DNA from: Marine Group I thaumarchaeote | Lineage (GTDB): Archaea; Thermoproteota; Nitrososphaeria; Nitrososphaerales; Nitrosopumilaceae | Assembly (NCBI GenBank): GCA_044358425.1 | Contig: CP054849.1 | Location: forward strand, 700,053-721,632 | Length of the DNA stretch: 21,580 nucleotides | Direction: 5' to 3' | In this document: positions 1-21,580 of the stretch, one piece after another | Numbering within the stretch: the first letter of the stretch is position 1 | Layout of the letters: every line of letters starts with the position of its first letter | Position numbers and translations under genes: made by a program | Notes under the pieces: model-generated | Seen by the model: only the letters and a program-made list of their open reading frames with translations | Told to the model about the DNA's origin: nothing | Databases searched by the model: none

Positions 1-182
1 AAAAATTTGATGTTATTATTGATGAAATTCTACTTTTCTTTGACTGTTTAAAAGAGCATTTGTAAGCAAATAATGGAGTAATCCTGTGGCCAGTATTCCA
101 ATTGCCACCTCTTTTTCATCCATCAGTACAATATCGTCATAACAATTTTGAGTAATTTCATCAATAATAACATCAAATTTTT
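1..182. repeat. perfect inverted repeat of at least 29 bp (arms 1-29 and 154-182, 124-bp spacer)
   Basis: The reverse complement of 154-182 (aaaaatttgatgttattattgatgaaatt) is identical to 1-29. The match breaks at position 30 versus 153 on the inner side. The outer end cannot be scored because it reaches the window edge. Confidence 0.9.
3..65 (+). CDS. 3' end of a gene cut by the window edge (..KFDVIIDEILLFFDCLKEHL*)
   Basis: The frame is open from the window edge to TAA at 63-65. The first codons encode KFDVIIDEI, the same peptide the minus-strand ORF 16-267 encodes from the inverted copy at 154-182. It overlaps that ORF by 50 nt, so one of the two 3' ends may be spurious. Confidence 0.2.
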   Translation, partial: KFDVIIDEILLFFDCLKEHL

Positions 183-267
183 GTTCAGCAATTAATTTAG
201 GAATAGTTTTTGAATTTTCAATATAATTAAAAAGATAATCTTTGATTGGGTTAGATTCCTCAGACAT
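16..267 (-). CDS. hypothetical 83-aa protein, no recognisable family
   Basis: ATG-initiated ORF from the track with a hydrophobic C-terminal segment (AIGILATGLLHYLLTNALL). An AT-rich TATA-like stretch lies upstream on the minus strand. I recognise no motif. Confidence 0.35.
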   Translation of the reverse strand: MSEESNPIKDYLFNYIENSKTIPKLIAEQKFDVIIDEITQNCYDDIVLMDEKEVAIGILATGLLHYLLTNALLNSQRKVEFHQ

Positions 268-306
268 CTGATTAAATCTTATTTTATCTACATTATAATC
301 TAATTA

Positions 307-313
307 TTTTTAT
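307..313 (+). promoter_or_regulatory. TATA-like box about 27 bp upstream of ATG 338 (leaderless-type promoter)
   Basis: tttttat is centred near 310. The spacing to the ATG matches the pattern seen at other first genes in this window. Confidence 0.3.
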
Positions 314-337
314 GCTGAATTATCATTAACTAAAGAT

Positions 338-568
338 ATGGATTTTTTCAAAAATAAGATAAAAAAATTTCAGGAAAAAAAATTAGATGAAATTTTATTT
401 AAAATACAGTTTCATGAATCCACTAGAAAAAAACTAGAGGAAGAAATGAAGAAATCCAAGGAAATAGATCAAAAATCTCAAAAGCAAATTAAATATCATT
501 CTCAAATGGAGGAGATTTGGAGAGGTAATGAAAAAAAATTACGCAAACAAATGGAGGAAAATAAATAA
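338..568 (+). CDS. hypothetical Lys/Glu-rich, probably coiled-coil 76-aa protein
   Basis: ATG ORF with a correctly spaced TATA-like box. The heptad-like K/E-rich sequence has no family match I can recognise. AT-rich genomes produce such ORFs by chance. Confidence 0.4.
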   Translation: MDFFKNKIKKFQEKKLDEILFKIQFHESTRKKLEEEMKKSKEIDQKSQKQIKYHSQMEEIWRGNEKKLRKQMEENK

Positions 569-632
569 GAAAACCTCTAATTATTATGAAAAAAAAATAT
601 TGTTTTAATACAAATATCAAATATTGTATATA

Positions 633-791
633 ATGGATTTACAGTTTCTAAATGAATTAAAAAAAGAAGATAAAAAACTACGACAAGAGCAGAATAAAAG
701 ATATCGTGAAAAATATAGAGAAATTCTAAATTTAAAGAAACAACGAGCTTATCATAAAGAAAATTTTGAAAAAAAACTTACAGATAAGTAA
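633..791 (+). CDS. possible 52-aa Lys/Glu/Arg-rich small protein (MDLQFLNELKKEDKKLRQEQNKRYREKYREILNLKKQRAYHKENFEKKLTDK)
   Basis: Hand-translated and below the ORF-track length cutoff. ttttaata at 603-610 sits about 27 bp upstream of the ATG. Composition resembles the preceding ORF. Confidence 0.25.
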   Translation: MDLQFLNELKKEDKKLRQEQNKRYREKYREILNLKKQRAYHKENFEKKLTDK

Positions 792-868
792 GATTTTGGA
801 TGTATTTTATTATTTAAAACAAAAGTAATTACAAGAAATTATTAAGTTCTGAAAATATATCAAAATAC

Positions 869-2185
869 TTGACTAGTTCTGTATGGCATCCAAATACCCA
901 GATGAAAGAATGGAGTTCTTTTGATACTATATCAAAAGGTAAAGGAATCTGGCTAATTGATTCAAAGGGCAATAAAATAATTGATGCAGTAGGCTCAATG
1001 TGGTGCAATGTTTGGGGACATTCAAACCCAGAATTAGTCAAAGCAATAACAAATCAGAGTAAAAAAATTCAGCATTCATCAATGTTTAATCTTACAAATG
1101 AACCTGTTGAAAAATTAGCAAAAAATCTGATTAAAATTTCTCCTGGTATGAATAAGGTGTTTTATTCGGATAATGGCTCATCAGCAATGGAAATAGCCAT
1201 AAAAATTGCATTACAGTATTGGAAAAACATAGGAGAGACAAAAAAAACACAGATTGCAACTATTGAAAATGGATATCATGGAGATACCTTTGGAGCAATG
1301 TCAGTTGGATATGTTCCGGAATTTTTTGGTAAATTTAAAAAACAATTATTTTCAACTATACAATTTCCAGTTCCCAACAAGTATAGAATTCCTAAAGGAT
1401 TGACATTAACTGATTATCAAAATGATTGTTTAGAAAAAATGGAAAAAAGATTTTCTAAAAACAACAACATTGCTGCATTCATAATGGAAAGTGGTGCACA
1501 GATGGCAGGTGGAGTGATAATCTATCCAAAAGATTTTCAAAGAAAAATTAGTAAATTATGCAAGAAGTATGAAATATTATTTGTGTTAGATGAGATTGCA
1601 ACTGGTTTTGGCAGATTAGGATCAATGGTTCAATACAAAGAACAAAAAAGTATCCCAGATATTGTTGCATATGGAAAAATGTTAACTGGAGGATATCTTA
1701 CTATGGCAGCTACACTATCAAGTAAAAAAATTTATGATTCTTTTTCAGGAGAGTTCAATCAATGGAAACATCTCTTTCATGGACACACATATACTGGAAA
1801 TCCAATTGCTGCATCTGTTGCCAATCAGAATATTTTGATGTATGAAAAATATGATTTAATTAAAAAAATACAAAAGACATCTAAAATATTTTCACAGTAT
1901 TATGATGCAATATCTTCAATAGACATTGTAGGAGACATTAGACACAAAGGAATGTTGATGGGAATTGAACTGGTATCAAATAGGAAAAAGAAAATCCCAA
2001 TTAAAACAAAAAAATCAATTAACAAAGTATTCTTTGAAGAAGGAAAGAAAAATGGAATATACCTAAGAACTCTTGGGAATATCGTAATGTTGGTACCACC
2101 CTTATCAATAGAAGAAAATGAACTGGAATCCCTCCTAAAAAGGACAATTAAGACCATTCAGGCAGCAAAACCACATATTATTTGA
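869..2185 (+). CDS. bioA: adenosylmethionine-8-amino-7-oxononanoate aminotransferase (BioA)
   Basis: 438 aa with the class-III aminotransferase pattern: N-terminal VWHPNTQM, DEIATGFGRLG, and PLP lysine in AYGKMLTGGYL. Adjacent to bioB and bioF. Uses a TTG start at 869. Confidence 0.9.
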   Translation: MTSSVWHPNTQMKEWSSFDTISKGKGIWLIDSKGNKIIDAVGSMWCNVWGHSNPELVKAITNQSKKIQHSSMFNLTNEPVEKLAKNLIKISPGMNKVFYSDNGSSAMEIAIKIALQYWKNIGETKKTQIATIENGYHGDTFGAMSVGYVPEFFGKFKKQLFSTIQFPVPNKYRIPKGLTLTDYQNDCLEKMEKRFSKNNNIAAFIMESGAQMAGGVIIYPKDFQRKISKLCKKYEILFVLDEIATGFGRLGSMVQYKEQKSIPDIVAYGKMLTGGYLTMAATLSSKKIYDSFSGEFNQWKHLFHGHTYTGNPIAASVANQNILMYEKYDLIKKIQKTSKIFSQYYDAISSIDIVGDIRHKGMLMGIELVSNRKKKIPIKTKKSINKVFFEEGKKNGIYLRTLGNIVMLVPPLSIEENELESLLKRTIKTIQAAKPHII

Positions 2186-2215
2186 CTGTTAACTAGGGAA
2201 TTTCCCAGGGTTAAC
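2186..2215. promoter_or_regulatory. imperfect palindrome ctGTTAACtaGGGAAtTTCCCaggGTTAAC between bioA and bioB
   Basis: GTTAAC at 2188-2193 and 2210-2215 flanks GGGAA-T-TTCCC at 2196-2206. It lies about 11 bp upstream of the bioB TATA-like box. Confidence 0.4.
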
Positions 2216-2225
2216 AATTACCATA

Positions 2226-2235
2226 TTTTTATAAA
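2226..2235 (+). promoter_or_regulatory. TATA-like box for bioB
   Basis: tttttataaa is centred near 2230.5, and ATG 2257 lies about 27 bp downstream, consistent with a leaderless transcript. Confidence 0.4.
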
Positions 2236-2256
2236 TGGAAATAAAAAACTTTCAAC

Positions 2257-3234
2257 ATGAGTAATTTGGAATTTATCAAAGAGTGTCAAGAAAAAGTATT
2301 TTCAGGGGAGAGAATTTCCTCTGAAGACGCAAAGAAATTATTTAACGTTCCAGATGATGATCTTAAAGAATTGGCTAGATGTGCCAACGAAATAACTAGA
2401 GACTATAATGGAAATAAAGTGGATGTTGAACAATTAAACAATATTAAAAAAAATGCATGCAGTGAAGATTGTACCTTTTGCGGACAATCAGCATTTTTTG
2501 ATACAGGTATTGAAACATATCAATTACCAACACCAGAAGAGGTCGTTACAAAAGCTCAAAAAGCAAAAGATGAGGGTGCAGAATCATATTGTCTAGTTGC
2601 AGCATGGAGAGAACCATCATCAAAAGATTTTACAAATGTTTGTAAAATCATTAAAGAAATTAATGATAAAGTTGGAATTAGTGTTGAATGTAGTTTGGGT
2701 TTTCTAACAAAAGAACAAGCAACTAAACTCAAAGAACTAAAAGTAAAAAGATATAATCATAATTTAGAAACAGCAAAATCAAAATTTCCAGAAATATGTA
2801 CAACACACACTTACCAAGACAGATTAGACACACTTGAAATTGCAAGAGAGGCTGGTTTGGAATTGTGTACTGGTGGAATTATTGGTTTAGGAGAAACAAG
2901 GGACCAGAGAATTGAAATGACGTTAGAGTTAGCAAGAATATACCCTGAAGAAGTAACAATAAACATACTAGTTCCAGTTCCAGGAACACCTTTAGAATTA
3001 CAAGTGGATTTACCTAATTCCGAAATTACCAGAATATTTTCAGTCATACGTTTCTTATTGCCTGAATCAGTCATTAAAATTTCTGGAGGAAGAGAGACAA
3101 ACTTGGATGATTCAGGTGAAGAATTGTTACAAAGTGGAGCAAATGGAATTATTACACAAGGATACTTAACGATGGATGGAAACGATGCCCAAAAAGACCG
3201 TAAAATGATTGAAAAAATTGGTCTTGAAGCATAA
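2257..3234 (+). CDS. bioB: biotin synthase, radical SAM (BioB)
   Basis: 325 aa. CSEDCTFC is the CX3CX2C radical-SAM cluster motif, followed by YNHNLET. Cys residues in YCLVAAW, VECSLG and ELCTGG plus Arg in SGGRE match the BioB 2Fe-2S ligand pattern. Confidence 0.95.
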   Translation: MSNLEFIKECQEKVFSGERISSEDAKKLFNVPDDDLKELARCANEITRDYNGNKVDVEQLNNIKKNACSEDCTFCGQSAFFDTGIETYQLPTPEEVVTKAQKAKDEGAESYCLVAAWREPSSKDFTNVCKIIKEINDKVGISVECSLGFLTKEQATKLKELKVKRYNHNLETAKSKFPEICTTHTYQDRLDTLEIAREAGLELCTGGIIGLGETRDQRIEMTLELARIYPEEVTINILVPVPGTPLELQVDLPNSEITRIFSVIRFLLPESVIKISGGRETNLDDSGEELLQSGANGIITQGYLTMDGNDAQKDRKMIEKIGLEA

Positions 3235-4348
3235 ACTCAATTTTATCGATTCAGAGTTATCCAAAATTAAGAATGATAATTTACATAGAAAATTACAATA
3301 TGGAAAAACACAAGGTGCATACATTACAATTAAAGAAAAAAAATTAATTAATTTGTGCTCAAATGACTATCTTGGAATTCCAATAACCAAAATTCAAACA
3401 AATCAACTTCAATCAAGTTCTAGATTAGTTTCAGGAAATGATGAATCGTATAGAAAACTTGAGAAAATTCTATCCAAGCACAAAGGACAACAAAATAGTT
3501 TAATTTTTCCTACTGGGTACATGGCTAATTTAGGTTCAATTTCAGCAATAGCAAAAAAAGGAGATTTGATTCTTAGTGACGAATTAAATCATGCCAGTAT
3601 TATTGAATCATGTAAGTTATCAGGTGCTAAAATATCAATTTACAAACATAATGACATGAAGGATTTATCAAAAAAAATAAAATTGCAAGGAAAAAATAAG
3701 TTTATCATAACTGAAGGAATTTTCAGTATGGATGGAGATGTGTCATCATTAAACGAAATTACAGAAATTGCAGAAAAAACTAATGCAATTACAATTGTTG
3801 ATGATGCACATGGAGATTTTGTAATTGGAAAAGATGGAAGAGGTACACCAAACTATTTCAACGTAGCAAAAAAAATTGATTTGTATATTAGTAGTTTAAG
3901 CAAGGGGTTAGGATCGTTTGGAGGCTATGTGTCATCACAAAATAACGTTATTGATTCATGCATAAACAAGTCAAAATCATTTATCTATACATCAGCTCTA
4001 CCATCATTTTTAGTGGAGCATTCAATTAAGAGAATTCAGTCAAACAGAGAAATTCAGCAAAAGAAATTACATAACAATATAGAAAAACTATCAAAAGGTC
4101 TAAAATCAATCGGATATGAAATTAGTTCTAAATCACAAATCATACCAATTATCATAGGAAAGGAAAAAACAGCAATGGAATTTGGAAAATTTTTATTTAA
4201 AAATGGAATATTTGCTCAACCTATCAGATATCCAACGGTTGCAAAAAATCAAGCTAGACTAAGAATTTCAGTCACAGCATGGCTAAAAAAATCAGATATA
4301 GAAGAGTCCCTACAAATATTTGAAAAAGGTTTTAAGAAATTTAATTAA
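3209..4348 (+). CDS. bioF: 8-amino-7-oxononanoate synthase (BioF; alpha-oxoamine synthase family)
   Basis: 379 aa with NDYLGI, DDAHG and the PLP lysine in SLSKGLGSFGGY. The only in-frame start candidates are TTG at 3209, 3218 or 3224, all inside the bioB 3' end. The BioF versus KBL call rests on gene context. Confidence 0.8.
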   Translation: MKKLVLKHKLNFIDSELSKIKNDNLHRKLQYGKTQGAYITIKEKKLINLCSNDYLGIPITKIQTNQLQSSSRLVSGNDESYRKLEKILSKHKGQQNSLIFPTGYMANLGSISAIAKKGDLILSDELNHASIIESCKLSGAKISIYKHNDMKDLSKKIKLQGKNKFIITEGIFSMDGDVSSLNEITEIAEKTNAITIVDDAHGDFVIGKDGRGTPNYFNVAKKIDLYISSLSKGLGSFGGYVSSQNNVIDSCINKSKSFIYTSALPSFLVEHSIKRIQSNREIQQKKLHNNIEKLSKGLKSIGYEISSKSQIIPIIIGKEKTAMEFGKFLFKNGIFAQPIRYPTVAKNQARLRISVTAWLKKSDIEESLQIFEKGFKKFN

Positions 4349-4465
4349 TTATCGTGATTGGTCCATACCGCCAAAGTCCAAGTTTAATGGATTAGCTGGA
4401 GAGCCAATAATTACAGCAATGGTGACTAGTATACCTAATGAAATGCCAACAATTACAAATCTCAT
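4349..4465 (-). CDS. possible 38-aa single-pass membrane peptide (MRFVIVGISLGILVTIAVIIGSPANPLNLDFGGMDQSR)
   Basis: Hand-translated ATG ORF in the 217-bp gap after bioF with one clear hydrophobic helix. It accounts for the locally higher GC of the gap. Confidence 0.25.
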   Translation of the reverse strand: MRFVIVGISLGILVTIAVIIGSPANPLNLDFGGMDQSR

Positions 4466-4537
4466 ATTCATAAATTGTATCCAAAATACCTAGATAAAAA
4501 GGAGCGTATTAGAAACAGACAAAATTTGTAATAAGGC

Positions 4538-4545
4538 TTTAAAAT
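4538..4545 (+). promoter_or_regulatory. TATA-like box for the ccdA/thioredoxin pair
   Basis: tttaaaat is centred near 4541.5, about 26 bp upstream of ATG 4566. Confidence 0.35.
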
Positions 4546-4565
4546 AAAAATAATGAATTTAACAT

Positions 4566-5297
4566 ATGGCTGACCCTACAGTACTAATTGCATTTTCTGC
4601 AGGTCTAGGATCATTTATTGCTCCATGCATTTTACCTATGATTCCAGCCTTTTTGGCATATATTTCAGGAACAACATTAAACGAAATAAAACATGATCAA
4701 AAAAGTAATTTTCAAATTAATAGAGTAAGCATTATTGCAAATACAATATTTTTTGTATTAGGATTTTCAGTTGTTTTTTCAACTTTAGGGGTTTTAATTA
4801 ATAGTATTTTATCAAGTTCGGTTACTCAATTTTTAGGAGATTTAAATTCAATTGCAGGAATAATTGTGATCATATTTGGAGTATTCCTATTGCTATCCCA
4901 AAAAATAAATTTTATAAATAAAGAAAAAAAAATTCAGATTAAAAAATTCAGATCAAGTTATCCAATGTCTTTTGTATTTGGTTTAGCATTTGCAATTGGA
5001 TGGACACCATGTGTTGGTCCAATATTGGGAACGATTCTAACATTAGCTGCAACAATACCATCAGTTTCATTCAGTTTATTATTAGCATATTCAGCAGGTT
5101 TGGGAATTCCATTTATTTTAATGGGAATATTTTTTTCAAAATCAACAAAAATAATTTCTTCCATGACAAAACATCTAAAATATTATAATTTGTTAATTGG
5201 AGGGTTAATCATAATGTTGGGAATTTTGATATTTACAAATCAACTTGCATATATTGCAAATTTTCCATTACTTAATGAGATTGTGATGTTAGGATGA
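4566..5297 (+). CDS. ccdA: CcdA/DsbD-family thiol-disulfide electron-transfer membrane protein
   Basis: 243 aa and polytopic. Two conserved membrane-embedded Cys motifs are present, APCILPMIP and GWTPCVGPILG. Confidence 0.85.
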   Translation: MADPTVLIAFSAGLGSFIAPCILPMIPAFLAYISGTTLNEIKHDQKSNFQINRVSIIANTIFFVLGFSVVFSTLGVLINSILSSSVTQFLGDLNSIAGIIVIIFGVFLLLSQKINFINKEKKIQIKKFRSSYPMSFVFGLAFAIGWTPCVGPILGTILTLAATIPSVSFSLLLAYSAGLGIPFILMGIFFSKSTKIISSMTKHLKYYNLLIGGLIIMLGILIFTNQLAYIANFPLLNEIVMLG

Positions 5298-6400
5298 ATT
5301 CAGAAATAAAAAACATAGCCATTTTTGGTGGAATTATAATATCAGCAGTGGTATTTTTAGGCATAATTTTTGTGGGATTAGATGATTTATCATTACAAAA
5401 TCAAGGTTCAACAACAGGAGTATTTTTGAACATTAATGATTCAGGAGTAAAAAAAGCACCTGAACTAGTAGGAATTGAGTATTATCTCAATACAACACCT
5501 GAAAAATTAGAGCAAGAGATGGATAACAAAGTTGTACTTTATGACATATGGACCTACAGTTGCATTAATTGTATCAGAACATTACCATTCATTACATCAT
5601 GGGATGAAAAATATTCTGATGAAGGTTTGTTAATTATTGGAATACATTCACCTGAATTTGAGTTTGAAAAAGATCCTAGTAACGTACAAGATGCAATAGA
5701 AAAATATGAAATTGATTATCCAATAGTCATGGACAACAAAATGGAAACTTGGAAGGCATTTGAAAACAATTACTGGCCAAGAAAATACATTGCAGATCAT
5801 GAAGGAAATTTAAGATATAATCATATTGGAGAAGGTGCATATGAAGAAACTGAAAAAATTATTCAACAATTACTTGATGAAAGAGCTCAGTCAATGGGAA
5901 TTAAAACAGTATCAAACAAGGAATTAGTTAACATTGAAGAATTTGAACATACACCATTTAGAACTCCAGAATTATATTTCGGATATAAATTTGCACAAAA
6001 TAGAAATAATTTAGGAAGTAATGAAGGATTTCAACCAGAAAAAAATGTAACGTATACAGAGCCTAAAAAAATAGAATTAAACAGATTCTATCCGGTAGGA
6101 GATTGGAAAAATCATTCAGACAGTATGGAATTAACTAAAAGTAATGGAAGTATCAAAGTGTACTTTGAAGCAAAAGAAGTCAACATTGTAACAAATAACT
6201 ATGCAGAAGTAGAAATATTCCTTGATGGAATTCCTCTAAATGAAAAAAATGTTGGTAACGATGTTTCATTAAATAGGAAATTGATTGTAAGTGATCCTGG
6301 AATGTATAACATCATTGATAGCGAAAATAGCATCTCAGGCATATTAGAAATGAATATTCAAGGCAAAGGATTTCAAGCATTTACTTTTACGTTCGGATAA
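5294..6400 (+). CDS. membrane-anchored thioredoxin-like (redoxin/TlpA-type) protein with a DipZ-like C-terminal domain
   Basis: 368 aa with an N-terminal TM helix. WTYSCINCIRTLP is the CxxC redox motif, and GIHSPEFEFE follows. The start overlaps the ccdA stop in ATGA at 5294-5297. Confidence 0.8.
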   Translation: MNSEIKNIAIFGGIIISAVVFLGIIFVGLDDLSLQNQGSTTGVFLNINDSGVKKAPELVGIEYYLNTTPEKLEQEMDNKVVLYDIWTYSCINCIRTLPFITSWDEKYSDEGLLIIGIHSPEFEFEKDPSNVQDAIEKYEIDYPIVMDNKMETWKAFENNYWPRKYIADHEGNLRYNHIGEGAYEETEKIIQQLLDERAQSMGIKTVSNKELVNIEEFEHTPFRTPELYFGYKFAQNRNNLGSNEGFQPEKNVTYTEPKKIELNRFYPVGDWKNHSDSMELTKSNGSIKVYFEAKEVNIVTNNYAEVEIFLDGIPLNEKNVGNDVSLNRKLIVSDPGMYNIIDSENSISGILEMNIQGKGFQAFTFTFG

Positions 6401-6402
6401 GA

Positions 6403-6448
6403 TGTAACCAGGTATACTGTAACCGAAGGTACACTAACCAGAGTTACA
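6403..6448. repeat. three tandem degenerate repeats of about 15 bp (TGTAACCaGGTATAC / TGTAACCgaaGGTACA / CTAACCagaGTTACA)
   Basis: GTAACC occurs at 6404-6409 and 6419-6424, and TAACC at 6435-6439. Each unit ends in a half-site close to the reverse complement of TGTAAC. The array lies between the stop at 6400 and the TATA-like box at 6455. Confidence 0.6.
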
Positions 6449-6454
6449 AATCTG

Positions 6455-6462
6455 TTTAAAAG
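6455..6462 (+). promoter_or_regulatory. TATA-like box upstream of the CdvB-like gene
   Basis: tttaaaag lies about 31-38 bp upstream of ATG 6493, which would give a short leader. Confidence 0.3.
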
Positions 6463-6492
6463 AAAAAAATTAAGAAAAATTACGAAATCAGT

Positions 6493-7143
6493 ATGATAAG
6501 TAATTCATGGAATAAAACAGAAGGAGAATCAATATCTCAAAAAGTAATGGGTAAGGTAAAGCCTGACGAACCACTAAAAAATAGAATTGATTTTGCTCAG
6601 AAAAAACTACAATCACAAATTACAAAATTATCAGGAATTAATGAAAAATTACAAGCAAAACATGACAAAATTTTTGAAAAATGTGTAAATGCACAGAGAA
6701 ACAACAAACCAGTTTATGCACAAGCATATGCAGGAGAATTAGCACAAGTTAGAAAAATGAAAAACATGGTAAGTGGAGCAAAACTATCCATGGAGCAAGT
6801 TAAACTCAGATTAGACACTGTTTCAGAATTAGGAGATGTTGTTGTAACATTGAGTCCATGTATGTCAATAATTAAAGGACTGAGTCCATCATTAAGTGGA
6901 ATTATGCCTGAAGCAAATGCTTCAATGCAAGACTTATCACAAATACTTGGAGATGTCATGTCAGGATCATCTGTCGGAATGGAAGACAACTTTACTACAC
7001 AAACTGAAACAAATTCAGACACACTTGCAATATTAGAAGAAGCACACAATGTTATTGCAGGACAAACAAAATCATCAATTCCAGAAGTTCCAACAGAATT
7101 AAGACAACAAGTAGCACAGAAAAAAGCAGATATCTTCATTTAG
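6493..7143 (+). CDS. cdvB: ESCRT-III / Snf7-family cell-division protein (CdvB paralog)
   Basis: 216 aa. The helical hairpin pattern (IFEKCVNAQRNN..YAGELAQVRKM..MEQVKLRLDTVSELGDVV) resembles crenarchaeal and thaumarchaeal CdvB. The C-terminus is acidic and Pro-containing. Recognised from memory, not by search. Confidence 0.7.
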   Translation: MISNSWNKTEGESISQKVMGKVKPDEPLKNRIDFAQKKLQSQITKLSGINEKLQAKHDKIFEKCVNAQRNNKPVYAQAYAGELAQVRKMKNMVSGAKLSMEQVKLRLDTVSELGDVVVTLSPCMSIIKGLSPSLSGIMPEANASMQDLSQILGDVMSGSSVGMEDNFTTQTETNSDTLAILEEAHNVIAGQTKSSIPEVPTELRQQVAQKKADIFI

Positions 7144-7160
7144 AATTAACTAATACACAG

Positions 7161-7502
7161 TTACTTTGATTTCTTTTTACTCTTTTGAATTAGAATTTTT
7201 TTAATTCTAGATATTGTTGGATAACTATAGCCTCTGCGGCGGTAATTTGAAATCATCATTTTCCAATTTTTTAATCTCCATTGAGCTTGTTCAGTAGTAA
7301 CCGAATGCACTTCTTTTTGAACAATACTTTTTCTTCCAACTTTTAAAGTTCCAGAATCTTTAGCATACCATCTACTTTTTGCAAATTTAAGGCCAGTAAT
7401 TATTTCATTAACAGGCATTTCATTGAAATATTCTTTTAGTTTTTTTAATTCAAGATCTGTAGGTTTTTTTGAAATTGGGAGTTCAACACTAAATTTTGCC
7501 AT
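7161..7502 (-). CDS. hypothetical basic 113-aa protein
   Basis: ATG ORF convergent with the CdvB-like gene. The Arg/Lys-rich C-terminus (RRRGYSYPTISRIKKILIQKSKKKSK) could be nucleic-acid binding. No family recognised. Confidence 0.45.
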   Translation of the reverse strand: MAKFSVELPISKKPTDLELKKLKEYFNEMPVNEIITGLKFAKSRWYAKDSGTLKVGRKSIVQKEVHSVTTEQAQWRLKNWKMMISNYRRRGYSYPTISRIKKILIQKSKKKSK

Positions 7503-7787
7503 AAAATTCCTAAAACATCATAACTTAAGAATTTTGAAAAATTAGAATAATTAATTAGATTCAGGAATAAAATTATCAATTATCAACTAAAGTTTCTAAA
7601 GATAATCCAAAATAGCCACTATTTGATCCATTTAGGGATTTCATTAATTCAATTTTTAATGATCTCAATTCTTTGTTATTTTTCATAATTAGTGTACAAA
7701 TAAACTAGAAATAATATTGTCTTTTTAATTTGGGTAAACCAATAGCTCGTAGTCAATTAACTAATTTATGAAATTATTAAAAAATCC

Positions 7788-7795
7788 TTTTATGA
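7788..7795 (+). promoter_or_regulatory. TATA-like box for the helicase/HD pair
   Basis: ttttatga is centred near 7791.5, about 28 bp upstream of ATG 7820. Confidence 0.35.
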
Positions 7796-7819
7796 CAAAA
7801 ATAAAGTAGAGCAAGAGAG

Positions 7820-10483
7820 ATGAAGTTTTGCCCAACATGCGATACAAAACTTTCAAAAAATTTGAAAGATGTTGCAGCTCCAGGAATATGTCCAAAATGC
7901 AATCCTGAAAAAATTATTCCAAGAAAACCAACATATGGAGTCAATTATTCAGGAAGAACAAAACAATGTTCCAAGGGCTGTGGTTCAGAAATTTACTGGG
8001 ATGATGAATTCAAATCAGATAGTGGTAAATTCATTCCTCTTGATGCAAGAACAGATGAGCCACATAGTTGTAATGGTCCAGAAATTTCAGCAGGTTATTT
8101 TCCAGATGAAATAAAAAATATTGGAAAGACAGTAACTCCTAAAAAAATTAAAACAGAATTAAAAATTTCAATACCTGAAAATATTTTATTTGACGTAAAT
8201 AAAATACCAAAATTAGAAGTTGATAACGACATAATTATTCATGAATTAGTAGAAGGTCACAGGAATCAAACATTAGCAATTATTCATTATGAGAAATTAC
8301 TTTCATTAGAGCCAGAAAAATTACCAGTAGAAAATCTCAAAGATGTTTTATCAACAAAAATTATCGAAGGATTAAAAAAATATGGTTTTTCAGGAGTTCT
8401 ACCATTTCAAAATGAATCAATTCGGTCAATTTTAAATGGGGATAATTCAATTATTTCTGCACCTACAGGTTCAGGAAAAACAGAGGCATTCATAATTCCA
8501 ATTTTACAAAAAATTTTAGAAAATCCAATTGAAGGTGTTTTTGTATTATTGGTGTATCCATTAAATGCATTAATCGATGATCAAGTTTCAAAAATTTCAG
8601 ATTTAATAGATAAATGTGAATTAAATGACATAATTTCTACATATTCAATTCATGGTGGGCAAAATTCACAATACAAAGATAAAATAATTTCAGAATCATA
8701 TAAGAAATCAATTATTCTAGCAACAAACTTTGATTTCATTAATTATCATTTAATTTTACAAGATAAAAAATGGAATCAATTATTTAAAAATGCAAAAATA
8801 ATTGTAATGGATGAAGCACATTCATACACTAGTTTTCACGGCTCTAATGTTTACCATGTATTAAAAAGAATGAAAAACTATATGAATAAATTTCAAATCA
8901 TAGGAGCATCTGCAACGTTAGATAACCCTAAAGAATTTTTTTCAAACATGTACGATTTACCTGAAAAATCTTTCACATATATCAAAAGTGAGTCAAAAAG
9001 AAAACAAAATATGCATCGATTTTTCATCATGCCAAGAAAATATGGTCAAAGAACAACTATGGAAATGATTACAACAATATGCAATAAAAAAAAATCTAAA
9101 CAATTAGTATTCAGTAATAGTCATAATGATGCAGAATTTTTAGCATCAAACGTAGAATCTATGAATGAAAAAATAAGAATACAAATTCATCGTGGCGGTT
9201 TAGAACAAAAAGATAGAAAGATGTATGAATCACAAATGAAAGAAGGGGAATTAGATATTTTATCATGTACGCCTACATTAGAGCTGGGAATTGACATTGG
9301 TAATGTAGACGTAGTAATTTCAGCATTCAAAAATGAGTACGATTCATTTATTCAAAGAATTGGAAGAGCAGGAAGAAAAGGACAAAAATCATATGCAATC
9401 TGTGTTTTTGATCCAGAGGATGCAGCATGTCATTATTTTGCACGAAATATCCCTGCATATCTGAATCAAAATCATCATGTTGAAATTAACAAAGAGAATT
9501 CCATAATTTCAGAAAAACATACTGCGTCAATCGGAATGGAAAAACATGCAGCATTAGAATCAGATAAATCCAAATTTTTTGATTTTGCAAATAGTATTAA
9601 TCTAAGAGGAGCATCGGGAGAAATTACAATTTTTCACAACTCAAAAAAAATTGGAACCAGAGACACACCTGTGGGATATTATCAACTTCATCAAAATGGA
9701 ATATATCATTTCAATAAAGAAAATTATCAGGTAAAATCAATAAATAAAACTGAAAACGGTGCAAATGCATTTTTAGAAACATCTAATGAAATTCACAAAA
9801 GGACTATTCCTATTGTGAAGACATCATTAATGCAAGTGACAGAAAAAGACTCAATTAAAAAAGAAATTAATTCACATGTAAAAAAATTATCATTACGTTA
9901 TGGATTGATAAAAATAGATAGAACAATTACAGGATATCTAAAAGGAAATTATAACGATACGTCAGATAAGTTTGAAACGTTTGATGGAAAAACAATATTA
10001 AATTGGAATAATTTTAGTTGGAGTTCAAAACATTATTGTACGAGTATTACTGTACCAACTGAATTCACATCTAAAATAAATGGAGATGTAAAAAATTCAT
10101 TTACGTCAGATTCAAAAATACATACAATTACTCATGTTTTAGTTAATGCAAGTAAAATATTGACAAAATCAGAATCAAATGATATTGACGCATATTATGA
10201 AAATGGAATTATTCATTTGTTTGACAACACATCAGACGGGTATAATGGTTGTAGTAAAATAATTTATGAAAATTTTGAAGAAGTTATGAAAACTTGTTTT
10301 GATTTGATTAGTGAATGTAATTGTAAAGAAGAATCAAATGCGGATCAAGAATCAGCATCAGAGGAATGGGGAGGGTGTCCAAAATGTACATTTACAACAA
10401 ATTATTGTCAAACAAAAAACAAAAATTTATCAAAGAAATCAGCATTAGATTTTTTTTCAATTATGTGTAGTGCAAGTAAATGA
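7820..10483 (+). CDS. DEAH-box superfamily-2 helicase with C-terminal DUF1998/MrfA-type Zn-binding domain (COG1205, YprA/MrfA/Hrq1/DrmA-like) and an N-terminal double zinc module
   Basis: 887 aa. Motif I is APTGSGKT (8459-8482), motif II is MDEAH (DEAH at 8810-8821), motif III is SAT, motif V is TPTLELGIDIG and motif VI is QRIGRAGRKG (from 9353). The C-terminal part carries HTITHVL and a Cys cluster (C826..C863, nt 10295-10408). The N-terminus has CPTC..CPKC and CSKGC..HSC. Confidence 0.85.
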   Translation: MKFCPTCDTKLSKNLKDVAAPGICPKCNPEKIIPRKPTYGVNYSGRTKQCSKGCGSEIYWDDEFKSDSGKFIPLDARTDEPHSCNGPEISAGYFPDEIKNIGKTVTPKKIKTELKISIPENILFDVNKIPKLEVDNDIIIHELVEGHRNQTLAIIHYEKLLSLEPEKLPVENLKDVLSTKIIEGLKKYGFSGVLPFQNESIRSILNGDNSIISAPTGSGKTEAFIIPILQKILENPIEGVFVLLVYPLNALIDDQVSKISDLIDKCELNDIISTYSIHGGQNSQYKDKIISESYKKSIILATNFDFINYHLILQDKKWNQLFKNAKIIVMDEAHSYTSFHGSNVYHVLKRMKNYMNKFQIIGASATLDNPKEFFSNMYDLPEKSFTYIKSESKRKQNMHRFFIMPRKYGQRTTMEMITTICNKKKSKQLVFSNSHNDAEFLASNVESMNEKIRIQIHRGGLEQKDRKMYESQMKEGELDILSCTPTLELGIDIGNVDVVISAFKNEYDSFIQRIGRAGRKGQKSYAICVFDPEDAACHYFARNIPAYLNQNHHVEINKENSIISEKHTASIGMEKHAALESDKSKFFDFANSINLRGASGEITIFHNSKKIGTRDTPVGYYQLHQNGIYHFNKENYQVKSINKTENGANAFLETSNEIHKRTIPIVKTSLMQVTEKDSIKKEINSHVKKLSLRYGLIKIDRTITGYLKGNYNDTSDKFETFDGKTILNWNNFSWSSKHYCTSITVPTEFTSKINGDVKNSFTSDSKIHTITHVLVNASKILTKSESNDIDAYYENGIIHLFDNTSDGYNGCSKIIYENFEEVMKTCFDLISECNCKEESNADQESASEEWGGCPKCTFTTNYCQTKNKNLSKKSALDFFSIMCSASK

Positions 10484-11109
10484 ATTCACTAACAAATGCA
10501 GAATTATTTGCAAAGACAAAACATGGAGGAAAACTGAATGTAATTGGTGTCTCATACTCAAATCACTTAGAAAATGTTGTGAATAGGCTCAAAAGCTTAG
10601 GGGTAATTGATGAGGAAGTACTTTGTGCAGGATGGTTACAAGGTATTTTGGAACACACTGACACAAGTTTTGATGAATTGTTTGAAAAATTTGGTAGAAG
10701 AGTTTCAACATTAATTTTATCATTAACAGAAACCAAACTAGTAATTGATACAAATGATAATTCAACATTATCGTTAACAAAAAAAAGAACTATTTCAAAA
10801 AAACAAAGACAGAAAGAATATGGAATGAAGATAAAAGAGTCAGAGTTAGATGCAAAATTAATTAAATTATGTGACATATCAGCAAACTTAAGTGAATTAA
10901 AAAATCAAGTGATTTCAAAATCTAAAAAAAGACGTATTTTAAGGGAATTAAGATATTATCTTTTAATAATTGAAAAAGATCTTGCAGGACATACAAAATA
11001 TCCACAAATAATTACGTTATTGGAAACAATTAATCAAAATTTGAAAATTCAAAATAACAACATAGTTAAATTAAAAAAGAAATACAACACAGGCACAAAA
11101 AAAATCTAA
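10480..11109 (+). CDS. Mesh1/SpoT-type HD-fold protein with a degenerate metal site (HD replaced by QG)
   Basis: The first ~140 of 209 aa align by eye to the RelA/SpoT/Mesh1 hydrolase domain: KH.G, SYSNHL, GVIDEEVLCAGWLQGILEHTDTSFDELFEKFGRRV, KLIKLCDISANL. The canonical LHD..ED reads LQG..EH (Q54-G55 at 10639-10644). The start overlaps the helicase stop in ATGA. Confidence 0.65.
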   Translation: MNSLTNAELFAKTKHGGKLNVIGVSYSNHLENVVNRLKSLGVIDEEVLCAGWLQGILEHTDTSFDELFEKFGRRVSTLILSLTETKLVIDTNDNSTLSLTKKRTISKKQRQKEYGMKIKESELDAKLIKLCDISANLSELKNQVISKSKKRRILRELRYYLLIIEKDLAGHTKYPQIITLLETINQNLKIQNNNIVKLKKKYNTGTKKI

Positions 11110-11427
11110 AAAGAACAAATTGCAGATCAGAATAAATTAGAAATAAATACTATGGAAATATCGAATAATTATGAATTTAAAGAAAAGCCTTGCAAAGTTT
11201 TGCATAATGAAAAAAGTTCGTGACAAAGCAAACGAAACTGACGACGAATAAAAAAAATTTAAATTTTTAACATCCTAATGGAATATTTGAGTTTTTACAC
11301 AATGTGTTGTATATGGCAAAACCAAAAATTATGGATGCAAAAGTTGCTAACGGTACTAAAAGGAAAAAATTAGTTTTACGTCCCATAAAAATCAAAAATA
11401 AACACGACTATAAAGTTGTGACAGTTT

Positions 11428-11844
11428 CTAATCAACTGTAATTATTAAAACTCCTTTTGTTTTTGGATTTTGTAACTTAGTAACCATTTCTCTAGGCACC
11501 AAATCGGAGGCTTTATCACATTTTACAGACAATGTTCTAGGACATGTAAAATCACTTTTTCGTAAAACAATATCCTCTTGATGAGTCAATGTTAAATTTG
11601 GATGTCCTTTTCCTTTTATAGAGAATTCATCATCCCCAACTTTAATCAAAAATTTAACATTAGTTTCAGGATTTTTTAATTTATTTTTTAATTCTTCAGG
11701 CAAATCATAACATGAAGAGTTAGCACTAACACCTACAATACAATCACCCCGTAGGGTAAGATGAGAATCTTTTGTAATCTCTATGGTATTTTTATGATTT
11801 GATCTAATGTTTTCATGGCCAAAAAATTCAATTTCATACTTCAC
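11428..11844 (-). CDS. DUF371-family archaeal protein
   Basis: 138 aa. FFGHENIRSNHKNTIEITKDSHLTLRGDCIVGV and the C-terminal RTLSVKCDKA pattern match my recollection of DUF371. Uses a GTG start at 11844. Confidence 0.55.
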   Translation of the reverse strand: MKYEIEFFGHENIRSNHKNTIEITKDSHLTLRGDCIVGVSANSSCYDLPEELKNKLKNPETNVKFLIKVGDDEFSIKGKGHPNLTLTHQEDIVLRKSDFTCPRTLSVKCDKASDLVPREMVTKLQNPKTKGVLIITVD

Positions 11845-11865
11845 GCCAAATCTAATAGGCTAGAC

Positions 11866-11874
11866 TTAAATTAA
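11866..11874. promoter_or_regulatory. single near-palindromic TATA-like element (TTAAATTAA) shared by divergent DUF371 and psmA
   Basis: The centre at 11870 lies 26 bp from the minus-strand GTG (11844) and 27 bp from the second psmA ATG (11897). The whole divergent spacer is 37 bp. Confidence 0.4.
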
Positions 11875-11881
11875 TCCTTCA

Positions 11882-12634
11882 ATGCATTTTGATCAAATGC
11901 TTCCTGCACAACAAGGTTATGATCGAGCAATTACTGTATTTTCTCCTGATGGCAGATTATACCAAGTAGAATATGCAATTGAAACAGTTAGAAGAGGAAC
12001 AGTTGCTGTTGGAGTAAAATGTAAAGAAGGAATTGTTATAGCCGTAGAAGAGAAACCAAGAAAATTACAAATTTCAGAAACTGCTCAAAAGATATTTCAA
12101 ATTGATGATCATGTAGGAGTGGCTGCAGCAGGATATATTCCAGATGCAAGAAGTCAAGTAGATAATGCAAGATTCTTTTCTCAAAGTAACAAAATGATTT
12201 ATGATGAAGAAGTGGAAGTTGAAACTATTGCAAAACATTTAGCTGATCAATGTCAACAATATACACAATATGCAGGAGTAAGACCATATGGTGTTGCTTT
12301 AATTTTAGGTGGAGTAGTAAACAATACACCTCAACTATACCTTACAGACCCAAGTGGAACTTACATTTCATATGATGCAATTTCTATTGGTTCAGGTTCT
12401 GATAGTGTTACAGACTTTTTAGAAAAAACATACAAAGAAGAATTAACATTAGATGAAGCATCAACATTAGCAGCTGCTGGAATTTATCTTTCAAGTGAAG
12501 ATAAAGAAGGAACAAGTCATATCAGAATGGCACATATCAAGACAGAAACAGGTTTGTATGAATTAGTTTCAGATGAACAAATCGTTAATTATGCAAATAC
12601 TGCTAAAGAAAAATATCCACACGGAAAAAATTAA
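11882..12634 (+). CDS. psmA: proteasome subunit alpha
   Basis: The hallmark YDRAITVFSPDGRLYQVEYA is present with full-length similarity. The true start may be the second ATG at 11897, judging from the TATA spacing. Confidence 0.95.
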   Translation: MHFDQMLPAQQGYDRAITVFSPDGRLYQVEYAIETVRRGTVAVGVKCKEGIVIAVEEKPRKLQISETAQKIFQIDDHVGVAAAGYIPDARSQVDNARFFSQSNKMIYDEEVEVETIAKHLADQCQQYTQYAGVRPYGVALILGGVVNNTPQLYLTDPSGTYISYDAISIGSGSDSVTDFLEKTYKEELTLDEASTLAAAGIYLSSEDKEGTSHIRMAHIKTETGLYELVSDEQIVNYANTAKEKYPHGKN

Positions 12635-12665
12635 CTAGTTAAAACTACTGCGAGATTAAATTACA

Positions 12666-13472
12666 TTGAAAATATCTGTTGCAATTCCCACATCCTCATT
12701 ACAAGATGAATCACTTAAGATAGATAAAACTAGAAAAATTTCAGTTTTAGCAAGAGCATGTGCAATTTTTAAAATTGATACAATCTATGTCTATAACGAA
12801 GGCAATAATGGTTCAGATGGAAGTTTCATGACAATGATTCTAAGGTATTTAGAGACTCCCCAATTCTTGAGAAGAAGACTATTTCAAAAAGTAAATGATC
12901 TTAAATTTGCAGGAGTATTGCATCCATTAAGAATTCCAAGTCATAATACTCCAACAAATGCAAAAAAAATTGTTGCAGGAGATATCAGGGAGGGAGTGAT
13001 AGTAACTGTCAAAGGTAAAAAATTTGTCGATGTAGGAATTAATCAATTAATTCAATTTTATGGCAAAACCCCAACTGGAAAAAGAGTGACAATTCAATTT
13101 AAAGAAGGATATCCAAGATTGTCAGTTAAAGAAATTGACAATAGTGAATCAAAAACGTACTGGGGTTACGATGTCAAAGAAAGATCCAACCTATTTTCAC
13201 TGCTATCAGAATGGAAAGGAAATATCATAATCACATCAAGAAAAGGCAAAACAGTGACTAAAGAACATCTTGAAAAATATACTAAATCTGAAGAAAACTT
13301 ACTAGTTGTTTTTGGTTCTCCAGAAAAAGGAGTTCATGAAATAATCGGTGGGAGAATGAACAAAGTTCAAAATTCAAAGTCATTGAATTTTTTCCCTAAT
13401 CAAGCAACTGAAACAGTACGTTTGGAAGAAGCATTGCTTGGCACGTTAGCAATAATTAATGCTCAAAAATAA
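12666..13472 (+). CDS. putative SPOUT-superfamily RNA methyltransferase (DUF171 / Methyltrn_RNA_3, C9orf114-like)
   Basis: 268 aa with ISVAIPTSSL..KT.KISVLARACAIFKIDTIYVY at the N-terminus and VVFGSPEKGV..ETVRLEEALLGTLAII at the C-terminus. Uses a TTG start. Genomic association with proteasome and translation genes is typical in archaea. Confidence 0.65.
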   Translation: MKISVAIPTSSLQDESLKIDKTRKISVLARACAIFKIDTIYVYNEGNNGSDGSFMTMILRYLETPQFLRRRLFQKVNDLKFAGVLHPLRIPSHNTPTNAKKIVAGDIREGVIVTVKGKKFVDVGINQLIQFYGKTPTGKRVTIQFKEGYPRLSVKEIDNSESKTYWGYDVKERSNLFSLLSEWKGNIIITSRKGKTVTKEHLEKYTKSEENLLVVFGSPEKGVHEIIGGRMNKVQNSKSLNFFPNQATETVRLEEALLGTLAIINAQK

Positions 13473-13481
13473 TTATAAGAC

Positions 13482-13589
13482 ATGGCAGAAAGGAAAAATT
13501 TTTTGTTATTTGCAATAGGTATAGGGGTCATGGGTGTGATTATTGGCGGAATAACTATTTGGAATATGATTTCAGATGTTTTAAAATAA
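13482..13589 (+). CDS. possible 35-aa single-pass membrane peptide (MAERKNFLLFAIGIGVMGVIIGGITIWNMISDVLK)
   Basis: Hand-translated ATG ORF below the track cutoff, with a clean hydrophobic helix flanked by charged residues. Confidence 0.3.
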   Translation: MAERKNFLLFAIGIGVMGVIIGGITIWNMISDVLK

Positions 13590-13606
13590 CTTAATTTAGT
13601 CATGAT

Positions 13607-13651
13607 GGTTAACCTGTTAAAATATTTTGGTTAACGACAACTAACAGGGTT
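13607..13651. promoter_or_regulatory. GGTTAACC / GGTTAAC plus CCTGTTA...TAACAGGGTT inverted-repeat element immediately upstream of the ribosomal operon TATA box
   Basis: GGTTAACC at 13607-13614 is an 8-bp palindrome and GGTTAAC recurs at 13629-13635. aacctgtta (13611-13619) matches taaca(g)ggtt (13642-13651) as an inverted repeat with one extra g. Confidence 0.35.
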
Positions 13652-13658
13652 TAATAAA
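13650..13658 (+). promoter_or_regulatory. TATA-like box of the ribosomal protein operon
   Basis: tttaataaa is centred at 13654, and the uL3 ATG lies at 13683, giving a near-leaderless transcript. Confidence 0.45.
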
Positions 13659-13682
13659 GGGAATTCGAGAGACGATTTAACA

Positions 13683-14678
13683 ATGGGAGCTCGAAAACGA
13701 CATTCACCACGTAGAGGTAGTTTAGCATACTCACGTAGAGTACGCGCAAAAACTATGGAAGCAAGAATTAGAGCATGGCCAAGCAGATCAGCATCAGAAG
13801 AACCAAAAATTTTAGCTCACTGCGGATTCAAAGCAGGTTGTGTTCAAGTAGTAAGTATTGATGATCGTGAAAAAGTTCCTAATGCAGGAAAGCAATTAGT
13901 TAGTTTAGGAACTGTCTTAGTTACACCACCAGTTTTAATTTTAGGAATTAGAGGTTATTCAAAAGATCATGATGGATTGCATGCCGAGTTTGATGTTTAT
14001 TCAGAAGATATTCCAAAATACATTTCAAAAGAAATGACTTTTAAAAATAAAGAGGGCGCATTAGAAAATGCAGAAAAAAGTTTAAAGAAAATTAAAGAAA
14101 TATTTGCAATCGTTGCAGTATCTCCAAGAGCTGCAGGATTAGAAATGAAGAAACCATATATTTTTGAAGCAATGGTTAGCGGTGGAGATATTGAAAAACA
14201 ATTTGCACATGTAAAAGAAGTATTAGGAAAAGAAATTAAAATTGATCAAATTTTTGAAACAGGTTCAACAGTAGATGTTGCAGCAATTACAAAAGGTCAC
14301 GGATGGCAAGGTGTAATGAGAAGATGGAATGTAAAAAAGAAACAACATAAATCAAGAAAGACAGTCAGAGAAGTTGGTTCACTAGGTCCAATTTCACCAC
14401 AAAGTATCATGTACACAGTTCCAAGAGCAGGACAAACAGGTTTTCATCAAAGAGTCGAATATGATAAAAGAATTCTAGTTATGGGTAATACAGATAACGA
14501 TAAATTAAAAATTAATCCAGATGGAGGATACAAACACTTTGGTTTGGTTAAAGGGGATTTCATTATTTTGAAAGGTTCAGTTCCAGGAACATATAGAAGA
14601 CTAATCAAATTAAGAAGTCAAATTAGAAATGCACCAGTTAAAGTTAACAAACCAAATATCTTGGAGGTTGTAATATAA
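13683..14678 (+). CDS. rpl3: 50S ribosomal protein uL3
   Basis: 331 aa with the archaeal L3 pattern (HSPRRGSLAY, KGHGWQGVMRRW) and canonical operon position. Confidence 0.95.
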   Translation: MGARKRHSPRRGSLAYSRRVRAKTMEARIRAWPSRSASEEPKILAHCGFKAGCVQVVSIDDREKVPNAGKQLVSLGTVLVTPPVLILGIRGYSKDHDGLHAEFDVYSEDIPKYISKEMTFKNKEGALENAEKSLKKIKEIFAIVAVSPRAAGLEMKKPYIFEAMVSGGDIEKQFAHVKEVLGKEIKIDQIFETGSTVDVAAITKGHGWQGVMRRWNVKKKQHKSRKTVREVGSLGPISPQSIMYTVPRAGQTGFHQRVEYDKRILVMGNTDNDKLKINPDGGYKHFGLVKGDFIILKGSVPGTYRRLIKLRSQIRNAPVKVNKPNILEVVI

Positions 14679-15490
14679 TGAAAATTACAACATACACAAC
14701 TACAGGAACCAAAGATGGAGAAATGGAATTACCAATAATTTTCTCAACACCATTTAGAAGAGAATTAATTCACAAAGCATGGATAAATCTTACATCTCAC
14801 AAATTCCAACCACAAGGAAGACATCCAAGTGCTGGTCAAGATGTTGTTGCAGATTCAAATGATCCACCAACAGGTCAAGGTGTATCTCGTGTTGCAAGAG
14901 CTCAAGGCGGAGGCGGTGGAAGACAAGGTCAAGGTGCAGAAGTTGCTTCAACTAGAGGTGGAAGACAAGCACATCCACCAATTGTAGGAAAAGTAATTTA
15001 CAAAAAATTAAACAAAAAAGAAAATAAATTAGCATTGTGTTCAGCTATTGCTGCCACATCATCAAAGACAATAATAGAGTCAAGAGGTCACAAAATTGAG
15101 GGCATAGAATCATTCCCAATAATTGTTTCAGATGATATTGAATCAATTTCAAAATCAAATGAAATGGTCAAAGTATTAGAATCTCTAAAACTAACACAAG
15201 ATACAGATAGATTAGAATCAAGAAAATCACGTTCAGGACAATCTCGACTAAGAGGCAGAAGTAAAAAAGTCGGAAAAAGTGTTTTGTTTGTTACTAAAGA
15301 TGATAAAGAAGTGTCTAAAGCAATAGGCGCATTACCAGGAGTAGAAGTAAAAAGTGTAAAAGACTTGAGTGTCTTAGATTTAGCTCCAGGTTCACATCCA
15401 ATCAGATTAACAGTGTATTCAAAATCAGCAATAGAAGAAATTGCAAAAATTAAATCAACACATCTAGAAGTAATGGTGAAATCACAATGA
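14678..15490 (+). CDS. rpl4: 50S ribosomal protein uL4
   Basis: 270 aa with a Gly/Arg-rich loop (RAQGGGGGRQGQGA..RGGRQAHPP). GGAGG at 14663-14667 precedes the ATG. Overlaps the uL3 stop by 1 nt. Confidence 0.95.
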   Translation: MKITTYTTTGTKDGEMELPIIFSTPFRRELIHKAWINLTSHKFQPQGRHPSAGQDVVADSNDPPTGQGVSRVARAQGGGGGRQGQGAEVASTRGGRQAHPPIVGKVIYKKLNKKENKLALCSAIAATSSKTIIESRGHKIEGIESFPIIVSDDIESISKSNEMVKVLESLKLTQDTDRLESRKSRSGQSRLRGRSKKVGKSVLFVTKDDKEVSKAIGALPGVEVKSVKDLSVLDLAPGSHPIRLTVYSKSAIEEIAKIKSTHLEVMVKSQ

Positions 15491-15753
15491 ATGTAGATAC
15501 AGCAATGAAAATAATTGTCAAACCATACATTACTGAAAAGACATTTGCCATGATAGAAAATGAAAATAAAATCTGTTTTATTGTTGAATTATCTGCAAAA
15601 AAACCAGAAATAGCAGAAGCAGTCAATACACTTTACAAACAAAAAGTAATCAAAGTAAACACAGCAAGAACAATTTATGGTAAAAAGGCATTTGTTCAAT
15701 TTGAAACCACTGAAAAAGCTAGAGATCTCGCAACAAAGATAGGAATGCTCTAA
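15487..15753 (+). CDS. rpl23: 50S ribosomal protein uL23
   Basis: 88 aa with PYITEKT and KAFV motifs. ATGA overlap with uL4. Confidence 0.9.
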   Translation: MNVDTAMKIIVKPYITEKTFAMIENENKICFIVELSAKKPEIAEAVNTLYKQKVIKVNTARTIYGKKAFVQFETTEKARDLATKIGML

Positions 15754-15797
15754 TATGGACGATAAAACTCGAAGTAGATTAACATTGGAGGAAAAAA

Positions 15798-16193
15798 TTG
15801 GTTAAAGAATTTCAATATAGAGGACTAACTAAGGAAGAATTAGACAATACTTCATTAGAAAAATTATTCTTACTATTCAACTCTAGACAAAGAAGATCTC
15901 TTACAAGAGGGATTACAGATGGAAAAAGAAAATTAATTGAAGAAATTAAAGCTGCAAAAGCAGGAAAATTGAAAAATCCAATCAAGACACATCTTAGGGA
16001 TTTAATTATTCTACCATACATGGTAGGCGTTACAGTAAATGTTTTCTCAGGAAAAGAATTTCGTCCAGTAAATATTACAACAGAAATGGTTGGTCGATAT
16101 TTGGGAGAATATGTCATAACAAACAAGAAGGTACAACACGGTGCACCAGGAGTAGGAGCATCAAGATCCAGCCTTTACGTACCATTGAAGTGA
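15798..16193 (+). CDS. rps19: 30S ribosomal protein uS19
   Basis: 131 aa with KEFQYRG at the N-terminus and HGAPGVGASRSS at the C-terminus. TTG start is preceded by GGAGG at 15787-15791. Confidence 0.9.
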   Translation: MVKEFQYRGLTKEELDNTSLEKLFLLFNSRQRRSLTRGITDGKRKLIEEIKAAKAGKLKNPIKTHLRDLIILPYMVGVTVNVFSGKEFRPVNITTEMVGRYLGEYVITNKKVQHGAPGVGASRSSLYVPLK

Positions 16194-16657
16194 TTATTAT
16201 GGGTAGATTCGATTACGCTTTCCAAAATTATGATGCAACTAGACATGTTAGATCATCAGTAAGAGAAAAAGACATGTCTCATAAACACGCAAGAGAAGTT
16301 GCAGTTGCAATCAAAGGACTATCCATTGAAAAAGCTAGAGACTTTTTGTTAGCAGTAATCAATCAGAAAAGAGCAGTTCCATTTAGAAGATACAAAAATC
16401 AAGTTGGACACAAAGCAGATCCTGGAGTAATGTCAGGCCGTTATCCACAAAAAACAGCAAAAGAATTCATCAAAGTTTTAGATAATTTAGAATCAAATGC
16501 AGAATACAAAGGAATGGATTTAGATAGATTAAAAATTGTAAACGCTACAGTACACAAAGGAGTTATTGTAAAAAGATTCATTCCAAGAGCAATGGGTAGA
16601 GCAACTCCAAAGAATAATGTATTAACACATGTGGAATTGGTGGCCCAGGAGATTTAG
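16190..16657 (+). CDS. rpl22: 50S ribosomal protein uL22
   Basis: 155 aa with the L22 pattern ([25 protein letters not shown]). The start is either GTG 16190, overlapping uS19, or the in-frame ATG 16199. Confidence 0.9.
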
Positions 16658-16659
16658 AT

Positions 16660-17448
16660 ATGTCAGCAGTGAAAAATGTTATCAAAGATAATTACAACAT
16701 GATGTTGTTAAAAGATTATTTGAAAATTGCAATTAAAGATGCAGGATTTTCGCATGCAGAAATATCAAAGACACCAACAGGTACAAGAGTTGCATTACAC
16801 GTTACAAGACCAGGTATAGTTATCGGTAGAAAAGGTTCAGGAATTAGAGACCTTACAGAAAAACTGGCAACAGATTTTGGTTTGAAAAATCCTCAAATTT
16901 CAGTTAATGAAATAGAAAAACCAGATTTATCATCAAGTGTAATGTGTAATAGAATGGCATCACATTTGGAGAGAGGAACAGCATTTAGAAGAGCAACCAT
17001 GTGGACTATGAAACAAATTATGGAAAGTGGTGCAATGGGTGTTCAAATTACAATTTCAGGAAAACTTAGAGGTGACCGTTCTGCATTTGAGAAACATGTT
17101 GCAGGAATTTTACCTAGAGCAGGTCACCATGCAGAGGTTATAGTTGATGAAGATATTGCACACGTAGAAACAGCAATGGGATTAATTGGAATTAGAATAA
17201 GAATTGCAAATAAGGAAAAAGTCATTCCAGAATTTGAATTAATTAAAGAAAAGAAAAAGAAAGAATCAAAAGAAAAACCAATCAAAAAAGTTGAAGAAGT
17301 TAAAGTTGATGGAGATGTCAAAGTTGAAGTAATCAAGGTAGAGACAGATGAAGAGAAAGCCAAATCAGAATCAGAACAAATTGCAATTGAGGCTGAAAAA
17401 ATGAAAAGTTTAGAAACATTAGAAGAAGATGAGGCAACAATGAAATGA
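16660..17448 (+). CDS. rps3: 30S ribosomal protein uS3 with a Lys/Glu-rich C-terminal tail
   Basis: 262 aa with a KH-domain core ([15 protein letters not shown]). AGGAG lies at 16647-16651. The tail runs from about residue 196. Confidence 0.95.
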
Positions 17449-17651
17449 CCAAAATAAGTATGAAAACAGTAAACAACTTGAATGAGAAAGATCTTAAAAG
17501 TAAAATTCAAGAAAGCAGAACAGAGTTAGCAAAACTCAAAGTAGATTCATCTAAAGGAACATTAAGAAAAGAAAGTGGTAAATTAAAACCAATTCGCCAC
17601 AACATTGCAAGAATGTTAACCAGATTAAACGAAATGGAGAAAAAGAAATGA
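17445..17651 (+). CDS. rpl29: 50S ribosomal protein uL29
   Basis: 68 aa helical protein with the [10 protein letters not shown] motif. ATGA overlap with uS3. Confidence 0.85.
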
Positions 17652-17914
17652 TTACCATAGATACAATTGCTAGACACGAGTTAATCGGTTTAGAAACACA
17701 AGTAGTAGAATCAAGTAATTTACAATTAGTAGGATTAAATGGAAGAGTAATCAATGAAACAAAATCCATGTTAACAATAAACACAAAAAAAGGTAAAAAA
17801 ATGATTCCAAAATTAACCAGTAATTTGAAATTTTTCATTAAAGGGGAAAGTTTCTTAGTTAATGGATCATCAATTGCAAAGAGACCATTTGAAAGATTAG
17901 GAGCAAAAGCATGA
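17648..17914 (+). CDS. rnp1: RNase P protein component 1 (Rpp29/Pop4)
   Basis: 88 aa. HELIGLETQVVES..GLNGRVINETKSML is the Rpp29 Sm-like fold signature. It holds the archaeal-specific position between uL29 and uS17. Confidence 0.75.
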   Translation: MITIDTIARHELIGLETQVVESSNLQLVGLNGRVINETKSMLTINTKKGKKMIPKLTSNLKFFIKGESFLVNGSSIAKRPFERLGAKA

Positions 17915-18240
17915 CTAGAAACATAGGAATCAAAGTAAACGCACCTAAAGAGGAACCAAAAGATGGTGATACAAAAAATCCATTTAACGGAACACTTTCA
18001 ATTCGTGGAAAGTTATTTGAAGGTAAAGTCATTAAATCAAAAGCAAAAGATACAGTAGTCATTCAAAAAGAATCTCCTGTTTACTTTACTAAATTTAAAA
18101 GATATGCTAGAAATACAAGTACCATTCATGCACACGTTCCATCAAACTTAGTAGTAAAAGAAGGAGATGTAGTAGTTGCTGCAGAGTGTAGACCAATAGC
18201 AAAATCTGTATCATACGTAGTAATCGAGGTAAAAGCATAA
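17911..18240 (+). CDS. rps17: 30S ribosomal protein uS17
   Basis: 109 aa with an OB-fold pattern (GKVIKSKAKDTVVI, GDVVVAAECRPIAK). Confidence 0.9.
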   Translation: MTRNIGIKVNAPKEEPKDGDTKNPFNGTLSIRGKLFEGKVIKSKAKDTVVIQKESPVYFTKFKRYARNTSTIHAHVPSNLVVKEGDVVVAAECRPIAKSVSYVVIEVKA

Positions 18241-18662
18241 TGGCAAAACAAGCAGGTAAAGGCGTAGAAGAGTTCCGCCCATATGTAACAAGATCAATAC
18301 CAGTAGGTGCAAACATCACATGTGCTGATAATTCAGGTGCAAAAATTTTAGAAGTAATCAATGTTCCAAGACACAAAACAAGAGCATCAAGACTTCCTGC
18401 AGCAGCAGTAGGTGATTTTTGTAATGTTGTAGTAAAGAAAGGACCAGCAGAATTAAGAAAACAAGTGTATGGTGCAGTAATTGTTAGACAAAAATATGCA
18501 GTACGTAGATTAAACGGAGTTAGAGTTTGTTTTGAAGATAACGCAGCAGTATTAATTACTCCAGAAGGAGAAACAAAAGGAACTGACATTAAAGGACCAG
18601 TAGCAGCAGAAGCCTCAGAAAAATGGCCTAGAGTAGCTAACTTGGCATCAACGGTGATATGA
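18240..18662 (+). CDS. rpl14: 50S ribosomal protein uL14
   Basis: 140 aa with CADNSGAK and FEDNAAVLI motifs. TAATG overlap with uS17. Confidence 0.95.
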
Positions 18663-18666
18663 TAAA

Positions 18667-19107
18667 ATGGTAAAACCAACTAAAATGCGCAATCGAATGA
18701 TTTTCCAAGCTACAATGCAAACTAGAAGTAAACAATTGGGTGCTAATTTATCAAAAGACTTACAAAAAAAATACGGTAAAAAAAGTGCTAGAGTAGTAGA
18801 AGGAGACAGCGTAACCATTCTCAGAGGAGAATTCAAAGGAGTAGATGGTAAAGTTTCAAATATTTCTACATCAAAATCTAGTGTTGCAATTGAAGGAGTT
18901 AAGAAAGAAAAAACTAAAGGTGATAAATTTGACGTTTACATACACACATCAAATCTAGTAATTACATCATTAAACGGAGATGACAAATGGAGAATGGCAA
19001 AATTAGAAGGAAAAGATCCTAGAAAACAACCAAAAGAAACTCCAAAAGAAAATAGTAAAGAAACAAAAGTAGAAAAAGAAGTCGAAAAAAAGGAAGATGA
19101 GAATTAA
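18667..19107 (+). CDS. rpl24: 50S ribosomal protein uL24 with a Lys/Glu-rich C-terminal tail
   Basis: 146 aa with a KOW motif ([18 protein letters not shown]). The tail runs from about residue 115. Confidence 0.9.
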
Positions 19108-19823
19108 TGGTCAGTATAGCAGGTAGTAAGAAACTCAAACGACAAATGGCTCCACAATTCTGGGGCATTGCACGAAAAGATAAACGATTTATAATTACAA
19201 CAAGACCAGGTCCACACAAAAAGAATTATGCAATCCCAACAGCTGTATTTCTTAGAGACACATTAAAAATAGTTTCAAGTCTCAGAGAAGCTAAAGCATC
19301 AATTTATTCAGGTAAAGTCAAAATTGATGGAGTTGTTAGAAAATCATTACATCATGCAATTGGATTAATGGACGTCATAGAATTAGAAAATGTTTCAGAT
19401 ATCTATCGTCTTGTACCAACAGAAGGAAAAATCTTAAAACCAATTAAAATTGCAGATGCAGAAAAATCTAAAAAATTAGTAAGAATTGTTACTAAAACAA
19501 CAATAAACAAAGGTAAAACACAAACAGGATTTCATGATGGTCGTTCAACACTTGCAGAAATAAATGGAAAAGTTGGCGATACATGTGTTATGCAAATTCC
19601 AGATCAAAAAGTGTTAGACATAATCAAACTAGAAGCAGGATGTCAAGGACTAGTTACACGTGGTGTTAATGCAGGACAAATAGGTAAAATTGAAAGTGTA
19701 GAAGAAGGAACTTTCATTCTTCCAAAAAGAGTTATCCTAATTCTAGGTGATAGAAAAATCGAAATCCCAGCTGATGTTATTATGCCAATAGGTAAAGAGG
19801 AGCCTGTAATTCAATTAAAGTGA
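19107..19823 (+). CDS. rps4e: 30S ribosomal protein eS4
   Basis: 238 aa with GSKKLKRQMAPQFWGI at the N-terminus, followed by S4 and KOW-like regions. Confidence 0.95.
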   Translation: MVSIAGSKKLKRQMAPQFWGIARKDKRFIITTRPGPHKKNYAIPTAVFLRDTLKIVSSLREAKASIYSGKVKIDGVVRKSLHHAIGLMDVIELENVSDIYRLVPTEGKILKPIKIADAEKSKKLVRIVTKTTINKGKTQTGFHDGRSTLAEINGKVGDTCVMQIPDQKVLDIIKLEAGCQGLVTRGVNAGQIGKIESVEEGTFILPKRVILILGDRKIEIPADVIMPIGKEEPVIQLK

Positions 19824-19827
19824 TAAT

Positions 19828-20349
19828 ATGTCTCAAGTAACAGAATCCCCAATGAAAAAAATCTCATTAGAGAAAGTAGTTTTGAATATGGGAATTGGTA
19901 AATCAGGCGATGTAATAGATATTGCAAAAAAAGCATTAGAACAAATTTCAGGTAAAAAACCATCAACAAGAAATGCAAAAGACACCCAAAGAGAATGGGG
20001 AGTTAGAAAAGGAGAACCAATTGGAGTTGCAGTAACAATTAGAGGTAATGATGCAGTAGTATTATTGAAAAGATTGTTAGAAGCAAAAGGAAATTCTGTT
20101 AATGGTAGATCATTTGATAGTTTTGGAAATTATTCATTTGGAATCAATGAACATATCGATATCCCGGGTGTAAAATATGATCCACAAATTGGAATTTTAG
20201 GACTTGGAATTTCAGTTACATTAACCAGACCAGGTTATTCAATTCGTAAGAGAAGTAAACATAAAGCTAGTGTAGGAAAATCACATATTATTACAAATCA
20301 AGAAGCAAAGGATTATCTAACAAAAGAATATGGAGTTACGATAGTATAA
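19828..20349 (+). CDS. rpl5: 50S ribosomal protein uL5
   Basis: 173 aa with LEKVVLNMGIG and FGINEHIDIPG motifs. Confidence 0.95.
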   Translation: MSQVTESPMKKISLEKVVLNMGIGKSGDVIDIAKKALEQISGKKPSTRNAKDTQREWGVRKGEPIGVAVTIRGNDAVVLLKRLLEAKGNSVNGRSFDSFGNYSFGINEHIDIPGVKYDPQIGILGLGISVTLTRPGYSIRKRSKHKASVGKSHIITNQEAKDYLTKEYGVTIV

Positions 20350-20528
20350 TGCCTAAAGATAGATCCTATGAAGCCACTGGTAGAAAAAAACATGATTTTG
20401 GAAGAGGTTCCAGATGGTGTAAAAGATGTGGAGATTATACAGCTGTTATTCAAAAATATGACTTAATGTTATGCAGACGATGCTTTAGGGAAGTAGCAAC
20501 ATCTTTAGGGTTCAGGAAAAATCGGTGA
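20349..20528 (+). CDS. rps14: 30S ribosomal protein uS14, zinc-binding type (MPKDRSYEATGRKKHDFGRGSRWCKRCGDYTAVIQKYDLMLCRRCFREVATSLGFRKNR)
   Basis: Hand-translated 59-aa ORF missed by the track. It has CxxC..CxxC and the canonical slot between uL5 and uS8. TAATG overlap with uL5. Confidence 0.85.
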   Translation: MPKDRSYEATGRKKHDFGRGSRWCKRCGDYTAVIQKYDLMLCRRCFREVATSLGFRKNR

Positions 20529-20534
20529 TAATAG

Positions 20535-20927
20535 ATGCCAGCAACTAATATTTTAGCAAATTTGTTCGTTACACTATACAATAACGAAACTAGAAGGAAA
20601 TCAGATTGCATTATCTTACCAACTTCGAAATTAGGTGTTGAAGTTCTAAAAACACTTCAAAAAGATGGTTATATCGGAGAATTCGAACATATTGATGATA
20701 AAAGAGGAGGTAAATTCAAGATAAACTTGTTAGCAAAAATTACCAAATGTGGTGCAATCTCACCAAGATTTAAAGTAAAAAATGATGAATATAATAACTG
20801 GGAACAACAGTATCTGCCTTCATATGACAGAGGAATGTTACTAGTAACTACAAATCAAGGCGTTATGTCTCATCATGAAGCAATAAAAAAAGGAATTGGA
20901 GGATTTTTAATCGGATATGTCTACTGA
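20535..20927 (+). CDS. rps8: 30S ribosomal protein uS8
   Basis: 130 aa with LANLFVTLYNNE and GGFLIGYVY termini, typical of archaeal S8. Confidence 0.95.
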   Translation: MPATNILANLFVTLYNNETRRKSDCIILPTSKLGVEVLKTLQKDGYIGEFEHIDDKRGGKFKINLLAKITKCGAISPRFKVKNDEYNNWEQQYLPSYDRGMLLVTTNQGVMSHHEAIKKGIGGFLIGYVY

Positions 20928-21474
20928 GCAATTAGAAAAATTTCAAGACGAAGTTGAAATTCCAGAAGGAGTTACAATTACACAAAAAAAACACATGTTA
21001 ACATTTGTAGGTCCATTAGGAAAAACACACCAAAGTTTCCGCAAAATTCCTGTTAAACTAGAAATTGCAGATAGTAAAGTTCTACTAAAAACAATTGAAC
21101 AAAGAAAAAGAGACTATGCAATTTTACATGCAGCAAGATCATTGATTAGAAATATTTGTGAAGGGTTGATTACAGGTTACACAATTAAAATGAAAGTTGT
21201 CTTTGCACACTTTCCTATCACAGTAAAAACTGAAGGAAAAGAGATAATCATTGAAAATTTCCAAGGAGAAAGAGCACCAAGAAAAACAGTCATAGTTGGA
21301 AATACTAAAGTTGTTCCAAAAGGAGAAGATGTCATTCTTACTGGAGAAGTTTGGACAGATATCACTCAAACTGCAGCAAATATTGAATTAAAAACTAAAG
21401 TAAAGAACAAAGATCATAGAGTATTCTTAGATGGTATCTATGTTTTTGAAAAGAAAAAAGGTATTGACAAATAA
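20917..21474 (+). CDS. rpl6: 50S ribosomal protein uL6
   Basis: 185 aa two-domain L6 pattern in the canonical position. Overlaps uS8 by 11 nt. Confidence 0.95.
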   Translation: MSTEQLEKFQDEVEIPEGVTITQKKHMLTFVGPLGKTHQSFRKIPVKLEIADSKVLLKTIEQRKRDYAILHAARSLIRNICEGLITGYTIKMKVVFAHFPITVKTEGKEIIIENFQGERAPRKTVIVGNTKVVPKGEDVILTGEVWTDITQTAANIELKTKVKNKDHRVFLDGIYVFEKKKGIDK

Positions 21475-21488
21475 ATTTCTAATAAATA

Positions 21489-21580
21489 ATGAATATTGAT
21501 CCTGAATTTGTAAAAACTACAACTGAATTTATTGATCAAACTTTAGAGGCTTACAAAGCAGCAGGAGTATCACCAACTGT
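21489..21580 (+). CDS. 5' end of an unidentified gene (MNIDPEFVKTTTEFIDQTLEAYKAAGVSPT..), truncated by the window
   Basis: ATG at 21489 and open to the window end. It sits where eL32 normally follows uL6, but this acidic N-terminus does not look like the basic eL32 core. Identity is unresolved. Confidence 0.3.
   Translation, partial: MNIDPEFVKTTTEFIDQTLEAYKAAGVSPT

Follow-up and report, generated by a model that had tools for sequence, protein, structure and literature searches.

The locus and its setting

The window, by which we mean the whole stretch of DNA analysed, comprises 21,580 nt of a Marine Group I thaumarchaeote genome (GCA_044358425.1, contig CP054849.1, positions 700,053-721,632 of the forward strand). 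Two plus-strand genes are at issue: an ORF of 887 aa (7820..10483) for an SF2 DEAH helicase of the MrfA/YprA family, and an ORF of 209 aa (10480..11109), here called the HD gene, for a small protein assigned to the Mesh1/small-alarmone-hydrolase fold (HD_4). Lengths, coordinates and the ATGA stop/start overlap at 10480-10483 agree with an earlier, sequence-only reading of this DNA. Core genes flank the pair in the window, namely those for CdvB/Snf7, DUF371 and proteasome alpha together with a ribosomal-protein operon.

That reading also described the pair as an insulated module set off by the longest gaps in the window. The gaps, of 317 and 318 nt, are indeed the longest when ORFs of 60 aa or more are considered (the next longest measures 300 nt), but they are not noncoding as had been supposed, since they hold three conserved small ORFs, all intact across the clade that carries the linked genes and varying mostly at third codon positions. 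The longest ORF-free stretch is about 133 nt, and for this reason the term “insulated” is an overstatement.

The helicase

The helicase core, at about residues 177-530, consists of RecA1 and RecA2 (Pfam DEAD, residues 195-372, E 2e-32; Helicase_C, residues 417-521, E 7e-19). Motifs I, II (DEAH), III and VI are all present, and APTGSGKT, DEAH (331-334), SAT, QRIGRAGR and HTITH are invariant in the 25 orthologues compared. The C-terminus carries a four-cysteine, zinc-binding MZB/DUF1998 domain (PF09369, 31 bits over residues 771-857, where the cutoff is 24.2, and 32.5 bits with the C-terminal fragment alone) whose cysteines C833/C835/C853/C856 are likewise invariant in the 25 orthologues. The best solved relative in a profile search is B. 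subtilis YprA/MrfA (6znp, E 8e-43), with which the protein is colinear over the core; beyond it, where MrfA has a WH-OB-CON canopy between RecA2 and the MZB, the OB region (587-653 aligned with 487-557) and the MZB (794-833 with 685-723) appear to follow in the same order as in MrfA, with only weak matches. The AlphaFold2 model of the helicase is poor (pLDDT 57). By its sequence the protein belongs to the MrfA/YprA family and is closest to MrfA/YprA, sharing with MrfA (YprA), M. smegmatis SftH and yeast Hrq1 both the DEAH RecA1/RecA2 core and the four-Cys MZB, and its homology predicts an ATP-driven translocase and helicase that works on DNA in the 3'-to-5' direction, 3'-to-5' DNA-dependent ATPase/helicase activity being on record for MrfA and SftH (PMC7797055, PMC3424565).

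The protein differs from MrfA, SftH and Hrq1 in being archaeal (Nitrosopumilus), in its apparent co-transcription with an HD_4 gene in one clade, and in an extra N-terminal region (residues 1 to about 160) with two zinc-binding motifs, C4/C7/C24/C27 and C50/C54/H82/C84. The Cys/His residues are invariant across the 25 orthologues, and the region has no significant Pfam match. It is also carried by helicase orthologues that are unlinked to the HD gene. This double-zinc module, which we flag as poorly described, probably serves in recognition of nucleic acid or of a partner.

Unlike B. subtilis MrfA, the helicase has no MrfB/YprB exonuclease adjoining it in any context examined, the downstream gene here being that for the HD_4 protein; it has no nuclease or methyltransferase neighbour and no fused nuclease. 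Because it is closest to MrfA/YprA and lacks such neighbours, it most likely sits on the “YprA-only” repair branch, a placement based on context and best hits, not on phylogeny. That branch is described as being without conserved genomic context (PMC12458937), and the orthogroup studied here resembles it in having no conserved genomic partner. A housekeeping repair function, which had been put forward as a fallback, fits the helicase better.

The small protein

The small protein matches HD_4 (PF13328) at 34.8 bits against a cutoff of 27.2, and a search of solved structures returns MESH1 and Drosophila Mesh1 as the best relatives. Its AlphaFold2 model (pLDDT 87, pTM 0.84) was compared with the PDB by Foldseek, a check that the sequence-only reading had proposed; the top matches are Mesh1, PaSAH and RelH, with target-normalised TM scores of 0.78-0.81 (3nqw, 9chy, 5vxa, 6yvc and 7qod; E 4e-7 to 2e-5). 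We are confident that the predicted structure has the Mesh1/small-alarmone-hydrolase fold, and like Mesh1 (HDDC3), PaSAH and RelH the protein is all-helical, single-domain and about 180-210 aa long.

The active site is another matter. As in Mesh1 and the small alarmone hydrolases, the metal tetrad H...HD...D keeps its first His (H29) and its last Asp (D132), but unlike in those enzymes the HD dyad reads Q54-G55 and the catalytic ED dyad reads E58-H59 (MESH1 LLHDTVEDTD aligns with WLQGILEHTD), and a clade-specific insertion of 14 residues is present at about residues 87-100. Two descriptions made from the letters alone are borne out at this level: a degenerate Mesh1/SpoT-type HD protein, and a helicase with a complete DEAH motif set, HTITH and a DUF1998 cysteine cluster. 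Judging from the roles of the corresponding residues in Rel, SpoT and Mesh1, the protein almost certainly lacks Mesh1-like Mn2+ binding and hydrolysis of pyrophosphate esters. Because purifying selection persists (see below), it is best described as a putative pseudo-hydrolase in which a structural or ligand-binding role has been kept. The pseudo-hydrolase domain of E. coli RelA is a known case of a RelA/SpoT-type HD fold that has lost its catalytic residues and is kept under selection; in contrast to the small protein, it is one domain of a multidomain, ribosome-associated synthetase and is not a free-standing product encoded after a helicase.

No gene for a small alarmone synthetase adjoins the HD gene in the window or in L001-L003 and L087-L091, and with no synthetase-domain neighbour in these loci a toxSAS-SAH toxin-antitoxin pair was rejected. 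A ppGpp-mediated stringent response has not been seen among archaea (PMC12542715), and the 2011 census of RSH proteins found few in archaea and reported none in Thaumarchaeota (PMC3153485); the Nitrosopumilaceae small-protein family is not among the RSH subgroups of that census. The family, which extends across the Nitrosopumilaceae and which we flag as poorly described, thus resembles metazoan Mesh1 in having hosts without an observed (p)ppGpp-mediated stringent response, and the two share the same puzzle.

Linkage of the two genes

Linkage was scanned over species-level HD loci of Nitrosopumilaceae (the best 80 of 261 relatives, many of them incomplete MAG contigs). In 11 of these 80 loci (L004-L013 and L064; HD identity 72% or more), which belong to a single marine Nitrosopumilus clade, the gene directly upstream of the HD gene is the helicase. 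In the other 69, from Nitrosopumilus, Nitrosarchaeum, Nitrosotalea and Nitrosotenuis, it is not, and outside the linked clade the surroundings of the HD gene in the scanned loci differ from genus to genus and include no helicase upstream in the same orientation. About 530 kb separates the two genes in Nitrosopumilus sp. S4, whose genome is complete, and the helicase of N. adriaticus is located in an unrelated context. A different adjacency, tail-to-tail, occurs in L081, an unrelated genome. Both genes appear to be conserved individually in these ammonia-oxidising archaea, the survey of the helicase covering Nitrosopumilus, and the HD gene is apparently single-copy in Nitrosopumilaceae. The proposal of a dedicated helicase-effector or helicase-sensor pair is not supported by this comparison: among the loci scanned, a helicase directly upstream is a property of one clade, and the observation that the sequence-only reading had itself named as contrary to its proposal, a small-protein family unlinked to DUF1998 helicases elsewhere, holds for most of the family.

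Within the linked clade the pair occupies one fixed position in every species and the conserved flanking genes are fully syntenic, the most abundant marine population included; extra genes are confined to the stretch between a 113-aa gene and the small ORF s36 described below. The same chromosomal slot may hold both genes, the HD gene alone (L014) or the helicase alone (L085). L014 retains the relocated HD gene with its insertion and is missing the helicase, and the L085 slot has no HD remnant at E<=10.

Candidate promoter, junction and flanking small ORFs

The suggestion that the pair has its own TATA-like box is well supported. A candidate BRE/TATA-like promoter block, ATTATTAAAAAATCCTTTTATGA, lies at 7773..7795 on the plus strand and contains the TATA-like element TTTTATGA at 7788-7795; it is near-invariant in all 12 linked genomes compared, at a synonymous divergence of up to about 1, and its core, ATCCTTTTATGAC, is also found in the helicase-only slot of L085. 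The 3' end of the TATA-like octamer is 24 nt before the helicase ATG, a spacing that points to a leaderless or very short-leader mRNA. The ATGA junction leading from the helicase into the HD gene is conserved in the same 12 of 12 genomes; overlaps of 4 nt occur at 7 of the 27 junctions of the window and are an ordinary operon junction in this genome. From this geometry we infer that the pair is co-transcribed from the helicase promoter, and it is probably translationally coupled as well.

The small ORF s36 (36-37 aa, MKNNKELRSLKIELMKSLNGSNSGYFGLSLETLVDN; 7576-7686, minus strand) is divergent from the helicase and, in the linked clade, is found in every case 110-135 nt upstream of it. Each linked locus that spans the region has an intact orthologue (13/7/25 variable sites by codon position); s36 stays beside the helicase even where genes have been inserted between s36 and the 113-aa gene, and it is called by gene callers in relatives; it is absent from L014, L085, L084 and L086. 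On the other side of the pair, s26 (26 aa, MNLKKSLAKFCIMKKVRDKANETDDE; 11171-11251, plus strand; 5/2/19 variable sites) encodes a peptide that is identical in the window, in five loci of the scan (which took the best 80 among 261 relatives) and in the metagenomic locus L088. It also occurs in the HD-only L014 and the helicase-only L085, and is part of the chromosomal slot, not of the pair. Nor is s39 part of the pair (39 aa; 11267-11386, minus strand; 14/8/36 variable sites): it lies downstream of the minus-strand DUF371 gene and stays intact wherever the region is covered, L014 and L085 included. Its hydrophobic stretch, judged by eye, looks like a single transmembrane helix. A plus-strand ORF of 42 aa overlaps s39, and the frame of this ORF is not conserved.

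Loss of the active site and selection on the HD gene

Of 84 tabulated rows, 71 have an intact HD dyad, as do 68 of the 80 loci scanned (the best 80 among 261 relatives), and the second position of the ED dyad varies family-wide in Nitrosopumilaceae (D, N, H, Y, V, A, S, E or T). The dyad is HD in the wider family, QD in close relatives and QG in the window; in the 120 closest metagenomic homologues the His position is Q or K without exception, and the G at the Asp position is seen only in the window sequence among the tabulated loci and these 120 homologues. The His-to-Gln loss is placed inside the linked clade, after linkage. It is important to stress that a broken metal site, which had been presented as a feature of the pairing, is not one: five linked species (L008 and L010-L013) retain the HD dyad and four of these retain ED too, so linkage and the loss of catalysis do not go hand in hand. 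Loss of metal ligands is also found where the genes are unlinked, as His-to-Gln in L015 and as H29-to-Tyr in six of the eight loci of a Nitrosotalea-type clade.

In the HD tree the linked clade and L014 are monophyletic on a long branch, and the 14-aa insertion is common to all of them. Purifying selection still acts on the HD gene, whose dN/dS of 0.10-0.29 compares with 0.08-0.14 in the helicase and 0.015-0.11 in proteasome alpha and exceeds that of its neighbours in most comparisons. Every linked genome and each of the 120 closest metagenome clusters has a full-length ORF, and 28 columns are invariant among 35 members of the family. The L014 copy is frameshifted.

Origin and possible function of the pair

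Overall, the locus is probably a lineage-specific bicistronic operon of two individually conserved genes, a recent operon fusion and not a new helicase-effector system. The HD gene would have moved to the position just after the helicase in the common ancestor of a single marine Nitrosopumilus clade, and from then on would have used the conserved promoter of the helicase and been joined to it by a 4-nt ATGA junction. The relocated protein would then have evolved fast, gaining its 14-residue insertion; a subclade would have lost the metal-binding His (to Gln or Lys), and the window sequence the adjacent Asp as well (to Gly). No result presented here demands that the helicase be involved in the role of the small protein. 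Three observations do count against a simple fusion: junction, promoter and s36 are conserved at near-saturated synonymous divergence, which is also expected of a functional unit; the small protein's burst of change and its move beside the helicase coincide; and a second, independent adjacency exists in L081.

The same observations are what would lend weight to a recruited partner, in which the Mesh1-like protein, by analogy with E. coli RelA, has become a non-catalytic and possibly nucleotide-sensing subunit of the helicase within a clade-specific two-component machine. The coupling and shared promoter are kept in all 12 linked genomes and in abundant populations, the long branch and the 14-aa insertion coincide with the relocation, s36 travels with the pair, and the metal ligands have gone while purifying selection persists. 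Against this stand the five linked species with an intact HD dyad, the slots in which either gene occurs without the other, the loss of ligands in unlinked loci and the generic nature of 4-nt overlaps in this genome, and we consider such a partnership rather unlikely. A fuller version, that an abundant marine Nitrosopumilus clade captured a Mesh1-like hydrolase behind a YprA-type repair helicase, and that this protein, having gained the insertion and lost its metal site, now serves as a non-catalytic and possibly nucleotide-sensing helicase regulator with s36 as a third component, we regard as unlikely. If true, it would mean that a pseudoenzyme partner of a DUF1998 helicase replaces the usual nuclease, and only if the small protein regulates the helicase does the locus bear on a long-standing open question. 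Alternatively, the small gene may be a dispensable hydrolase near pseudogenisation, functionless and carried by read-through from the helicase promoter; its comparatively high dN/dS, the stepwise loss of catalytic residues down to the Gly of the window, the frameshift in L014 and the absence of the gene from the L085 slot would all fit. Decay of this kind is nevertheless quite unlikely given a dN/dS far under 1, full-length ORFs throughout the linked genomes and closest metagenome clusters, the invariant columns and a confidently predicted fold.

Finally, the pair could be an anti-virus defence module or mobile island, that is, a new defence system of the YprA family whose effector is an HD protein. 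The helicase core does score against the PADLOC models SngC, BrxH, DruE and DrmA, the slot upstream of s36 accepts insertions, and GC content is a little below that of the downstream ribosomal-protein operon. As in Cas3 and the defence YprA systems, an SF2 helicase is encoded with an HD-superfamily or other effector protein. However, the PADLOC matches cover the generic SF2 core only and none involves the small protein; the flanks are core genes, the pair is fixed in position across all species of the clade, and no close relatives were found in phage genomes. In DISARM, Druantia, Dpd and ARMADA the partner is a methyltransferase, a PLD or PD-(D/E)xK nuclease or BrxHII, and the OB region carries inserts; neither such partners nor those of BRIGADE and TALON, DrmB/DrmC and a PglX-like methyltransferase included, were found beside the helicase, which also lacks the fused nuclease domains typical of ARMADA, TALON and Druantia helicases (PMC12458937). 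The likeness to the Cas3 design noted earlier is superficial: there are no cas genes or CRISPR array at the locus, Cas3-model matches of the helicase fall below cutoffs and are limited to the core, and the Cas3 HD domain is a nuclease of a different HD subfamily from the RelA/SpoT-type HD_4 fold found here. We consider a defence role highly improbable.

If the operon-fusion reading is right, the locus offers a tidy case of operon birth in a streamlined archaeal genome, in which two unlinked conserved genes became a translationally coupled pair and the active site changed stepwise from HD to QD to QG under selection. The three conserved small proteins in the gaps likewise deserve to be flagged as poorly described; two of the three were left uncalled in annotated loci.

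Gene Content and Operon Structure

The window is a low-GC (24–35%) segment of a marine Nitrosopumilus genome, and its proteins are 96–100% identical to those of the MAG MED-G94 (L064). Biotin-synthesis genes are followed by a DsbD-like protein with a thioredoxin-like protein, by a Snf7/CdvB homologue and by an unknown 113-aa gene (7161–7502, minus strand); beyond the pair come a DUF371 gene on the minus strand, proteasome alpha with an RNA methyltransferase, and a ribosomal-protein operon. Reading the sequence directly, we found both ORFs of the pair just as the sequence-only reading had reported them: an 887-aa helicase (7820–10483, plus strand) and a 209-aa HD gene (10480–11109, plus strand), joined by an ATGA overlap. 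Judged from gene arrangement, this 4-nt overlap indicates co-transcription and makes translational coupling probable; it is nothing special for this genome, since 7 of the 27 junctions in the window have one.

Within the linked clade, the marine Nitrosopumilus lineage in which the HD gene directly follows the helicase, the ATGA overlap is retained in 12 of 12 linked genomes, and so is a putative promoter block (ATTATTAAAAAATCCTTTTATGA) whose end is 24 nt upstream of the helicase ATG. The same arrangement holds in the most abundant marine population: protein P0041 occurs in 197 blocks of the assembly collection, and the four places examined (4/4) are syntenic. Given the conserved overlap, promoter block and synteny, the pair is a fixed, core-like operon inside the linked clade rather than a strain-variable island. 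Three helicases outside the window slot (L081, L084 and L086) have a different upstream block in common (TTCATATCTTCATTAATGG) despite their differing flanking genes, and on this evidence the promoter region seems to travel with the helicase gene.

A YprA/MrfA-Type Helicase

The larger protein carries DEAD, Helicase_C and MZB/DUF1998 domains, each over its Pfam gathering score, which bears out its earlier assignment as a DEAH/DUF1998 helicase. Among solved structures it comes closest to B. subtilis YprA/MrfA (6znp; E 2e-38 for the sequence alone, 8e-43 for a profile), to which it aligns in colinear segments across the core and through weak matches across the OB region and the MZB domain. Across 25 orthologues the helicase motifs, HTITH and the four MZB cysteines never vary, and neither do two zinc-type motifs, C4/C7/C24/C27 and C50/C54/H82/C84, that lie in an N-terminal extension of about 160 residues (residues 1–160; 7820–8300, plus strand). 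The pattern is CxxC...CxxC followed by CxxxC...HxC around a conserved 'EIYWD...GKFIP.D' core. All Nitrosopumilus orthologues possess the extension, linked or unlinked; a Pfam search of it up to E 10 gave no family match, only insignificant zinc-ribbon hints (DZR, E 0.017). The AlphaFold2 model of the helicase, built on the alignment of 25 orthologues, was poor (pLDDT 57, pTM 0.36) and unfit for a fold search.

Distribution of the Two Genes

An alignment of 10 sequences of the small-protein family, scanned against one genome from each GTDB species, yielded 261 relatives, of which we kept the best 80 loci, covering Nitrosopumilus, Nitrosarchaeum, Nitrosotalea, Nitrosotenuis and other Nitrosopumilaceae. 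When the window proteins were compared with these 80 loci by tblastn, the helicase was directly upstream of the HD gene in 11 (L004–L013 and L064), all of which share an HD identity of at least 72% and an identical order of conserved flanks, from thioredoxin to ribosomal protein L3. No co-oriented helicase was found upstream of the HD gene in the other 69 of the 80 loci, so that the proposal of a dedicated helicase–partner module fails for most of the family. Of these 69, L081 alone has a helicase nearby, 64% identical and in convergent orientation to an HD gene of 37% identity. Clustering of neighbours placed the HD gene in several distinct contexts, each conserved within its genus. Guilt by association from these other contexts gave no functional lead; by eye, the neighbours resemble unrelated housekeeping genes, which we take to be HisRS-like, eIF6-like, aldo-keto reductase, ferredoxin, ThiL and GlmM genes.

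The helicase likewise occurs elsewhere: the N. adriaticus orthologue (69% identity) sits in an unrelated context, and strain S4 (L087), whose genome is complete (1.70 Mb), has the helicase near 1.02 Mb and the HD gene near 1.55 Mb. Even the chromosomal slot of the window pair is variously filled. L085, a 2.19-Mb genome that also carries the core of ATTATTAAAAAATCCTTTTATGA, has the helicase in the exact window slot without the HD gene, and tblastn at E ≤ 10 detected no HD remnant downstream of it; L014 (Ca. N. limneticus) has the HD gene and lacks the helicase. Since the slot can hold both genes, the HD gene alone or the helicase alone, the two genes are distributed independently. The HD gene of L014 matches as two segments in different frames (L014:10001–10581); this copy appears frameshifted, and either it may be a pseudogene or the MAG was misassembled here. 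The unlinked HD gene of S4 (neighbourhood at 1.544–1.557 Mb) has a DndB-like gene and two N6/N4 methyltransferases on one side; on the other come a metallo-beta-lactamase-fold gene and, beyond it, a type I restriction-modification system (HsdR, HsdS, HsdM). These flanks mark the neighbourhood as a defence island.

Degeneration of the Metal Site

The small protein belongs to the Pfam family HD_4. From 35 family members AlphaFold2 gave a confident model of it (pLDDT 87, pTM 0.84), with Drosophila and human Mesh1, P. aeruginosa SAH and C. glutamicum RelH as the top structural matches (target-normalised TM 0.78–0.81). In an alignment with MESH1, 'LLHDTVEDTD' corresponds to 'WLQGILEHTD' in the small protein, so that neither residue of the HD dyad is kept and the ED dyad has a replaced second residue; the degenerate metal site that had been proposed is real.

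The HD dyad is intact in 71 of the 84 rows of a motif census (83 loci and the window); among the 80 scan loci it is intact in 68. In the linked clade HD...ED is found in L008, L010, L011 and L013 and HD...EH in L012; the HD dyad reads QD in L004, L005, L007, L009 and L064 and KD in L006, and QG...EH belongs to the window alone among the census rows. All 120 closest metagenome clusters have Q or K at the His position, and the only one of them with Gly at the Asp position is the cluster identical to the window. A neighbour-joining tree makes the linked clade and L014 monophyletic on a long branch; these have in common a 14-residue insertion (KFVIDTNDNSTLSL), the low-confidence part of the AlphaFold2 model, that is missing from every other family member inspected. 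By the dyad distribution, the tree and the insertion, relocation and insertion came before the loss of His in a subclade, and the loss of Asp in the window lineage came last. A degenerate site is not built into the pairing. Metal ligands were lost independently outside the linked clade as well: L015 has a His-to-Gln change, and six of the eight loci of a Nitrosotalea-type clade (L069, L070, L074, L076, L079 and L082) have H29, the first metal-binding His, changed to Tyr, with DN as the ED dyad; the other two, L072 and L075, keep H29 and have ND. With the Tyr/DN combination, an unlinked lineage has seen its metal site degenerate separately.

Relation to Known Systems

In a 2025 census of the YprA family, "YprA only" helicases with no conserved genomic context and MrfAB pairs form a repair branch, and separate defence branches have methyltransferase, nuclease and second-helicase partners; we found no mention in it of a SpoT, RelA or phosphohydrolase partner (PMC12458937). 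MrfA homologues are known from archaea (PMC7797055). In contrast to MrfAB and the YprA defence systems, the window helicase has neither MrfB nor any defence partner. Archaeal small alarmone hydrolases were very few in a 2011 RSH census, with none in Thaumarchaeota (PMC3153485), and a ppGpp-mediated stringent response has never been observed in archaea (PMC12542715). We face a locus made of known kinds of parts, with some instructive evolutionary detail, and in our judgement it is probably a lineage-specific bicistronic operon of a repair-type, YprA-only helicase and a Nitrosopumilaceae Mesh1-like protein turned pseudo-hydrolase; the Mesh1-like protein would have become a pseudo-hydrolase in the window lineage.

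For an operon so firmly kept in the linked clade, a recruited regulatory partnership of the small protein with the helicase is possible, if doubtful, and has to be set beside the independent distribution of the two genes. Plain decay of the small gene, to which its replaced metal ligands might point, is improbable: its pairwise dN/dS of 0.10–0.29, which in most comparisons exceeds that of its neighbours (helicase, 0.08–0.14; proteasome alpha, 0.015–0.11), argues against decay, and the gene is clearly under purifying selection. A defence system, for which the YprA family offers precedents, is very unlikely indeed. PADLOC matched the helicase only over its SF2 core and the small protein not at all, and a search of phage genomes with both proteins returned only distant generic HD_4 and SF2 matches and no archaeal virus relatives. 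The likeness to Cas3 that had been drawn is superficial, because the HD protein of the window is RelA/SpoT-type rather than a Cas3-type nuclease.

Small ORFs and Variable Sequence in the Flanking Gaps

The gaps that separate the pair from the neighbouring large ORFs (317 and 318 nt) are, as first described, the longest in the window; they had also been called noncoding, and the pair insulated, and this part must be withdrawn, as three conserved small ORFs lie inside them. In the 5′ gap, s36 (7576–7686, minus strand) encodes a conserved peptide of 36–37 aa with the C-terminal motif YFGLSLETLV, is divergent from the helicase and always lies 110–135 nt upstream of it in the linked clade. It is confined to genomes with the linked helicase and HD gene, missing from L014 and L085 as well as from loci with an unlinked helicase, and may be a third member of the unit. 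The 3′ gap, with 76% identity per column over nine species, contains s26 (11171–11251, plus strand), whose peptide is identical in the window, 5 of the 80 scan loci and the metagenomic locus L088, and s39 (11267–11386, minus strand), downstream of the DUF371 gene, whose hydrophobic stretch looks like a single transmembrane helix. Both also occur in L014 and L085 and therefore belong to the slot, not to the pair; gene predictions in the relatives examined leave both uncalled. Variable sites fall mostly in third codon positions (13/7/25 by position in s36, 5/2/19 in s26 and 14/8/36 in s39). No Rfam family reached its gathering score at any position of the window, and it is therefore the small ORFs, not a known RNA, that account for the conserved 3′ gap. 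A 42-aa plus-strand ORF (11313–11441) is a shadow of s39, its start and stop not being conserved.

The variable spot of the locus lies upstream, between the 113-aa gene and s36, where cargo differs by species (L006, L008, L011, L012, L089 and L090). The 113-aa protein, neighbour of the CdvB/Snf7 homologue, is 85–97% identical across the clade and had no significant match in a Pfam search. The cargo of this insertion hot spot is a 453-aa protein of membrane-spanning look, by eye, in L008, a 404-aa protein with no Pfam match in L089 and L090, and several small ORFs in other relatives; L009 and L014 have a 62-aa Cys-rich ORF (…CSCKCWSKGNKPC…) at this spot. Just upstream of the L085 helicase (L085:7100–7950), s36 is replaced by a segment in which ORFs overlap in several frames and whose sequence looks different from the AT-rich genome around it; one frame resembles an IS5-type transposase fragment, and the segment may be the remains of an IS element or else a chimeric assembly.

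Follow-up and report, generated by a model that had tools for sequence, protein, structure and literature searches.

The window analysed here is a 21,580-nucleotide stretch from a Marine Group I thaumarchaeote (GCA_044358425.1, CP054849.1:700053-721632), and all positions are counted from its first letter. Two of its genes overlap on the + strand. The upstream one (7820..10483) encodes an 887-aa DEAH helicase of the YprA/MrfA type, in which Pfam detects DEAD (1.8e-32), Helicase_C (6.7e-19) and MrfA Zn-binding (MZB; 4.2e-7, 31 bits, cut-off 24.2) domains. Its stop codon overlaps, as ATGA (10480-10483), the ATG start of a 209-aa ORF (10480..11109, + strand), which on the evidence of Pfam, profile comparison, an AF2 model and Foldseek encodes an HD_4 protein (Pfam) of the Mesh1/SAH fold whose active site is degenerate. 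Mesh1, which hydrolyses (p)ppGpp and NADPH, and the small alarmone hydrolases (SAHs) belong to the RSH superfamily.

A Mesh1/SpoT-type fold had been proposed for this ORF in a preliminary description made from the sequence alone, which named a profile comparison (PF13328 and Mesh1) and a structure model as ways of checking it; both give the Mesh1/SAH assignment and not a non-HD fold. Specifically, HD_4 (PF13328) scores 34.8 bits over residues 10-156 (cut-off 27.2; E = 1.7e-8), the orthogroup profile matches Mesh1 with E = 9e-23, and the AF2 model (pLDDT 89.5, pTM 0.86) aligns to Mesh1 in Foldseek with a probability of 1.00 and a TM (TMt) of 0.78-0.80. Matches of this strength are well outside what chance would give. 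The best 16 Foldseek matches in the PDB were all Mesh1, SAH or (p)ppApp hydrolase structures, with TMt up to 0.80. The position-by-position alignment of residues 41-75 (GVIDEEVLCAGWLQGILEHTDTSFDELFEKFGRRV) with the Mesh1 core, also part of the preliminary description, is borne out when HMMER aligns the protein to Mesh1 from fly and human. By contrast, its statement that the C-terminal ~70 aa belong to no recognisable family does not hold. The Foldseek alignment to Mesh1 comprises 190-192 columns and spans the entire 178-180-aa Mesh1 chain, so that the low-confidence, Lys-rich tail seen in the model is limited to approximately the last 10 residues. A separate C-terminal domain is thus ruled out, and according to the model the C-terminal helices are part of the SAH fold, aligning with those of Mesh1.

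The alignment and DSSP analysis of the model also revealed an insertion of ~17 aa (10717..10776, + strand) predicted to form a beta-hairpin (strands 86-91 and 97-102). Since an LSL occurs at either end of the insertion, its precise limits are ambiguous. In the tree, this insert was found only in the clade that follows a branch of 0.6 substitutions per site (support 100/100). This branch sets apart a large marine clade, referred to here as the marine or insert clade, which is also distinguished by helicase synteny.

Loss of the canonical catalytic residues

Active-site residues were mapped by aligning the protein with HMMER to Mesh1 of fly and human (3nqw, 3nr1 and 5vxa). Human MESH1 (hMESH1) binds its metal through H35, H61, D62 and D122, is crippled by E65A and by D66K, and uses R24 for base stacking (10.1101/325266). 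In the alignments, Q54-G55 (CAA GGT; 10639..10644, + strand) lies under H61-D62, and E58-H59 (GAA CAC; 10651..10656, + strand) lies under the catalytic pair E65-D66. Two of the four ligands of the metal tetrad (H...HD...D) are therefore gone (H to Q and D to G), and in the ED pair the glutamate is present while the D66 equivalent is a histidine. H29 (10564..10566, + strand), the first metal-ligand histidine, lies under H35; within KLCDISANL (residues 129-137), D132 and N136 (10873..10887, + strand) lie under D122, the distal metal ligand, and N126, which contacts the phosphate. The codons and alignments thus confirm what had been read from the sequence, namely that HD reads QG and ED reads EH with H29 and KLCDISANL retained.

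The N-terminal substrate-binding stretch, described previously as eroded, is so in the family alignment as well. The loop from H15 to Y26 (10522..10557, + strand; HGGKLNVIGVSY against KHAGQFRADGITPYSKHL) reads HGGKLNVIGVS-Y where the pattern is H.GQ.R....PY: the glutamine has become K18, the base-stacking arginine N20, and the proline preceding the retained Tyr26 has been deleted, such that the arginine and basic residues of the loop are lost. The kept residues are H29, E58, D132, N136 and Y26. The preliminary description would have given way to an intact His-Asp dyad elsewhere in the protein, for which we looked. The 209-aa protein has four histidines (H15, H29, H59 and H171) and no HD dipeptide anywhere, so there is no alternative dyad.

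QG is a real variant of one sublineage

Given that QG occurred in just 1 of the best 120 cluster representatives, and that a D-to-G replacement needs a single A-to-G change, one might suspect that the gene is really QD and that QG arose from faulty sequencing or assembly. However, the exact 209-aa protein was found on 29 contigs from several sources. Among 10 metagenome contigs fetched, which came from different samples and carried 7 distinct alleles, nine had CAA GGT and the tenth GAA GGT, meaning that GGT was present at codon 55 in all ten. We therefore give practically no credence to an artefact: G55 is a real sublineage variant.

Whether QG was conserved or reflected strain-specific decay had been posed as the deciding question for a pseudoenzyme, and the answer differs between its two residues. 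Q54 is nearly fixed throughout the marine clade (131 of 133 sequences), while G55 is confined to one sublineage within a mostly QD clade; position 55 is D in 114, G in 8, N in 7 and E in 4 of the 133 sequences. Position 59 of the same sequences is H in 71 and Y in 56. Other pocket positions hardly vary: H29 is invariant in sets of 78 and 133 sequences, E58 and N136 are invariant in the marine clade, D132 is present in 131 and N20 in 132 of the 133, and H15, H29, Q54, E58, T60, D132 and N136 are all near-invariant there.

Graded erosion across the orthogroup

The orthogroup spans Nitrosopumilaceae and was found in 41 of the 61 Nitrosopumilus genomes searched, so the earlier remark that RSH proteins are uncommon in archaea fails locally. 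It was not found in the other 20, of which 16 are at least 90% complete. HD is present in 89 of 102 orthogroup sequences and ED in just 45, compared with 95 and 85, respectively, of 101 wider HD_4 representatives. By parsimony, the orthogroup tree requires no fewer than 21 changes in the ED-Asp column (position 59), which takes 10 residue types, and no fewer than 6 at the HD histidine (position 54), against 0-2 for each of H29 (0), E58, D132 and N136. Position 59 is, across these sequences, among the most variable columns of the orthogroup, and for this reason EH is not special to the gene at 10480..11109.

The relatives form a graded series of HD/ED, HD/EX, QD/EH and QG/EH motif pairs, plus a CN/CK branch, and the QG/EH gene is the most eroded member found. 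QD/EH is the form found in Ca. Nitrosomarinus catalina, whereas insert-clade orthologs of the L004/L033 type still have HD/ED; HD/EK and HD/EN orthologs also occur. An independent Q lineage (L038) is also QD/EH. That H54Q and D59H go strictly together as compensatory changes is not supported, as there are counter-examples in both directions: QD/ED in loci L029 and L031, QD/EN in L027 and HD/EH in L034. Broken copies occur in Ca. N. limneticus (truncated and frameshifted at 162 aa) and in genome G075 (with stops). Several genomes, including G010 (Ca. Nitrosomarinus catalina), G016, G022 and G050, carry a canonical HD_4 paralog of 187 aa. A protein-based search did not find this paralog in the source genome, which also has no counterpart of the 3.5-kb region containing it in G010.

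Selection and genomic neighbourhood

The HD_4 gene gave dN/dS values of 0.10 and 0.13 in comparisons with loci L036 and L002, respectively, and of 0.17-0.29 with more distantly related members of the clade, compared with 0.08-0.12 for the helicase and 0.01-0.06 for housekeeping neighbours. Between L001 and L036 there were 9 nonsynonymous and 21 synonymous differences, with ~4 times as many nonsynonymous sites. At larger distances, no other real gene of the locus had an omega as high as that of HD_4 (0.20-0.29). The 7 QG/EG alleles on 10 contigs were all intact (pN/pS 0.39), and neither these contigs nor the ~140 marine-clade sequences contained stops or frameshifts. Many non-catalytic columns are invariant in the family. 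The dN/dS values indicate that purifying selection maintains the gene in this widespread marine population and that it is not decaying, and its roughly twofold faster evolution relative to the helicase indicates that selection is moderate; the gene is also dispensable in the genus, given its distribution.

The ATGA overlap with the helicase gene was kept in all 12 of 12 insert-clade loci, at 72-100% protein identity; one insert-clade member (L029) lies at another locus, which lacks the helicase. In the CN/CK clade the helicase is in a convergent arrangement ~2.6 kb from HD_4, and many genomes have a helicase ortholog where HD_4 sits elsewhere or is missing. The helicase is thus not a family-wide operon partner: neighbourhoods vary by clade, with adjacency limited to the insert clade. 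Membership of a defence system was likewise rejected, as the HD_4 protein matched no PADLOC family at E <= 0.01; PADLOC matches of the helicase were to generic helicase cores only. A preprint on YprA helicases does not mention an HD_4 partner.

Alarmone context

Databases name this protein '(p)ppGpp synthetase/hydrolase' or 'guanosine-3',5'-bis(diphosphate) 3'-pyrophosphohydrolase'. We found no RelA_SpoT synthetase domain (PF04607) over the cut-off in the 61 Nitrosopumilus genomes, using a prefilter that can miss weak members; the control for this search gave a match in 11 of 14 genomes. As these archaea show no synthetase, it was probably not (p)ppGpp that the ancestral protein acted on. The alarmone names are almost certainly wrong for the insert clade, and hence are no basis for inferring a stringent response in marine Thaumarchaeota. 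Atkinson et al. 2011 do not list a thaumarchaeal RSH, a 2025 paper on N. viennensis merely names a 'putative SpoT/RelA gene', and the single literature match for a small alarmone hydrolase with a pseudo-hydrolase deals, by its title and abstract, with bifunctional Rel enzymes.

Alternative explanations for the degenerate active site

Loss of half of the metal-binding site together with the catalytic Asp suggests that the protein is most likely a non-enzymatic relic with another use. We thus lean towards a folded Mesh1/SAH-type protein that would have lost the family's Mn2+-dependent 3'/2'-phosphate hydrolysis and that selection would retain for some role other than catalysis. The earlier label of likely pseudoenzyme stands in so far as the protein lacks two of the four metal ligands, the ED Asp and the base-stacking Arg and, with them, the canonical catalytic apparatus, and the accompanying idea of a retained, non-catalytic protein gains from the purifying dN/dS and the intact alleles; its ligand-sensor reading may apply, as a conjecture about what the pocket does.

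A remodelled enzyme is one alternative, namely a metal-dependent phosphohydrolase in which the metal is bound by, for example, H29, E58, H59 and D132, with Q54 donating a hydrogen bond; its substrate would not be (p)ppGpp. The fixation of Q54, which is not drifting, and the near-invariance of H29, E58, D132 and N136 are what such an enzyme would show. Loss of H54 occurs mostly with His or Tyr at position 59, also in L038, as if a ligand had shifted by one helical turn, and the ED Asp is clearly dispensable across the orthogroup, whose chemistry may thus have departed from that of Mesh1 already. Yet the carboxylate that serves as the central ligand in HD domains, D55, has been replaced by Gly in this protein and is D, G, N or E within the clade, the coupling of Q54 to H59 is loose, almost half of the clade has Tyr59, a poor stand-in for a His ligand, the substrate loop is without its Arg and basic residues, and changes at both residues of the ED pair cripple hMESH1. 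We therefore regard a remodelled enzyme as doubtful; with no synthetase present, the substrate would be non-canonical in either case. It is unlikely, too, that the gene is simply on its way out, i.e., accessory and weakly selected, with active-site changes including D55G that are neutral or slightly deleterious and bring no new role. The failure to find it in a third of the genomes searched, most of this third being at least 90% complete, the broken copies, the variation at position 55 inside the clade, the highest omega of the locus and the pN/pS of the QG lineage would all fit such a fate; on the other side stand an omega far under 1, the excess of synonymous differences between L001 and L036, the lack of stops and frameshifts in the marine clade and QG contigs, the ATGA overlap maintained down to 72% identity and the many invariant non-catalytic columns.

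The order of events was as follows. The ancestral protein of Nitrosopumilaceae carried both HD and ED and, as for metazoan MESH1, probably acted on a 2'/3'-phosphorylated nucleotide other than (p)ppGpp; free drift of the ED Asp throughout the family came next. Along the long branch, the marine clade gained the beta-hairpin insert, an eroded substrate loop and the stop/start overlap with the YprA/MrfA-type helicase. Within the clade H54 changed to Q, which became fixed, and D55 changed to G in one sublineage. Under the preferred, non-catalytic reading, the remaining pocket (H15, H29, Q54, E58, T60, D132 and N136) may serve binding and not turnover, and the most plausible partner of the protein would be the co-translated helicase. 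A bolder version, improbable as a whole, would make the dead Mesh1-like protein a helicase subunit whose pocket senses a 2'/3'-phosphorylated nucleotide (such as NADPH, pAp/PAPS or CoA) and whose hairpin docks on the helicase, with the entire orthogroup consisting of nucleotide receptors and not hydrolases.

SAHs are usually regarded as enzymes and, to our knowledge, archaea as nearly without RSH proteins. Here, ammonia-oxidising archaea, among the most abundant cells of the ocean, have a Mesh1-like family without an alarmone synthetase, in which catalytic residues have been abandoned repeatedly while the fold was kept under selection. The graded series thus provides natural material on what a Mesh1-like protein does without (p)ppGpp, and on the route from HD enzyme to pseudoenzyme. 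If the helicase-subunit reading were true, DNA repair would be coupled to metabolic state in the abundant marine Nitrosopumilus/Nitrosomarinus clade; if it were true more broadly, Nitrosopumilaceae would have SAH-like receptors in archaea that make no (p)ppGpp.

Comparison with known systems

The closest known relatives are metazoan Mesh1/MESH1 (HDDC3; 3nqw, 3nr1, 5vxa and 9chy), likewise a single domain of ~180-210 aa, and the bacterial SAHs (P. aeruginosa, 6yvc; C. glutamicum RelH, 7qod), which are single-domain HD_4 folds. All share the all-helical HD_4 fold with a short beta-hairpin, which the model matches over the whole Mesh1 chain, and the equivalents of Mesh1 H35, Y32, E65, D122 and N126 are conserved in the 209-aa protein. 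Metazoan MESH1 also resides in a host without a detectable (p)ppGpp synthetase. The 209-aa protein differs from Mesh1 in that H61-D62 is Q-G, D66 is H, R24 is N and the Pro of TPY is deleted, in the 17-aa beta-hairpin added after helix 5, in the family-specific invariants W52 and C131, in its archaeal host and in the overlap of its start with the helicase stop. The canonical Nitrosopumilus paralog, of the same fold family and genus and ~30-34% identical, has every Mesh1 motif (KQHKGQYRKNNKTPYWHHL ... GWLHDSIEDT ... KFADILAN), unlike the 209-aa protein.

The inactive hydrolase domain of RelA, described as RelA[hS] in PMC3153485 and represented by a weak Foldseek match to our model (RelA, 5iqr), is similar in being an RSH HD_4 domain without catalytic motifs that is kept for a non-catalytic (regulatory or structural) role. 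However, the RelA domain is fused to active synthetase and ribosome-binding domains, whereas the Nitrosopumilus one stands alone in a genome without a synthetase and lost its motifs recently and by degrees, its genus still including relatives with HD/ED. The helicase resembles that of the B. subtilis MrfA-MrfB system and of the 'YprA-only' housekeeping branch in being a DEAH helicase with an MrfA Zn-binding (DUF1998) domain, and the locus resembles MrfA-MrfB in that a small hydrolase-fold protein is putatively co-transcribed with the helicase. The partner in that system, MrfB, is a DnaQ-type exonuclease, whereas the Nitrosopumilus partner is an HD_4 domain only, without catalytic residues, and is paired with the helicase in a single Nitrosopumilus subclade.

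Fold and active-site residues of the HD_4 protein

The HD_4 gene (10480-11109, + strand) is an ORF with an ATG start that encodes 209 aa, and it shares the bases ATGA (start within stop) with the end of an upstream 887-aa ORF. Pfam HD_4 (PF13328) matches residues 10-156 with 34.8 bits (cut-off 27.2 bits), and the spoT_relA models of NCBIfam give weak, partial matches only. The top phmmer matches among PDB sequences were fly and human Mesh1 (E = 2e-5), with H61-D62 of Mesh1 aligned over Q54-G55 of the query and E65-D66 over E58-H59. A profile of 78 orthologs matched Mesh1 with E = 9e-23, and its next matches were Lmo0812, Rel, RelH and the P. aeruginosa SAH. The AlphaFold2 model obtained from the same 78-ortholog alignment was confident (mean pLDDT 89.5, pTM 0.86), and Foldseek aligned it with the Mesh1 structures 3nqw, 9chy, 5vxa and 3nr1 (TM by target 0.78-0.80, 190-192 aligned columns) ahead of bacterial SAHs and Rel/SpoT hydrolase domains. 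The proposed Mesh1/SpoT fold was thus recovered, and a non-HD fold was not seen. Because the Foldseek alignment covers the entire Mesh1 chain (178-180 residues), helices 147-169 and 176-204 correspond to the C-terminal helices that any SAH fold has, and the preliminary description of the C-terminal ~70 aa as lacking a recognisable family does not hold; in the model, the low-confidence Lys-rich tail is confined to the last ~10 residues.

The residues quoted in that description were all found in place in the translated ORF, namely H29 (within SNHL), Q54-G55 (CAA GGT, 10639-10644), E58-H59 (10651-10656) and KLCDISANL (K129-L137). The whole protein has four histidines (H15, H29, H59 and H171) and no HD dipeptide, so there is no intact His-Asp dyad elsewhere in it. 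In hMESH1, H35, H61, D62 and D122 bind the metal, Y32 and N126 contact phosphate, R24 stacks on the base (hMESH1-NADPH structure), and activity is severely compromised by E65A and by D66K (10.1101/325266). According to the family alignment, the query retains the equivalents of Y32, H35, E65, D122 and N126, and has lost those of R24 (now N20), H61 (Q54), D62 (G55) and D66 (H59). The Pro of TPY is also deleted from its substrate loop (K14-Y26, KHGGKLNVIGVSY, which includes H15), in agreement with the suggested erosion of the N-terminal substrate-binding stretch. Judged by these residues, the query is a degenerate SAH that stands alone in an archaeon.

Several close relatives also encode a paralog of 187 aa in which all canonical Mesh1 motifs are present (HD, ED and Arg intact; ~30-34% identical to the query). 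It occurs in Ca. Nitrosomarinus catalina (G010; locus L022, G010:C1:851800-855300), in genomes G016 (C2:18899-19366), G050 (C9:149110-149586), G022 and G049, and in others. Neither this paralog nor a counterpart of the 3.5-kb region bearing it in Ca. N. catalina was found in the window's genome, a single 1.36-Mb contig, which therefore appears to be without any canonical SAH.

Variation and selection at the active site

To place these substitutions within the orthogroup, we took a census of 102 orthologs and paralogs. Positions 54-55 read HD in 89, QD in 8, CN in 2, and QG, HE and YD in one each, while positions 58-59 read ED in 45, EN in 24, EK in 11, EH in 8, ES in 4, EQ in 3, EY in 2, and EE, EV, EA, KD and DN in one each. 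Among more distant HD_4 representatives, HD was kept in 95/101 and ED in 85/101. HD with ED is the ancestral state, since both are carried by outgroup paralogs and Nitrosarchaeum-type branches in the ML tree. Fitch parsimony (89 sequences, 181 columns) required at least 21 changes among 10 states at position 59, which ranks 20th of the 181 columns (the median column has 10 changes), at least 6 at position 54 and at least 3 at position 55; the minimum was 2 for E58, 1 each for D132 and N136, and 0 for H29. Together, the census and these counts show that the ED aspartate is unconstrained across the whole archaeal orthogroup. EH is thus no peculiarity of the query gene, and the HD histidine has been lost several times.

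Whether QG is conserved or strain-specific has a divided answer. In the marine clade nearest the query (133 distinct sequences, at least 75% identity), Q54 is near-fixed (131/133), whereas G55 marks one sublineage only (position 55: D 114, G 8, N 7, E 4). At position 59, H occurs in 71, Y in 56, D in 3 and N in 3; no variation was seen at H29, E58 or N136, and 131/133 keep D132. The exact window protein was found on 29 contigs, and 10 contigs from different samples carried seven distinct alleles of the QG type (in one the pair is EG), all intact, which excludes sequencing error as the source of QG. QG is thus a genuine sublineage.

Nei-Gojobori dN/dS of the HD_4 gene was 0.10 against ortholog L036 (96% identity), 0.13 against L002, 0.20 against both L027 and L028, and 0.29 against L031. 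For the same genome pairs, the helicase gave 0.08-0.12 and ribosomal proteins and the proteasome subunit 0.01-0.06; two neighbouring unannotated ORFs with hydrophobic N-termini gave 0.10-0.25. The HD_4 gene thus evolves under purifying selection, with a moderate relaxation compared with the genes around it. Changes segregating within the QG sublineage were few (4 synonymous, 6 nonsynonymous; pN/pS 0.39).

Association with a YprA/MrfA-type helicase

The query's clade sits on a long branch of the ML tree (0.6 substitutions per site, support 100/100). It is characterised by a 17-aa insertion, modelled as a beta-hairpin (strands 86-91 and 97-102), and by an eroded substrate loop (KHAGKLKKSG.T-Y, further eroded to KHGGKLN.IG in the query's subclade). 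In this insert clade the HD_4 gene immediately follows the gene of a YprA/MrfA-type DEAH helicase (Pfam DEAD, Helicase_C and MrfA Zn-binding domains), and the ATGA overlap is kept in 12/12 loci while the flanking bases vary, which points to real co-expression in one clade. The helicase (window 7820-10483) also bears two N-terminal zinc-ribbon-like modules. Its full-length orthologs (63-98% identity) occur in ~37/61 Nitrosopumilus genomes, usually far from HD_4; nearly all of these also hold a second paralog of ~837 aa (~35-40% identity), found in the window's genome at C1:321017-322159.

A family-wide rule is ruled out by these distant orthologs, by the sister locus L039, which has no helicase yet the same neighbours (113-aa gene, HD_4, DUF371, psmA), and by L029, an insert-clade copy at another locus without helicase. 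The freshwater Ca. Nitrosopumilus limneticus AOA-LC4 (G049) likewise has the same neighbours and no upstream helicase; its insert-clade ortholog (L037 6001-6486; L123 533-1131) ends after 162 aa, and its C-terminal part can be read in a different frame, as in a frameshifted or split gene. Outside the insert clade, the association is suggestive. A second degenerate group, with GWLCN or GWLCK for GWLHD and an eroded N-terminal loop (L053 6001-6537; L118 512-1054; L120 5396-5959), is convergent with the ortholog of the same helicase at a distance of ~2.6 kb in three genomes (G008, G074 and G058), and G058 holds a QD/ED insert-clade copy elsewhere. This group has a third Cys in place of the HD histidine; across the Nitrosopumilaceae orthogroup W52 and C131 never vary and C49 is present in at least 90%, where Mesh1 has Leu/Ala. 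If they lie near one another in the fold, these cysteines might make up a redox site or a new metal site.

Between the HD_4 and DUF371 genes, a 42-aa ORF (11313-11441, +) overlaps the 3' end of the DUF371 gene. Several metagenome contigs from this population (L109, L110, L115 and L116) have it called as a gene, and it had no family match. The HD_4 protein matched no PADLOC defence family.

Interpretation of the degenerate site

The view of the protein as a pseudoenzyme or ligand sensor is upheld in part: several catalytic residues are gone and the gene is under selection, although the accompanying C-terminal claim fell. Somewhat favoured by the sequence comparisons is a selected pseudoenzyme of SAH-type fold, which would have lost Mn-dependent hydrolysis and been retained as a binding or scaffold protein, the co-translated helicase being its most plausible partner. 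Q54 fixation and the lack of variation in the pocket residues could also be read as a remodelled active site (e.g., H29/E58/H59/D132), which we consider a possible but rather unlikely explanation. Slow decay of an accessory gene is more doubtful still: the orthogroup is dispensable, as it was not found in 20/61 Nitrosopumilus genomes searched and broken copies exist, but purifying selection argues against simple decay.

Distribution and alarmone synthetases

The orthogroup was found in 41/61 Nitrosopumilus genomes searched, but in only 1/16 genomes from the order's other families. Its homologs carry the names Nitrosopumilus or Ca. Nitrosomarinus, and the closest relative within the genome set is Ca. 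N. catalina (95% identity, HD_4 protein). A pattern scan of species-representative genomes gave 373 relatives. Almost all of the best 80 bear the label Nitrosopumilus, Nitrosarchaeum, Nitrosomarinus or Nitrosopumilaceae; a few have broader or unclassified labels, and one is Nitrososphaeraceae. The archaeal RSHs listed by Atkinson et al. 2011 (PMC3153485) are very few, and none is thaumarchaeal.

No RelA_SpoT synthetase domain (PF04607) scored over the cut-off in the 61 Nitrosopumilus genomes (control genomes were positive in 11/14), so database names of the kind '(p)ppGpp synthetase II / pyrophosphohydrolase' lack support for this family. In this respect the archaeal protein resembles metazoan MESH1, another protein of hydrolase type for which no alarmone source is known. 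Of more interest than the query gene alone is the family-wide pattern: a whole Mesh1-like family in Nitrosopumilaceae has repeatedly lost catalytic residues in organisms without a detected alarmone synthetase.
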